From contig JAZTXY010000077.1 of assembly GCA_045636665.1 (NCBI GenBank), positions 1 through 59,483 of the forward strand: a stretch of DNA of 59,483 nt, written 5' to 3'. How positions within the stretch are numbered: the first letter of the stretch is position 1; every line of letters starts with the position of its first letter. The notes below the pieces were generated by a model. The model was not told where the DNA came from. It did not search any database and saw nothing but the letters and a program-made list of their open reading frames with translations. This document shows, piece by piece, positions 1-59,483 of the stretch. The position numbers were made by a program, and so were the translations under genes. Origin of the DNA: Eubacteriales bacterium (GTDB lineage Bacteria > Bacillota > Clostridia > Oscillospirales > CAG-382).

Positions 1-639
1 AACGCGGCAAGCGGCGGCGCGGAATATAAGGCGTTTTATTTCAACACGGGCGTCGTGCTTCCCGAAGGCACTCTTATTTCCTTTAAGCTCGGAAACAGCT
101 TTGCAAACGGAAGCGCGGTAATGCTGCTTTACAACAGCGCAAACTCGGGCTTCTTCACCAAGGAAAACGCTCAAACTCCGCTTCCCGTTTCGGCAAGCGG
201 TATTTCGGGCAAATATGCTTACGATAACGAAGGCATACTTATCTGCACCAAAGACATTATCGGCGGACATTCCATTACCTCGTCGGTAGTAAACGAAGGC
301 GGCAGCATCAATCCCGAAGGAAAGGTCAGCGTTAACAAGGGTCTTTCCAAAACCTTCTATATCACCGCGCAGGAAGGATACGTTATTAAGCAGGTTCTTA
401 TCGACGGCATTTCGGCAGACGCAGCAATCGGTCAACGCATTTTCAACCACACCTTTGAAAACGTTACCGCAGACCACACCATAAGCGTTGAATTCGAAGC
501 AATCGAAGGTGCGATCGACGGCGAAACCGAGGAGGACGGCGGATTTGCAACCGTCATCGTTATTCTCATCGTTGCTCTCGTTGCTATCGCAGGTGCGGCG
601 GCGCTCTTCATTGTAAAATGGCGTCAGGAAAAATTCTAA
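1..639 (+). CDS. C-terminal part of a surface protein with a divergent InlB-B/Flg_new-like beta repeat and a C-terminal TM anchor (5' truncated by window)
   Basis: Frame is open from position 1. Contains HSITSS..GGSINPEGKVSV..TFYITAQEGYVIKQVLIDG..HTFENVTADHTISVEF, then an acidic linker, a hydrophobic helix and a basic tail (KWRQEKF). Confidence 0.7.
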   Translation, partial: NAASGGAEYKAFYFNTGVVLPEGTLISFKLGNSFANGSAVMLLYNSANSGFFTKENAQTPLPVSASGISGKYAYDNEGILICTKDIIGGHSITSSVVNEGGSINPEGKVSVNKGLSKTFYITAQEGYVIKQVLIDGISADAAIGQRIFNHTFENVTADHTISVEFEAIEGAIDGETEEDGGFATVIVILIVALVAIAGAAALFIVKWRQEKF

Positions 640-657
640 ACCGAAAGAATTTTTAAA

Positions 658-1101
658 ATGAAAGATATAGCAAGCAGATTTTTATCTGCAATAAAAAGAA
701 ACTTAACGCTTACCTCTTGTGTATGCTTGGTTTTCCTCGTTATCGTTATTTTAGTTGCGGTTTTTTCGAACTCCGATGAAACCGCAACCCCCGATTTCGA
801 ATGGGGCGACGGAATAACCGAAGGCATCCCCGCCTTTTCGGGAGAAAACGAAGCTTTTGATGCCGATGACAGCGGAAAATACGCCGCGGCTTATTACACA
901 AACGTGACCGGCGAGCAAGCAAGCGCTTATATCGATACGGTTGAACGGGAATTGGGCGTGACGTTCAGCAACAACGGCTATCCTCGCATCGCAGTGCGCG
1001 ACGGCGATCTTATCGCGGTTCATTACAACGTGACCGAAATGACCTTTTCGATTACCGTAACCGCAAAAAGCAACGGCGAAACATCTACTGATAACACATA
1101 A
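658..1101 (+). CDS. Hypothetical membrane-anchored protein
   Basis: 147-aa ORF with an N-terminal hydrophobic helix; operon-like spacing to neighbours. Confidence 0.65.
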   Translation: MKDIASRFLSAIKRNLTLTSCVCLVFLVIVILVAVFSNSDETATPDFEWGDGITEGIPAFSGENEAFDADDSGKYAAAYYTNVTGEQASAYIDTVERELGVTFSNNGYPRIAVRDGDLIAVHYNVTEMTFSITVTAKSNGETSTDNT

Positions 1102-1118
1102 AGCGGAGCACAGAAACA

Positions 1119-1553
1119 ATGAAATTAACAAATTCTATTAAAGCAATAATCATCGACGGCGCAAAAATCCTTTGCAATAAGCTCGTTGACGAGGACGGTA
1201 CGGTTTTTTACACACTCCCCGGAGGAAAGCAAGAGCCCGACGAGCTTATGCTTGATGCGTTGATTCGCGAAACAAAGGAGGAAACGGGATATACCGTTTC
1301 GCCGAAAAGTCTTTTGTTTATCCGCGAGGGCTTCAAAGACGAATCACACAGAATCGAATTTATGTTTGTTTGCGACATTATAAGCGAATACGAAGAAGAT
1401 AAGCTTATGCGCGACGAATATCAGGTCGGCACAAAATGGCTTTCTATCGACAATATTCTTCACGAGGACCTTCGCCCCGCAGAAATGCGCAACGTTATCA
1501 AGCGTCATTTCTTGGGCAAGGCAAACGAAATTTATCTTGGTAAAATGGAATAG
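1119..1553 (+). CDS. NUDIX hydrolase
   Basis: Nudix box PGGKQEPDELMLDALIRETKEETG; GGAG RBS upstream. Confidence 0.9.
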   Translation: MKLTNSIKAIIIDGAKILCNKLVDEDGTVFYTLPGGKQEPDELMLDALIRETKEETGYTVSPKSLLFIREGFKDESHRIEFMFVCDIISEYEEDKLMRDEYQVGTKWLSIDNILHEDLRPAEMRNVIKRHFLGKANEIYLGKME

Positions 1554-1562
1554 GATAACGAT

Positions 1563-2969
1563 ATGGCACTTTATCTTGCAAACGGCGTAAACGCGAACGC
1601 AGTACATAATTATATTAAAGAAAGCAGCAAAAACGGAATCTTCATCCGCGCGATGCAGATTATAAAGGGCAAAGAGCCGATGCTTCGTATGGCTTTTGAG
1701 CCCTATGACTTCGAATCGCCCATGCATCTTTATTCGCTTTCAAAATCCTTTACCTCCACGGCAGTCGGAATTTGTGTTGACGAAGGCTTGCTTTCGCCCG
1801 ACACGAAAATGTGTGAGCTTTTCGCCGACAAAATGCCCGAGGAAATGACCGACGCTCTGCGCGAGGTCACCCTGCACGACCTGCTTTCGATGCAAAGCGG
1901 ACATACCGCTTGCGTGCTCGACCAAATACGTTGGTTGGACGACCCGATAAAGGGATTTTTTGCAATCCCCACGGTACACAAGCCCGGCACCGTATTCGCT
2001 TACAGCACCGCGGCAACCTGTATGTGCGCGGCGGCGGTCGAAAGAGTTACCGGCAAAAAGCTCGTTGACTTTCTTGACGAGCGACTTTTCCAAAAATTGG
2101 GTATTGAAAAGCCGATTTGGCGCGAAACCAAAAGCGGTCAAACGCTTGGCGGTACGGGACTTGAGCTTTCAAGCGATTCCATTACCAAATTCGGTATTAT
2201 GCTTAAGAACAAGGGCACTTACAACGGCGAACGTATCGTAAGCGAAGAATATCTCGCATTGGCAACCAAGCACCATTCGATCGACCTGAATAACGGCTCG
2301 CCCGATTGGACTGCGGGATACGGTTATCAATTCTGGATCAACGACCGCGAGGGCTATCGCGGAGACGGCGCATTCGGTCAGCTTTGTATGGTATTCCCCT
2401 CGATCGGTACTGTTGTAACGGTTTTGGGCGAGGTCGGCAATATGGCACTTGAGGTCCAATTGATTTATAAGCTTCTCGACAATATGTACGGCGAGGGTTG
2501 CGACCAAAGCGAGCTTGAAGCGCTTACAAAAACCGCATATTCCACCAAAAAAAGCCAAGATTTCAACAACGATTTGACCTTTACCGTTGCGAAAAACCGC
2601 GCCGAGGTAAAAGGCATCCGACTTTTCGGTGAAAAGCTGCTTCACGTTGTGCTCGATACCGAATACGGTCAAAAGGAATTCGTTTGCGGCAACGGCGAAT
2701 ATATTCTTAACCATTATAATATAATGAACCTTGTCCCCTCGATAACCTTCCTCGACCCTGCGGTAAACAGCGTTGAAAGAATAAGCGTATATGCCGCTTA
2801 CGAGATTGCAGAAGACGGCAAGATACTCATAACGCTTCGCCATTATAACACCTGCCACGTTCAGCATTGGGTAATCGACGTTGACGAAAACAAGGTCGAC
2901 ATCCGCCTGCACGCCGGCGATATGATTTGCAATCATTTTGACCTTACACCCGTCGTTATCGGAGAATAA
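1563..2969 (+). CDS. Serine hydrolase, beta-lactamase class C/AmpC-like family
   Basis: SxxK (YSLSKSF), LHDLLSMQSG, PGTVFAYS, GYGYQFW and GDGAFGQ motifs. Confidence 0.85.
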   Translation: MALYLANGVNANAVHNYIKESSKNGIFIRAMQIIKGKEPMLRMAFEPYDFESPMHLYSLSKSFTSTAVGICVDEGLLSPDTKMCELFADKMPEEMTDALREVTLHDLLSMQSGHTACVLDQIRWLDDPIKGFFAIPTVHKPGTVFAYSTAATCMCAAAVERVTGKKLVDFLDERLFQKLGIEKPIWRETKSGQTLGGTGLELSSDSITKFGIMLKNKGTYNGERIVSEEYLALATKHHSIDLNNGSPDWTAGYGYQFWINDREGYRGDGAFGQLCMVFPSIGTVVTVLGEVGNMALEVQLIYKLLDNMYGEGCDQSELEALTKTAYSTKKSQDFNNDLTFTVAKNRAEVKGIRLFGEKLLHVVLDTEYGQKEFVCGNGEYILNHYNIMNLVPSITFLDPAVNSVERISVYAAYEIAEDGKILITLRHYNTCHVQHWVIDVDENKVDIRLHAGDMICNHFDLTPVVIGE

Positions 2970-2978
2970 ACAAAAAGC

Positions 2979-3009
2979 AAGCCCGTTTCGTTATGAAGCG
3001 GGCCTTTTT
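2979..3009 (+). terminator. Intrinsic terminator
   Basis: GCCCGTTTC/GAAGCGGGC stem followed by a T-tract. Confidence 0.7.
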
Positions 3010-3013
3010 ATTG

Positions 3014-3042
3014 TTGACAAAAGCGAAAATATATTTTATAAT
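3014..3042 (+). promoter_or_regulatory. Sigma-A promoter of pgi
   Basis: TTGACA-N17-TATAAT, perfect consensus. Confidence 0.85.
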
Positions 3043-3080
3043 ATTTCGGAAATTTATATATAAATAAAGGAAGAAAAATT

Positions 3081-4418
3081 ATGATCAACTTTAGATACAA
3101 GCAAGCGGAAAGCATTAAAGAATGCGATTTTTCCGCATTTGACGGTCTTCTTGCACAAGCGGATAAATACTTCCGCGAAAAGAGCGGCAAGGGCAACGAT
3201 TTTCTTGGCTGGCGCGACCTCGGTGTGCGCGTTGACAGCGAAGAATACGCTCGCATCAAGGCTTGTGCGGAACGCATCCGCAAAAACAGCGACGTGCTTT
3301 TGGTCGTTGGTATCGGCGGCTCTTACCTCGGCGCTCGCGCGGTCATCGAATACCTCAAAACACCCTATCACAACCAATTAAACGACGGCAACCCCGAAGT
3401 ATATTTCCTCGGCAACTCCTTCTCGGGTTGCGAGCTCAACACAGTTCTTAAGCTTTGCGAAGGCAAGCGTGTCAGCGTAAACGTTATCAGTAAATCGGGC
3501 ACTACCACCGAAAGCGCAGTTGCTTTCCGTATCCTCCGCGAATATATGGAATCGCGTTACGGCAAAAAGGAGGCGGCGGAAAGAACCGTTGCAACCACCG
3601 ATGCAAACCGCGGCGCACTTCTTTCTCTTGCGAAGCAGGAGGGTTACGAATGCTTCGTTATTCCCGATGACGTCGGCGGCAGATTCTCGGTGCTTACCGC
3701 AGTAGGCTTGCTTCCTGCGGCGGTTGCGGGCGTTGATACCGATGCACTTCTCAACGGCGCTTGCGATATGCGCGACTCGATTTTCGCATCGGGACTCGAC
3801 AACGCGGCTTACAAATATGCGGTGCTTCGCAACGTTATGCTTAAAATGGGCAAAACCAACGAGCTTTTGGTCAGCTATGACCCCGATTTCCGCTTTATGG
3901 GCGAATGGTTCAAGCAGCTGTTCGGCGAAAGCGAGGGCAAGGACAAGAAGGGACTTTTCCCTGCGTCGGTCACCTACAGCTCTGACCTCCACTCGCTCGG
4001 TCAGTTCGTTCAGGACGGCTCCCCCATTCTTTTCGAAACCATCGTACGCGCAGTAAATCCCGACCCCGATTCTCCCAAGATTCCCTTTGACGAGCAAAAC
4101 GGCGACGGACTCAATTTCTTAACCGGTATGTCGATGGACGATATTAACGAAAAGGCAATGCTCGGCACACTCCTCGCGCACCGCGACGGCGGTACGGAAA
4201 GCGTTATTATCGATTTCGGCGGCAAGGATGCATATTCCTTGGGCGAATTGATTTATTTCTTCTTCGCATCCTGCGCGGTTTCGGGTTATATTCTCGAGGT
4301 CAACCCCTTCGACCAACCCGGTGTGGAAGCATACAAAAAGAATATGTTTCGATTGCTCGGCAAGCCCGGTTATGATGCAGGCAAAGAAGAGCTTTTGAAA
4401 AAAATCGCGTCGATATAA
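3081..4418 (+). CDS. pgi: Glucose-6-phosphate isomerase
   Basis: GIGGSYLG, SKSGTTTE, VGGRFSVL, QLFGESEGK, DLHSLGQ and NPFDQPGVE motifs. Confidence 0.97.
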   Translation: MINFRYKQAESIKECDFSAFDGLLAQADKYFREKSGKGNDFLGWRDLGVRVDSEEYARIKACAERIRKNSDVLLVVGIGGSYLGARAVIEYLKTPYHNQLNDGNPEVYFLGNSFSGCELNTVLKLCEGKRVSVNVISKSGTTTESAVAFRILREYMESRYGKKEAAERTVATTDANRGALLSLAKQEGYECFVIPDDVGGRFSVLTAVGLLPAAVAGVDTDALLNGACDMRDSIFASGLDNAAYKYAVLRNVMLKMGKTNELLVSYDPDFRFMGEWFKQLFGESEGKDKKGLFPASVTYSSDLHSLGQFVQDGSPILFETIVRAVNPDPDSPKIPFDEQNGDGLNFLTGMSMDDINEKAMLGTLLAHRDGGTESVIIDFGGKDAYSLGELIYFFFASCAVSGYILEVNPFDQPGVEAYKKNMFRLLGKPGYDAGKEELLKKIASI

Positions 4419-4492
4419 CCGAATTCTGACGAAATTTTTTCTGAAAATTGTTAAAAAGTTGAAAATTTTATATCAATTACAGGAAAATACTA

Positions 4493-4521
4493 TTGATTTT
4501 TTTATCCAAATAAAGTAAAAT
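4493..4521 (+). promoter_or_regulatory. Sigma-A promoter
   Basis: TTGATT-N17-TAAAAT upstream of the 4601 gene. Confidence 0.55.
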
Positions 4522-4600
4522 ACTAATAATAGATCGGGCAAACGCACCGGCGCGATGTCCGACTTACAAAATCTATCAGCCGGAAGAACGGAGTTTTATT

Positions 4601-5008
4601 ATGCAACTTTTAGTAGGCTTAAAAGGCACCGGTAAGACCAAGAACCTTATCGAAGCTGTAAACCAAGCATCCTCGGAAACCAACGGTGTTGTTATCTGCA
4701 TCGAATGCGGCAGAAAACTCACTTTCGATATTAAACCTCACGCACGTCTTGTCGACGTTGAAGAATACGGCGTTAAAACTGCCGATGAACTTTACGGTTT
4801 CGTTTGCGGATTGCTCGCAGGTAACTACGATATCACCGAAATCTTCATTGACAGCGCACTTAAAATGTGCGGCGATAACGTTGACGCGTTTGAAGAATTT
4901 GTTTGCAAGGTTGAAAAGATCACCACCGAACATAAAATCGAATGCGTAATGGTCGCTTCGGTTGCGCCCGAATCCCTTTCCGAAAAAACCTCTTGCTTCA
5001 TTAAGTAA
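4601..5008 (+). CDS. Small P-loop-containing protein of unknown function
   Basis: N-terminal Walker-A-like GLKGTGKT and Walker-B-like IFIDS; GGAG RBS. Confidence 0.75.
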   Translation: MQLLVGLKGTGKTKNLIEAVNQASSETNGVVICIECGRKLTFDIKPHARLVDVEEYGVKTADELYGFVCGLLAGNYDITEIFIDSALKMCGDNVDAFEEFVCKVEKITTEHKIECVMVASVAPESLSEKTSCFIK

Positions 5009-5010
5009 TA

Positions 5011-5463
5011 ATGGAAGATAAGAAAATTTCCATACTTAAATGCGGCTTGCGAGCTTTTGGAGCTTATGCGGTCATCAGCTTTCTTTGGACCGCCATTCTC
5101 TCGCTCGGCACTGCCGCCGCATCGGAAGGAACCGCTTCAAGCGTCAGTATGAACGGTATAAGCGAATTTGCAGAGCGTTTGCTTATGGCGAATGCGGCTA
5201 TCGCGCTGTTCTCGGCTGTTTACGGTTTTTCGTTCCTGTTTTTCAGAATCAAGAGCATTTCCTCGACTGCAAAACGCGCGTTGCATATTATCGTTAACTA
5301 TATTTTTGCGATGATCGCCGTGTTCGTTATCCATTCGACCGCACCCAATGCAAACGCATCGACTTGGGTGGTATTGCTCTTCTTCGCAACGTTTATGTTC
5401 TTCATCATTTACGGCATCGCATCACTCGTGGTGTTCTTGACAAGAAGATCAAAGGCGAAATAA
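5011..5463 (+). CDS. Hypothetical integral membrane protein (about 4 TM)
   Basis: Four hydrophobic segments; starts 2 nt after the upstream stop. Confidence 0.7.
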   Translation: MEDKKISILKCGLRAFGAYAVISFLWTAILSLGTAAASEGTASSVSMNGISEFAERLLMANAAIALFSAVYGFSFLFFRIKSISSTAKRALHIIVNYIFAMIAVFVIHSTAPNANASTWVVLLFFATFMFFIIYGIASLVVFLTRRSKAK

Positions 5464-5477
5464 TCGAAATAACAAAT

Positions 5478-5506
5478 AAAACTTCCCGAAAATTCGGGAA
5501 GTTTTT
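5478..5506. terminator. Bidirectional intrinsic terminator
   Basis: AAAACTTCCCGAA-AA-TTCGGGAAGTTTT between convergent genes. Confidence 0.85.
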
Positions 5507-5524
5507 GTTTTACCGTTTTGATAT

Positions 5525-6556
5525 TTAAAGGAATATCGGTCTTTTTTCTTCTGCCGACTTGTAAATCGCCAAAATAACGTCGACCGCGCGTCTGCCGTCG
5601 GCAAGTCCCGACAAGGGCTTTTGACCTTCTCGGATGCAACGAATCGTATCGGAAATTTGGCGGATGTGTCCATCGTTTGAAATTGCGGTGGGGGTTGAAG
5701 CTCCGTTTGTGAACGAGGGCATAAGAACAACGTCGTCGTGACCGCCGCCGTTTTGAATATCCCAACGCACAATCGAGGTTTCATCAAGAACGATCGAGCC
5801 CTTTTCGCCGTTTATATCGAGCCTGCGCGGATATCCGGGATATACCGACGTTGTTGCCTGGATAACACCGGTCGCGCCGCTTTCATATTCAACGACAGCC
5901 GAAAGTGTATCTTCAACCTCGATATTGCGAACCAAGGTCTTTGATACGGCATAAACGCTTTTTATGGAGCCGGCAAGATAAAGCAACAAATCCACGCCGT
6001 GAATACCTTGATTCATCAAAGCGCCGCCGCCGTCGATGCGCTTCGTACCGCGCCACGAGCCGCTGTCGTAATATTCCTGCGAGCGATAATATTTCATATA
6101 AATATCGGCGCAAACGATTTTGCCGAGCAAGCCCTCATCGATGGCGCTTTTTACTTGATTTATGTTTTTTGCATAGCGGTTTTGCGAAATTACCGAAACG
6201 GTAACTCCCGATTTTTTGCATTCCGCCTCACAAGCATCAAGCTGTTCCTTGTTTATTGCGAGCGGCTTTTCGCATATAATATGCTTACCTGCTCTTGCGG
6301 CGGCGATAACCGAAGTGTGATGGTATCCGCTCGGAGTACAAATGCAAACAACGTCGATATCCTTGCAGGATAAAAGCTCAGCTTCATCCTTAAACGCTTT
6401 CGTTCTGTGGCGAGTCGCAAATTTTTCCGCGGCATCAAAAACAACGTCGCAAACACCGACCAAATCGGCATCTGCAATACATTCGTGTATTGCGTTTGCA
6501 TGAAAATCCGCAATAATTCCGCATCCGATGATGCCAAAACCCAATTTTTTCTGCAT
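5525..6556 (-). CDS. Gfo/Idh/MocA family oxidoreductase
   Basis: GIIGCGIIA Rossmann motif, CEKPLA and GGGALMNQGIHGVD. Confidence 0.92.
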   Translation of the reverse strand: MQKKLGFGIIGCGIIADFHANAIHECIADADLVGVCDVVFDAAEKFATRHRTKAFKDEAELLSCKDIDVVCICTPSGYHHTSVIAAARAGKHIICEKPLAINKEQLDACEAECKKSGVTVSVISQNRYAKNINQVKSAIDEGLLGKIVCADIYMKYYRSQEYYDSGSWRGTKRIDGGGALMNQGIHGVDLLLYLAGSIKSVYAVSKTLVRNIEVEDTLSAVVEYESGATGVIQATTSVYPGYPRRLDINGEKGSIVLDETSIVRWDIQNGGGHDDVVLMPSFTNGASTPTAISNDGHIRQISDTIRCIREGQKPLSGLADGRRAVDVILAIYKSAEEKRPIFL

Positions 6557-6655
6557 AAACCGCTACCTCTTATAATTTCTTATCTGCATTTTACCAAATG
6601 AATAATCTGCTGTCAACAAAAAGTTAAAATTAACCTTTTTCTTTTTGCAATTCTA

Positions 6656-6684
6656 TTGACTTTAATGCGATAGTGTGGTATTAT
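6656..6684 (+). promoter_or_regulatory. Sigma-A promoter of serC-serA
   Basis: TTGACT-N17 with extended -10 TGG-TATTAT. Confidence 0.6.
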
Positions 6685-6739
6685 AATCTTTAGATATAAA
6701 TTGGGAAATTTTTTCTTTATATAAAAGGAGATATACATA

Positions 6740-7816
6740 ATGCAACGTATTTATAATTTTTCTGCAGGTCCTTCCATGCTCCCCGAATCGGTGCTTGAAC
6801 AAGCAGCAAAAGAAATGCTCAACTACAACGACAGCGGTATGTCGGTTATGGAAATGAGCCACCGCTCGCCCGTATACCAAGCGATTATCGACACTGCTGA
6901 AGCAGACCTTCGTCAATTGATGAACATTCCCGATAACTATAAGGTTCTTTTCCTTCAAGGCGGCGCTACCCAACAGTTTGCCGCTGTTCCCCTTAACCTT
7001 ATGAATAAAAACGGCAAAGCCGATTATATCGTTTCCGGTCAGTTTTCGAAAAAGGCGGCAGAAGAAGCCGCTAAATTCGGCGAAGTAAATATTATCGCAT
7101 CCTCCAAGGACAGAAACTTTGCTTACATCCCCAAGGTTGAAAGCTTCTCGCCCGATGCAGATTACGTTCACATCTGCTATAACAACACTATTTTCGGCAC
7201 CTGCTTTGACTATATCCCCGACACCGGCGATATCCCTCTTGTTGCCGATATGTCCTCGGGCATCCTTTCCCGTCCCGTTGACGTTTCGAAGTTCGGTCTT
7301 ATCTATGCGGGCGCTCAGAAGAATATGGGCCCCTCCGGTCTTACCGTTGTTATCGTACGCGAAGACCTTTTGGGCAACGCAAGAGAAAACATTCCCGTTA
7401 TGCTTAACTACACCGTTCAAGCTGAAAACGGCTCGATGTACAACACTCCTCCCTGCTATTCGATCTACGTTGCAGGTCTTGTATTCAAGTGGCTTTTGGC
7501 AACCGGCGGTCTTGAAGAACGCGAAAAGATCAACGTAAAGAAAGCAAACATTCTTTACGATTACCTCGACAACTCCAAGCTTTTCAAAGCAACCGCAGAT
7601 AAAGAAGTTCGTTCGCTTATGAACGTTTGCTTTGTAACCGGCGATGCCGACAAGGATAAGGCGTTTGTTTCGGCCGCATCCAAGGCAGGCTTTGTGAACC
7701 TTAAGGGTCACCGCGTTGTCGGCGGTATGCGCGCATCTATCTATAACGCAATGCCCGTTGAAGGTGTTGAAAAGCTGGTTCAGTTTATGGCTGATTACGA
7801 AAAGGAGAACGCATAA
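6740..7816 (+). CDS. serC: Phosphoserine aminotransferase
   Basis: YNFSAGP, MEMSHRS, GAQKNMGPSG (PLP lysine), YNTPP and GHRVVGGMRASIYNA. Confidence 0.97.
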   Translation: MQRIYNFSAGPSMLPESVLEQAAKEMLNYNDSGMSVMEMSHRSPVYQAIIDTAEADLRQLMNIPDNYKVLFLQGGATQQFAAVPLNLMNKNGKADYIVSGQFSKKAAEEAAKFGEVNIIASSKDRNFAYIPKVESFSPDADYVHICYNNTIFGTCFDYIPDTGDIPLVADMSSGILSRPVDVSKFGLIYAGAQKNMGPSGLTVVIVREDLLGNARENIPVMLNYTVQAENGSMYNTPPCYSIYVAGLVFKWLLATGGLEEREKINVKKANILYDYLDNSKLFKATADKEVRSLMNVCFVTGDADKDKAFVSAASKAGFVNLKGHRVVGGMRASIYNAMPVEGVEKLVQFMADYEKENA

Positions 7817-8973
7817 TGTATAATATTAAGTTATATAACAAGATCAGCAAGGTTGGTCTTGACGTATTTAACGAAAACTATAACGTTTCGGAAACCGCCG
7901 AAAAGGCAGAAGGTATTCTCGTTCGCTCTGCGGCATTGCACGAAGAACCTTTTGAAAAGGAGCTTCTTGCTATCGCACGCGCAGGCGCAGGTGTAAACAA
8001 CATTCCGATCGACCGTTGCAGTGAAAACGGCATCGTTGTTTTCAACACCCCCGGTGCAAACGCAAACGGCGTTAAAGAGCTTGCGATTGCCGCGCTTCTT
8101 CTCGCATCGCGCGATATCGTCGGCGGTATCAACTGGGCAAGCTCTCTTAAGGGCACTCCCGACGTTGCAAAGCAGGTTGAAAAGGGCAAGAGCAAATTTG
8201 TCGGCCCCGAAATCAAGGGTAAAACCCTTGGTGTTATCGGTCTCGGCGCAATCGGCGGTATGGTTGCAAACACCGCAAGCGACATTAAAATGAAGGTTGT
8301 CGGCTGTGACCCCTACATTACCGTTAAAAACGCTTGGTCGATCTCCCGTGCGGTTCGCAAGGCAGACGATTACGATGCAATTTATGCGGAAGCAGATTAT
8401 ATTTCCTATCACATTCCTTCGCTTCCCTCAACAAAGGGCATTATCAACAAAGAAAATATTGCAAAGATGAAGGACGGCGTCCGCATTATCAACCTTTCGC
8501 GCGGCGATCTTGCAAATATTCCCGACCTTATTGAAGCGCTTGAAAGCGGCAAGGTTGCTTCTTACGTAACCGACTTCCCCTGTGAAGAGCTTTTGGGTGT
8601 TCCTCACGTTGTTTGCATCCCTCACCTTGGCGCATCGACTCCCGAATCGGAAGACAACTGCGCGGTTATGGCGGCAGAACAGCTTATCGATTACATCGAA
8701 AACGGCAACATCCGCAACAGCGTTAACTATCCCGAAATAGTTCTTAACAGAGCCGAAAGCAACCGTGTTGTTGTTCTTCACCAGAACATTCCCAACATCA
8801 TCACCCAAATCTCTGCGGCACTCGCAAAGGATAATGTAAATATCGAATCGCTTTTCTCGCAGGCAAAGGGTAACAACGCAGTTTCCTTCTTCGACACCAA
8901 CGACGCGATCAACCAAGTCGTTATCGATGACATCACTGCAATCGCAGGTGTTGTAAAGGTTCGCGCTCTTTAA
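7816..8973 (+). CDS. serA: D-3-phosphoglycerate dehydrogenase with C-terminal ACT domain
   Basis: ARAGAGVNNI, GLGAIG, PHLGAST and HQNIPN (ACT); overlaps the serC stop. Confidence 0.92.
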   Translation: MYNIKLYNKISKVGLDVFNENYNVSETAEKAEGILVRSAALHEEPFEKELLAIARAGAGVNNIPIDRCSENGIVVFNTPGANANGVKELAIAALLLASRDIVGGINWASSLKGTPDVAKQVEKGKSKFVGPEIKGKTLGVIGLGAIGGMVANTASDIKMKVVGCDPYITVKNAWSISRAVRKADDYDAIYAEADYISYHIPSLPSTKGIINKENIAKMKDGVRIINLSRGDLANIPDLIEALESGKVASYVTDFPCEELLGVPHVVCIPHLGASTPESEDNCAVMAAEQLIDYIENGNIRNSVNYPEIVLNRAESNRVVVLHQNIPNIITQISAALAKDNVNIESLFSQAKGNNAVSFFDTNDAINQVVIDDITAIAGVVKVRAL

Positions 8974-8984
8974 TTTCCAACAAC

Positions 8985-9012
8985 AAAAACGGCTCCGTAT
9001 CGGAGCCGTTTT
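8985..9012. terminator. Bidirectional intrinsic terminator
   Basis: AAAAACGGCTCCG-TAT-CGGAGCCGTTTT. Confidence 0.85.
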
Positions 9013-9023
9013 CTTTTTGCTTT

Positions 9024-10064
9024 TTATTCGATAAACATCGCGTCGCCAAAGGAGAAGAAGCGATATTTTTTGCTTACCGCCTCGCGGTAGGCGTTCATTG
9101 TGTTTTCATAACCCGCAAACGCGCAAACAAGCATAATCAACGTGCTTTCGGGCAGGTGGAAGTTGGTTATCATCGCATCAACACACTTAAACCTCACACC
9201 GGGATGAATGAATATCGAGGTATCTCCCTCGTAAGGGTGAATAATTCCGTTTTCGTCGGTCGCGGTTTCAAGCGTACGCACGCTTGTTGTGCCGACGGCG
9301 ATAACGCGTCCGCCGCGCGCGTGTACGGCATTTATTCTGTCCGCCGCTTCTTGTGTTACTTTAATATATTCGGCGTGCATTATATGGTTTTTAAGGTCAT
9401 CCTCCTTAACGGGACGGAAGGTGCCCAAGCCGACGTGAAGAAGCACGCGCACTATCTCGACGCCCTTTTCCTCTGCCTTTTTCAACAATTCGGGTGTAAA
9501 ATGAAGGCCTGCGGTCGGCGCGGCGGCAGAGCCGTCGGTTTTTGCATAAACAGTTTGATAACGGTTTTTATCGTCAAGCTTTTCGGTAATATAGGGCGGA
9601 AGCGGCATTAATCCGACTCGGTCGAGTATTTCGGCAAAAACGCCGTTATATTCAAACCTTATCACGCGGATACCGCCCTCAAGCACGTCGGTAACAACGC
9701 CTTGCAGTTCATCGGAATAAATAACCCTTTGACCTGTTTTCGTCTTTTTGCCGGGTCGGGTAAGGCATTTCCAAACCTCGCCATCTTCGCCCTCAACGCG
9801 AGAAAGCAAAACCGTTTCGACGTCACCCTCTCTGCCCTCCGCTTTGCCGAAAAGACGTGCAGGGATAACCTTGGTATCATTGATAACAAGGCAATCTCCC
9901 TCTTTAAGGCGGTCGATTATATCGTGAAAGGTCTTATGCTCGACACTTCCGTCGGCTTTGCCAAGACACAAAAGGCGCGACATATCGCGCACGGGCGACG
10001 GAGTTTGGGCAATAAGCTCCTCGGGAAGGTCATAAAAATAGGTTGAGCGTTTTAAAAGGTCCAT
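9024..10064 (-). CDS. queA: S-adenosylmethionine:tRNA ribosyltransferase-isomerase
   Basis: LPEELIAQ, PLPPYI, YQTVYA, AAPTAGLHF, TNFHLPESTL and YRFFSFGDAM. Confidence 0.97.
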   Translation of the reverse strand: MDLLKRSTYFYDLPEELIAQTPSPVRDMSRLLCLGKADGSVEHKTFHDIIDRLKEGDCLVINDTKVIPARLFGKAEGREGDVETVLLSRVEGEDGEVWKCLTRPGKKTKTGQRVIYSDELQGVVTDVLEGGIRVIRFEYNGVFAEILDRVGLMPLPPYITEKLDDKNRYQTVYAKTDGSAAAPTAGLHFTPELLKKAEEKGVEIVRVLLHVGLGTFRPVKEDDLKNHIMHAEYIKVTQEAADRINAVHARGGRVIAVGTTSVRTLETATDENGIIHPYEGDTSIFIHPGVRFKCVDAMITNFHLPESTLIMLVCAFAGYENTMNAYREAVSKKYRFFSFGDAMFIE

Positions 10065-10186
10065 AAAGTTTCCTTTTCCTTACTTTCGGAATATACTTAT
10101 TTCGAGAGCGCTTGGGTTGTTCCAAGGATATTTTTAACATTATACTACATCGTCTAAAAATTTTCAACAGAAAAGGAAAATATAGC

Positions 10187-11065
10187 ATGAAAAAGTCGAT
10201 TGTTTTTCGCGGAGTCGCAACGGCTCTTGCCACTCCGTTTGATGAAAAGGGCATTGATTATATCTCGTTTGCCAAAATGATAGATTTTCAGCTTTCGCAC
10301 GGGGTCGATGCGCTTGTCGTATGCGGTACGACGGGCGAATCGTCAACCCTTTCGGAGGATGAAAAGAAAGAGCTTATCGCGTTCACCGTACGCCAAGTGC
10401 GCTCACGAGTGCCGGTTATTGCAGGCACGGGCTGTAACGATACAAGCCGCGCGTGCAGGATGTCGGAGCACGCCGCCCTTGCAGGCGCAGACGCGTTGCT
10501 TGTCGTTACGCCTTATTACAACAAATGCACCCAAAAAGGGCTTGTTTCCTATTATTCGGATATTGCATCCGCTTCGAATCTTCCCTTTATCGCCTACAGC
10601 GTGCCTTCGCGTACGGGAATGAAAATCGAGCCCGAAACCGCAGTAAAGCTTGCCGAAAACAAGCTTGCCGTCGGTTTTAAGGATGCAGGCGACAGCATTG
10701 CCGACACGGCGCGCATCATTTCGCTTTGCGGCGACGATTTGCCTATCTATTCTGGCAACGACGACAGAATTTTGCCCGTGTTGTCATTGGGCGGAAAGGG
10801 CGTTATTTCGGTTATGTCGAACCTTATCCCTTACGACGTAAAACGCTTGTGTACGCTTTATTTCGACGGCGATATTTCCAAAGCCGCCGAATTGCAAACG
10901 CGCCTTATTCCCCTTTGCGATGCTTTAAGGTGCGAGGTCAACCCAATTCCGCTTAAAGCGGCTCTTTCCGAGCGCGGATTTTGCAAAAACATTCTTCGCG
11001 CACCGCTTACCGAGCTATCGCGCGATAACAAAAAATCGCTTTTGAGAATCATAAACGAGTTATAA
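10187..11065 (+). CDS. dapA: 4-hydroxy-tetrahydrodipicolinate synthase
   Basis: GTTGES, TPYYNK, VPSRTG, GFKDA (Schiff-base K) and NPIPLK; start moved to the ATG after the AAGGA RBS. Confidence 0.92.
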   Translation: MKKSIVFRGVATALATPFDEKGIDYISFAKMIDFQLSHGVDALVVCGTTGESSTLSEDEKKELIAFTVRQVRSRVPVIAGTGCNDTSRACRMSEHAALAGADALLVVTPYYNKCTQKGLVSYYSDIASASNLPFIAYSVPSRTGMKIEPETAVKLAENKLAVGFKDAGDSIADTARIISLCGDDLPIYSGNDDRILPVLSLGGKGVISVMSNLIPYDVKRLCTLYFDGDISKAAELQTRLIPLCDALRCEVNPIPLKAALSERGFCKNILRAPLTELSRDNKKSLLRIINEL

Positions 11066-11074
11066 AAAAAGCGA

Positions 11075-11109
11075 CACCCGAAGCGTAAATTTTGCTTCGG
11101 GTGATTTTT
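11075..11109. terminator. Intrinsic terminator between convergent dapA and rnhA
   Basis: CACCCGAAGC/GCTTCGGGTG stem with A- and T-tracts on either side. Confidence 0.75.
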
Positions 11110-11110
11110 A

Positions 11111-11551
11111 TTAAGCTCTTAATTTTTCGGCATAGCCGCTTGCAAGCTCGTCGCAACGCTCGTTATAAATATGTCCGTCGTGTCCGCGAACCCAAATAAA
11201 TTCAACCTCGTGAGTTGAAAGCAATTCGTCGAGAGTTTTCCAAAGGTCGTCGTTCAAAACGGCAGATTTATCCGCCTTGCGCCAGCCCTTTTTCTTCCAA
11301 TTTTCAAGCCAACCCTTGTTTATGGCGTTGACCAGATATTGCGAATCGCTGTAAAGCTTGACCTTGCAGGGCTCTTTAAGCGCTTTTAAGCCCTCGATTG
11401 CGGCAGTAAGCTCCATTCGGTTGTTTGTCGTAACCGCTTCTCCGCCGAAAAGCTCTTTTTCCTTTCCGCCAAAGACCAAAATCGCACTCCAACCGCCTGC
11501 GCCGGGGTTTCCCTTACAAGCGCCGTCTGTATAAATATCTACCGTTTTCAA
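11111..11551 (-). CDS. rnhA: Ribonuclease HI
   Basis: [29 protein letters not shown] and NERCD. Confidence 0.97.
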
Positions 11552-12477
11552 TCCTTAACACCCTTTACCTTTTGAAGTCTGATATCTCTACCCAAAAAGG
11601 AAAGATTACGAAATTCTCCCAGCACGCGCGAATAAAGACGCTCGCCGTACGTTTTTTTGAGTCCGTTGGGATTAAGGTTTGACGAAATAAGCGTTTTTTT
11701 GCCGTTGACGATTCGCATATCGATAATGCTCGTTATTGCAGAAACGCTGTATTGCGACACGCATTCCGCGCCCAAATCGTCGATAATAAGCAATGCGCAG
11801 TTTTCGTATTTTTTCCTTTCGGAAATATCGGCACGGTTAAAGCGCACCGCTTCCATCGTGTCGAAAATCTGCTGTGCCGATTCGTAAACAACGCTTAAGC
11901 CCTTTGCCGAAACGACGTTTGCGATTGCGGCTGTAAGGTGGGTTTTTCCCAATCCCGTACCACCGTAGAAATAAATGCCTGCGGAATTGTCGTTGGGGAA
12001 CCTTTCGGCATACATTTTGCAACCGTTAAGCAGGTTTTCCATATGGTCGCGCTCTGCGCCCTGCAAATAATAGGAAAGCGAAAAGTTTTCGAAGGTCTTG
12101 TCCAAAAGTCCGCCCGCAAGACTGCTTTGACGGTAGCTTTGAACCGACATAAGCTCTCTTATACAATGGCAGAGCTTTATTCCGCAATAACCGCCGTCGT
12201 TACAATCGGGGCATTCAAACTTGGGTGCGTCGTAATCCTTTTCATATCCGTAAGAAAGAAGAATTCGCTCGCGCTCGCTTGTCAATGCTTCGTTTTCGGC
12301 GCGAAGCGATTCGACGTTTTCGCCAACCATCGCACGCATGGGGATATCACGCAGGGCATCGTCGATTGCCTTGATGTTAGGTATCCTTGCGTGAAGCTCG
12401 GCGCGTCTTCTTTCCGATTCGTCCATTGCCGCTATTCTTTTTTCGGTTTTTATGCTTAATGCTTCGTTCAGTTTCAT
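11548..12477 (-). CDS. DnaC/DnaI/IstB-like helicase-loader ATPase
   Basis: [11 protein letters not shown] zinc motif, [10 protein letters not shown] Walker A, LLIIDDLG Walker B and YGERLYSR. Confidence 0.88.
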
Positions 12478-13388
12478 TTGTTTTCACCCAACAGATCCTC
12501 AAAGCCCCTTGAAAGCGCCGCTTCAATAAATTCGTCGCTTCCGTCAAGACTGCTGTCGGTTCCTGCTTTTCGGCTTGAATCGCCCGTATTAATATCCTCT
12601 ACCGTTGCAAATCCGCTGTCGTACCAACGGCGAAGAATCGTATTCATATAATTAATGCTTACCTTACCCGTTGCATCAACGGTTTTTTCATAAGCAAGCT
12701 CGACAACGTCGAATTTAAACGCCCATTCGCCAAACCATTGGTCGAAGGTTTTCTTTTCCTTGCTTGTAAGCGCTCTGTCACCCATACCGCAAAGCTTACG
12801 GAGCCTGCCGACGTTACTGTTGATTTCGGCTTTTCGGGTAAGATACGCTTCGAGCTTTTCATAGGTATCGATTCCCTGCTCGTAAAGCGAAAGCGCCGTT
12901 TTGAATATGTATTGCATATTCGCTTTGCCGTTTTCACAGCAATCCTCAACCACTCCGCAAATCACGGGCGCAGGAATACGCGCGTAGTCATAAAGATAGA
13001 AAAGCGAGCTTAAATCGTTTTTTGTCAAAACCGGCTTCGACAGTCTTTCGCAAACAAATTCGTTAAGCATCGAAAAATCGGTTTGATTGATAAGCGCATC
13101 GGTAAGCGTTTGCGAATCGTAATTGCGGTAAACGCTTGTGTCGCTTACAACCTTTTTCTTTTTGCCCTCGCTTTCGGCAAAGACCGAGGCGCCGCGCCAA
13201 AAGGCGACCGCCGTTTCGATTTGCGATACCGTCAAGCCAAGCTCACGCGCGGCATCGGCAATCGACGAATCGGGCTCGGCAAAGAAATAAAGCAGTGCTT
13301 TTAATTCCTCTGAGGATGCGTTTTTGATATGAGGCAAAACGTCCCGAGGCAGTATTATTAAGTTTTCTGCGGGAGTTTTAATAGCCAT
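12474..13388 (-). CDS. DnaD/DnaB-domain replication protein
   Basis: Two DnaD-like domains ending in YIFKTALSL and YMNTILRRW; coupled to the DnaC-like gene. Confidence 0.82.
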   Translation of the reverse strand: MAIKTPAENLIILPRDVLPHIKNASSEELKALLYFFAEPDSSIADAARELGLTVSQIETAVAFWRGASVFAESEGKKKKVVSDTSVYRNYDSQTLTDALINQTDFSMLNEFVCERLSKPVLTKNDLSSLFYLYDYARIPAPVICGVVEDCCENGKANMQYIFKTALSLYEQGIDTYEKLEAYLTRKAEINSNVGRLRKLCGMGDRALTSKEKKTFDQWFGEWAFKFDVVELAYEKTVDATGKVSINYMNTILRRWYDSGFATVEDINTGDSSRKAGTDSSLDGSDEFIEAALSRGFEDLLGENK

Positions 13389-13398
13389 TTTACACCTT

Positions 13399-13848
13399 TT
13401 ATGATTTGATTATACTTGCGTCGGGGCTTACGGCAAGAGTAAGCTTGCTTCTTTCTGCAAGCGAACCGACAATTTCGACGGTATAGTCGACAAAAAGCTT
13501 GCCGCCGTCCATAGTAAGAGTGTTTTCAAGATTTTTCGTGCGGACACGCATTTGGAACTGTCTTTCGCCGGCACCGATAATACAATCGTATGCCTTTCCG
13601 TCGGTAAAGACAAGATGCGTTCTCATCGGTCCGATGCGGTTAAGCGCAACCGTTTCGTCCTTGAACACGTTGATGATGGTCATTACCGAATTATCCTGCT
13701 CGGTATATTCAATGCAAAGACCTCGGCGCGTGTTTCTCATTGTTCCCGAAACCGAAAATTCTTCGGTTTCGCCGCGCTCCTCTCCGCGCATTATCGACGC
13801 GGCATTTATACGCTCGTTCGAAATTCGTATATCTACGGGTATTTTCAT
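13399..13848 (-). CDS. DUF1934-like beta-barrel protein
   Basis: Pattern IEYTE..VALNRIG..HLVF..GKLFVDYTVEI; next to murI, as is common in Bacillota. Confidence 0.7.
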   Translation of the reverse strand: MKIPVDIRISNERINAASIMRGEERGETEEFSVSGTMRNTRRGLCIEYTEQDNSVMTIINVFKDETVALNRIGPMRTHLVFTDGKAYDCIIGAGERQFQMRVRTKNLENTLTMDGGKLFVDYTVEIVGSLAERSKLTLAVSPDASIIKS

Positions 13849-13860
13849 AAATTTTCCTTT

Positions 13861-14673
13861 TTAATAGTTTTCAATATCAATATGCACTGCGCTTACGGGA
13901 ATATCTTCACCCAAAAAGCGCGATGCGTTTTGCGAAAACAGCTTTTCGCCGCCGCTTGTGTAAAATTCGGTCTTGCCGCCGACGTCGTTAAGCATTTTCT
14001 TTTCGGTCAAAAGCGCTTTGATTCCCATAGCCGCCGCTTCACCCGAGCTGATAAGCTTCGTTTCGGGCAAATATTTGGCAATAACCTCCGCCAAAAGCGG
14101 ATAATGGGTACATCCCAAAATAACCGCATCGGGAGAATGCTTTGCAATCGGAGCAATATATTCCGAAACAATGGTGTTGGTCGCAACGTCATCCACCGAG
14201 GGATGCCAATTTTCAACCAACGGCACGAACATCGGACACGCTTGATTGATTATATCGTCAACACCGTTTTTCCGCAATTCCTTTTCAAAGGCGCCGCTGT
14301 TTATAGTTGCGCTTGTGCCGAGCACGGCAACACGGTTTTTGCCTTGCTTTGCAATTTCCCCCGCCTGCCTTGCGGTTTCACCTATAACGCCGACAACGGG
14401 GACACCCGCAACCTCTTGAACCTCGTCAAGACAGTTCGAGCTTACCGTACCGCAGGCGATAAGTATCGCCTTCACGCCCAAGGATACAAGAAAACGCGTA
14501 TCCTGCAGGGCAAACTTTTGAATAACAGTCGGCGATTTCGTGCCGTAAGGGATACGCGCACTGTCGCCAAAATATATAATGTCCTCGTTGGGCATAAGCC
14601 GTCTTAACGCGCCAAGCGCAGTCAAACCGCCCAAGCCCGAATCGAAAACGCCGATCGGCTTTCTGTTTTCCAT
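13861..14673 (-). CDS. murI: Glutamate racemase
   Basis: IGVFDSGLGGL, PYGTKS, IACGT and LGCTHYP. Confidence 0.96.
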   Translation of the reverse strand: MENRKPIGVFDSGLGGLTALGALRRLMPNEDIIYFGDSARIPYGTKSPTVIQKFALQDTRFLVSLGVKAILIACGTVSSNCLDEVQEVAGVPVVGVIGETARQAGEIAKQGKNRVAVLGTSATINSGAFEKELRKNGVDDIINQACPMFVPLVENWHPSVDDVATNTIVSEYIAPIAKHSPDAVILGCTHYPLLAEVIAKYLPETKLISSGEAAAMGIKALLTEKKMLNDVGGKTEFYTSGGEKLFSQNASRFLGEDIPVSAVHIDIENY

Positions 14674-14677
14674 CCGA

Positions 14678-15739
14678 TTATTCCTCGCATCCTTCAGCAA
14701 GTAAAAGGAGCTTGGTAATAAGGTCTTTATATTCGATTCCGATGCAAGCCATCATTTTGGGGTACATGCTTATGGGAGTAAAGCCGGGAATCGTGTTTAT
14801 TTCGTTAAGGAATGCGCCGTTTTCGGTAAGGAAGAAGTCCACGCGTGAAAGTCCGCTGCAGCCGAGCGCCTTATAGACCTCGACAGCAAGAGCGCGGATG
14901 TTTTCGGAGGTTGCCTCGTCCATAGGCGCAGGAGCAAGGCAGACCGATTTATCGTTTACGTATTTGGTTTCGTAATCATAAAAATCGCTGTTGGGTATTA
15001 CCTCACCGCAAACCGACGCAAAGGGCTTATCGTTACCGCAAACGGCAACCTCAATCTCGCGTCCGACGGTATTCGGCTCGATAAGTAGCTTTTTATCGTG
15101 TTCAAAAGCAAGCTTAATGCCGTTGACAAGCTCGGTTCTGTCCTTCGCCTTGGTTATACCGACAGAGCTTCCTGCGTTTGCGGGCTTCACGAACACGGGA
15201 TATGCATATTTTTCTTCAACCGATGCAACGAGCGCATCGACATCGCAGGTCTTACTTGCACAAACAAAGGGAACAACGGGAATACCTGCGGCAGAGCAGA
15301 TGGTTTTGGTTGCCGCCTTATCCATAGAAACCGCCGACGAATAGGTATCGCATCCGACATAGGGAATGCCTGCAAGCTCCAAAAGACCCTGCATCGTACC
15401 GTCTTCACCGTTTTTGCCGTGAAGCACGGGGAATGCAACGTCGATTCTGACGATTTCAAAGCTTCCGTTTGCGCCGTCAAGCGCGATAAGACCGTGGTGC
15501 GCCTTGCAGGGAGAAATAACCGCAGGTGTCAAAAGCGCGCGTTTTTCCTGCCAGATATGGTTGCGAAGGTCATCGGTGCTTCCGCGATAGATCCACCATT
15601 TACCGTCCTTGGTTATGCCGACCAAAACGACGTCGTAAATATTTTTATCAACGTTTTCGGCAACGTTTGCCGCAGAAACACAGCTTACCTCGTATTCCGA
15701 GCTTTCGCCGCCGAAGATTATTGCAACAGTCTTTTTCAT
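14678..15739 (-). CDS. ddl: D-alanine--D-alanine ligase
   Basis: FGGESSEYEVS, HGKNGEDG, GSSVG, FYDYETKY, NEINTIPGFT and SMYP. Confidence 0.93.
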   Translation of the reverse strand: MKKTVAIIFGGESSEYEVSCVSAANVAENVDKNIYDVVLVGITKDGKWWIYRGSTDDLRNHIWQEKRALLTPAVISPCKAHHGLIALDGANGSFEIVRIDVAFPVLHGKNGEDGTMQGLLELAGIPYVGCDTYSSAVSMDKAATKTICSAAGIPVVPFVCASKTCDVDALVASVEEKYAYPVFVKPANAGSSVGITKAKDRTELVNGIKLAFEHDKKLLIEPNTVGREIEVAVCGNDKPFASVCGEVIPNSDFYDYETKYVNDKSVCLAPAPMDEATSENIRALAVEVYKALGCSGLSRVDFFLTENGAFLNEINTIPGFTPISMYPKMMACIGIEYKDLITKLLLLAEGCEE

Positions 15740-15752
15740 AATTGGTTACCTC

Positions 15753-16688
15753 CTAAAATACGATGGAGTTGTATATTGTCCACATAAGGGGAATGGTTAA
15801 AATACAAATCAAGCTTGTGGAAAGCACTATATCCGCCGCCGTACGCGAATCGCCGCCATACGTTTCGGAAAGGCTTTGTATCATTGTTGCGCCGGGACAG
15901 CAAGCCAACACGAACGCCGCCGTTTTTACCTCCTCGCCAATCGGCAAAAAGGCAAACATAAACCCGATTATTATCGGACTGATAATTAATTTTATCGCCG
16001 CCGCTATGTAAATGCGGTAATTCGTAAATATTTTTGCCAAGCTCTTTGTCGCAAGTCGCATTCCGAGCACGGTCATACAGACAACGGTCGACATCCTTCC
16101 GAGCGTTTCGATAAAATCCGCAATTGCTTCGGGAAATTTTACACCGCAGGCGAACAACGTAAACGAAACCGCAAAGGTTATCACCGACGGATTCAAAAAT
16201 ACTGCCTTGAGCTTGATATATTTTTTGTCACCCGTCATCATAAGCAAGCCTATCGTCCAGCCGATAACGTTCATCGAGATTGAAAACGCCGCGGAGTAAA
16301 CACGGACCTCGGGCATACCGGGAATAAGATATTCAAGCAATGGAACACCGAAAAATCCGACGTTTCCGCATATACCCGCAACCGAGCAGACGCGGTGTCC
16401 CAAATCGCTTTTCATCCTCTTGCGGAAGACAAGCGAGTAAAGACCGATAACGGCGACCTGCGCCAAAAGCGTAACGAAGAAGAATATCCAAAGATCGCGT
16501 ATAAGAATCGGTGTGCTGTCGACCGACGTAAGGGTATACAGCGAAAGCGCAGGCTGACAAACGTAAAGCAAGAATTTTGCGAATGCTTTAATCGATTCCT
16601 CGCCCAACGCTTTGGTTTTTACAAGCAGATACCCCGGAACGCCATAGGCGATCATCATAAGCACCTTTAAAGCGGTTATGGCAAACAT
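15753..16688 (-). CDS. AEC (auxin efflux carrier) family transporter
   Basis: About 10 TM helices; GNVGFFGVPL, KLIISP and STSLICILTIP. Confidence 0.85.
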   Translation of the reverse strand: MFAITALKVLMMIAYGVPGYLLVKTKALGEESIKAFAKFLLYVCQPALSLYTLTSVDSTPILIRDLWIFFFVTLLAQVAVIGLYSLVFRKRMKSDLGHRVCSVAGICGNVGFFGVPLLEYLIPGMPEVRVYSAAFSISMNVIGWTIGLLMMTGDKKYIKLKAVFLNPSVITFAVSFTLFACGVKFPEAIADFIETLGRMSTVVCMTVLGMRLATKSLAKIFTNYRIYIAAAIKLIISPIIIGFMFAFLPIGEEVKTAAFVLACCPGATMIQSLSETYGGDSRTAADIVLSTSLICILTIPLMWTIYNSIVF

Positions 16689-16714
16689 ATCAATAACCTA
16701 TCCGAAATAAACCT

Positions 16715-17296
16715 TTATTTTTTCTTGACGATTTCGTCGACAATGCCGTATGCAAGCGCATCCTCGGCGAACATCCAATTGTCGCGTTCGGTATCACGAA
16801 CGATTTCCTCGTAAGATCTGCCGATATTTTCGGAAAGGATGCGATTAATTCTTTCCTTGGTGCGATTTGCAAAATTAGCCGCGATGATAACGTCCGACGC
16901 CTGACCGCCTGCCGAACCGATTACCTGATGAAGCATAACCTCGCTGTTTTCGAGCGCATAACGCTTGCCCTTTGTACCTGCGGCAAGAAGAAAAGCGCCC
17001 ATACTGCATGCCGAGCCGACACAAACCGTCGAAACGTCACATTTGATGCTTCTCATCGTGTCATAAATGGCAAAGCCCGCGGAAACGCTTCCGCCCGGCG
17101 AATTTATATAAAGAGTAATGTCCTTTTCGGGGTCCTGAGCTTCAAGGAAAAGAAGCTGAGCGACGATACTGCAAGCAAGGTCATCGCTTATTTCGTTGAA
17201 AAGCAGAATTATTCTATCCTTCAAAAGGCGCGAAAAGAGGTCGTAACCATTTTGTCTTCCGCCTTCGTTTTCAAAAAAAGTAGGGTTGGCTATCAT
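16715..17296 (-). CDS. clpP: ATP-dependent Clp protease proteolytic subunit
   Basis: SRLLKDRII, YINSPGG, SMG (catalytic Ser), HQ (His) and ERDNW (Asp); start placed after the GGAGG RBS. Confidence 0.92.
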   Translation of the reverse strand: MIANPTFFENEGGRQNGYDLFSRLLKDRIILLFNEISDDLACSIVAQLLFLEAQDPEKDITLYINSPGGSVSAGFAIYDTMRSIKCDVSTVCVGSACSMGAFLLAAGTKGKRYALENSEVMLHQVIGSAGGQASDVIIAANFANRTKERINRILSENIGRSYEEIVRDTERDNWMFAEDALAYGIVDEIVKKK

Positions 17297-17487
17297 CATT
17301 TTGCCTCCAAAGTCATAGTCAATTGATTCTATCATATTTTGATTAGCTTTTCAATAGCAATTTATAGGACCCTTTGCAGAAAAAGACCGCAATATGTAGA
17401 ATTTATATTAAATTATATAATTGATTTGACTTATTGGGTTTTGCGAGTTATAATAGACCGTATAACGAACGAGAGGTGGGAAACAGG

Positions 17488-19248
17488 TTGAAAAAGCCAT
17501 TGCTTTTAGCCCCTGCAGGCAGCTTTGCGGCGCTTAAGGCGGCGATATCCGCAGGCGCAGACGAGGTTTATTTGGGCGGCGAAATGTTTAACGCGCGTAT
17601 AAACGCATCGAATTTTGACCGTCAGGCATTGATTCGCGCAGGCGAGCTTTGCCGCGATTCGAACGTGGCTTTGCATATCACCCTCAATACGTTAATATAT
17701 GACAAAGAATTTAAAAGCGTGCTCGATTACGTTTCCTTCCTTGCCCGTGACGTTCAGCCCGACGGCTTGATAGTTCAAGACCTCGGTCTTGCGAGCGTTT
17801 TGCGCAAGGAATTTCCGTCGCTTGCCCTTCACGCAAGCACTCAAATGAGGATACATTCGCATTTGGAGGCGGATTTTCTTAAAAATATGGGCTTCACACG
17901 CGCGGTGGTTGCGCGTGAATTGCCGAAGGAAGACATCAAACGCTTTGCCGACACAGGACTTGAAACCGAAATTTTCATTCACGGCGCGATTTGCGTAAGC
18001 GAAAGCGGCGGATGCTTGATGAGCTCGGTTATCGGCAACCGAAGCGGCAACCGCGGTGAATGCGCTCAGCCCTGCCGTCTTCCCTGCAAGGGCGAAAACA
18101 AATATCCCCTTTCGCTTAAGGATATGTGCCTTGCTTCGCATATTAAAGAGCTGTGCGAAACGGGTGTTACAAGCTTAAAAATCGAGGGCAGAATGAAAAG
18201 CCCCGATTACGTCGGCGGCGTAACCTCGGTCTATCGCCGTCTTTTGGACGAAAACCGCAACGCAAACGGCGAAGAAATAAAATACCTTACGGCGCTTTTT
18301 TCCCGTTCGGGCTTTACCGACGGTTATTTTACCTCGAAAATCAACAAAACGATGTTCGGTATCCGTCGGGAAGAGGACAAGCAAAAATCGCAAAACCCGC
18401 TTCCCTTCAAAAAGGCGGAAAAACGCCCTGCGCGTGAGCGTGTTGTTCCTCCTGCGGAATGCATAATCCCCAAGCGCGATGAAGCAAAGACCTTGCATCC
18501 GAGCAAGCAAAAGGGCTTCGTTTTGCGTTTCGAGGGCAGATTGCCGTCGGCGGAATTTTTGAAAAAGCACGCGCCGAATGCCGCAAGAATAGATGTTCCG
18601 CTTCGCAAATGCACCGATTCGCGCTTTATCCCCTATGCCGAAAAGATTTCGGCAATAATTCCGCGAAGCATTTTCGTTTCCGAGCAAGAAACGGTTAAAA
18701 AACAGCTTGAAGAAGCAAAATCGGTCGGAATAAACCAAGCAACCGTTTCGTCGTTATGTCATTTTGAGCTGTGCAAGGGTATGTTTTTACACGGCGATTA
18801 CGCATTGAACGTCGTCAACCGCGAAGCGCTTAATTTGTTCGATGAGCTTTCGCTTTCCTCGGTAATGCTTTCTCCCGAAACCGACGGTAAATTCGCACGA
18901 TTCAGCCGTTGTGCGCTTGAACATATCGGATACGGAAGAACGCCGTTGATGTATACGCGCACCTGCATCATTCAAAATATCGAGGGTTGCAAAAACAGAA
19001 GCGAATGCTTTTCGCATTTGACCGACCGCACGGGCGCAAAATTCCCGATAATAAGCGGACACAGCCACACAAACATCATCTACAACTCGCTTCCGGGATA
19101 TAAATTAGACCGCAAAAACGAGTTAAAAAAAGCAGGTGTCGGCTTGTTGACGTTGCTTTTTACCACCGAAACCGAAAAACAGATGGACGAGGTTTTGACG
19201 CTTTATCAAAGCGGTGAAAAGCCGAGCTTTAGCTATACAAGAAAATAA
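17488..19248 (+). CDS. Peptidase U32 family Fe-S protein (RlhA/TrhP-like RNA hydroxylation)
   Basis: LLAPAG, GADEVYLG, HASTQ, EIFIHGAIC..SGGC..NRGECAQPCR and LKIEGRMK; TTG start after GAGG. Confidence 0.88.
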   Translation: MKKPLLLAPAGSFAALKAAISAGADEVYLGGEMFNARINASNFDRQALIRAGELCRDSNVALHITLNTLIYDKEFKSVLDYVSFLARDVQPDGLIVQDLGLASVLRKEFPSLALHASTQMRIHSHLEADFLKNMGFTRAVVARELPKEDIKRFADTGLETEIFIHGAICVSESGGCLMSSVIGNRSGNRGECAQPCRLPCKGENKYPLSLKDMCLASHIKELCETGVTSLKIEGRMKSPDYVGGVTSVYRRLLDENRNANGEEIKYLTALFSRSGFTDGYFTSKINKTMFGIRREEDKQKSQNPLPFKKAEKRPARERVVPPAECIIPKRDEAKTLHPSKQKGFVLRFEGRLPSAEFLKKHAPNAARIDVPLRKCTDSRFIPYAEKISAIIPRSIFVSEQETVKKQLEEAKSVGINQATVSSLCHFELCKGMFLHGDYALNVVNREALNLFDELSLSSVMLSPETDGKFARFSRCALEHIGYGRTPLMYTRTCIIQNIEGCKNRSECFSHLTDRTGAKFPIISGHSHTNIIYNSLPGYKLDRKNELKKAGVGLLTLLFTTETEKQMDEVLTLYQSGEKPSFSYTRK

Positions 19249-19252
19249 AGAA

Positions 19253-19314
19253 CCCCGATTGTCAAGCGCAGCCCCCCGATTGTCAGGCGCAAAAGCTACT
19301 TGACAATCGGTTTT
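19253..19314. repeat. Two direct copies plus one inverted copy of CCGATTGTCA; probable terminator overlapping a promoter
   Basis: CCCCGATTGTCAAGCGCA (19253), CCCCGATTGTCAGGCGCA (19274) and CTTGACAATCGG-TTTT (19299). Confidence 0.8.
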
Positions 19315-19328
19315 CTATGTGATAAAAT
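19300..19328 (+). promoter_or_regulatory. Sigma-A promoter of the solute-binding protein gene
   Basis: TTGACA-N17 with extended -10 TGA-TAAAAT. Confidence 0.75.
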
Positions 19329-19367
19329 AAGTTAGCTAAATTTGAAATTTTTAAGGAGAACTGTACC

Positions 19368-20876
19368 ATGAACGCAAAAAGACTTATTTCCATGTTAATT
19401 TGCCTGCTTATGGTTGCTACCTCGTTTGCTTTGGTCGGCTGTGAAGACGCTACTTCCACCGAAAGCACCGCAAGCGACGGCTCGAGCGCCGAAAGCCAAG
19501 ACACCAGCACAGAAGTTGATTTTGATTCGCTTATGCCCGAATTCACTTGGACGGATTCGAAATACGCGACCTTCGACGTTCTTGTTGTATCGCAAGAAGG
19601 CGACCCGACCTACTACTGCGAAGACGTTGTTCCCAACGCTTATTCCACAACCGACGCTTCCTTGAGCGAGGCTGTTTCCAAGCGTAACGACGAAATCCTC
19701 AAAAAGTATGGCGTAACTATCGAAGCTCACCCTGTTAAGGACGTTCGCGCAGATCTTAAGGAAGATATCACCTCCAACCTTATGCAATATGACGCAGCAT
19801 TGATGTTTATGCCTGCTGCAGCATCGCTTGCACAAGAAGGCTATCTTTGGGATCTTAACGAATTTTCGGATTATCTCCACTTCGATCAGCCTTGGTGGGA
19901 TCAGTCTGCTACCGAATCTCTTTCTATCGGCGGCAAGCTTTACTTCAACACCGGCGACATTTCCATAATGCCCAAGATCGTTTCCACCGCTATTACTTTC
20001 AACAAGGAAATCCTTAAGAAGAACTTCCCCGATACCGATCTTTATCAGATGGTTAAGGAAAAGACCTGGACCTTCGATAAAATGATCGAAATGAGCCGTA
20101 CCGTTACCGGCGACACCGACGGCACCACCGGTATGACCTATAACGACGAATGGGGTCTCTCCGCTTCTTATGGCGACGTTGCAGGCTTCTTCATCGGCGC
20201 AGGTAAGAACTACATCACCAAGAACTCCGATGACCTTCCCATCGTTGCAATGAACGATGCTTCCTCTGTTACCACTCTCCAAAAGATTCTTGAAGCTCTC
20301 CAGCTTAAGGATGACTGGTGCTTCCACTGTAACACCGTAACCGACGGTTCCAACATCTGGGAAATCTCGCTTGACGTATTCGGTCAGAACCGCGCACTCT
20401 TCAGAACCAGCGCATTCTCGGCTATCAAGAAGCTCCGCGCTTACAACGATGCTCAAGAATTCGGTATCATCCCCTTCCCGTTGGTTAACGAAGAACAGGA
20501 TGAATACTACACCTACTGTTCCGCAAGAATGGCATACGCTGCAGTTATCCCCACCTCGCTTCAGGGCACAGACGCTGAATACGCTGCATTTATGCTTGAA
20601 GCAATGGCATACGGCGGCAGAAAGTTCATCACTCCCGCATACTACGAAACCACCCTTAAGTACCGTGACCTCCGCGATGACGAATCCGGCGAAATGCTCG
20701 ACCTCGTATTCAGCAACGTTGTTTACGACCTCGGCATTATCTACGACTTCGGCGGCGTAAGCAGTATGATCACCGATATGATGAAGAACAACAGCACAGA
20801 CGTTGTTTCTACCTACGAAGCAAAGAAGGATACCATTCAGGACGCTATCGACACCTGTGTTGAAAGCTACTCGTAA
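19368..20876 (+). CDS. Extracellular solute-binding lipoprotein (carbohydrate ABC SBP-like)
   Basis: Lipobox LVGC, Ser/Thr/acidic linker, PWWD, FNK, WTFD and FGIIPFP motifs. Confidence 0.85.
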   Translation: MNAKRLISMLICLLMVATSFALVGCEDATSTESTASDGSSAESQDTSTEVDFDSLMPEFTWTDSKYATFDVLVVSQEGDPTYYCEDVVPNAYSTTDASLSEAVSKRNDEILKKYGVTIEAHPVKDVRADLKEDITSNLMQYDAALMFMPAAASLAQEGYLWDLNEFSDYLHFDQPWWDQSATESLSIGGKLYFNTGDISIMPKIVSTAITFNKEILKKNFPDTDLYQMVKEKTWTFDKMIEMSRTVTGDTDGTTGMTYNDEWGLSASYGDVAGFFIGAGKNYITKNSDDLPIVAMNDASSVTTLQKILEALQLKDDWCFHCNTVTDGSNIWEISLDVFGQNRALFRTSAFSAIKKLRAYNDAQEFGIIPFPLVNEEQDEYYTYCSARMAYAAVIPTSLQGTDAEYAAFMLEAMAYGGRKFITPAYYETTLKYRDLRDDESGEMLDLVFSNVVYDLGIIYDFGGVSSMITDMMKNNSTDVVSTYEAKKDTIQDAIDTCVESYS

Positions 20877-20891
20877 TTAAAGCTTACAGAT

Positions 20892-20928
20892 AAAAAAGAA
20901 GTCCCGATTTCGGGACTTCTTCTTTTTT
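20892..20928. terminator. Bidirectional intrinsic terminator
   Basis: AAGAAGTCCCG-ATTT-CGGGACTTCTT with T-tracts. Confidence 0.85.
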
Positions 20929-20941
20929 CGTCTATTTTTAT

Positions 20942-22390
20942 TTATCTGTTTTTTCTCCAGGTCGAGGGTGAAAGCGCGATTATAAGCGGGAAAATTTCAA
21001 GTCTGCCCAAAAGCATTGCAAACGAGAAGATTATCTTTGAGAATCCGCTGTAATCGGCAAAACCGCCGCAAGGGCCGACGGCACCGAAGCCGGGGCCTAT
21101 ATTGTTAAAGGTCGCAAGCACAGCCGAGAAATTCGTTTCAAACCCAAAGGGCTCGAAGCTTATGGCAAGGAATGCCGCAATAATACAAAAAACGTATACC
21201 GCGAAATAGACCGTAACACTGCTAACCGTTTGACGGTCGACCGCCTTGCCCTCGAATTTAACCGAGGTAACCGACCGCGGATGAAGCATACGTCTTATCT
21301 CGCCCAAAAACAGCTTGAACAGAATGACGACACGGGATATTTTCAAACCGCCCGCCGTCGAGCCTGCACACGCGCCGAAGCACATCAAAAGCATCAAAAC
21401 GCCCTTTGAAAGCGACGGCCACAAATTGAAATCGACAGAGGAATATCCGGTGGTGGTCATTATCGATGACGTTTGGAAGAACGCTTGTCTGAACGCATCA
21501 CCGACACCGTTGCACAGCGGCAGAATATTGACGGTTATGCACACAACGGCAACGAACGCGATGCCCAAATAAGTCCAAAGCTCGGTACTTTTTACAACAC
21601 TCTTAAATCTGCCGATGATAACAAGATAGAACAGATTGAAATTCACGCCGAACAAAAGCATAAACACGGCAATGACCATTTGAGAATAACTGCTGTAGCC
21701 GCCGACACTGTCGGCCTTTATTCCGAATCCGCCCGTACCTGCGGTACCGAAGGTGTGTACAATACTTTCGTAAAGGTTCATATCACCTGCCCAAAGCATT
21801 ATTATCTGCACAACGGTCATTACGATATAGATAAGATACAAAATTTTCGCCGTGTCGCGTCCGCGCGGCACAAGCTTACCGACAGCAGGGCCGGGCATTT
21901 CGGCGCGCATAAGGTGGATAGAACGGTCGGTCATATTCGAAACGATTGCCATAACGAACACCAAAACGCCCATACCGCCGATCCAGTGAGTAAAGCTGCG
22001 CCAAAAGAGCATACTGTAACTCATCGCCTCAACGTCACGCAGTATCGAAGCACCTGTTGTCGTAAAGCCGCTTACCGTTTCAAATATCGCATCGATATAC
22101 GACGGCACCTCGCCGCTTAGGGTAAACGGCAATGCGCCGACGACAGACATACATATCCACGCAAGACTTACTATCGCAAAGCCCTCTTTGGCATATATTA
22201 CCTTGTTTTTCGTTCGACACAAAAGCGAAATTAACGTTCCGCAAACGACAGCGCCTGCGGCGGTTATTAAAAACGCCCATAATTGCTTGTATTCGCCGTA
22301 GATGATTGCCACCACAGCAGGCATAAGCAGCAAAAGCGCCGCTATCTGCCCAATACGGCCGAACATATAAAATACCATTTTACGGTTCAT
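20942..22390 (-). CDS. trkH: Trk potassium uptake membrane protein
   Basis: SGFTTTG, TAGTGGF, TTTGY, GSTAGG, NNIGPG and GRLE pore motifs. Confidence 0.95.
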   Translation of the reverse strand: MNRKMVFYMFGRIGQIAALLLLMPAVVAIIYGEYKQLWAFLITAAGAVVCGTLISLLCRTKNKVIYAKEGFAIVSLAWICMSVVGALPFTLSGEVPSYIDAIFETVSGFTTTGASILRDVEAMSYSMLFWRSFTHWIGGMGVLVFVMAIVSNMTDRSIHLMRAEMPGPAVGKLVPRGRDTAKILYLIYIVMTVVQIIMLWAGDMNLYESIVHTFGTAGTGGFGIKADSVGGYSSYSQMVIAVFMLLFGVNFNLFYLVIIGRFKSVVKSTELWTYLGIAFVAVVCITVNILPLCNGVGDAFRQAFFQTSSIMTTTGYSSVDFNLWPSLSKGVLMLLMCFGACAGSTAGGLKISRVVILFKLFLGEIRRMLHPRSVTSVKFEGKAVDRQTVSSVTVYFAVYVFCIIAAFLAISFEPFGFETNFSAVLATFNNIGPGFGAVGPCGGFADYSGFSKIIFSFAMLLGRLEIFPLIIALSPSTWRKNR

Positions 22391-22405
22391 AGCTGTTCCG
22401 CCCTT

Positions 22406-23767
22406 TTATTCCAAAATATCATCAAGATCGAAAACCTGCGTGCCCGAAACGATAACCACCACTCGGTCACCGGGAAGAATTTCGTCCATACCGCCGGGGA
22501 TGATCGCCTTTCTTCCGCGCACTATTCCGCCGACAAGCATATTCGGCTTCAAGCGCAAATCCTTAAGCGGGGTTTTAAGCCCCTTGAAATCCTTGCTTAC
22601 GTTAAATTCAAGCGCCTCGACGCTTCCGCCCATAAGCCTGTAAAGCGTTTCGATGCTGTTTATTCCTTGGGAATTGTTGATTGCTCTTGCGTAACGCGCA
22701 AGAACGTCGGACACGATTTTTTTGGGAGAAACGATGCTTTCAAGCCCAAGCTTGTCCGCCATAACGGCAAGCTCGTTGCGGTTTACCTTTGAAATAACCT
22801 TCGGTACGTTTTGCGAAGCGGCAAATATGGAAATGAGGATATTTAATTCATCCATTCCCGTAAGCGCAACGAATGCGTCGACCGAGCCCAAGCCCTCCTC
22901 GAGCAAAAGCTCCTGCTCTGCGCCGTCACCGTGGATAACCACGGCATCGGGAAGCTCTTCGGCAAAGGTACGGCAGACACGCTCATCCTTATCGATAACG
23001 ATAACGCGGTTACCGCTGTTTATAAGGCGTTTCGCAAGATAGTAAGCGATTCGGCTCGCGCCGAGTATCATAACGCTTTTCGCGGATTTTTGAACCAAGC
23101 CGAGCATTTTAAGCAGCTTTTGTATTTCGGAAGCCGAAGCAGTTATGCCGATCTTATCGCCGCTTTTAAGCACGAAATTACCGTCGGGGATATAAACCTC
23201 CTCACCGCGCTGTACCGCACAGATAAGGTATTGCGCCTTGTATTTACGGCGCAATTCGATAAGCGAAAGTCCGTCAAGAATCGATTCCTGCTTCAAACGA
23301 AGCTCGACCATTTCCAAATTTCCGCCCGAAAAGCTTTCGATATTTACTGCGGCAGGAAGCTTTAGGATGTTGAAAAGCTCCTTTGCCGCCATCCATTCGG
23401 GGTTGACCGAAACGGTAAGCCCCAACTGTTTGCTTAAAAAATCAAGACTTTTATCGTTGTATTCGGGGTTTCGGATACGCGCGATGGTATGCTTTGCTCC
23501 CATACGCTCCGCAACGAAGCAGGCAAGCATATTAAGCTCGTCGGAATTGGTTACGGCAACGAAAAGGTCCGCCTTTGAAACACCTGCTTCTTCAAGCGTT
23601 TCGGTGTCGGCGCCGTTTCCGCAAACGCACATAACGTCATAAATATTGCCGATTTCGTCTATAACCGCAGGCGAGGAATCAATCGCAACAACGTCGTTGC
23701 CCTCTCCAACAAGACTCGAAATTATCGAAGCGCCGATTTTTCCGCACCCGACAATGATCATTTTCAT
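22406..23767 (-). CDS. trkA: Trk potassium uptake NAD-binding subunit
   Basis: Two RCK_N/RCK_C repeats; GCGKIG, DELN and IIPGG. Confidence 0.95.
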   Translation of the reverse strand: MKMIIVGCGKIGASIISSLVGEGNDVVAIDSSPAVIDEIGNIYDVMCVCGNGADTETLEEAGVSKADLFVAVTNSDELNMLACFVAERMGAKHTIARIRNPEYNDKSLDFLSKQLGLTVSVNPEWMAAKELFNILKLPAAVNIESFSGGNLEMVELRLKQESILDGLSLIELRRKYKAQYLICAVQRGEEVYIPDGNFVLKSGDKIGITASASEIQKLLKMLGLVQKSAKSVMILGASRIAYYLAKRLINSGNRVIVIDKDERVCRTFAEELPDAVVIHGDGAEQELLLEEGLGSVDAFVALTGMDELNILISIFAASQNVPKVISKVNRNELAVMADKLGLESIVSPKKIVSDVLARYARAINNSQGINSIETLYRLMGGSVEALEFNVSKDFKGLKTPLKDLRLKPNMLVGGIVRGRKAIIPGGMDEILPGDRVVVIVSGTQVFDLDDILE

Positions 23768-23842
23768 ATAAAAACCTCCGATAAAACGGATTTTACACCT
23801 CTTTCTTGGTATTATAACATATTAAAATAATAAAATCAACTC

Positions 23843-23870
23843 TTGACTTATTTTGCTATTTGCATATAAT
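23843..23870 (+). promoter_or_regulatory. Sigma-A promoter upstream of the FMN riboswitch
   Basis: TTGACT-N16-TATAAT. Confidence 0.6.
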
Positions 23871-23876
23871 ATAATA

Positions 23877-23984
23877 TGTCTTCGGGGCAGGGTGAGATTC
23901 CCTACCGGCGGTACAGTCCGCGAGCGTTATGCACGATCCGGTGAAATTCCGGAACCGATCGTAAAGTCGAGATGAGAGAAGAAC
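23877..23984 (+). ncRNA. FMN riboswitch (RFN element) aptamer
   Basis: TCTTCGGGGCAGGGTGAGATTCCCTACCGGCGGT..AGTCCGCGA..GATCCGGTGAAATTCCGGAACCGA..AGTC..GATGAGAGAAGA matches the RFN consensus; upstream of an ECF S-component. Confidence 0.95.
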
Positions 23985-24021
23985 CTAATTTTCGGCATAT
24001 TGCCGCATTTTGTTGTTTTGC

Positions 24022-24052
24022 CCCCCGAAGGTAATTCCTTTCGGGGGTTTTT
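24022..24052 (+). terminator. Riboswitch expression-platform hairpin (terminator that also contains the RBS)
   Basis: CCCCCGAAGG-TAATT-CCTTTCGGGGG-TTTTT; the GGGGG lies 8 nt before the ATG at 24056. Confidence 0.75.
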
Positions 24053-24055
24053 GTT

Positions 24056-24715
24056 ATGAAAAGAGGCATTGATACAAAAAAGCTTACCGTCACCGCAATG
24101 CTTTGCGCGCTCGCTTATATCGTTATGATGATCGGCCGTGTTCCCGTCGTGTTGTTTTTAAGCTATGATCCAAAGGACGTAATTATCGCGCTTGGCGGTC
24201 TTATTTGGGGCCCGATGATGTCGTTTGCCGTTTCGGTGATAGTTTCCTTTATCGAAATGATAACCGTAAGCGACACCTCTTGGATCGGCTTTTTGATGAA
24301 CGTTATTTCAACCTGCTCGTTTGCCTGCACCGCCGCCTTTATTTATAAGAAAAAACGCACCCTTTCGGGCGCGGTCATCGGTCTTGCCGTCGGCGCGGCG
24401 ATTGCGGTTTCGGTAATGATGCTTTGGAACTACCTCATCACTCCGCTTTATATGGGCTATCCGCGTGAGGCGGTCGTCGCATTGCTCATTCCTGCGTTTT
24501 TACCCTTCAATCTCTTAAAGGCGGGACTTAACGCGGCGCTCACCTTTTTGCTTTACCGTCCCGTTGTTGCGGCGCTTAAAAGCACGGGGCTTATCGACAA
24601 ATCCAAAAGCAAAAATGCCGAAAAGCGCAAGACAAACGTCGGACTTTTTGTCCTTGCAGGCGCAATACTTATCACCTGTGTGCTTTTCATCCTCTCGCTA
24701 AACGGCATTATATAG
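24056..24715 (+). CDS. ribU: ECF transporter S component, probable riboflavin transporter
   Basis: FLSYDPKDV, GP and PFNLLK motifs with about 6-7 TM; lies under an FMN riboswitch. Confidence 0.85.
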   Translation: MKRGIDTKKLTVTAMLCALAYIVMMIGRVPVVLFLSYDPKDVIIALGGLIWGPMMSFAVSVIVSFIEMITVSDTSWIGFLMNVISTCSFACTAAFIYKKKRTLSGAVIGLAVGAAIAVSVMMLWNYLITPLYMGYPREAVVALLIPAFLPFNLLKAGLNAALTFLLYRPVVAALKSTGLIDKSKSKNAEKRKTNVGLFVLAGAILITCVLFILSLNGII

Positions 24716-24717
24716 TC

Positions 24718-24752
24718 AAAAACCGACGGCAAAACCGTCGGTTTTCTTTTTT
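24718..24752. terminator. Bidirectional intrinsic terminator
   Basis: AAAACCGACGG-CAAAA-CCGTCGGTTTT. Confidence 0.8.
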
Positions 24753-25600
24753 TATCCGATTTTATAGGTTCCCATACAATGACGCTTGATTAAAACGTAA
24801 TCGTACTTATCCGCCGTTTCATCGCCGTTAACGTCCGCCGAAAGCAATTGCTTTTCTCCAAGCGTTACCGTTTTCAGGCAAACGCGCTTTACAAGAACGT
24901 AATCGAATTTGTCGATGCTTCCGCTGAAATTAACGTCACCGCGCCATAAGCTTTGATATGCTTCCATCGCCACGCCGGCATACATTTTGTATCCGGTGTC
25001 GCTTGGGTGAACTCCGTCGGGGAAATATTTTGTGTATCCGCCGTTAAGCCCTTGGAAATATGCGTTCAAATCGGCAAATACAACACCCTTTTCGATTGCA
25101 AGCTCACGCGCCGCATCGGCATAAACGGTTACGATTCCGTTAGGACCGCCATAGGGCTCGAAGGGTTCGGCTTCGTGACGGGTAAGATATTGAGCGTCAA
25201 CCACGGGTGTCGGAATGTTCACAATGACCTTTGCGCCGATTTTATGGCATTCATCTATAAAATAGGTCATATTTGCCTTATAGGTTTCAAGGTCGACGTA
25301 ACGCGCCATATCTATCGCGCAGTCGTTAACCCCAAGACTGATAAACACTATATCGGGATTTCGGTTTAAAACGTCCTTTTTAAAACGCGCTTTTGCGGTA
25401 TTGGTGGTGTCGCCGCCAACGCCTGCGTTAATTATATCGATACCGTATTCGGCTTCGATATGCTTTTGCCACTTATCTGCCGCGGTAATGCTGTCGCCGA
25501 AAGCGACGACGACCAAGCCGTTACTGTCGGCAATGGCGGAAAAAGGCAGGATTGCAGCAAATATGAGGAGTGACAAGAGAAGACAAAAAAGCTTTTTCAT
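24752..25600 (-). CDS. Secreted SGNH/GDSL esterase with C-terminal dockerin-like domain
   Basis: Signal peptide; FGDSIT, NAGVGG, GVND and DGVHP blocks; duplicated GDVNFSGSIDKFDYVLVKR / ADVNGDETADKYDYVLIKR. Confidence 0.88.
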   Translation of the reverse strand: MKKLFCLLLSLLIFAAILPFSAIADSNGLVVVAFGDSITAADKWQKHIEAEYGIDIINAGVGGDTTNTAKARFKKDVLNRNPDIVFISLGVNDCAIDMARYVDLETYKANMTYFIDECHKIGAKVIVNIPTPVVDAQYLTRHEAEPFEPYGGPNGIVTVYADAARELAIEKGVVFADLNAYFQGLNGGYTKYFPDGVHPSDTGYKMYAGVAMEAYQSLWRGDVNFSGSIDKFDYVLVKRVCLKTVTLGEKQLLSADVNGDETADKYDYVLIKRHCMGTYKIG

Positions 25601-25746
25601 AAAAAACACCTCCAAGCAAACGTTATTATAATCGATTTTTGGATTATTCGCAACCGTTTTTTTATAAAACTATTGAAAAAACACCTTTTAAATGTTATTC
25701 TTTAATCAGAACCCAAAACAGAATTACCGAAAGGAAGTTTTTTGAT

Positions 25747-26715
25747 ATGCTTAAGCCCATCAGAGGTACTTGGTTTGAATTCCAACACCACAACATCCCC
25801 GAAGGAAAATATTGGAACCCGATTTGCCGTTGGTTTACCGATGAGCAATGGGAAGCTAAGGTGGACGAAATTGCAGAGCTCGGTATGAAATATATCGTTC
25901 TCCTCACCACCGCACAGGTTTACAATGATACCGCATTTTCTTATTTCAAGACAGACATATATCCCTTTTATGATATGGGCGCAAAGGACCCTATGGGTGC
26001 ACTTTTGCGCGCTGCCGAAAGAAACGATATTAAGGTATTCGTTTCCTGCGGTTACTACGGCGTTTGGACCCAAACCGTTGACAATATGATCAACCCCGAG
26101 GTTACTGCACGTGCATTCAAGGCAATGGAACAGCTTTATGCTCAGTACGGTCAGTATAAATCCTTCTACGGTTGGTATCTCCCCGATGAAACCGGCATTT
26201 ATCCCTACTACGATGACAACTTTATTAAATACGTAAACACCTATTCCGCATTTGCAAGAACTATCGATCCCAAGCTTAAGATGCTTATCGCTCCTTACGG
26301 AACGAACCATCTTATCGCTGACGATAAATATGTTGCTCAGCTCGAAAGCATTGATTGCGATATTATTGCATACCAAGATGAAATCGGCGTTCGCAAGTCC
26401 AAGCCCGAGGAAACTCCCGCATTCTATGAAGCGCTCCGCAAGGCACACGACAAGGCAGGCAGATCGGCTCTTTGGGCAGATATGGAAGTCTTTGAATTTG
26501 AAGGCGACGTTTACAGAAGCGCGCTTTACGCGGCTGATATGGAAAGAATCGACCGTCAGATCAAGAGCATTTCTCCCTACGTTGACGAAATTCTTATTTA
26601 TCAGTACCAAGGTATGTTCAACAAACCCGGTACTACCGCTTATATGGGACACCCCGATTCTGTCAAGCTTTATCAGGACTACGTTGCTTGGCTTGAAAAG
26701 AACGGCCTTAAATAA
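25747..26715 (+). CDS. DUF4434-like putative glycoside hydrolase (TIM barrel)
   Basis: PIRGTWF, SFYGWYLPDE, IIAYQDEIG and LWADMEVF; start at the ATG after AAGGA. Confidence 0.7.
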   Translation: MLKPIRGTWFEFQHHNIPEGKYWNPICRWFTDEQWEAKVDEIAELGMKYIVLLTTAQVYNDTAFSYFKTDIYPFYDMGAKDPMGALLRAAERNDIKVFVSCGYYGVWTQTVDNMINPEVTARAFKAMEQLYAQYGQYKSFYGWYLPDETGIYPYYDDNFIKYVNTYSAFARTIDPKLKMLIAPYGTNHLIADDKYVAQLESIDCDIIAYQDEIGVRKSKPEETPAFYEALRKAHDKAGRSALWADMEVFEFEGDVYRSALYAADMERIDRQIKSISPYVDEILIYQYQGMFNKPGTTAYMGHPDSVKLYQDYVAWLEKNGLK

Positions 26716-28280
26716 TGGTACGGCTTAATTTAGAGCGTTCTCCGCGCGAGGACGCTCTTCCTCTTGAAGAACGCATTTCGGAAATCATCGGCAAGCCTAT
26801 TGGCAGCTTTGATTTTGAAATACGCAAAAAATCAATCGACGCGCGTCGAAACAAGGTTAAATTCGTTTATACCGTCGATATTTTCGTTCATTCGGGCTCG
26901 GATGAAAAAATTGCATCGCGTTGCGGCGGCACTGTTGTCGAAAAGGAAGAGGAATATTGCTTCCCTGTTGCCGAAAAAATGCCCCAAAAACGCCCCGTTA
27001 TCGCAGGCTTCGGCCCTGCGGGTATTTTCGTCGCGCTTTGTCTTGCAAAATCGGGTATGCGCCCTATTGTACTTGAGCGCGGCAAAGAGGTATCGGAACG
27101 AAAAAAGGACGTCGACATATTTTTCGGCGGCGGCGAATTGAACGAAAATTCCAACATTCAGTACGGCGAGGGCGGCGCAGGCGCATTTTCCGACGGAAAG
27201 CTTAACACGCTTGTTAAGGACAAAAGCTTCCGCGGTCAATTCGTTTTGAACGAGCTTGTCAAAGCAGGCGCGCCGAAGGAAACGCTTTACATCGCAAAGC
27301 CGCATATCGGTACCGATCTTTTACGCGGTGTTGTAGAAAATATCCGCAAGGAAATTATTTCGCTCGGCGGCGAGATTCGTTTTGAAACCTCGCTTGTCGA
27401 TATCCGCACAGACGGAAGCAAAATCGTTTCGGTCGTCACCTCAAACGGCGAAATAGAAACCGATTCGCTCTTTCTTGCGACGGGACAATCGGCAAGAAGC
27501 ATTGCCGAAATGCTTTATTCTCACGGCGCGGAGCTTGAAAGAAAGCCCTTTTCGGTGGGATTTCGCATCGAGCATCCGCAAAAGGATATCGACTTATCGC
27601 AATACGGCAACGGCGACCATCTTCGCTTTTTGCCGCCTGCCGAGTATAAGCTCTTCACGCATTGCAAGAACGGAAGAACGGTTTACAGCTTTTGTATGTG
27701 CCCCGGCGGACACGTTGTTGCCGCGGCGAGTGAAAACGGGCGACTTGTTACAAACGGAATGAGCTACCACGCGCGTGACGGCAAGAACGCAAACAGCGCA
27801 ATCCTTTGCGAAATTCTGCCCGAGGATTTAGGCGACGGCATTTTTGCGGGATATGATTACCGCGAGCGTCTTGAAAGAGCCGCTTTTGAAATGGGCGGAA
27901 GCGATTTTACCGCCCCTGCAATGACCGTGGGTGAATATCTCGGAAACGGCAAAACCGAAACCGATATTGTCCCGACCTATCCGCGCGGCGTTAAATATTG
28001 CGACGTTTCAAAGCTCTTTTCAAAAGAAATCAACGATTCCTTCCGCGAGGCATTGGTTGCTTTCGGCAGAAAAATCAAGGGCTTTGATTCAAGCGGTGCA
28101 ATTATGACCGCAATCGAAAGCCGCACGAGCTCACCGATACGCATCAAGCGCTTTGACGACAGACAAAGCAATATTAAAGGCATTTATCCCTTGGGCGAGG
28201 GCGCAGGATATGCAGGCGGTATTATTTCCGCCGCTATCGACGGAGTGCGCTCTGCCGAGGAATACGTGCTGAGCTTGTAA
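26715..28280 (+). CDS. FAD-dependent oxidoreductase (COG2509-like)
   Basis: KKSIDAR, GFGPAG, GEGGAGAFSDGKL, PHIGTD, SFCMCPGG and GEGAGYAGGI. Confidence 0.88.
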   Translation: MVRLNLERSPREDALPLEERISEIIGKPIGSFDFEIRKKSIDARRNKVKFVYTVDIFVHSGSDEKIASRCGGTVVEKEEEYCFPVAEKMPQKRPVIAGFGPAGIFVALCLAKSGMRPIVLERGKEVSERKKDVDIFFGGGELNENSNIQYGEGGAGAFSDGKLNTLVKDKSFRGQFVLNELVKAGAPKETLYIAKPHIGTDLLRGVVENIRKEIISLGGEIRFETSLVDIRTDGSKIVSVVTSNGEIETDSLFLATGQSARSIAEMLYSHGAELERKPFSVGFRIEHPQKDIDLSQYGNGDHLRFLPPAEYKLFTHCKNGRTVYSFCMCPGGHVVAAASENGRLVTNGMSYHARDGKNANSAILCEILPEDLGDGIFAGYDYRERLERAAFEMGGSDFTAPAMTVGEYLGNGKTETDIVPTYPRGVKYCDVSKLFSKEINDSFREALVAFGRKIKGFDSSGAIMTAIESRTSSPIRIKRFDDRQSNIKGIYPLGEGAGYAGGIISAAIDGVRSAEEYVLSL

Positions 28281-28286
28281 AATTAA

Positions 28287-28334
28287 AACTACCCGAAGCA
28301 GAGCTCAACGGCTCTTTTTCGGGTAGTTATTTTT
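28287..28334. terminator. Terminator hairpin between convergent genes
   Basis: AACTACCCGAA...TTCGGGTAGTT. Confidence 0.7.
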
Positions 28335-28336
28335 AT

Positions 28337-29017
28337 TTATCTAAGATGTAAAATCCCCGCGATATCGTCTTTACCGACGATATAATGCTCGATCAGCTCG
28401 ATTTCGTTGGCAGCAAGATGCGCCGCAATACGCTTGGTCGAAATAATATCGTCCGATGACGGAACAAGACTTCCGCTCGGATGGTTATGCGCCAGTATTA
28501 CGTTCTTTCCGCCAATACGGATGATGCCCTCGGTTATCGTACGGAGCGAAAACCTTGCAGAGCTGATTCCGCCGCTGAACACGACCTGCTTGCCGATAAA
28601 TTCGCCGTCGGCGGCAAAATAAAGGGCATAAATCGTTTCGTTCACTCTTTCGCGGTAGAGGTCGAGCAGATATTCCTTTAGCTTTTCGCCCTCCAAAAGG
28701 TCTTTATCGCCCACGCAAACCGCAGACCGCGCGAAAACCTCGCGCAGGAGCGAAAACAAAACTCTTGCGCCGTCCTTAAGATTCGGAAATTGCGTTATCT
28801 CGTCCAAATCGGCACGGACAACGCCGTTTATCGAGCCGTATTTTTCAATAAGCGATTCGGCAATGCTTTTTGTGTCTGCGCGCGGCACGGCATAAAAAAG
28901 CAGCATTTCAAGCAATTCTACGTCGCTGAAATTTTTTGCGTCTTCGGAAAGAAGCCGCTTTTTACAACGGCTTCTGTGTCCTAAAATATCGCTTTTTTGT
29001 TCCTTTTCGGTTGCCAT
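28337..29017 (-). CDS. radC: RadC family JAB-domain protein
   Basis: GHRSR, ELLEMLL..DTK (N-terminal HhH region) and AHNHPSG..PSSDD. Confidence 0.9.
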   Translation of the reverse strand: MATEKEQKSDILGHRSRCKKRLLSEDAKNFSDVELLEMLLFYAVPRADTKSIAESLIEKYGSINGVVRADLDEITQFPNLKDGARVLFSLLREVFARSAVCVGDKDLLEGEKLKEYLLDLYRERVNETIYALYFAADGEFIGKQVVFSGGISSARFSLRTITEGIIRIGGKNVILAHNHPSGSLVPSSDDIISTKRIAAHLAANEIELIEHYIVGKDDIAGILHLR

Positions 29018-30207
29018 TACTTAGCTTCGGAAACGATTTGCATCGTATCGGATGCGATAACAAGCTCTTCGTTGGTGGGAATTACAAGCACCTTAACCTT
29101 GGAATCAGCCGCGGAGATATCCATACAACCGCGAGTGTTGTTCTTTTCGGGATCGATCTTGATTCCGTAGTAGTCCATATTTTCCATTGCGAGAGCGCGC
29201 AATCTTTCATCGTTTTCGCCAACGCCTGCGGTGAATACGACACAGTCAAGTCCGTTCATTGCCGCAGTGTAAGAGCCGATATATTTCTTGATTTGATATG
29301 CAAGGATGTTATATGCAAGCTCTGCGCGCTTGTTGCCGGAATCGATTGCGGCGGTAATTTCGCGAAGGTCGCTCGAAACGCCCGATACGCCCAAGAAACC
29401 GCAATTTTTGTTCATCCAGTTGCCCATTTCGTTAACGGGAATATTTTCCTTTTCCATAACGAAGGGAACAACAGCAGGGTCGATAGCACCGCAACGCGAG
29501 CCCATAATAACGCCTTCAAGAGGAGTGAAGCCCATCGAGGTGTCGATACATTTACCTGCGTCAACAGCGGTGATCGAGGAACCGTTGCCGAGGTGGCAGG
29601 TAACGATCTTTGCGTTGGGGTTTCCGAGATATTCAATCGCCTTGCCCGAAACGTAACGGTGCGAAGTACCGTGGAAGCCGTAACGGCGGATGTTGTGCTT
29701 TTGAGCAACCTCGTAGTTAATGGGATAGGTGTATGCTTCGGGGGGCATGGTTTGGTGGAATGCGGTGTCGATAACCAAAACCTGAGGAGTTTCGTGCATT
29801 ACCTCGATACAGCCGCGGATACCCAAAAGGTGGGGTACTGTGTGAAGCGGCGCGAGGTCGCGGCACTTTTCAAGGTCGGCGATAACGTTATCGTCAACAA
29901 GCACGCTCTTGATAAGCCAAGGGCCGCCGTGGACTATACGGTGACCGACTGCCGAGATAGCCGACATATCGGAAATACAGCCGTGTTCTTTATCGGTAAG
30001 AGATTCAACCAATGCCGCAACCGCTTGCGCGTGGGTGGGCATGGGAATATCCTTTTGAATTTTTTCCTTTCCGGTGGAGGTGTGGGTGAGCTTACCGTCA
30101 ATACCGATACGCTCGCAAAGACCTTTAGCGGCAACCTCTTGCTTGTCCATATCGAAAAGCTGATATTTAAGTGAAGAGCTGCCTGCATTTACAACGAGAA
30201 TATACAT
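29017..30207 (-). CDS. ackA: Acetate kinase
   Basis: VNAGSSSLKYQ, GHRIVHGG, DTAFHQ, YGFHGTSH, HLGNGSS and PTNEE. Confidence 0.97.
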   Translation of the reverse strand: MYILVVNAGSSSLKYQLFDMDKQEVAAKGLCERIGIDGKLTHTSTGKEKIQKDIPMPTHAQAVAALVESLTDKEHGCISDMSAISAVGHRIVHGGPWLIKSVLVDDNVIADLEKCRDLAPLHTVPHLLGIRGCIEVMHETPQVLVIDTAFHQTMPPEAYTYPINYEVAQKHNIRRYGFHGTSHRYVSGKAIEYLGNPNAKIVTCHLGNGSSITAVDAGKCIDTSMGFTPLEGVIMGSRCGAIDPAVVPFVMEKENIPVNEMGNWMNKNCGFLGVSGVSSDLREITAAIDSGNKRAELAYNILAYQIKKYIGSYTAAMNGLDCVVFTAGVGENDERLRALAMENMDYYGIKIDPEKNNTRGCMDISAADSKVKVLVIPTNEELVIASDTMQIVSEAK

Positions 30208-30288
30208 AATTACTCCTTAACTTGACATTTTATATTTTTTTCATTATACTACCTTTATAAATGAAATGCAAGGGGGTTTTGATGCGAA

Positions 30289-31452
30289 ATGAAGCAAAAC
30301 GGCACAGTTTCGGTAATATGCGAATATAATCCGTTCCACTTCGGGCACGAATATCAGCTTCAAGAGCTAAAAAACCGTTTCACGCATATCGTTTGCATTA
30401 TGAGCGGCGACATTGTACAGCGCGGAAGCGTTGCGGTTGCCGATAAATATTTACGCGCCGAGGCGGCTCTTAACAACGGCGCCGATTTGGTGCTTGAGCT
30501 TCCCATTCCCTACTGCTGCTCGTCCGCGCGCGATTTCGCTTCGTCGGGCGTTTACATTGCCGATGCGATAGGAAGTGATTTTCTTGCATTTTCGGCAGAG
30601 GACGAAAGCGAATTGCTTTTTAAAATCCACGAGCTTTCGAAGGACGAAAAATTTAACGCCGAGGTACAAGAATCGGTCAGACTTAATAAATCGCTTTCCT
30701 TTCCGCAAGCGGTCACAGCGGCAATCGAAAAGCATTTGGGATATAATGCCGCCGAAGCGGTAAAAAAACCGAACAACATTCTTTCGCTTGAATACTTAAA
30801 AGCGCTTGAAGAAACGCGCGTTACGCCGTTTACCGTAAAAAGAAGCCCCGATTTTGAATCGTCATCGATGATTCGCGCAAGGAAAGACGGTAATTTAATG
30901 CTTTCGCTCATTCCCGAAAGGAGCGCAACGGTTTTCGGACGCGAATTGGGAAACCGTTTTCCGAGAGATGAAAAGAAATTGGATGCGTTTTACGTTGCAA
31001 CGCTCAGAAGAATCGGCAGTTTGAGTCTTCCGACCGACGAGCTTTATTCTCTGCCCCAAGACCTAACGAAGAAAATTCTTCAAGCCGCGGTAAAGTATTC
31101 CGAAACCGAAAAAATCGTTTCCGCGGTTGCCGATAAATGTTACACCCACGCCCGCGTGCGCCGCGCGATAAACGCGCTTGTTTTCGGCATAACTGCAAAC
31201 AGGATTGCAAAAAAACCGCCCTATACGACCGTTCTTGCAACGAACGAAAAGGGCCGAGAGGTTTTGAGAAAAGCAAAGGCACTTAAAAAAATCGATATAG
31301 TAAACAAGCCCGTGCGAGCACTTGAGCTTGGCGAAGCTACAAAAGATGCCTTCCTTTTCGCAAAAGGAATCGAAGATATTGTTTCGCTTTCCGAACCGAT
31401 CCCCTCTCCTGCCGATGCGGGAAGAAATCCTTTTATAGGAGAATCGCTATGA
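30289..31452 (+). CDS. tmcAL: tRNA(Met) cytidine acetate ligase (HIGH nucleotidyltransferase)
   Basis: CEYNPFHFGH, MSGDIVQRG, GADLVLELP, PNNILSLEY and YTHARVRR. Confidence 0.88.
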   Translation: MKQNGTVSVICEYNPFHFGHEYQLQELKNRFTHIVCIMSGDIVQRGSVAVADKYLRAEAALNNGADLVLELPIPYCCSSARDFASSGVYIADAIGSDFLAFSAEDESELLFKIHELSKDEKFNAEVQESVRLNKSLSFPQAVTAAIEKHLGYNAAEAVKKPNNILSLEYLKALEETRVTPFTVKRSPDFESSSMIRARKDGNLMLSLIPERSATVFGRELGNRFPRDEKKLDAFYVATLRRIGSLSLPTDELYSLPQDLTKKILQAAVKYSETEKIVSAVADKCYTHARVRRAINALVFGITANRIAKKPPYTTVLATNEKGREVLRKAKALKKIDIVNKPVRALELGEATKDAFLFAKGIEDIVSLSEPIPSPADAGRNPFIGESL

Positions 31453-32387
31453 CAAGACATTTATTTGTGCTCAATCCTGCGGCAGGCACAAAGAACCGCA
31501 CGGAAAAGCTAAAAGAGGCGATAAAACGCTTAAAGCTTAAAGAACCCTATGACGTTTTTATTACCGACGGTGTTCGCGCCGCCGAAAACGGAGTTTACCG
31601 TTATCTTAACGAGCACAGCGACGATTTTGTTCGTATTTACGCTTGCGGCGGCGACGGTACGCTTTCGGAGGTAACAAACGGAGTTTACCGCTCGGGCAGT
31701 AAAAATTGCGCCGTTGCGGTCGTGCCTATCGGCTCGGGCAACGATTTTGTAAAAAGCCTCGGCATCCCTGCCGAAAGCTTTCTTGACCTGCAAGCCCTTG
31801 CCAAAGGCGACACCATCGACGTCGACCTGCTTTTGGCAAAGGATGCCGATAACGACGAGCGCGTAAGCCTTAACATCATCTCCGCAGGCTTTGATGCGGC
31901 GGTTGCACACGGACAGGAAAAAATCAAAAAATGGCCGTTGGTAAGCGGAAAAACGGCTTACAATATCTCGCTTGTAAAAAGCGTTTTCACAAAAACCAAG
32001 CACTATTTTGTGTTGAACGTCGACGGCCAACGTTTTGGCGACAGCGCAGGCCCTTATCTTTTCGCCATTGCAGCTAACGGAAAATATTACGGCGGCGGAT
32101 TCAAGGCATCGCCATATTCCGACATCTCCGACGGATTTATGGAATTTATCCGTATCGACACCGTATCGCCCGTTAAGCTTTTATCGTTGGTGGGCAAATT
32201 CCGCGAGGGCAGACATATCGATGAATTTAAGGATATAGTTGCCACAAAGCGATGCAAATCGATGCAATTTGTTTCCAACAAGCCGATAGACATTAACCTT
32301 GACGGCGAAATTGTTCCAATGAAGAATCCGATTATCCGAATCCTCGAAAAAGCAATAAAGATTATTCTTCCGAAAAACGAAGATTAA
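31449..32387 (+). CDS. Diacylglycerol/lipid kinase family protein (YegS/DgkB-like)
   Basis: NPAAG, GGDGT, PIGSGNDF, NGKYYGGG and NLDGE. Confidence 0.9.
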   Translation: MTRHLFVLNPAAGTKNRTEKLKEAIKRLKLKEPYDVFITDGVRAAENGVYRYLNEHSDDFVRIYACGGDGTLSEVTNGVYRSGSKNCAVAVVPIGSGNDFVKSLGIPAESFLDLQALAKGDTIDVDLLLAKDADNDERVSLNIISAGFDAAVAHGQEKIKKWPLVSGKTAYNISLVKSVFTKTKHYFVLNVDGQRFGDSAGPYLFAIAANGKYYGGGFKASPYSDISDGFMEFIRIDTVSPVKLLSLVGKFREGRHIDEFKDIVATKRCKSMQFVSNKPIDINLDGEIVPMKNPIIRILEKAIKIILPKNED

Positions 32388-32399
32388 ATTGTAAAATTT

Positions 32400-32435
32400 T
32401 TAACGCGGATTTTTGTACTCCGCGTTAATTTTTTT
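32400..32435 (+). terminator. Intrinsic terminator
   Basis: TTAACGCGGA/TCCGCGTTAA followed by a T-tract. Confidence 0.7.
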
Positions 32436-32507
32436 GTTACCTATTGAATGTTTCAAAACTATATGTTAATATTAAAATAGCTCAGAACGAAAGGAGCGAT
32501 AATATAA

Positions 32508-33242
32508 ATGCTTGAAATAAAAAATCTTTGCTTTTCCGCAACCGACGGCGCGGAAAAGATCGATATACTGAAAAACATTGACCTTTCTGTAAAAGACGGC
32601 ACTTTTTTGGTGCTTACAGGTCCTAACGGCGGCGGTAAAACCACGCTGGCAAAGGCAATTTCCGGTATAGTTCAGCCCACGGGCGGTCAAATTTTGTGGA
32701 ACGGTATCGATATAACCGATATGTCGATAACCGAAAGAGCGCACAACGGCATAAGCTACGGCTTCCAACAACCCCCGCGCTTTACGGGTATGACTGTAAA
32801 GGCGCTTTTGCAAATCGCGGCAGGAGGAAGAAAGCTTTCGCGCTTGGATTGCTGTAACTATCTTAACAAGGTCGGACTTTGCGCCGCAGACTACGTTGAC
32901 CGCGAGGTCGACACATCCCTTTCGGGCGGCGAGGTTAAAAGAATCGAAATCGCAACGATACTCGCGCGCGGAAGCGGCTTGATGATATTTGACGAGCCCG
33001 AAGCAGGCATTGACCTTTGGTCGTTCGCAAAGCTTACCGAAACCTTCCGTGAGCTTCACAAGGAAAGCGACGCTACGATTATAATTATTTCCCACCAAGA
33101 GCGCATTATTTCGCTTGCTGACGAAATTTGTGTGCTTTCGGGCGGACAGATCGCACAACACGGTCTTCGCGATGATATCTTCCCCAAGCTTATGGCAGGC
33201 GATATCAACTACGGCTGTGAATATATGAGAAAGGGCAACTGA
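32508..33242 (+). CDS. SufC-like ABC ATPase (Fe-S assembly)
   Basis: GPNGGGKT, FQQP, LSGGEVKRIE and DEPEAGID; coupled to a SufB-like gene. Confidence 0.85.
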   Translation: MLEIKNLCFSATDGAEKIDILKNIDLSVKDGTFLVLTGPNGGGKTTLAKAISGIVQPTGGQILWNGIDITDMSITERAHNGISYGFQQPPRFTGMTVKALLQIAAGGRKLSRLDCCNYLNKVGLCAADYVDREVDTSLSGGEVKRIEIATILARGSGLMIFDEPEAGIDLWSFAKLTETFRELHKESDATIIIISHQERIISLADEICVLSGGQIAQHGLRDDIFPKLMAGDINYGCEYMRKGN

Positions 33243-33243
33243 T

Positions 33244-34164
33244 ATGGACAAGCTTGATTTCACTCTTCTTAAAGAAATTGCCCTTATGGATTCTATCCCC
33301 ACAGGGGCATACAATATCCGCAAAAACGGCGGCTCGGCAGGAAGATTTTCCACCGAAAACATTCGCATTGACAATAAAACCGACAAGCCCGGTATCGATA
33401 TAAACATCAAAAGCGGTACAAAGGGCGAAACTGTTCACATCCCCGTTATTATCACCGATACGGGATATTCCGAAACAGTTTATAACGATTTCTTTATCGG
33501 CGACGATTGCGACGTCACCATTATGGCAGGCTGCGGTATTCACAACTGCGGCGACGGCGAATCGCGTCACGACGGTGTTCACACCTTCTATATCGGCAAT
33601 AATTCGGTAGTACGTTATGCAGAACGTCATTACGGCGACGGCGACGGCAACGGCGAGCGCGTTATGAACCCCGAAACCGTGGTTTACGCGGGTGAGGGCT
33701 CGACCATCCAAATGGATACGACACAGATACGCGGAATCGATTCGACCTACCGCAAAACGACTGTCGTTCTTGCGAAGGATGCAAACGCGATAATTAACGA
33801 AAAATTGCTTACACACGGCAAGCAATATGCCGAATCGGATATGGAGCTTGTGCTTAACGGCGAAAACGCAAACGGCAGAATCATCTCGCGCTCGGTCGGT
33901 CAGGATGAATCGAAGCAGGTATTCCGTCCCTGCGTGACCGGCAAGGCGAAATGCTTCGGTCACATCCGTTGCGATTCGATCCTTATGGGCAAGGCGACGA
34001 TAAGCTCGGTTCCCGCTGTTGCGGCTGAGCATCCCGAAGCAAACCTTATCCACGAAGCCGCTATCGGCAGAATCGCGGGCGACCAATTGATCAAGCTTAT
34101 GACGCTCGGTCTTACCGAGGAAGAAGCCGAAGAAAAGATTCTCGAAGGCTTCCTCGGCGAATAA
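33244..34164 (+). CDS. SufB/SufD-family Fe-S scaffold protein (short form)
   Basis: Beta-helix pattern; AGCGIH, GHIRCDSI, HEAAIGRI and LMTLGLTEEEA. Confidence 0.85.
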   Translation: MDKLDFTLLKEIALMDSIPTGAYNIRKNGGSAGRFSTENIRIDNKTDKPGIDINIKSGTKGETVHIPVIITDTGYSETVYNDFFIGDDCDVTIMAGCGIHNCGDGESRHDGVHTFYIGNNSVVRYAERHYGDGDGNGERVMNPETVVYAGEGSTIQMDTTQIRGIDSTYRKTTVVLAKDANAIINEKLLTHGKQYAESDMELVLNGENANGRIISRSVGQDESKQVFRPCVTGKAKCFGHIRCDSILMGKATISSVPAVAAEHPEANLIHEAAIGRIAGDQLIKLMTLGLTEEEAEEKILEGFLGE

Positions 34165-34183
34165 AGAATAAAAAACAAATTCA

Positions 34184-34222
34184 GCCGAGAGTGCCTTTTA
34201 GGTACTCTCGGCATCTGCTTTT
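34184..34222 (+). terminator. Probable intrinsic terminator
   Basis: GCCGAGAGTGCC-TTTTA-GGTACTCTCGGC. Confidence 0.6.
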
Positions 34223-34309
34223 AAAAAATATTTTCCAAATCCACCTAACATTTCTTTCCTTTTTGGCACTATACAAGTGAAAGCATTGATCAATCGCTTG
34301 GAGAAAACA

Positions 34310-35932
34310 ATGAAAAAACAGGAATTGCTGAAATTTATTGACAAAGACCTGCTTGACAATCTGTTCGGATTTTGCTATGCAAGAACGAATGACAGCTACG
34401 AGGCAGAGGAGCTTTGCTCGGACATCGTGTACGAGCTTGTCAAGTCCGCAAGCAAAAGCGGCGAAATCGATTCGGTATATCCGTTTATTTGGAAAATCGC
34501 GCGTAACGTCTATGCCGCCTTTTCCGAAAAACGCAAAAAGCATACCGAAACGTTTTACGAGGGCGACCCCGAAAGCCTGCTCCTTACCGTTACCGAGGAA
34601 GAACACGATGATAGCACCGATGAGCTTTTGAACTCGGTCTATCACCGTATCGCCTTTTTGACGAAAGCATACCGCGAGGTTATGATAATGTTCTATATCG
34701 ACGGTCTTTCCACGGCAGAAATAGCAAAAAAGCAAGGAACAAGCGAAGGAGCAATACGTCAAAGACTTTTTTCGGCAAGACAAAAAATCAGAAACGAGGT
34801 TGAAGAAATGTCAGAAACTTGTAATAAGCCCGTTGCGCTTGAAGATATTAATTTCATTATTTGGGGAACAGGCAATCCTTCTTGGGGCGACCCGCGAGAC
34901 GGATTTTGCCGTAAATTTTCCACACACATCGTTTGGCTTTGCCGTAAAAAAGCGATGAGCGCATCCGAAATCGCAGAGGAATTGAACGTTCCTACCGTTT
35001 ATGTTGAAGAAGAGCTTGAAATATTATGCCGCGGAGAAAACGGTGAATACGGTCTTCTTCGCCGCTTGGACAACGGAAAATATATCATTAATTTCATATT
35101 GCTTGAGAAGGACGTACTCGAAAAGGCAACTGCTATCTACGCCGAACAATTACCGATGATCTGCGACAGTATCGCAAAGTTTTTCGAAGAACACAAGGAC
35201 GAATATCTTTCCTTCCCCTATCTTAACAAGAACGTAGATACAAACCTTATTTACTGGCAACAGATACACAGCATTTCGCACGCATTTTCCCGTTCCGTTC
35301 ACAAAGTCTTAACCACAGATCACTTTACGGGCGTTGCCAAGGTTCGACCCTTCAGCGTGTTCGGTTACGTCAACAACGGCAAGCTTTACGGCGGCGGTTG
35401 GGACGGCATCGGTGCCGACAACGTTTGCGGATATTCAAAGGTGCATTTTGATAATATTTATATTGCACGAATTAAAAAGCATTTTAGTTGCGGACACGAT
35501 ATTTCAAACGACCCGTTGCTTCAGCTTGCCATCCGCTCTATCGACGGACTTGATATAAATACCCTTACCGAAAACGAAAAGGAGCATTCGGCAAAGGCAA
35601 TCGAATGCGGGTATCTCTACCGCGACGGCGATATGCTTTACACCAAAATACTTGCGTGTAAGCTCGATGACCGCGGTGATCTGTTCAAAGTCAGCCACGG
35701 TCTTGACAAGGGATATTTTGATGCTCACGCTAAAACAGTTGCCGATAAGCTTGCTCTTCTTTTCAAAAAATCTATTCCCGAGCACCTTCTCGACGAATGG
35801 GAGCACGCAAACAGTCTTGCGAATATGCCGATCCTCGACGCAGTGGTTGAGCACCTTATCGAAAAAGGCGTCCTTACTCCTCCCGAAAACGGTATCGGCG
35901 CAGAAGGCTGCTGGATGTCTGTAGAAAAATAA
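34310..35932 (+). CDS. ECF-type sigma-70 factor with long C-terminal extension
   Basis: Region 2 (EAEELCSDI, FIWKIARN) and region 4 (LSTAEIAKKQGTSEGAIRQRLFSARQKI) in the first ~165 aa, followed by ~375 aa that include a second HTH. Confidence 0.85.
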   Translation: MKKQELLKFIDKDLLDNLFGFCYARTNDSYEAEELCSDIVYELVKSASKSGEIDSVYPFIWKIARNVYAAFSEKRKKHTETFYEGDPESLLLTVTEEEHDDSTDELLNSVYHRIAFLTKAYREVMIMFYIDGLSTAEIAKKQGTSEGAIRQRLFSARQKIRNEVEEMSETCNKPVALEDINFIIWGTGNPSWGDPRDGFCRKFSTHIVWLCRKKAMSASEIAEELNVPTVYVEEELEILCRGENGEYGLLRRLDNGKYIINFILLEKDVLEKATAIYAEQLPMICDSIAKFFEEHKDEYLSFPYLNKNVDTNLIYWQQIHSISHAFSRSVHKVLTTDHFTGVAKVRPFSVFGYVNNGKLYGGGWDGIGADNVCGYSKVHFDNIYIARIKKHFSCGHDISNDPLLQLAIRSIDGLDINTLTENEKEHSAKAIECGYLYRDGDMLYTKILACKLDDRGDLFKVSHGLDKGYFDAHAKTVADKLALLFKKSIPEHLLDEWEHANSLANMPILDAVVEHLIEKGVLTPPENGIGAEGCWMSVEK

Positions 35933-35937
35933 AAAAC

Positions 35938-35970
35938 AAAGGGAACGTAAAAAACGTTCCCTTTTCTTTT
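35938..35970. terminator. Bidirectional intrinsic terminator
   Basis: AAAGGGAACGT-AAAAA-ACGTTCCCTTT. Confidence 0.8.
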
Positions 35971-36271
35971 ACTTTCTCGGTAATACGATTTTGCGGTTTT
36001 CGACCTTGCTCGATTGACGGTAGATGACAACCTTTCTGCCGATAACCTGAACCGCTTCGCAATTAAGCGCCTGGCAAAGCGAAACCATTGCTTCCTTGGG
36101 TGTTTCGGGGCAGGTTTCGAGGATTGTAAGCTTTATAAGCTCGTGCGCCTCAAGCGCCTTTTCGACCGTTTCGATAAGCGTTTCGCCGATACCGAATTTA
36201 CCGATCTGAGTTGTCGGCTCTATTGTGTTTGCAAGCGAGCGAAGATATGCTCTTTGTTTTGTCGTAATCAT
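35969..36271 (-). CDS. yhbY: YhbY/CRM-domain RNA-binding protein
   Basis: KQRAYLRSLA, QIGKFG, HELIK and VQVIGRKVVIYR. Confidence 0.93.
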   Translation of the reverse strand: MITTKQRAYLRSLANTIEPTTQIGKFGIGETLIETVEKALEAHELIKLTILETCPETPKEAMVSLCQALNCEAVQVIGRKVVIYRQSSKVENRKIVLPRK

Positions 36272-36378
36272 TTTTCCCTCTTAATATGTTTTTTGCTATT
36301 TATGCGAAAGTGTCTTTTGAAAAAGCCACTCTCGCGCTCTCTTCAAAACTTTTTAATATAAATACAATAAATTTTCCA

Positions 36379-36531
36379 ATAAAAATCCGCGACAGGTGCA
36401 TGGATTTTTATACCTTGGGTGTCCGCAACCTTGGACAAGACGCTTTAGCGTCGCGCACAAGGTTGATGCGAATGTACGGACATCACAAAACCCATTGAAA
36501 TCCTCGGATTTCAATGGAGAGCGTTAGCGAC
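36379..36531. repeat. Structured intergenic element, copy 1 (REP/MITE-like or ncRNA)
   Basis: Shares invariant GATTTTTATACCTTG, GACAA, GCGCA, GATGCGAATG, ACAAAACCC and GAGAGCG..AGCGA with copy 2, with covarying stems. Confidence 0.85.
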
Positions 36532-36999
36532 TCATTTTTGGGGATTATCCGTGCTTCCGAATCCCCCGTGGCGTTCTTCACAGCACTCGTCATCCTCGGT
36601 GATGCCGTAAGGGAGAAAGATGCCTTGGGCAAAAGCATCGCCTGCACGCACGTTAAAGCATTTGCTTCCGCCGATAAGCTTTATTTTAATATGTCCTTCG
36701 TTGTCGGCATTGAAATAATCGGAATCGATAACGCCTGCGGTGTTCGCAAGACGCACGCCGTATTTAAAGCCCGAGCCGGAACGCGGCAAAATAACCAACA
36801 CCCAGCCCTCTGCTATTTTCGCGCGGATGCCTGTATCGATAATAATTTCTTCGCCCGAATCGAGTGTAAAATCATAGGGCGCGATAAAATCATATCCTGC
36901 CGACCCCGACGTTGCGCGACGCGGAAGGATTATATTTTCATATCCGTCGCGTCCGAACTGTTCCTTTGATACCTTATAAAACTTTGCAATACGGTTCAT
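36532..36999 (-). CDS. dut: Trimeric dUTP diphosphatase
   Basis: Motifs SAGYDF, PRSGSG, GVIDSDY, AQGIF and RHGGFGST. Confidence 0.95.
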   Translation of the reverse strand: MNRIAKFYKVSKEQFGRDGYENIILPRRATSGSAGYDFIAPYDFTLDSGEEIIIDTGIRAKIAEGWVLVILPRSGSGFKYGVRLANTAGVIDSDYFNADNEGHIKIKLIGGSKCFNVRAGDAFAQGIFLPYGITEDDECCEERHGGFGSTDNPQK

Positions 37000-37011
37000 A
37001 TTTTCTCCTTA

Positions 37012-37296
37012 TTACAACAGAAACTTCAATTCGAATTTTTCCCATACCTCGCAAAACGCTTTCTCATTGATATTAGCATTACAAATCAACTCATAAACGC
37101 TTTCGAAGCTTTGTTCACTATCCGATTTTTCATTTTGCCAAACCGAAACGTATTTTGCAGAGCCGCTTTTTGATATAAAATATGCCTTACCGTCAAAAAC
37201 GAACTCCAATTCTCTGCCGCCGTCGATTAAAAACATAAGCGCCGCTAAGGATTTTTTCTTAAACAACTCGTCGACTATAAGCTTATCAACTGCCAT
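37012..37296 (-). CDS. Small hypothetical protein (possible orphan immunity-type protein)
   Basis: GGAGG RBS, 94 aa, relatively AT-rich; GRELEFVFDGKAYFIS...FCEVWEKFEL. Confidence 0.7.
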   Translation of the reverse strand: MAVDKLIVDELFKKKSLAALMFLIDGGRELEFVFDGKAYFISKSGSAKYVSVWQNEKSDSEQSFESVYELICNANINEKAFCEVWEKFELKFLL

Positions 37297-37391
37297 AAAG
37301 CACCTCCGCGCGTTTGCTGAATAAAATCTTTGATTTTTTCACCTACACGCCGTTAACCTCAAAATGTACAGCATTTTTACAATAAACTCAT

Positions 37392-37576
37392 TATAAAAAT
37401 CGGGGACATGTGCCTCGATTTTTATACCTTGGAGTGCCGCGTGTTTGGACAAGCGAAGCGCGCACAAACACGATGCGAATGCACGGCACTCACAAAACCC
37501 CGCCGCGCGGGTATGGGGTCCCCGAAAATCGAATGATTTTTGGGGAGAGCGGAGCGATGTCGAAAGCGTCAGCGCC
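37392..37576. repeat. Structured intergenic element, copy 2 (REP/MITE-like or ncRNA)
   Basis: Same scaffold as 36379-36531; includes a GCGAAGC minihairpin and a CCCCGAAAATC/GATTTTTGGGG hairpin. Confidence 0.85.
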
Positions 37577-38296
37577 TTATCCTTGCCAACCTCCGTTGAC
37601 GTCGAAGACCGAGCCCGTGATATATTTTGCCTTGTCGGATGCCAAAAATGCAACGCATTCGGCAACCTCGTCGGAATTGCCAAGACGTCCGAGCGGAATT
37701 TCGTCGCAAAGAGAATCGATATCCTCAAAGGTGAGGTCCTCGTTCATATCGGTGTCGATAATGCCGGGGCAGACACAGTTAACGCGGATGCCTGCAGGTC
37801 CTACCTCCTTCGCAAGTGCCTTCGTAAAGCCGATGATACCCGATTTTGCCGTCGAATAATCGACCTCACAGCTTCCGCCAACCTCACCGAAAATCGATGA
37901 AATATTGATTATCACACCGCTTTTGCGGCTTATCATATTCGGCAAGATCTTACGCGAAAGATTTATCGGCGCAAAAAGGTTGATTTCGTACATTTTTCTT
38001 GCCGCTTCTTCGCTTATCGCATCGAACGGAAAGACCAAAGCAACGCCTGCGTTATTCACCAAAACGTCGACGTCCTTGCATTTTTCGGCAAGCTTTTCGA
38101 CCGATTCGGGGTCGGACAAATCGGCAGAAACGTATTCCGCGTCGCCAAGCTCGGCGCACAGCGATTTTGCCGCTTCGGCACTTTGATTGCAATGGATATA
38201 CAGATAAAATCCGTCACGCGAGAGCGCACGGCAGATCGATTCGCCGATTCCTCTTGCACCACCCGTAACAAGTGCGGTTTTTTTATTATTTTTCAT
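37577..38296 (-). CDS. FabG-like short-chain dehydrogenase, YmfI (EF-P 5-aminopentanone reductase)-like
   Basis: TGGARGIG, NNAG, SSIFGEVGGSCEVDYSTAK (YxxxK) and VNGGW. Confidence 0.85.
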   Translation of the reverse strand: MKNNKKTALVTGGARGIGESICRALSRDGFYLYIHCNQSAEAAKSLCAELGDAEYVSADLSDPESVEKLAEKCKDVDVLVNNAGVALVFPFDAISEEAARKMYEINLFAPINLSRKILPNMISRKSGVIINISSIFGEVGGSCEVDYSTAKSGIIGFTKALAKEVGPAGIRVNCVCPGIIDTDMNEDLTFEDIDSLCDEIPLGRLGNSDEVAECVAFLASDKAKYITGSVFDVNGGWQG

Positions 38297-39176
38297 TGTT
38301 TTTCTCAACGATCTTAAGCAGATGCTTTAAATCACTTTTCGAATATTTGTAAACCTCATCGCAGAAGCTGCAGGTCATTTCGGTAACCTCATCGCCGTTT
38401 TCGATCATATCGGTCAGTTCTCTTGCGCCGAGCGAAATAAGCGCATTATCGGTCTTTTCGCGACTGCAGACGCATTTATATTCGCATTCGATCTCGTCGA
38501 AAAGGTCATATTCAATGCCGTCGAGCACCTCGGCAAGCACGTCTTCAAGAGTGCCCTCCGAAAGAATTTTTGTAATAGGACGCATTTTTGCCGCGTTTTG
38601 CTCTAATTTTTCGGCAACCTCATCGTCATAAAAAGGAAGCAGCTGAATAAGCGCGCCGCCTGCGCGGAGAACCGTATAATCTCTGTCGACAAGCACACCG
38701 AGGGCGCAAACCGTGGGGATTTGCTCACTCGTTGCATAGTAATAGGCAATATCGTCGCCGACTTCGCCCGTTTGTATTTTTGAAATGCCGACGTAGGGCT
38801 CGCTTCCGCCCGCATCGCGCAAAATGTAAAGCTCGCCTTGACCGATGCATCCGCCTACGTCCAATTTACCGTCGGCGCGGAGAGGAAGGTCGGCAGACGG
38901 ATTTTGGATAAATCCGCGCACGTTACCGCACCAGTCGCTTGTTGCAACAACGCTTCCGCCAACACCGTCGCCCTTAAAGCGAATGGTTATAACGTCTTCC
39001 TTTTCGCCAAGCATCGAGCCTGCAAGCGAAGTCGCAAGCAGAGTTCTGCCCAATGCGGCGGTCGCAACGGGAGTTGTGTTGTGTATCTGACGCGCGCGCT
39101 CAACAATATCGCGTCCGTCCAATATAATGGCTCTTGCCGAGCCGTCCTTTGTCATTGCTCTTATAATTCTTGCCAT
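38286..39176 (-). CDS. hslO: Hsp33 redox-regulated chaperone
   Basis: ALGRTL, GKLDVG, SEQIP and the C-terminal CxC...CxxC (CVC, CSFC). Confidence 0.95.
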   Translation of the reverse strand: MARIIRAMTKDGSARAIILDGRDIVERARQIHNTTPVATAALGRTLLATSLAGSMLGEKEDVITIRFKGDGVGGSVVATSDWCGNVRGFIQNPSADLPLRADGKLDVGGCIGQGELYILRDAGGSEPYVGISKIQTGEVGDDIAYYYATSEQIPTVCALGVLVDRDYTVLRAGGALIQLLPFYDDEVAEKLEQNAAKMRPITKILSEGTLEDVLAEVLDGIEYDLFDEIECEYKCVCSREKTDNALISLGARELTDMIENGDEVTEMTCSFCDEVYKYSKSDLKHLLKIVEKNNEK

Positions 39177-39200
39177 ATTCCGTAACTTCTTCTTTTTGTT

Positions 39201-40400
39201 TTATTTGGCAACGGCTTTCTTTTTGCCGTCGGAAAGTAAAAGCTCAAATTCCGTTCCCTCGGGTAATTCGTCAACGCTTCTTATCGCCTTGCCGTCTTCA
39301 CCGAAGGCAACCGAAAATCCGCGTCCCAACACCGACAAGGGATTCAAGCTGTTTAATTTTTCGTTCTGCGCGAACAGCTTCATTCGTTCACGCTCGATGC
39401 GTGTGCCGACAAGCTGATACAATCTCTCCTCGTTCCTTGCAACCGTCATCCGTCTGTCGTCAAAATAGCTTTGCGGACTTTGAAGCACGGGACGTTGCGA
39501 CAAAGTAAGCAGGCGCTGACGCAAATAATCGGTTCTTGCGGAAAGCGTGTTGGTAAGACGGCTTTGTACGTTTTCAAACTGCTTTTTCAAATCGCGCACG
39601 TCGGGAACGGCAAGCTCTGCCGCCGCGCTCGGTGTGGGCGCACGAAGGTCTGCGACAAAATCGCAGATGGTAAAATCGGTTTCGTGTCCGACCGCCGAAA
39701 TTATCGGCGTTTTGCATTCATAAACGGCATGCGCAAGGTTTTCATCGTTAAAGCACCAAAGGTCTTCGGTGCTTCCGCCGCCGCGGCCGATGATAATAAC
39801 GTCGCAAAGCCCCGAAGCATCAAGATTCTTTAATGCATTTATAAGCTGTGCGGGCGCGGAGGGTCCTTGCACCAACGACGGATAAAGATAAAGCTTAACC
39901 GCAGGAAAACGGCGGCGCGATACGTTTATCATATCCTGCACTGCCGCACCGCCCGGCGCGGTGATTATTCCGACCGAAAAGGGTATTTTCGGTATCCTTT
40001 TCTTATGCTCGGGCGCAAAAAGTCCCTCTTTTTGCAGCTTTGCCTTTAACTGCTCGAAGGCGATATAAAGCGAGCCGATTCCATCGGGCTCCATCTCCTC
40101 GGCATAAATGCGATACTGTCCGTCGCGTACAAAAACCGCCACTCTGCCGGTGCAAACGACCTTCATACCGTTTTCGGGCTTGAACTTCAATTTCGAAGCA
40201 CCGCCGAACATCGTTGCGGGGATTGCGGAATTTTCATCCTTAAGGGTGAAATAAATATGTCCGCTACCGCCGTAAACACGCACGTTTGAAAGCTCGCCCT
40301 TAACAACGACCTTGTTAAGCAAAGGCGAAGTGGAAAGGTAATCTCTTATATAAGTATTTAACTGCTCAACAGTCAGGGTTTTGACGGTTTGACCGTTCAT
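39201..40400 (-). CDS. xseA: Exodeoxyribonuclease VII large subunit
   Basis: GELSN, GHIYFTLKD, RGGGS, SAVGHETD, APTPSAAAE and LGRGF. Confidence 0.96.
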   Translation of the reverse strand: MNGQTVKTLTVEQLNTYIRDYLSTSPLLNKVVVKGELSNVRVYGGSGHIYFTLKDENSAIPATMFGGASKLKFKPENGMKVVCTGRVAVFVRDGQYRIYAEEMEPDGIGSLYIAFEQLKAKLQKEGLFAPEHKKRIPKIPFSVGIITAPGGAAVQDMINVSRRRFPAVKLYLYPSLVQGPSAPAQLINALKNLDASGLCDVIIIGRGGGSTEDLWCFNDENLAHAVYECKTPIISAVGHETDFTICDFVADLRAPTPSAAAELAVPDVRDLKKQFENVQSRLTNTLSARTDYLRQRLLTLSQRPVLQSPQSYFDDRRMTVARNEERLYQLVGTRIERERMKLFAQNEKLNSLNPLSVLGRGFSVAFGEDGKAIRSVDELPEGTEFELLLSDGKKKAVAK

Positions 40401-40885
40401 TCGGCATCTTCTCCCGAAGCGGACATAATAACCGCTTCGCTGTCTTCCTCGGCTTCTGCCTCAAGCGGTTTTTTCTTCGCCAACGGCTTTTCAACGCCCT
40501 TTGCGTATTTACCGAGCACGCCATGGATAAATCCTACCGATTCCTCCTCGCCGAAATGACGCGCCAATTCAAGCGCTTCGTTAACGGTGATTTCAATCGG
40601 AATTTCGGGGAAATAATCTATTTCACACGCCGCGATGCGAAGAACGGTAAGCGAAACTCGGTCGATTCTGTCGATGCGCCAATTATCGGTGCAACGCTCG
40701 ATCTTTTCATTAATATCGCCCAAATTTTCATCCGCGCGGATAAAAAGCTGACGGGCAAATTCGCTTATCTTAATATCGCGTTCGTCAACTGCCGATTCCA
40801 TAATTTCTTCTGCGGTGCGATCGTAATCAAAGCTGCGTTCAAAAAGCAGAGTTATTGCGACCTCGCGCGATTCACGTCTTGTCAT
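40397..40885 (-). CDS. nusB: Transcription antitermination factor NusB
   Basis: MTRRESRE, NWRIDRI, VNEALELA and FIHGVLG; start placed after the GAGGT RBS. Confidence 0.93.
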   Translation of the reverse strand: MTRRESREVAITLLFERSFDYDRTAEEIMESAVDERDIKISEFARQLFIRADENLGDINEKIERCTDNWRIDRIDRVSLTVLRIAACEIDYFPEIPIEITVNEALELARHFGEEESVGFIHGVLGKYAKGVEKPLAKKKPLEAEAEEDSEAVIMSASGEDAE

Positions 40886-40924
40886 ATCCATTACCTCGCA
40901 TATGTGTACATAGTAAATCACGTT

Positions 40925-40953
40925 ATTATATCATCTTTTATCTCGGTTGTCAA
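40925..40953 (-). promoter_or_regulatory. Sigma-A promoter of the nusB-xseA-hslO operon
   Basis: Minus strand TTGACA-N17 with extended -10 TGA-TATAAT. Confidence 0.85.
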
Positions 40954-41057
40954 ATATATACTCGCAAAATAATTGCAAAAAACACTTGAAAAATCAACAT
41001 TTTTTCGATATAATTAATCTGTTAAAATATATTTTTGAAACCGAGAGGTAATTATTT

Positions 41058-42689
41058 ATGTCTAACGGAATTTTCGGCGCAGAAAAGCGCCCTGTTATCA
41101 CAATTGTTATGGACGGCATTGGCATTTGCGCGCGTGAGGAAGGTAACGCCATTAAAGCGGCTGACACCCCCACTCTCGATATGCTTGCCGCAAAATACCC
41201 CTGCTTCTGCCTTAAGGCGCACGGCACCGCAGTAGGTCTTCCCTCGGATGACGATATGGGTAACTCCGAGGTAGGTCACAACGCGCTCGGCGCAGGTCAG
41301 GTTTTCGCTCAAGGCGCAAAGCTTGTTTCCGAAGCTATCGAAACCGGCAGAATGTTCGGCAGCGATTCCTGGAAGCAAATCGTTAACAACGCAAAAAACA
41401 GCACTCTCCACTTCCTTGGCCTTTTCTCGGACGGTAACGTTCACTCTCACATCGACCACTTAAAGGCGATGGTAGTCCGCGCAAAGGAAGAAGGCCTTAA
41501 AAAGGTTCGTATCCACATCCTTCTTGACGGCCGTGACGTTGGCGAAACCAGCGCGCTTGATTACGTTTGCCCGTTCGAAGAATTTTTGTCCGAGCTCCGC
41601 GACGACAATTTCGACGTTTGCATCGCATCCGGCGGCGGCAGAATGGTTATCACCATGGACAGATATGAAGCAAACTGGGCAATGGTTGAAAAGGGCTGGA
41701 GCACTCACGTTTTGGGCGAAGGCAGACTTTTCGCTTCCGCTGAAGAAGCTATCACCACCTTAAGAAACGAAACCGGCGCTATCGACCAAGACCTTGCACC
41801 CTTCGTTATCGCACGCGACGGCAAGCCCGTCGGCACTATCGAAGACGGCGACAGCGTTGTATTCTTCAACTTCCGCGGCGACCGCGCTATTGAAATAAGC
41901 AAAACCTTTGAATCGGGCGCAGACTTTGACAAGTTCGACAGAGTACGCGTTCCCAACGTTGTTTATGCAGGTAAGCTTGAATACGACGGAGATGCTCACA
42001 TCCCCTCCAGATACCTCGTTTCTCCTCCCGAAATCAGCAACACCATGGGCGAATTCCTTGTAAACAAGGGCGTTCGTCAGCTCGCAATTTCCGAAACCCA
42101 AAAATACGGTCACGTTACCTATTTCTGGAACGGTAACAGAAGCGGTAAATTCAGCGAGGAATTGGAAGAATACATTGAAGTTCCCTCCGACGTAGTTCCC
42201 TTCGAGCAACGTCCTTGGATGAAGTGTGCCGAAATCACCGATATTCTTATCGAAAAGATCAAGAGCGGCAACTACGACGCACTTCGCGTTAACTTCCCCA
42301 ACGGCGATATGGTAGGTCACACCGGCTCGTTTATCGCGGCCAAGATTTCGGTCGAAGCGCTTGACGTTTGCCTTGCAAGAATTCTTAAGGCAGTCGACGA
42401 GGTCAAGGGTATTGCTATTATCACCGCTGACCACGGCAATGCCGATGAAATGTACGAAATCGACAAAAAGTCCGGTCTTGCAAAGACCAACAAGGACGGC
42501 AGCAAGAAGGCAAAGACCAGCCACACCTTAAACCCCGTTCCCTGCTATATTTACGATAATTTCTACAGCGACAATTACGAATGCGTTGACGGCGAATACG
42601 GTCTTGCAAACGTTGCCGCAACCGTTGTTACCATGATGGGCTATGAAGCTCCCGATATGTGGGAAAAATCGATGATCAACCTTAAATAA
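41058..42689 (+). CDS. gpmI: 2,3-bisphosphoglycerate-independent phosphoglycerate mutase
   Basis: MGNSEVGH, SDGNVHSH, LDGRDV, NFRGDR, NGDMVGHTG and TADHGN. Confidence 0.96.
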   Translation: MSNGIFGAEKRPVITIVMDGIGICAREEGNAIKAADTPTLDMLAAKYPCFCLKAHGTAVGLPSDDDMGNSEVGHNALGAGQVFAQGAKLVSEAIETGRMFGSDSWKQIVNNAKNSTLHFLGLFSDGNVHSHIDHLKAMVVRAKEEGLKKVRIHILLDGRDVGETSALDYVCPFEEFLSELRDDNFDVCIASGGGRMVITMDRYEANWAMVEKGWSTHVLGEGRLFASAEEAITTLRNETGAIDQDLAPFVIARDGKPVGTIEDGDSVVFFNFRGDRAIEISKTFESGADFDKFDRVRVPNVVYAGKLEYDGDAHIPSRYLVSPPEISNTMGEFLVNKGVRQLAISETQKYGHVTYFWNGNRSGKFSEELEEYIEVPSDVVPFEQRPWMKCAEITDILIEKIKSGNYDALRVNFPNGDMVGHTGSFIAAKISVEALDVCLARILKAVDEVKGIAIITADHGNADEMYEIDKKSGLAKTNKDGSKKAKTSHTLNPVPCYIYDNFYSDNYECVDGEYGLANVAATVVTMMGYEAPDMWEKSMINLK

Positions 42690-42716
42690 AGGTATTTTGA
42701 AAAAGGACTGATTTAA

Positions 42717-43439
42717 ATGTTATTGGAAGTTTTATACGGTGGCGGAACCTTTTCGGAAAAGCTGCTTGAGTTGCTTATAATGGTCGTTGCGCTTCTTCCT
42801 GCGCTGACCTTTCACGAATGGGCGCACGGCTTTGCCGCGTATAAACTCGGAGATCATACAGCGAAAGCCGACGGACGGCTTTCGCTTAACCCTCTCGATC
42901 ACCTTGACCCTCTCGGCACGATAATGATGCTTTTCGTCGGTTTCGGTTGGGCGAAGCCCGTTCCCGTAATGACGCGCAATTTCAAAAAACCGCGCCGTGA
43001 TTTTGCCATCACCTCGCTGGCAGGGCCTATGACGAACTTTATCGTCGGCTTTATCACCACAGTGCTTTATGTGTTGGCTCTTTATATTTGCACCTTCAAC
43101 GGATGGTTGAATAATATGACCGCTTACGCAATTTTGGCGGTTTTATCCTACTCGGCAATATTCAACTTCGGCTTGGGCTTGTTTAACCTTATTCCGCTTC
43201 CCCCTCTTGACGGCTCGAACGTGGTTATGTGCTTGCTTCCCAACCGTTTGGCGGCAAAATATTCAAAGGTGAGATATTATTCCCGTTATATCTTTTTGGG
43301 ACTTATTATTTTGGAAAATATACCGAAATTGGAAGTCATTCCTCAAATTATCTTCTGGCCGCTTTCGATCGGAAGAGATTTGCTGTTTGGCGCTTCGTTT
43401 AGTTTTGCGCAATTTATTTTCGAACCATTTTTCGGATAA
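42717..43439 (+). CDS. Site-2 protease (M50) family protein
   Basis: HEWAH, GWAKPVP, AGP and NLIPLPPLDG. Confidence 0.92.
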   Translation: MLLEVLYGGGTFSEKLLELLIMVVALLPALTFHEWAHGFAAYKLGDHTAKADGRLSLNPLDHLDPLGTIMMLFVGFGWAKPVPVMTRNFKKPRRDFAITSLAGPMTNFIVGFITTVLYVLALYICTFNGWLNNMTAYAILAVLSYSAIFNFGLGLFNLIPLPPLDGSNVVMCLLPNRLAAKYSKVRYYSRYIFLGLIILENIPKLEVIPQIIFWPLSIGRDLLFGASFSFAQFIFEPFFG

Positions 43440-43451
43440 TTACGGTGATTT

Positions 43452-44189
43452 ATGGAAATCCTTAATTTAAAGGTTGAGCAATACGAAGGCCCTCTTGACC
43501 TTTTGCTCGCGCTTATTTCCAAACACAAAATAGATATTTTTGACATCCCTATCGCCGAAATATGCGATCAGTATATCGCTTATCTCGATGCAATGCGTAA
43601 GCTTGATATGGAGGTTACGAGCGAATTTGTCGTTATGGCGGCAGAATTGATGCTTATTAAAAGCAAGATGCTCCTTCCCCGTACCGAGGAAAGCGAAGAC
43701 CCCCGCGCACAGCTTGTCGATGCATTGCTTGAGCATCAGCGCGCAAAGGCGGCGGCGGAATTTTTGCGTTTACAAAGCGCAGGACATTTTGACACCTTCA
43801 CAAAACCCGCAAGCGAGCTTGAAAAGAGCGATTACACGCGCGACCACGCGGTTGAATTGCTTACCGAGGCGTTTGCGCGCATTGCCGACCGCGTTGCCGC
43901 ACGAAAGATAGACGGCGAGCCCGAGCTTTTCAAGCGTATTGAGGAACGCTATTACTCGGTCGAGGAAAAATCACAGGATATTATGAAATATCTTGAACGC
44001 AAAAGGAATTGCACGTTCATCGACCTTTTTATAGGTGTCCACAGCAGAAGCGAAGCGGTCGCGGTGTTTATGGCGTTGCTTGAGCTTGTGCGCGACGGAT
44101 TAATAGACGTCGAGGGCAACGGCGAGGATATCGAAATTTCTATCGCCGAACACAACGAAGAAACGATTTTTGACGGCACCCCCTTATAA
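43452..44189 (+). CDS. scpA: Segregation and condensation protein A
   Basis: YEGPLDLLL, IKSKMLLP and FMALLEL. Confidence 0.95.
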   Translation: MEILNLKVEQYEGPLDLLLALISKHKIDIFDIPIAEICDQYIAYLDAMRKLDMEVTSEFVVMAAELMLIKSKMLLPRTEESEDPRAQLVDALLEHQRAKAAAEFLRLQSAGHFDTFTKPASELEKSDYTRDHAVELLTEAFARIADRVAARKIDGEPELFKRIEERYYSVEEKSQDIMKYLERKRNCTFIDLFIGVHSRSEAVAVFMALLELVRDGLIDVEGNGEDIEISIAEHNEETIFDGTPL

Positions 44190-44201
44190 TCGGAGGCAAC
44201 T

Positions 44202-44783
44202 ATGAATATTAACAACGAAACTCCCGCGGCACTCGAGGCGATACTTTTTGCTTGCGGCGGACCTGTCGCGTATGACCGCCTTTGCGAAATACTTGGTGTC
44301 AGCCCCGAAGGACTGCGCGAAGCGGCGGCTATACTCAAAAACAAATATGCCGACGACCGCGAAAACGGAATTCAGCTTATCTCCGTCGAAAGCGCATATC
44401 AGCTTTGCACAAAGGCATACGTTGCGGAATACGTGAAAAAAGCGCTTGAGCTTCGCAAAGCGCCTCCGCTTTCCAAAGCTTCCTTGGAGGTTTTGGCGAT
44501 TATTGCTTACAACCAGCCCGTAACAAGATCGTTTATCGAAATGGTGCGCGGTGTTGACAGCTCGGCTATCGTTGCCTCGCTTGTCGACAAGGGGCTTGTT
44601 GCCGAGCGCGGCACGCTTGATGCACCCGGAAGACCGACTCTTTTCGGCACGACCGATGCGTTTTTGCGTTGCTTCGGCTTGGAAAGCATCGACGACCTTC
44701 CGAAAACCGAGCTTCAAATGGCAGGCGAGCAGGTTTCGCTCGATTTTACGCCCGAGGAAGCAACCGAACCTAACAACGAATAA
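44202..44783 (+). CDS. scpB: Segregation and condensation protein B
   Basis: LEAILF, LEVLAIIAYNQPVTR and PGRPTLFGTTDAFL. Confidence 0.95.
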   Translation: MNINNETPAALEAILFACGGPVAYDRLCEILGVSPEGLREAAAILKNKYADDRENGIQLISVESAYQLCTKAYVAEYVKKALELRKAPPLSKASLEVLAIIAYNQPVTRSFIEMVRGVDSSAIVASLVDKGLVAERGTLDAPGRPTLFGTTDAFLRCFGLESIDDLPKTELQMAGEQVSLDFTPEEATEPNNE

Positions 44784-44801
44784 TTAACGAGAGGGATTAT
44801 T

Positions 44802-45287
44802 ATGAACAACACGAACGACATTCCGCTTAAACAGATAATCGAAACCGCGCTTTCAAAAATCGGCGAGGTTGTAGACGTTAACACCGTTATCGGCGACCCT
44901 ATAACCATCCAAGGCGACGTAACCATTATCCCCTTTTCCAAGGTTTCGGTCGGCTTTGCTTCGGGCGGCACTGAATTCGGCGGCAAAAACCCGTCTCCTA
45001 ACGGAAAAGCATATTTTGCAGGCGGCAACGGCGCAGGCGTAACGATGGCACCTCTTGGCTTTATTGTTGTTGAACAAGGCAAGGCGCGTGTTGTCGAGCT
45101 TGGCAATATGGCAACCTACAACGCACCGACCGACCCCGTTAACCGTGTGCTTGACGGAATCAACGGCGTAGTAGACAAAGCACCCGATATTCTTGCCAAA
45201 ATTATGGCACTCTTTGGCGGAAGCAACACCGAAAACTTCGATGAAGAGGTTGTTGCCGTTGAAGTTGAAGAAACTGTTGCAGAATAA
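44802..45287 (+). CDS. ytfJ: Sporulation/germination protein YtfJ (GerW) family
   Basis: VDVNTVIGDPI, IIPFSKVSVGFASGG and GGNGAGV. Confidence 0.88.
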   Translation: MNNTNDIPLKQIIETALSKIGEVVDVNTVIGDPITIQGDVTIIPFSKVSVGFASGGTEFGGKNPSPNGKAYFAGGNGAGVTMAPLGFIVVEQGKARVVELGNMATYNAPTDPVNRVLDGINGVVDKAPDILAKIMALFGGSNTENFDEEVVAVEVEETVAE

Positions 45288-45301
45288 CCAATAAAAGCCC
45301 C

Positions 45302-45326
45302 AAAGCCCGTATCTTCGGGCTTTTTT
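45302..45326 (+). terminator. Intrinsic terminator
   Basis: AAAGCCCG-TATCTT-CGGGCTTTTT. Confidence 0.75.
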
Positions 45327-45329
45327 CTA

Positions 45330-45358
45330 TTGACATTCAAGTTAAGGGGTGCTATAAT
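45330..45358 (+). promoter_or_regulatory. Sigma-A promoter of nagB
   Basis: TTGACA-N17 with extended -10 TGC-TATAAT. Confidence 0.88.
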
Positions 45359-45394
45359 CCAAGTTAGAAAAATATTTTCGGAGGAAAATAAATT

Positions 45395-46117
45395 ATGAGA
45401 ATTATCGTTTGCGAAAACGCAGAAGCAGTTGCAAAAGAAGCGGCTAAAATTTTTGCAGCACAGGTTTATATGAAACCCAATTCGGTTCTCGGTCTTGCTA
45501 CCGGTTCCACCCCCGTCGGCATGTACAAGATTCTTGCTGATATGAATCAAAAGGGCGAAATTTCGTTCAAGGATTGCAAATCCTTCAACCTTGACGAATA
45601 TTATCCTCTCGCTCCTACCCACGATCAAAGCTACCGTTACTTTATGAACGTTAACTTCTTTGATCACATCGACATCGACAAGGCAAACACCCGCGTTCCC
45701 GACGGTCTTGCTGAAGATCCTGCAGCTATGGGCGCAGAATACGATGCAGCTATCGACGCAGCTGGCGGTGTTGATATTCAGGTTCTCGGTATCGGTCAGA
45801 ACGGTCACATCGCGTTCAACGAACCCGATGAAAAGCTCGTTGCAGGTACCCACCTCACCTCTCTTACCGAAAGCACCATCAATGCAAACGCTCGTTTCTT
45901 CGAAAAGAAGGAAGACGTTCCTACCCAAGCAGTTACCATGGGTATGGCTTCTATCATGAAGGCAAAGACCATCATCCTTCTCGCTACCGGTAAGGCAAAG
46001 CACCAAGCAGTTGCAGAGCTTCTTGACGACAAGATTACCACCCAAAACCCTGCAACCCTTCTTAAGCTCCATCCCAATACCATTATTCTCGTAGACAAAG
46101 ACGCATACGAAGGTTGA
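45395..46117 (+). CDS. nagB: Glucosamine-6-phosphate deaminase
   Basis: GLATGSTP, FNLDEY and LGIGQNGHIAFNEP. Confidence 0.97.
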   Translation: MRIIVCENAEAVAKEAAKIFAAQVYMKPNSVLGLATGSTPVGMYKILADMNQKGEISFKDCKSFNLDEYYPLAPTHDQSYRYFMNVNFFDHIDIDKANTRVPDGLAEDPAAMGAEYDAAIDAAGGVDIQVLGIGQNGHIAFNEPDEKLVAGTHLTSLTESTINANARFFEKKEDVPTQAVTMGMASIMKAKTIILLATGKAKHQAVAELLDDKITTQNPATLLKLHPNTIILVDKDAYEG

Positions 46118-46177
46118 TCGGGGCGCATTATCGGCGCAGAGCGAACAAAAAAGACTTTTTAATTAGTTATTGTAAGG

Positions 46178-46210
46178 AAGAAACCGCGTTTGTCACGCGG
46201 TTTCTTTTTT
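46178..46210 (+). terminator. Intrinsic terminator of nagB
   Basis: AAGAAACCGCG-TTTGTCA-CGCGGTTTCTT followed by a long T-tract. Confidence 0.8.
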
Positions 46211-46236
46211 GTTTTTTTATTGTATTTTTTTGTTCT

Positions 46237-46385
46237 TTGCACAAAAAATCCCATCGCAGTAGATTACTACAGCTTCGGGATTTATTTGCGCAATCTGCGT
46301 CCAATCCTGCATCCCCTCCGCTTCGATTCATTTGGGGCGTTAAACTCCTCCACCATTTCACGGGGCGCATGTCCCCGATTTTTAT
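46237..46385. repeat. Palindromic intergenic element sharing a 25-nt end with the 37392 element
   Basis: Long imperfect hairpin at 46237-46293; 46361-46385 matches the reverse complement of 37393-37417 at 23/25 positions. Confidence 0.6.
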
Positions 46386-46521
46386 GAAATTTCAATTATA
46401 AAGCCGCGTTTTTACGCGGCTTTGTTTTTTAGCGTTTTTTGTTGCAAAAGCAACGAAGTCTTTCTCGTTTTTTGGGTATAATATAATAACAAAGGGATAC
46501 TAAAGCAAGGAGGCGCTAAAT

Positions 46522-47550
46522 ATGAAATATGCATTTTTTGACACCAAGCCGTATGATAAGCCGTCGTTTGAAAAATACGGGAGTGATAACGGCGTTGAAT
46601 TTAAGTTTTTCGAAACGAAGCTTAACCGCGACACTGCGTCTTTGGCGAAGGGATGCGACGGCGTTTGCGTTTTTGTTAACGACGTGATCGATGCCGAAAC
46701 CATCGATCGGCTTTATGACGTCGGAGTGCACGCAGTTGCCTTGCGCTGTGCAGGTTATAACAACGTTGACGTAAAGCACGCGTTTGGCAAGCTTCATATT
46801 TTCCACGTGCCCGCATATTCGCCCTATGCGGTCGCCGAGCACGCAATTGCAATGCTTTTGACCTCGGTGCGCCGTATTCACAAGGCATATATCCGCACGA
46901 AGGATTTTAATTTCAGCCTTAACGGGCTTACCGGCTTTGATATGCACGGAAAGACGGTGGGTATTGTCGGCACGGGCAGAATAGGACGCGTTTTTGCCGA
47001 CATCTGCAAGGGGTTTGGAATGAAGGTTATCGCCTATGATAAATTCCCCTCCAAGGACAGCGGTATCGATTACGTTTCGCTTGACGAGCTTTTCAGCGAG
47101 AGCGATATAATCTCGCTTCATTGCCCTTTGACCGATGAAACCAAGCACGTTATCGACAAAACCGCCATCGAGAAAATGAAAAAGGGCGTAATTATCATCA
47201 ACACCTCGCGCGGTGCTCTTATCGATACCGAAGCGTTGCTTGCAGGCATAAAATCGCGCAAGGTAGGCGCGGCTTGTCTTGACGTTTACGAGGAGGAATC
47301 CGACATTTTCTTCAACGATTTTTCGGGACACATTATGGATGACGACACGCTTGCGCGCCTTATTTCGATGCCAAACGTGCTTGTTACCTCGCATCAGGCA
47401 TTTCTTACCGAGGAGGCGCTTAACAACATCGCCGAAACGACTGTAAACAACATTTTGGAGTTTTCCGAAAAGGGATTTTGCGAAAACGAGCTTTGCTACC
47501 GTTGCGGAAAGACCGAAAGCTGTAAAAATTCGCGTTGCAAATGCTTTTAG
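46522..47550 (+). CDS. D-2-hydroxyacid dehydrogenase (D-lactate dehydrogenase LdhA-like)
   Basis: LRCAGYNNVD, VPAYSPYAVAEH, GTGRIG, SLHCPL, NTSRG, LDVYEEE and SHQAF. Confidence 0.9.
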   Translation: MKYAFFDTKPYDKPSFEKYGSDNGVEFKFFETKLNRDTASLAKGCDGVCVFVNDVIDAETIDRLYDVGVHAVALRCAGYNNVDVKHAFGKLHIFHVPAYSPYAVAEHAIAMLLTSVRRIHKAYIRTKDFNFSLNGLTGFDMHGKTVGIVGTGRIGRVFADICKGFGMKVIAYDKFPSKDSGIDYVSLDELFSESDIISLHCPLTDETKHVIDKTAIEKMKKGVIIINTSRGALIDTEALLAGIKSRKVGAACLDVYEEESDIFFNDFSGHIMDDDTLARLISMPNVLVTSHQAFLTEEALNNIAETTVNNILEFSEKGFCENELCYRCGKTESCKNSRCKCF

Positions 47551-47611
47551 CTCTTGCGTTTGCAAGGGATATATGTATAATTGTATATAAACTATCCAAA
47601 AGGGGTTTGTT

Positions 47612-48295
47612 ATGTACAAATATTTACTGTGGGACATCGACGGCACCGTTTTGAACTTCCTTGCATCCGAAGCGTATGCGATACGTTTTTTGTTCAAGAA
47701 ATATAACCTCGGCGAGTGCAGCGATGAAATGCTTACGCTGTATTCGGACATAAACTCAAAATACTGGCGAATGCTCGAAAGAAACGAGCTTACCAAAGCG
47801 GAAATATTAATTTATCGTTTCCGCGAGTTTTTCGAAATAATCGGAGTTGACGTTACGATTGCCGAAAGCTTTAACAGCGATTATCAGCTCGCGCACGGTG
47901 ATTATATCGAGTTTATCGATAAAGCGAAGGAGGTCTTGCTTTCGCAAAAGGGAAATTTCACCCTTGCGGCAGTTACAAACGGCACAAGGATAGCGCAGGA
48001 AAAGAAATTGCACCTTTCGGGACTTGACAAGGTTTTTGATGCGATTTTCATATCCGAAAACGTCGGGTTTGAAAAGCCCAACAAGGAGTTTTTCGATTAC
48101 GTTTTAACCTCTCTCGGCGTAACCGATAAAAGCGAGGTGCTTATTATCGGCGATTCTCTTACAAGTGATATAAAGGGCGGTGTTAACGCAGGAATCGACA
48201 CCTGTTGGTTCAATCCTTCGCACAAGCCCAACACCTTGGGGCTTCCCATTTCTTACGAAATCGATGACCTTGGTAAATTAAAGGATATTGTATAA
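47612..48295 (+). CDS. HAD hydrolase, YjjG-like noncanonical pyrimidine nucleotidase
   Basis: DIDGT, TNG, KP and IGDSLTSDIKGG. Confidence 0.88.
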   Translation: MYKYLLWDIDGTVLNFLASEAYAIRFLFKKYNLGECSDEMLTLYSDINSKYWRMLERNELTKAEILIYRFREFFEIIGVDVTIAESFNSDYQLAHGDYIEFIDKAKEVLLSQKGNFTLAAVTNGTRIAQEKKLHLSGLDKVFDAIFISENVGFEKPNKEFFDYVLTSLGVTDKSEVLIIGDSLTSDIKGGVNAGIDTCWFNPSHKPNTLGLPISYEIDDLGKLKDIV

Positions 48296-48297
48296 AA

Positions 48298-48327
48298 AAA
48301 GCGGTATGAATCAAATCATACCGCTTT
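48298..48327. terminator. Bidirectional intrinsic terminator
   Basis: AAAGCGGTATGA-ATCAAA-TCATACCGCTTT. Confidence 0.8.
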
Positions 48328-48345
48328 GCTTTTTAAAGGAGAAAA

Positions 48346-49305
48346 TTAATTTTCGGTTTCGAGATAGGGGAATCTTGCAACTCCGCGACCGGGCTCGTAT
48401 ACCTTGTGGTAATCGCCGTTCCACTTAAACGCAGTAAAGCTTACCATTTCGCCGCTAAAGCCGCAAAGATAGGTTACGTCATCCGTAGGAGCGGGAATAT
48501 TGCCCTGACCTGCTTCAACGCGTGCCATTTCATCGGCGATCAAAGCATCGACGTAAGCGATGAAATCTTGAGCGCCCGAATGAAGCTGACCGTGCTTCCA
48601 CATTTCCAACAATTCGTTAGTGCCATAGGTGTAGGCAAAGAACAAGCTTCCGCATCCGCTGTTGTCTGCATACCAGATAGCGTACACTTCAACACGGTAT
48701 TTGCCGTTGGGAATGCCAACAGGAACAGCATCCTTGTCGCCGGGATCGTAAACGAAGTTACCCTGACGGTTAATGTCCAAATGGAGCTGATTAACGTCTT
48801 CCCAAATCTGATCGTCAAGATAAACGGTTTGGGAAACAAGCTTGCCGGTTGCGTGTTCATAAACCTGAACAACAACGTCGTTGATAAAATAGGGTGCGCT
48901 GTGGCCTTCCATCAATTCGCCGCCGTCCCATTCTACAGACGGAGCAAATACGGGGTTGCCGAAATCAACCGCGGGCTCGTCAACAACGGGCGCATCAACG
49001 ATGGGTTCGTCAACAACAGGCTCGTCAACGGCAGGATCCTCAACGGTGGGTTCGTTTTCGGGAACAACGTAAATTTCTTCGTCAACGTCGTTGTTGATTT
49101 CAACGTCGACTTCGTCTTCGGTATTAACCTCGATAGCTACGTCGTCATCGGCGATTCCGTCGTCCAATGCAGGCTCTGCCGCCGAAACAAGAGCATCGCT
49201 GATATCGATCGCCGCGCCGTTAAGAAGCGAAAGACTCACGGTGAGAACGAGTGCCGCCGCGGTGATAAGTGCCGCAGTGATAATTGCGAGTGTCTTACTT
49301 TTCAT
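48346..49305 (-). CDS. Hypothetical secreted or membrane-anchored protein with acidic Pro-rich stalk
   Basis: AGGAGG RBS, N-terminal hydrophobic helix and (E/D/A)PxV(D/E) repeats. Confidence 0.75.
   Translation of the reverse strand: MKSKTLAIITAALITAAALVLTVSLSLLNGAAIDISDALVSAAEPALDDGIADDDVAIEVNTEDEVDVEINNDVDEEIYVVPENEPTVEDPAVDEPVVDEPIVDAPVVDEPAVDFGNPVFAPSVEWDGGELMEGHSAPYFINDVVVQVYEHATGKLVSQTVYLDDQIWEDVNQLHLDINRQGNFVYDPGDKDAVPVGIPNGKYRVEVYAIWYADNSGCGSLFFAYTYGTNELLEMWKHGQLHSGAQDFIAYVDALIADEMARVEAGQGNIPAPTDDVTYLCGFSGEMVSFTAFKWNGDYHKVYEPGRGVARFPYLETEN
48965..49054 (-). repeat. Six degenerate 15-bp tandem repeats (coding)
   Basis: TCAAC recurs at 48965, 48980, 48995, 49010, 49025 and 49040; encodes EPTVE-DPAVD-EPVVD-EPIVD-APVVD-EPAVD. 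Confidence 0.85.
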
Positions 49306-49387
49306 TTTTACACTCCTCCTTTCTGTACCGTGAGTTTAGTATTTTGATATTTTAAATCTTTTCTCGATTTGTTATAGATTTGTAAAT

Positions 49388-50437
49388 TTATCCTTCGATT
49401 ATTCCGCCGCCGAGCAGAGTTTCGCCGTCGTAAAAGACTGCCGACTGACCGGGTGTTGCCGCACGGACGGGCACTTGAGTTTCGACAAGCAAACGGTTTT
49501 CGCCGATCGGGATGATTTTTGCCGAAACAAAGGGCGCGCGGTAGCGTATGCGAACCTGACATTCAAAATCGCTTTCGGGAAAATCAAGCGCCGAGAACGA
49601 TGCGTTTCTTACAGTAAATTTCGTTGTAAAAAGGTCGTTGTTACTGCCGAGAATCACTAAATTTTTTTCCATATTTCTGCCGATGACGTAAAGCGGCTCT
49701 TTATAGGCGATGCCCAAGCCCTTTCTTTGTCCGACAGTGTAATGACTCTGTCCGAGATGACGACCGAGCTTCGTTCCGTCGGAAAGCACGAAATCGCCCT
49801 TTATATCCTTGTTGCCGCCGACACGGTTAAGAAATTCGCGGTAATCGCCGTTGGGAATAAAACAAATATCCTGACTGTCGCTTTTGTGAGCAACTGGGAT
49901 GGAGAATTGCTCGGCAATTTCGCGCACCTCTTTTTTTGAAAATTCGCCAAGCGGCGCAACAAAATGCGAAATTTGGTCTTGAGTCAAGCTCCAAAGCACA
50001 TAGCTTTGGTCTTTATCCTCATCCGCCGCGCGAGTGATAACACGTCGGTCGCCGCATTGCTTCACTCTGACGTAATGCCCCGTTGCATATTCTTGCGCGC
50101 CGTGCTCTTTTGCATAATCATAAAGCGCGCCGAATTTTAAATATCGGTTGCAAACAACGCAGGGATTGGGGGTTTCGCCGTTTGCATAGGCAGAAATGAA
50201 ATCGCCGACAACGGTTTTTCGGAATTCTTCCTTTAAATCGACCGTATGATGCGGTACCGAAAGCGAATTGCAAAGATTTTTCGCATCGTTTGCTTCGGTA
50301 GATGAGCAATTCGGCACCAATTCGTTGCCGAAATTAATCATTGTTACACCTTCCGCGTCGAAGCCCTTTTCACGCAGGAGCAAAAGCGCGGTTGCGCTGT
50401 CAACTCCGCCGCTTACGGCAACAAAGCATTTTTTCAT
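49388..50437 (-). CDS. mnmA: tRNA 2-thiouridine(34) synthase (CxxC type)
   Basis: SGGVDS, PNPCVVCN, ATGHY, KDQSY, DSQDICF, YTVGQRKG and TPGQSAVFY. Confidence 0.96.
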   Translation of the reverse strand: MKKCFVAVSGGVDSATALLLLREKGFDAEGVTMINFGNELVPNCSSTEANDAKNLCNSLSVPHHTVDLKEEFRKTVVGDFISAYANGETPNPCVVCNRYLKFGALYDYAKEHGAQEYATGHYVRVKQCGDRRVITRAADEDKDQSYVLWSLTQDQISHFVAPLGEFSKKEVREIAEQFSIPVAHKSDSQDICFIPNGDYREFLNRVGGNKDIKGDFVLSDGTKLGRHLGQSHYTVGQRKGLGIAYKEPLYVIGRNMEKNLVILGSNNDLFTTKFTVRNASFSALDFPESDFECQVRIRYRAPFVSAKIIPIGENRLLVETQVPVRAATPGQSAVFYDGETLLGGGIIEG

Positions 50438-50557
50438 TCCGCCGCCTCCAAAGAAACATTTTTTATATTCTACCATAAGCGAATAAATGTTGCAACCGAT
50501 TTTGTCATAATATTCGCCCCTTTCGTGTATTAATTATCAAGAAAGGATGGTTCGACT

Positions 50558-51817
50558 ATGAAAAGACCTATAGCTATGATTTTGTCGATTTTTTTAATGT
50601 TTTTTCTCGTATCCTGTTCGGGAGGAAGTGAAAATATTACCGAAAACACGTTCGACCGACCGCCTGCCTTTTCGATTTTGCAAAAGCAATTGACTCTTGC
50701 AAAGCACGGCGAAAAGGGCGAAACCGCAACCTTTAAAAAAGACGAGTTTAAAAAGCTTGTCGGAGAAGAGCTTACTTATATCAAGGTTTCTTCTCTGCCC
50801 GAAGCAGGTATCGGCACTTTGATATATAAAGGCGCTTCGGTAACCTTGGGGCAAACGATTCCTGCAGAGTCGTTGGAATATCTTAAATTCATTCCCAACG
50901 GAGAAATCGAATTTGCAAGCTTCGGCTTTTCCTGCGATGCGAAAAGCTTCAACGGAAAGGACATTAACTGTGAAATAACCTTTACCGACGAAAAAAATCT
51001 TGCGCCCGTCGTTTCCGACAGCACTATAAAGACGGTTTCGGGTATCGGATGCGAAGCAAAGCTCGATATTAACGAGCCGAACGGCGACACCTTTACCGTA
51101 AACGTGATAACCTATCCGCGCGACGGCGAAATTCAAATCGGCAACGACGGTGAAATCGTCTATACCCCAAGCCCCGACTTTTCGGGCAAAGACACGCTTG
51201 TTTACACGGTAACCGACTGCTTCGGCGAGGTTTCAAGCCGCGCGACTCTTGCGATAACGGTAGAGAAAAACGAAAACAATATTTTCTTCGCCGATATGGA
51301 AGGCAACGCAAACCATTTAAGTGCCTATCGCGTTTGCTCGCAGGACGTTATGGTTTACCGCGTCACTGACGGTAAATATTATTTTGATCCCGATTCCGCT
51401 GTTACGAAAATTGAATTTTTGGTTATGATGATGAACGCATTGGAGCTCGATGCCGATATCGCCGCAGTCGCAGACAGTGCAATCAGCGATGACAGCGCAC
51501 TTTCGTCGGGACTGAAGGGATATCTTTCCGCCGCAAACGAACAGAATTTGATAAAGCTGAGCAACGGCGCATTTTCACCCTTTAACAACGTCACCGTTGC
51601 CGATGCCGCTTATATGGTGAGCGCCGCTTTGAAATTACCCGATATCGGCTCGGAAAGCGTTGAGGCAGGAACTCAGGATAGGACGCTTGCATCGATACTT
51701 GCCGCAAACAAGGCAGGATTTTTTGAATCCTCCGACCCCTCGCACACACTTTCAAAGCAGGAAACCGCGGCAGTGCTTTGCAGGTTGATAGATTATAAAA
51801 AGGATAACAATATGTAA
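50558..51817 (+). CDS. Lipoprotein with cadherin/Ig-like domains and C-terminal SLH-like repeats
   Basis: Lipobox LVSC; NLAP..YTPSPDFSGKDTLVYTVTD; FADM, FDPDSAVTKIEF and FSPFNNVTVADAA. Confidence 0.7.
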   Translation: MKRPIAMILSIFLMFFLVSCSGGSENITENTFDRPPAFSILQKQLTLAKHGEKGETATFKKDEFKKLVGEELTYIKVSSLPEAGIGTLIYKGASVTLGQTIPAESLEYLKFIPNGEIEFASFGFSCDAKSFNGKDINCEITFTDEKNLAPVVSDSTIKTVSGIGCEAKLDINEPNGDTFTVNVITYPRDGEIQIGNDGEIVYTPSPDFSGKDTLVYTVTDCFGEVSSRATLAITVEKNENNIFFADMEGNANHLSAYRVCSQDVMVYRVTDGKYYFDPDSAVTKIEFLVMMMNALELDADIAAVADSAISDDSALSSGLKGYLSAANEQNLIKLSNGAFSPFNNVTVADAAYMVSAALKLPDIGSESVEAGTQDRTLASILAANKAGFFESSDPSHTLSKQETAAVLCRLIDYKKDNNM

Positions 51818-51822
51818 TGCTT

Positions 51823-51847
51823 TGCCTCTGTCAGACCGACAGAGGCA
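51823..51847 (+). terminator. Hairpin after the lipoprotein gene
   Basis: TGCCTCTGTC-AGACC-GACAGAGGCA; weak T-tract. Confidence 0.5.
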
Positions 51848-51894
51848 TTAAATTTAAGCATCGGACAGAATAACGCAAAAACCGCGAAAAAAGA

Positions 51895-51923
51895 TTGATT
51901 TATAACAAAATATATGATAAACT
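51895..51923 (+). promoter_or_regulatory. Sigma-A promoter (copy 1 of duplicated promoter)
   Basis: TTGATT-N17 with extended -10 TGA-TAAACT. Confidence 0.65.
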
Positions 51924-51956
51924 GCGATTAGAAGCAATAAATCGGAGGTATCAGAT

Positions 51957-52436
51957 ATGTTTTGTCAAAAATGCGGATGCAAAAATTCCGACGGCACAAG
52001 TTTTTGTTCGAACTGCGGCGCGCCTATAAATGCTCAAAAAACTCAGGTACAATATCAACATAACGTTAATTTTCAAATGTCCACACCGCAAGTGCCCGGC
52101 AAAGGTATGGGTATAGCGTCAATGGTGCTCGGTATAATCGCTTGTGTATTGTGCTGTTATATTTATTTCGCTCTCCCTTGTGCAATAGTAGGTCTTATCC
52201 TCGGTATACTCAGCAGATCAAAGGCAAAAAAGGTCGGGCTTAAAAACGTATGCGCGGTTGCCGGAATAGCGTGCTCGGCGGTAGCGCTTGGACTTTCGAT
52301 ATTGTTTGTCGTATATGTAATTATCATCGGAGCGTATCTGTTTTCGTCGCTTTATGAAATCTTCGATTACAATTATAACGATTACTACGATTACTATTAT
52401 TCCATAGCTAACGTTTTTAAATCTGTTTTTAGATGA
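51957..52436 (+). CDS. Zinc-ribbon plus DUF4190-like membrane protein (paralog 1)
   Basis: MFCQKCG..FCSNCG; PGKGMGIASMVLGI; AVAGIACS; three TM segments. Confidence 0.85.
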   Translation: MFCQKCGCKNSDGTSFCSNCGAPINAQKTQVQYQHNVNFQMSTPQVPGKGMGIASMVLGIIACVLCCYIYFALPCAIVGLILGILSRSKAKKVGLKNVCAVAGIACSAVALGLSILFVVYVIIIGAYLFSSLYEIFDYNYNDYYDYYYSIANVFKSVFR

Positions 52437-52472
52437 TTTTCCTCAAAAAAGCCGTTTTTTTGTAAAAAACGA

Positions 52473-52501
52473 TTGATTTATATATAATCCTATGATAAAA
52501 T
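52473..52501 (+). promoter_or_regulatory. Sigma-A promoter (copy 2 of duplicated promoter)
   Basis: TTGATT-N17 with extended -10 TGA-TAAAAT. Confidence 0.65.
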
Positions 52502-52530
52502 AATGAAAAATTATTAAGGAGATTATTAAT

Positions 52531-53013
52531 ATGTTCTGTCCTAACTGTGGTAGCAACAATCCTGACGGTGTTGCTTTCTGCGCTAACTGCGGTTTCCAGT
52601 TTGAAGATCAAAAACCTCAGCAAGCAGCTCCTCAACCTGAATTCCAACAACCCCAGCAACAATATCAGCAACCTGAATTCCAACAACCTTATCAACAGCC
52701 TCAGCAACAATATCAACCTCCCTATATGCCTCCTATGCCCGCTCCCGTTCCCGGAAAAGCGCTCGGCATTGCAGGTATGGTGCTTGGTATCGTTTCTCTT
52801 GTTTTGTGCTGCCTTTTGTGGTATTTCACGCTTGTTCTCAGTATCCCCGGACTTATTCTCAGCTGTATCGGTCTTGGCAAAGCGAAGAAGGAAAACGTAC
52901 CCAACGGCATGGCAGTTGCAGGTATAGTTTGCTCGGCAATCAACATCGGTGTAAACATTATCTTTATCGCTTTGGTTGCTCTGAGCGTAGCAAGCCTTGG
53001 TTTTTACTATTAA
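52531..53013 (+). CDS. Zinc-ribbon plus DUF4190-like membrane protein (paralog 2) with Gln/Pro-rich linker
   Basis: MFCPNCG..FCANCG; QPEFQQP repeats; PGKALGIAGMVLGI; AVAGIVCS. Confidence 0.85.
   Translation: MFCPNCGSNNPDGVAFCANCGFQFEDQKPQQAAPQPEFQQPQQQYQQPEFQQPYQQPQQQYQPPYMPPMPAPVPGKALGIAGMVLGIVSLVLCCLLWYFTLVLSIPGLILSCIGLGKAKKENVPNGMAVAGIVCSAINIGVNIIFIALVALSVASLGFYY
52633..52720 (+). repeat. Internal duplication encoding QPEFQQP..QQQYQ
   Basis: CAACCTGAATTCCAACAACC occurs twice, 36 bp apart; CAGCAACAATATCA also occurs twice. Confidence 0.8.
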
Positions 53014-53022
53014 TTGTAAATA

Positions 53023-53052
53023 GAAATCCGCCCATTATACGGGCGGATTTTT
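53023..53052. terminator. Bidirectional intrinsic terminator
   Basis: AAATCCGCCC-ATTATAC-GGGCGGATTT. Confidence 0.8.
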
Positions 53053-53522
53053 TACTTATGGTATTTCTTTCCGCTGTTTATTGAAAAAGCTCGATAAACC
53101 TGCTCGGCAAGCATAACTCGCGCAAGCATATGCGGAAAGGTCATTTTCGACATCGACAAACGAAGGTCGCATTCGCGCTTCAACGCTTCGTCAAGCCCGA
53201 AGGACGAGCCGATTATAAAGCATATCGGACGCGATTCGTTCAAAAACACGTTTGCCAATTCAACACTCGACAGCTGTTTTCCCTCGATGCACATTGCAAT
53301 TTTCAACGCGTTTTTGGGAATCGCTTGGCGAATGCCGTTTGCCTCCTTTTCAAGCGCACGGAGAATAAGCTTTTCGGAATCCTCGCCAAAGCAGGATTCT
53401 TCTTTTATGCAAACCGTTTTGTAATCGCAAAACGCCTTCAATCGCTTGATATATTCATTTTCGGCATCCTTAAAATACTTTTCTTTAAAATCGCCTACGT
53501 GAATAATTGTTACCGAGTTCAT
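53052..53522 (-). CDS. rlmH: 23S rRNA (pseudouridine1915-N3)-methyltransferase
   Basis: EYIKRL, GKQLSS, FIIGSSFG, SKMTFPH..RVMLAEQVYRA and YHK. Confidence 0.96.
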   Translation of the reverse strand: MNSVTIIHVGDFKEKYFKDAENEYIKRLKAFCDYKTVCIKEESCFGEDSEKLILRALEKEANGIRQAIPKNALKIAMCIEGKQLSSVELANVFLNESRPICFIIGSSFGLDEALKRECDLRLSMSKMTFPHMLARVMLAEQVYRAFSINSGKKYHK

Positions 53523-54109
53523 CTTTTATTTTTCCTTTTTGCAACGGTTTTCTTCTTTCTTACCGAAAAACCGAAATCGCCGATTTTTTTGCCGAGGGTA
53601 AAATAATCGCCGTGAGAATATGCCAAAAGGTCGGCGCGCTCAAGCATCAATCTTCCCTTTTCATCGATTATCGATTCGTCAACAGCAACACAAACTATAT
53701 CAGCAATAAACATATCGTGAGAGCCAAGCGGTATGATTCTGTCAACCTTGCATTCAAGCGTCAGGGGACATTCGGCAACGCTTTTGCAGGAAACGGCAAA
53801 AGAATCGGATTTTGTAAGCTTGGTTTCCTTGAATTTGTCGATATCCTTGCCCGACCTTACACCGCAAAAATCAACCGCGCGCACCATTTGCACAGTCGGC
53901 AGATTAACGCAAAATTCTCCGCTTTCCTTAATCAGGTTGTAGGAAAAGCGCTCGGGACGAACCGATATATAAAGCTTTGGCGGTTGGGTACAAGCGATAC
54001 CCGTCCAACCGATAGTTATTAAGTTGTCCTTTTCGCCGTTTGAGCTTGAAACAAGCACCGACGGCACGGGAGCCAAAAGCGCTCCGCCCTTCCATTGCTG
54101 TTTAGACAT
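53519..54109 (-). CDS. Flavin reductase family protein
   Basis: PVPSVLVS, NLITIGW, SGEFCVN, CGVRSG, ECPLTLEC and GSHDMFIA. Confidence 0.9.
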   Translation of the reverse strand: MSKQQWKGGALLAPVPSVLVSSSNGEKDNLITIGWTGIACTQPPKLYISVRPERFSYNLIKESGEFCVNLPTVQMVRAVDFCGVRSGKDIDKFKETKLTKSDSFAVSCKSVAECPLTLECKVDRIIPLGSHDMFIADIVCVAVDESIIDEKGRLMLERADLLAYSHGDYFTLGKKIGDFGFSVRKKKTVAKRKNKR

Positions 54110-54117
54110 AGTTAATA

Positions 54118-54936
54118 TTAGTTATATCCCCATTGGTCATATTTGTCACTTTTTCCAAGATTGCATATATCGCATAATGTTCTCAAGTTTGAAGCCTCTG
54201 TCTTACCGCCTTTTGCTATCGGCTTGATATGGTCTACGTGCAGTTTCGCCCCTTCCGCAGCTCTTGCGCCACACAAAACACATCTAAATCCGTCGCGCCT
54301 CATTATATCATATCTCAAAGCGGGTGTCATTAAATTTCTTTGATATTCCTTTTGCTGCTTGTATTCTCGTTGTTTACTAATGTTTTCCAACGCTTTTCTA
54401 ACATCTTCGGCGTGCATTATCTCCTTTTGACTGTAATGGTTTTTTCCCTTAGGGCTGATGTACTCTAAAACTTGAGTAATATTAATGTCAAGAACAACTT
54501 TAAGCATATTCTTTTGGAAAATTTTTCGTTCAAGCTTACCATAATCAAAGCGTCCGTACCAGTCCGTTGTACGGTTATCAAATATTTTTTCAGCTTTTAA
54601 TGAATAAAGCACATAATGTCTTATATTTAAATCGATTTCACCTATCAAATACTTAAAATATTCTTCATATTCTAACACATATTCTTGCAAGACTACACTT
54701 GCACGAGCATTATCAAACGATCTTTTGTTTGAAAACTCTTTATAGTTTTCGAATTCTGATTCCAAAGATAAGTTAAAGTTATTGCGATGAATTTCGTTAA
54801 GTTCATATAACGAAGCTAAAGCAGAACTATGTTTTTTTACCTTTTTTCTCCTCAACATCATTACAACCGCAACTGCCGCCGCTATTGCCGTCATTGAAGC
54901 GGTTGATATAATCATTACTGCTAATTCAAAATTCAT
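54118..54936 (-). CDS. Membrane-anchored HNH endonuclease
   Basis: N-terminal TM followed by RRKKVKK; C-terminal RDGFRCVLCG..LHVDHIKP..GG..NLRTLCDICNLGK; AT-rich. Confidence 0.88.
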   Translation of the reverse strand: MNFELAVMIISTASMTAIAAAVAVVMMLRRKKVKKHSSALASLYELNEIHRNNFNLSLESEFENYKEFSNKRSFDNARASVVLQEYVLEYEEYFKYLIGEIDLNIRHYVLYSLKAEKIFDNRTTDWYGRFDYGKLERKIFQKNMLKVVLDINITQVLEYISPKGKNHYSQKEIMHAEDVRKALENISKQREYKQQKEYQRNLMTPALRYDIMRRDGFRCVLCGARAAEGAKLHVDHIKPIAKGGKTEASNLRTLCDICNLGKSDKYDQWGYN

Positions 54937-55633
54937 AAAGCAGCTCCTTAACTATCTCGTAAGCCATACGCAAGCCTGCGGTTGCGGGGACAAAGCAGGC
55001 GCTTGAGGGTGTGGCACGGCCGGTGATTTCGTTTCTGCCCTCACAGCATTTTCCCGGCTCTTCGTCCGAGCAAATGACCTTTAACGATTCAACGTTTCTT
55101 GCGCGAAGCTCTTTTCGCATAATACGCGCCAAGGGGTCGCCCGACGTCTTGAATACATCGGTAACGGTAATGCGCGACGGGTCAAGACGGTTGCCCGTGC
55201 CCATCGAAGAAATTATCGGAACCTTTAATTCCTTTGCGGTCGTAATAAGCAAAAGCTTGCTCGTTACAGTATCGATACAATCGGCGATGTAATCGTACTT
55301 CGTAAGGTCGATTTCATCCTTCGTTTCGGCAGAATAAAACAAATTTAAGCTTGTCACTTCGCAATCGGGGTTGATATCCCTTAATCTTTTTGCGCTTGTT
55401 TCTGCCTTTTCAAGTCCTTCGGTGGAAGAAAGCGCGATGAGTTGACGGTTTTTGTTCGTTTCGGAAACAATATCGCCGTCAACGACGGTAATTCTTCCGA
55501 TACCGCATCTTACCAACGCCTCGGCACACCAAGAGCCGACTCCGCCGACACCGAAAACGATAACGCTTGAATTATTCAGTTTCTTTTCTCCGTCAACACC
55601 TATAAGAGGTATCGACCTTTCAAGCAAGCTCAT
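54926..55633 (-). CDS. tcdA: tRNA threonylcarbamoyladenosine dehydratase (ThiF/E1-like)
   Basis: GVGGVGS, DGD..TNKNRQ, DCID, SSMGTGNRLDP and DPLARIMRKELR. Confidence 0.88.
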   Translation of the reverse strand: MSLLERSIPLIGVDGEKKLNNSSVIVFGVGGVGSWCAEALVRCGIGRITVVDGDIVSETNKNRQLIALSSTEGLEKAETSAKRLRDINPDCEVTSLNLFYSAETKDEIDLTKYDYIADCIDTVTSKLLLITTAKELKVPIISSMGTGNRLDPSRITVTDVFKTSGDPLARIMRKELRARNVESLKVICSDEEPGKCCEGRNEITGRATPSSACFVPATAGLRMAYEIVKELLYEF

Positions 55634-55640
55634 AATTTTC

Positions 55641-57368
55641 TCACTTTTCAAAAGGGTTTATTGCGTCGACCACCGCCGACCAATATTTTTCATAGGTTAC
55701 AAAGCCGGGAGCACTGCCCGACGGCTTTTTTAAAGAACGAACACGGGTATAATCGACCTCGACGTTTGAGCTTCCGCGCTTTTCGCTGAAATATGCCGCA
55801 ACCATCGCCGCCTCGGTATAATCGCGGTCGGTCGGTTCTTCGTTTCCGTTGGGAGTAAGGATAACGTGCGAGCCGTGAAAGCCTTTGATGTGGAACCAAA
55901 GCTCGTTTCTGTCCGCCGAGCCCGTAAGAGCGTCGTTTTGGCGGTTATTTCTGCCAACACGAAGCAACAATCCGTCGGTCGTGGTGAACGACAAGGGCTT
56001 CGACGCAGGCGTTTTTTTCTTTTTATCGCCAACGGATTTGTCGGAAATAAAACCGCCCTCGGCAAGCTCGAGCTTGATTTCGGCAAGCTCCTTCGGACTC
56101 GCCGCGCGGTCGATAAAGCCAATAACACCGATTAAGTAATCACAAACCGCTTCGGTCTTTTTTATCTGCTCGGCAAGCATAACCGACGCACGTTTCATTT
56201 TGGAATATTTTTTATAATAACGCTGTGCGTTTTTCGCAGGTGAAAGCGCAACGTCGAGCGAAACGGTAATTTCGTTGCCCGATTCGTAATCCATTCCCGT
56301 TACTTCGCTGTCGCCTTGGCGGATGCGATAGATGTTTGCGGTTACCACGTCACCGCGTATGCGCATATCCTCCATCGCGTCGCATTCCTTAAGCTCGGTT
56401 TTAAGAAGCGCAAGCTTTTTTTGCGAGCGAGTAAGATGGGAATTGACGGTTTTTAATATCTCGCGCGAGTATCTGCCGATATTGACCGATTCCTCTTTAC
56501 GTCCGAAATAATCGGTAAGCAAAGCCGAAAAGCTTTCGTATTCACGAATTTCAACCGATTCGCCGTATTGCGAAAGACGGATAAAGGAATATTCGATGCC
56601 GTTGTTTTCCTTATCGTAAACCGCGTTCGGCGAAAAAACGCCGTCTTTAAGCGCAGACACCAAATTTTTAAATTCGGCAAGCAATAGCGGTGCATTTTCG
56701 CAATCAACTTCGGTTTCGGGGTCGCCTAACGCGCGAAAAGCAACCTCCCTTGCCACAACGGGCGAAAAGCCGAGAAAGCTTTTGAGCAAAAAGTCACAAG
56801 CGCGCATTCCGCTTTTTTCTTGGCAAAGCGAAATAAAGGAAGCGTCATCGACCGAAAAGGCCGAAATCTTATCCTGCTTGGGCGGTTGCTCGTAGGTAAG
56901 ACCTGCCATAATACTGCGTACGCCTGCGGTGATATCCGTTACAGAACTTGCCGAAAGGATTTTATCCTTATCGTCGGTAAGTATGATGTTCGAATATTTG
57001 CCCATCATTTCGGCATAGATAAACTTGCGCTTGATATATCCCATTTCGTCGGCAGAATCGAAAACGAAACGGATAATACGCTCGTTTTCAACCCATTCCG
57101 CTTCGATAAAGCGACCGTTTTGTAAGTGCTTTCGGTAAAGCATACAGGTCGGCGTGGGCGTGTCGGGACGGGCAACCGATTCCTCGGTTATTGCAAGGAT
57201 CGGGCGCGATGCCGATGCCGAAATAACGAAATTGCCGCGTTTTCCGTCGCGGTATATTTGGAAATAAAAGCAGGTTTGCGAGCTTTGGTGAATCTTTTCA
57301 ACTCTTGCGCCTGCCCAGTTATTCAATTCCTGCGCTACTGCGGCGCAAAAAAGTCCGTCAAATGCCAT
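55641..57368 (-). CDS. rqcH: Ribosome quality control factor RqcH (NFACT/FbpA)
   Basis: MAFDG, EMMGKYSNIIL, NAQRYYKKY, GRNNRQND, WFH..GSHV and VDYT. Confidence 0.93.
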   Translation of the reverse strand: MAFDGLFCAAVAQELNNWAGARVEKIHQSSQTCFYFQIYRDGKRGNFVISASASRPILAITEESVARPDTPTPTCMLYRKHLQNGRFIEAEWVENERIIRFVFDSADEMGYIKRKFIYAEMMGKYSNIILTDDKDKILSASSVTDITAGVRSIMAGLTYEQPPKQDKISAFSVDDASFISLCQEKSGMRACDFLLKSFLGFSPVVAREVAFRALGDPETEVDCENAPLLLAEFKNLVSALKDGVFSPNAVYDKENNGIEYSFIRLSQYGESVEIREYESFSALLTDYFGRKEESVNIGRYSREILKTVNSHLTRSQKKLALLKTELKECDAMEDMRIRGDVVTANIYRIRQGDSEVTGMDYESGNEITVSLDVALSPAKNAQRYYKKYSKMKRASVMLAEQIKKTEAVCDYLIGVIGFIDRAASPKELAEIKLELAEGGFISDKSVGDKKKKTPASKPLSFTTTDGLLLRVGRNNRQNDALTGSADRNELWFHIKGFHGSHVILTPNGNEEPTDRDYTEAAMVAAYFSEKRGSSNVEVDYTRVRSLKKPSGSAPGFVTYEKYWSAVVDAINPFEK

Positions 57369-58113
57369 ATTCTTGTTCTCTTGTAAATTCTAAAACTTCA
57401 ACTCTTGCAAGCTCTTTAACTTTTTTTGCAAGCAACGGCAAAACGATTCTTTCGGTCGCGTAATGCGTCGCGCAGATAAGGTTAATGCCGTTTTCCTTGC
57501 AATCGAGCATATGGTTGTGCATTACCTCACCGGTGATGAAGGTATCGGCGCCTGCGCTGATGGCTTCGCCGATTTCGTCCTTGCCACAGCCCGAAACGAG
57601 CGCGATTCTTTTTGCCGTATTTTTCGACTTAACAAGTCCTAATTCGTATATATTTAATCCCAAGACGTTGGCAACGTGACGAGCGAATTCTTCAAATTCA
57701 ACCTCATCAACGTCACCGATTCTGCCATAAGGGATAAAGCTTTCGATGTTTTTGAGTCCTACCGTTTCCGCCAAAATATCGTTAACGCCGCCTTCGATTA
57801 TATCAAGTCGGGTATGAAACGATACCACTGCGATGCCGCGCTTGATACACTCGATAACACGTTTTCCGACGCTGTCGTCGCAAGTAACCGAGCCGAGCGG
57901 CTTGAAAACAAGCGGATGATGAGTGATAATGACGTTGCAACCAAGCTCTGTTGCCTTATTAATGGCAATACTTGTGCAATCGAGCGCACAAAGCACGCCC
58001 GTTATTTCGGCATTTTTATCGGGAATAACGTCAAGACCGTCGTTATCCCACGGCTCCGAAAGATTTTTGGGAATCATTCCGTCAAGCGCATTTATTAACT
58101 GCTCTACTGTCAT
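57358..58113 (-). CDS. Nif3-like dinuclear metal center protein
   Basis: WDNDGL, THHP, HTRLD, ITGE and HYATE. Confidence 0.92.
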   Translation of the reverse strand: MTVEQLINALDGMIPKNLSEPWDNDGLDVIPDKNAEITGVLCALDCTSIAINKATELGCNVIITHHPLVFKPLGSVTCDDSVGKRVIECIKRGIAVVSFHTRLDIIEGGVNDILAETVGLKNIESFIPYGRIGDVDEVEFEEFARHVANVLGLNIYELGLVKSKNTAKRIALVSGCGKDEIGEAISAGADTFITGEVMHNHMLDCKENGINLICATHYATERIVLPLLAKKVKELARVEVLEFTREQEYGI

Positions 58114-58134
58114 TTTCTTTCTCCGAATTTCAAA

Positions 58135-58161
58135 TTAAGGGGTATCAAACGATACCCCTTA
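58135..58161 (-). terminator. Hairpin after the transketolase gene
   Basis: TTAAGGGGTATC-AAAC-GATACCCCTTAA. Confidence 0.6.
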
Positions 58162-58165
58162 AATC

Positions 58166-59101
58166 TTATTTTTTAAGCAATTTTCTTACTTTTTCGACAA
58201 TGCCGTTCGCATTAAGACCGTAGTGCTCCAAAAGAACTCCTGCAGGTGCGGAGGTGCCGAAAACGTCTTCGATACCGTGCTTAACAACCTTCGCGCAAGC
58301 GCTTTCGGAAAGCGCGGAAATTACCGCATCGCCAAGACCGCCGATTACCGAATGCTCTTCGCTCGTAACGACGTTGCCGGTTTTTTCGGCATATTCCTTG
58401 ATAAGCTCAACGTCGAGCGGTTTAACGGTGTGAATATCGATAACAGCCGCATCGATGCCTGCTTCGGCAAGGATTCCGCGAGCTTCCATAGCTGCGGCAA
58501 CCATAATACCGGTTGCAACGATGGTAACGTCCTTACCGTCTGCAAGAACGATGCCCTTGCCAAGCTTGAATTCCTGTTCGCCCTTGGTGTAGAACTGGGG
58601 AACCGCATATCTGCCCAGACGCATATAAACGGGGCCGTCAAACTTAACGATTTCTTCAAGAAGCGCTTCGGTAGAAGCCGAGTCTGCAGGGCAAACAACG
58701 GTCATATTGGGAAGCGCGCGCATAATTGCCATATCTTCGCAGAATTGGTGAGTTGCGCCGTCTTCGCCAACGGTAACGCCTGCGTGCGATGCGCAAATCT
58801 TAACGGGCAATTGAGGATATGCAACCGAGTTGCGAATCTGTTCAAATGCTCTGCCGCAAGCAAACATTGCGAAAGAGGATGCAAATGCGGGAATACCGGT
58901 TGCCGCAATACCTGCCGCTACCGAAATCATATTGCCCTCTGCGATACCGCAGTTGAAAAAGCGTTCGGGATATTTTTTCGCAAAAACAGCGGTTTGTGTC
59001 GAGCCCGAAAGGTCGGCATCGAGCACGTAAAAATCATATTTTTCGCCGAGCTCGGTAAGCTTTCTACCGTACGCGACTCTTGTTGCTTCTTTTTCAGCCA
59101 T
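58166..59101 (-). CDS. Transketolase C-terminal subunit
   Basis: DADLSGST, GIAEGNM, GEDGATHQ, GPVYMRL and EEHSVIGGLG. Confidence 0.93.
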   Translation of the reverse strand: MAEKEATRVAYGRKLTELGEKYDFYVLDADLSGSTQTAVFAKKYPERFFNCGIAEGNMISVAAGIAATGIPAFASSFAMFACGRAFEQIRNSVAYPQLPVKICASHAGVTVGEDGATHQFCEDMAIMRALPNMTVVCPADSASTEALLEEIVKFDGPVYMRLGRYAVPQFYTKGEQEFKLGKGIVLADGKDVTIVATGIMVAAAMEARGILAEAGIDAAVIDIHTVKPLDVELIKEYAEKTGNVVTSEEHSVIGGLGDAVISALSESACAKVVKHGIEDVFGTSAPAGVLLEHYGLNANGIVEKVRKLLKK

Positions 59102-59483
59102 TTTTAACGTCCTCCTCTGCCTTTACCCATGCATCGTAAAGTTCCTTCTTAGCGATTTCATATTCATCATCCTTGGGAGCTTTACCGTGCCAAGTATAAT
59201 TGTTTTCCATAAAGGAAACGCCCTTGCCCTTAACGGTGTTGCAAATGATTGCCGCAGGCTTGCCGCAAGCAAGTGCTTCGTTTACAGCGTTATCGATAGC
59301 TTCGAAATCGTGACCGTCGATAACACGTACAAACCAACCGAATGCCTTGAATTTTTCATCAACGGGATGGGGGTTCATAACGTCGCTTACCGCGCCGTCG
59401 ATTTGGTAACCGTTGCAGTCGATAAACGCAATAATATTATCAAGTCCGTACATATTTGCGAACATTGCCGCTTCCCAAACCTG
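59094..59483 (-). CDS. Transketolase N-terminal (TPP-binding) subunit, 5' truncated by window
   Basis: NGYQIDG, AFGW, DGHD and KGKGVSFME..WHGKAP. Confidence 0.92.
   Translation of the reverse strand, partial: QVWEAAMFANMYGLDNIIAFIDCNGYQIDGAVSDVMNPHPVDEKFKAFGWFVRVIDGHDFEAIDNAVNEALACGKPAAIICNTVKGKGVSFMENNYTWHGKAPKDDEYEIAKKELYDAWVKAEEDVKNG

Follow-up and report, generated by a model that had tools for sequence, protein, structure and literature searches.

Two related non-coding segments lie against the stop codons of two minus-strand genes in the window analysed here (the whole 59,483-nucleotide stretch of contig JAZTXY010000077.1 from an Eubacteriales bacterium), and they raise the question of what kind of element would place a folded sequence so exactly at gene ends. 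A first-pass annotation had described them as two diverged copies of a multi-stem element, which could be either a non-autonomous mobile palindromic element of the REP or MITE type or a structured 3'-UTR or ncRNA motif. Here the anatomy of the copies, their occurrence in related genomes, their gain and loss and the candidate routes of spread are considered in turn.

Scaffold and folded strand

Alignment of copy a (36379–36531) and copy b (37392–37576) showed one common scaffold with 78% column identity, in which all of the motifs quoted in the annotation were located where it had placed them; a shared 29-nt pattern was present twice in the window against none expected (100 shuffles). The scaffold opens with a TAnAAT box and a hairpin of 14 bp (H1), continues with a three-way junction whose GCGA tetraloop is invariant and with an A-rich linker, and closes with a variable hairpin (D) and a GAGAGCGnnAGCGA end. 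Compared with the extent first assigned to the unit, the left start had to be moved outwards, to the TACAAT boxes at 36363–36368 and 37378–37383. The flanking genes, identified by Pfam as a dUTPase (dut; 36532–36999, minus strand) and a short-chain dehydrogenase (SDR; 37577–38308, minus strand), adjoin copies a and b as had been stated, their reverse-complement stop codons beginning at 36532 and 37577, 0–1 nt past the element.

All parts of copy a are given on the plus strand. The -10-like TACAAT box (36363–36368) forms the left edge of the unit 10 nt before H1 (36379–36411), the distance being 9–10 nt in the two window copies; H1 has arms of A and T runs and a G+C top, its loop deviates from the near-invariant family loop GACATGCGC, and a G.T pair in the G+C part of its stem is one that most copies retain. 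The three-way junction (36418–36484) folds from stem A (36418–36425 with 36477–36484), stem B with a 5x5 internal loop (36427–36433 with 36458–36464), an apical hairpin (36439–36452) and a mini-hairpin with the GCGA tetraloop (36466–36473). It is followed by the A-rich linker ACAAAACCC (36485–36493), which on the gene strand is a T-run after the D hairpin, by hairpin D itself (36492–36517), which is terminator-like on the minus (gene) strand, and by the end motif GAGAGCGTTAGCGA(C) (36517–36531), which forms a precise right end and has TAA in its reverse complement.

Copy b, on the same strand, has its TACAAT box at 37378–37383, H1 at 37393–37425 and the three-way junction at 37432–37491 (stem A, 37432–37439 with 37484–37491; stem B, 37441–37447 with 37465–37471; apical mini-hairpin GCGAAGC, 37453–37459; AT-GCGA-AT, 37473–37480). 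The position of D is taken by a short G+C hairpin (37499–37511), terminator-like on the minus strand together with the T-run from 37492–37500, and the end region (37545–37576) comprises the end motif GAGAGCGGAGCGA (37545–37557) and a second end piece adjoining the stop codon (37560–37576). A small REP-like hairpin embedded in copy b (37515–37545, plus strand) belongs to a second repeat family of REP-sized hairpins that co-occurs in the genome, with 38 pattern matches on either strand at about 33 places. A decayed duplicate of the SDR 3' end to the left of copy b was also considered and was not significant. A third, partial copy on the minus strand (46360–46403) retains only a TATAAT box, the 5' arm and loop of H1 and the G+C part of the 3' arm.

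Larger alignments bore out the proposal that a folded single strand is under selection. Double changes were found at 21 of 29 pairs among 16 copies and at 25 of 29 among 95 copies, where 98.2% of cells paired compared with 75.1% in shuffles and 30–49% in slid controls. The segment GATGCGAATG, previously taken for a bulge, proved to be a two-pair mini-hairpin closing the invariant GCGA tetraloop (AT-GCGA-AT in the window, GC-GCGA-GC in most other copies). Pairing of about 98% exceeds what would be expected of decaying selfish copies, which may point to selection on the individual loci or to steady gene conversion.

The fold is also specific to one strand. Among the 95 copies, G.U pairs outnumbered A.C pairs by 138 to 12 (66 to 12 without one conserved G.U column), which identifies the strand antisense to the flanking genes as the folded one, and the plus strand of the element was more stable than the minus strand in 105 of 119 copies (107 of 119 for the core; for copy a, folding z = -6.1 and -4.7 on the plus and minus strands, respectively). 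The D region was marginally more stable on the gene strand (70 versus 49 of 119 copies), and a consensus scan predicted intrinsic terminators, formed by the D hairpin and the T-run, on the gene strand of both window copies (5 sites in the region versus 1.5 expected). The suggestion of a structured 3'-UTR or ncRNA is thereby weakened for the core, whose best-pairing strand is antisense to the genes, and only the D hairpin with its T-run remains terminator-like.

This strand bias could reflect a family of antisense small-RNA genes, each transcribed from the foot of H1 under its own TAnAAT -10 box, with the folded RNA running convergently into the gene 3' end or acting in trans via a C/A-rich single strand. 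An RNA tertiary fold would suit the GNRA-type GCGA tetraloop, whose closing pairs covary, and the conserved internal loops, and the spacing of 9–10 nt between box and H1 holds for almost every one of 92 copies and for distant relatives too, the second and sixth letters of the box mostly remaining A and T, respectively. However, only this -10-like hexamer is conserved, with neither a conserved -35 nor a TG extension; a two-hexamer scan for sigma-70 promoters (-35/-10 hexamers, 16–18-nt spacer) returned no site at 36363 or 37378, and no terminator follows the element on the plus strand of the window copies. Together with the turnover and insertion of copies described below, these findings lead us to regard small-RNA genes as an unlikely explanation.

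Occurrence among genomes and likeness to known repeats

The genome search with a covariance model that the annotation had proposed identified 24 copies in the window's genome (30 matches with nhmmer) and matches in 13 of 24 other species of the genus, all genomes compared being metagenome bins (incomplete MAGs). Eleven of the 13 carrier species hold 12–33 copies and two hold 1–2, carriage coinciding with a Dut protein identity of 79% or more; in the rest of the order, 8 of 150 genomes contained weaker relatives of the element. On these sequence matches, the element appears to be confined to one clade of Oscillospiraceae-like Clostridia, gut bacteria not yet in culture, and to have diverged relatives in other parts of the order. 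Within a single genome, copies are mostly 72–85% identical, with one 75-nt stretch at 98.7%; those of the window's genome are therefore old and do not demonstrate recent activity there.

The earlier impression that the element fits no named family is in line with the Rfam comparisons. With Rfam 15 at the gathering score, the sole match in the whole window was an FMN riboswitch (23874–23987), with none at the element, and a search of the region 36250–37650 with E up to 10 gave two chance-level matches of 17 bits and no family. Full-text searches of the literature likewise yielded no description of this repeat family.

Like the element, REP/BIME and REPIN sequences are non-coding palindromic repeats scattered outside genes at their 3' ends, with compensatory hairpins, a strand-specific fold and a modular make-up often arranged in arrays. 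Those are known mainly from Proteobacteria together with RAYT (Y1 HUH) transposases, REP elements carry a GTAG/CGTC tag, and to our knowledge REPINs make no target duplication. Unlike the 20–40-nt REP/REPIN palindrome, the present unit is five times longer (170–220 nt) and contains a three-way junction, and it has no GTAG/CGTC tag, no tracking RAYT/Y1 gene and target duplications of 29–106 bp. PATEs derived from IS200/IS605 have subterminal hairpins, a fixed tetra- or pentanucleotide target, no duplication and TnpA as their enzyme; the element resembles them in its hairpins near both ends and its TAnAAT box at a fixed distance from H1, and differs in its duplications and in that TnpA does not track it.

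Among repeats of the Firmicutes, the pneumococcal BOX and SPRITE, reportedly described by Croucher et al. in 2011 as 100–200-bp intergenic composite repeats and for which we know of no dedicated transposase, are likewise modular with a stable fold, SPRITE being terminator-like at gene ends; compared by description only, they differ from the element, whose core folds on the anti-gene strand and whose duplications are long and variable. The bcr repeats of the Bacillus cereus group (100–400 bp, some with compensatory changes) are similar as interspersed repeats, some having conserved folds and some being mobile, whereas the inverted ends of bcr1, and its short TTTAT duplication of fixed length, are lacking here.

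Three further candidates were dropped on anatomy. An integron attC site is a single imperfect hairpin with R and L boxes, found in cassette arrays with an integrase, unlike this branched fold with copies dispersed beside housekeeping genes. A plasmid single-strand origin (ssoA has a TAGCG-like loop) and the targeting of terminators by group IIC introns were set aside on the branched fold, the gene-following orientation and the position of the D hairpin, which is internal to the unit, since end motif and duplications lie past this hairpin.

Polarity, gain and loss at gene ends

The orientation of neighbouring genes was scored by codon usage, longest-ORF calls being too noisy. The right neighbour was convergent in 114 and co-directional in 11 of the 125 copies that could be scored (153 in total), and the bias persisted when only tandem gene contexts were counted (59 versus 7). 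Opposite-orientation copies on one contig track the local genes rather than GC skew, and a replication-linked orientation was rejected, the skew being weak and unrelated (8 versus 12 copies). The right end, formed by the D hairpin and GAGAGCGnnAGCGA, is precise, points towards the gene 3' end and often touches the stop codon, while the left end, around the TAnAAT box, is fuzzy. In 72 of 138 copies, the distance from the end motif to the first TTA, CTA or TCA after it is 0–4 nt. The dut reading frame of some species terminates at a stop codon within the end motif; as a general feature this was discarded, TTA or TCA being present in the spacer of only 32 of 138 motifs.

Such polarity would be expected of a cis-acting gene-end cassette working on the sense strand, in which D with its T-run, and then H1 with a T-rich tail, end or stabilise the mRNA; an mRNA function, as in REP/BIME or SPRITE, would then be what selection keeps. 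The stop codons at or within the end motif, the terminators predicted on the gene strand of both window copies and the D region's lean towards that strand agree with this account. Against it, the core pairs better on the opposite strand, the A-run and T-run of H1 are swapped in 33 of 95 copies, so that the T-tail of H1 is lost there on the gene strand, and termination needs no 60-nt three-way junction with conserved loops. A cassette of this kind is an unlikely explanation.

Orthologous sites, sought as the annotation had advised, were found in filled and empty states at both genes. The dut site is filled in seven species and empty, with a spacer of 8–25 nt, in G019, G002, G042, G013, G022, G011 and G009; at the SDR site, G018 has a full copy, G003 and G005 have remnants, and G045 and G023 have no insertion. 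The window's genome itself contains additional empty sites. No copy is syntenically fixed across the genus, and gains, losses and truncations separate close species, a turnover that speaks against small-RNA genes.

Flanking direct repeats of at least 30 nt were detected at 18 of 136 copies, the other 118 having no long duplication; among 403 mismatched pairs there was 1 with such repeats. At about ten loci, unique target DNA is directly duplicated over 29–106 bp. The right duplicate begins within 7 nt of the end motif at no fewer than nine loci with unique sequence, and directly after the motif at most duplicated loci. Two of the duplicated segments are present only once at the orthologous site of the window's genome, and an assembly artefact is unlikely for the unique flanks seen in orthologous pairs (L169/L211; L195/C85). 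These target duplications mark insertion events, and in several duplication-bounded inserts the TAnAAT box is part of the inserted unit and lies at the very edge of it; both observations again count against small-RNA genes. A repeat search in one such insert confirmed the duplication and revealed only internal hairpins, with no terminal inverted repeats. None of five 5'-truncated copies examined has a duplication, and two of these are disrupted full copies, so the idea that they were truncated on insertion was rejected.

Dispersed copies, orthologous sites that are filled, empty or reduced to remnants, and long target duplications support the non-autonomous mobile element of the earlier annotation; its REP/MITE label does not hold in the strict sense for an element with no terminal inverted repeats (as judged from the one insert with duplication-defined ends), no short duplication of fixed length and no tracking RAYT/Y1 gene.

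Candidate routes of spread

The transposase partner suggested at first, of the HUH/RAYT or another type, was not recovered: among RVT_1, DDE_Tnp_1 and Y1_Tnp in the 31 genus genomes, no mobilising enzyme tracking the element was found, and as these genomes are incomplete MAGs the absence of an enzyme is weak evidence. Y1_Tnp is present in nine of the 31 genomes, both inside and outside the element clade, and that of G000 is an 86-aa N-terminal fragment unlinked to copies.

Duplications of variable length are known from autonomous DDE elements, the direct repeats of IS1549 and IS1634 spanning 8–514 bp (PMC2266710), the same order as here. A MITE mobilised in trans by a transposase of this type would need a source for its enzyme, and DDE_Tnp_1 (PF01609, the only model used) occurs in 2 of 31 genus genomes, neither in the element-bearing clade. 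Moreover, the element has no ORF and, as judged from the one insert with duplication-defined ends, none of the inverted ends of IS1634/IS1549 or the terminal inverted repeats of IS-derived MITEs, its duplications of 29–106 bp are not short and fixed as in the latter, and a strand-specific fold with G.T pairs is foreign to DDE ends. This origin is most improbable.

A SINE-like retroposon is a further candidate: the plus-strand transcript would be copied by a reverse transcriptase recognising the D hairpin and end motif and primed by the nicked target. The precise right (3') junction, the fuzzy left (5') end, the variable duplications and a one-strand fold rich in G.U pairs are consistent with it, but the distribution of RVT_1 is not. 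The domain occurs in 7 of 31 genus genomes and is missing from G000, G003, G005, G013 and G023, of which G013 is 96% complete and holds 19 copies; it is never beside a copy, and no element parts were found in the surroundings of the RT genes. The lack of duplications at truncated copies also tells against this route, as does the box, which sits inside the inserted unit and so cannot be the promoter of the copied RNA. We consider it very unlikely.

Replitron-1, a eukaryotic element with an HUH Rep, combines orientation-specific insertion, one fuzzy end, target duplications of variable length and a terminal hairpin (PMC10288648), and in its polarity, fuzzy end, duplications and hairpin it resembles the element. 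Unlike the element it is eukaryotic and autonomous, with short duplications, and no Rep gene is linked to the element here.

Taken together, it is moderately probable that the element is a non-autonomous, mobile, structured intergenic repeat of about 170–220 bp, present in about 25–30 copies per genome. Its spread would be a strand-specific copy-and-paste process that begins or ends exactly at the right end and in which a folded single strand, ssDNA or RNA, is read; H1 with its invariant loop is a putative protein recognition site, and the enzyme would be provided in trans. Selection may then filter the survivors to gene 3' ends, in the orientation in which the D hairpin and T-run could terminate the upstream gene, and copies would later swap modules and undergo hairpin-bounded deletions. 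A transposase-independent or novel target-primed copying of the folded strand (RNA or ssDNA) from its exact 3' end is distinctly unlikely; it would proceed into staggered breaks 30–100 bp apart near gene boundaries and would amount either to SINE-type retroposition in bacterial form or to an HUH-like mechanism not described before.

Folded repeats scattered over the ends of genes have been known from a handful of model bacteria in culture, and the present family comes from uncultured gut Clostridia. Its combination of a branched fold on the anti-gene strand, a precise end at the stop codon, a fuzzy other end, long variable duplications and no tracking transposase fits no described mobilisation route, and if the mechanism is new, the family would add an extra class of bacterial mobile DNA. 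The repeats remodel operon junctions by duplicating gene starts, providing stop codons and adding terminator-like hairpins, and they also break assemblies; a covariance model of the element would help in the annotation of thousands of MAGs.

The two copies and the anatomy of the element

All of the motifs quoted in the first-pass annotation were found at 36379-36531 (copy a) and 37392-37576 (copy b) on the + strand, and its observation that the unpaired parts are the same in both copies while the stem arms have changed on both sides was borne out in an alignment with 78% column identity. A 29-nt pattern that runs from the 'bulge' across the 3' arm of stem A into the A-rich linker was matched exactly two times in the window and in 0 of 100 shuffles, and the folding of copy a against its shuffles gave z = -6.1 for the + strand and -4.7 for the - strand. 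Pfam matches agreed with the proposed identity of the abutting genes, which encode a dUTPase (Dut) and a short-chain dehydrogenase; the gene next after dut encodes a YhbY/CRS1-domain protein. Between the dehydrogenase gene and dut, and flanked by copies a and b, is a 94-aa ORF (37012-37296, - strand) without a Pfam match, present in G000 (apparently the window's own genome) and in two others of the genus (G045, G023) and missing from G003, G005 and G018. A third, truncated copy lies at 46360-46403 on the - strand.

Read from left to right on the + strand, the element begins with a TAnAAT box (mostly TACAAT or TATAAT, with no -35 hexamer seen) placed 9-10 nt ahead of hairpin H1, which has 14 pairs, arms of A/T runs with G+C at the top, a single bulged A and an almost invariant loop. 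The linker ACCTTRG is followed by stem A (8 pairs), which closes a three-way junction containing stem B (5-7 pairs, topped either by a conserved 5x5 internal loop and an apical hairpin or by a shorter variant) and a mini-hairpin of two pairs closing an invariant GCGA tetraloop. Next comes the A-rich linker CACAAAACC, then hairpin D, which recurs in a small number of types, each carrying an A-run in its 5' arm and a T-run in its 3' arm, and the unit closes with the end motif GAGAGCG-n(1-3)-AGCG(A). At locus L188, the mini-hairpin region (4091-4104, TTGGCGCGAGCGAA) resembles the end motif (4148-4161, TTGGGGAGAGCGAA), forming a direct repeat within the element; a single protein may bind at both. 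The view that no named family fits the element was upheld by an Rfam 15 scan, which assigned it no family at gathering score or with E values up to 10. The sole Rfam family of the window at gathering score was an FMN riboswitch (RF00050, 104 bits; 23874-23987, + strand).

Selection on the fold and distribution of the family

The fold of the element is strand-specific and under selection. In 16 copies, 21 of the 29 predicted pairs stay paired through two-sided changes, and in 95 copies from other genomes standard pairs occupied 98.2% of cells as opposed to 75.1% in column shuffles, none of 500 of which reached the observed value; fitting this alignment to the model favours the structure, and the shuffles ignore relatedness, yet the margin is still large. 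Double changes were seen in 25 of the 29 pairs (620 cells) of the same copies, pairing fell to 30-49% when partners were slid by 1-3 columns, and the four A-T pairs of H1 were flipped en bloc to T-A in 33 of the 95. G.U pairs on the + strand numbered 138, including 72 in one conserved H1 column, against 12 A.C combinations, which would be G.U if the other strand were folded, and, of 119 copies, the + strand was predicted to be more stable for 105 as whole units and for 107 as cores; the folded core strand is therefore antisense to the abutting genes. The D region showed no such strand bias (49 copies favour + and 70 favour -).

The covariance model search suggested in the first-pass annotation, run with a model (R1) built from 16 full copies, returned further copies, with 24-30 in the window's genome (1.8 Mb, 80% complete) by BLAST, nhmmer and covariance model. 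Matches were present in 13 of 24 other species of the genus (11 with 12-33 copies, one with 2 and one with 1), and the element was not found in the other 11, some of whose genomes are 95-98% complete. The carriers are those species with Dut at least 79% identical to the window's Dut, so that the family marks a sub-clade. An order-wide search under stricter filters gave weaker matches (37-82 bits) in 8 of 150 other genomes, from another genus of the same family and three other families, in which the TAnAAT box, the 9-10-nt spacing and H1 with the loop GACAUGCGC were kept. All matches of a pattern scan of public genomes were to uncultured bins, whose titles read Oscillospiraceae, Eubacteriales or Clostridia bacterium, or Ruminococcus sp., and in many cases name herbivore gut samples. 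In one public bin (locus L190), five copies form a tandem array at ~6900-7750.

Target duplications and turnover at orthologous sites

Our data show that the element is a dispersed family that inserts. A direct repeat of at least 30 nt was common to the left and right flanks of 18 of 136 distinct full copies, compared with 1 of 403 mismatched left/right pairs. With duplications made of element parts or other repeats left out, at least nine loci carried a unique duplicated sequence (106, 71-76, 64-68, 64, 43, 37, 34, 32 and 31 nt), and four further loci were less clean. At the unique loci the right copy starts no more than 7 nt past the end motif, while the left duplicate, relative to the start of the TAnAAT region, ends anywhere between 34 nt ahead and 28 nt past, which makes the left end of the element fuzzy and its right end exact. 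Four duplications reach into the downstream gene, taking in its first 21-50 nt and the ribosome-binding region; insertion therefore struck the gene start and the duplication restored it. In the window's genome, the sites orthologous to two of the loci with duplications have the segment once. At L188, the 76-nt duplicate pair was confirmed by a repeat search, and no terminal inverted repeat was found in the insert (~175 nt). Doubled arrays, (target piece + element) x 2, were also seen, as expected from unequal exchange between such duplications.

Gain and loss were evident at orthologous sites. Behind the dehydrogenase gene, where copy b stands, G045 and G023 have a clean spacer of 10 nt, G003 and G005 retain just a remnant of the left end and of the right end, respectively, and G018 carries a full copy. 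When the flanks of other genomes' copies were searched against the window's genome, more empty sites and remnants came to light, and remnants keeping the box and the H1 5' arm, with all else up to the right end lost, occurred at three independent sites. The dut-yhbY junction is a hotspot for several repeat families, consisting of 8-25 nt in seven species and holding other, unrelated repeats in five and the element in seven. The last seven copies are unlike one another in the types of H1 and D and in stems A and B, whereas their flanking non-coding DNA is alike, which suggests that copies have undergone exchange with one another or have been replaced repeatedly. The spacer in two species (L079 in G016; L082 in G014) holds a different ~75-nt repeat (AACGTAAAAAACGTACCGATTAGTAT...CACGCGGTGTGTCGG), which forms a tandem of three in G016 and is single in G014.

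Other repeats adjoin the element. The small hairpin family GGGGTCCCCGAAAA...TTTTTGGGG gave 38 pattern matches on either strand at ~33 places in the window's genome; these REP-like hairpins (GGGGTCCCCGAAAA-n-TTTTTGGGG) have a conserved G.T pair, which falls on the strand of the main element, and stand after its copies or inside them (at the mini-hairpin or in the H1 loop), one being located in copy b at 37515-37545 (+ strand). Directly left of copy a, at 36314-36350 (+ strand), is a module TTTTGAAAAAGCC...CTCTCGCGCTCTC...TTCAAAAC; the genome has ~12 more copies of it, part of them next to element copies and the rest by themselves, and the gene downstream may take its promoter or leader from this module. 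Main-element copies are often adjoined by a third structured repeat (~46200-46350, - strand, and loci L056, L058, L070 and L126 elsewhere), which forms a long hairpin around ...GATGCAGATTGTGCAAA...CCGAAGCTGTAGAAATCTACTGCGAG....

Placement at gene 3' ends and a proposed mode of spread

The element sits at the 3' ends of genes in a fixed orientation. When neighbouring ORFs were scored by a codon-usage model trained on the window's genome, 114 of 153 distinct full copies had a convergent gene on the right and 11 a co-directional one, with 28 unscorable, so that the right end meets the 3' end of that gene in 114 of the 125 copies that could be scored. In tandem-gene contexts the split was 59 versus 7, convergent pairs accounted for 24 copies and divergent promoter regions for only 3. 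Oppositely oriented copies on one contig track the local genes, and GC skew did not agree with copy orientation (8 versus 12). The commonest gap between the model end and the stop codon was 27-36 nt, corresponding to the D hairpin and end motif, with other modes corresponding to one or two extra small hairpins, and in 72 of 138 copies the first TTA, CTA or TCA fell 0-4 nt past the end motif. The dut reading frame of three species extends past its usual end, to a TAA or TGA within the end motif (G005, G043) or a TGA just ahead of it (G018). On the gene strand, GGTTTTGTG comes after the reverse-complement D hairpin, and a consensus scan scored this combination as terminator-like in both window copies.

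No candidate mobiliser emerged among RVT_1, DDE_Tnp_1 and Y1_Tnp proteins in 31 genomes of the genus. RVT_1 was present in seven, was not found in G000, G003, G005, G023 or G013 (96% complete) and never adjoined an element copy; DDE_Tnp_1 was present in two, neither in the clade, and Y1_Tnp in nine, inside and outside the clade, with that of G000 being an 86-aa fragment. These absences are weak evidence because bins lose mobile genes. Long or variable target duplications are described for the DDE elements IS1634/IS1549 (repeats of 8-514 bp; PMC2266710) and for the HUH element Replitron-1, one end of which is likewise fuzzy (PMC10288648), although neither matches the element fully. We propose that the element would spread by copy-and-paste via a folded single strand of DNA or RNA, with a putative trans-acting enzyme recognising that strand at H1 and the right end, and that the surviving copies would be filtered to gene ends, where the D hairpin could act as the terminator of the upstream gene.
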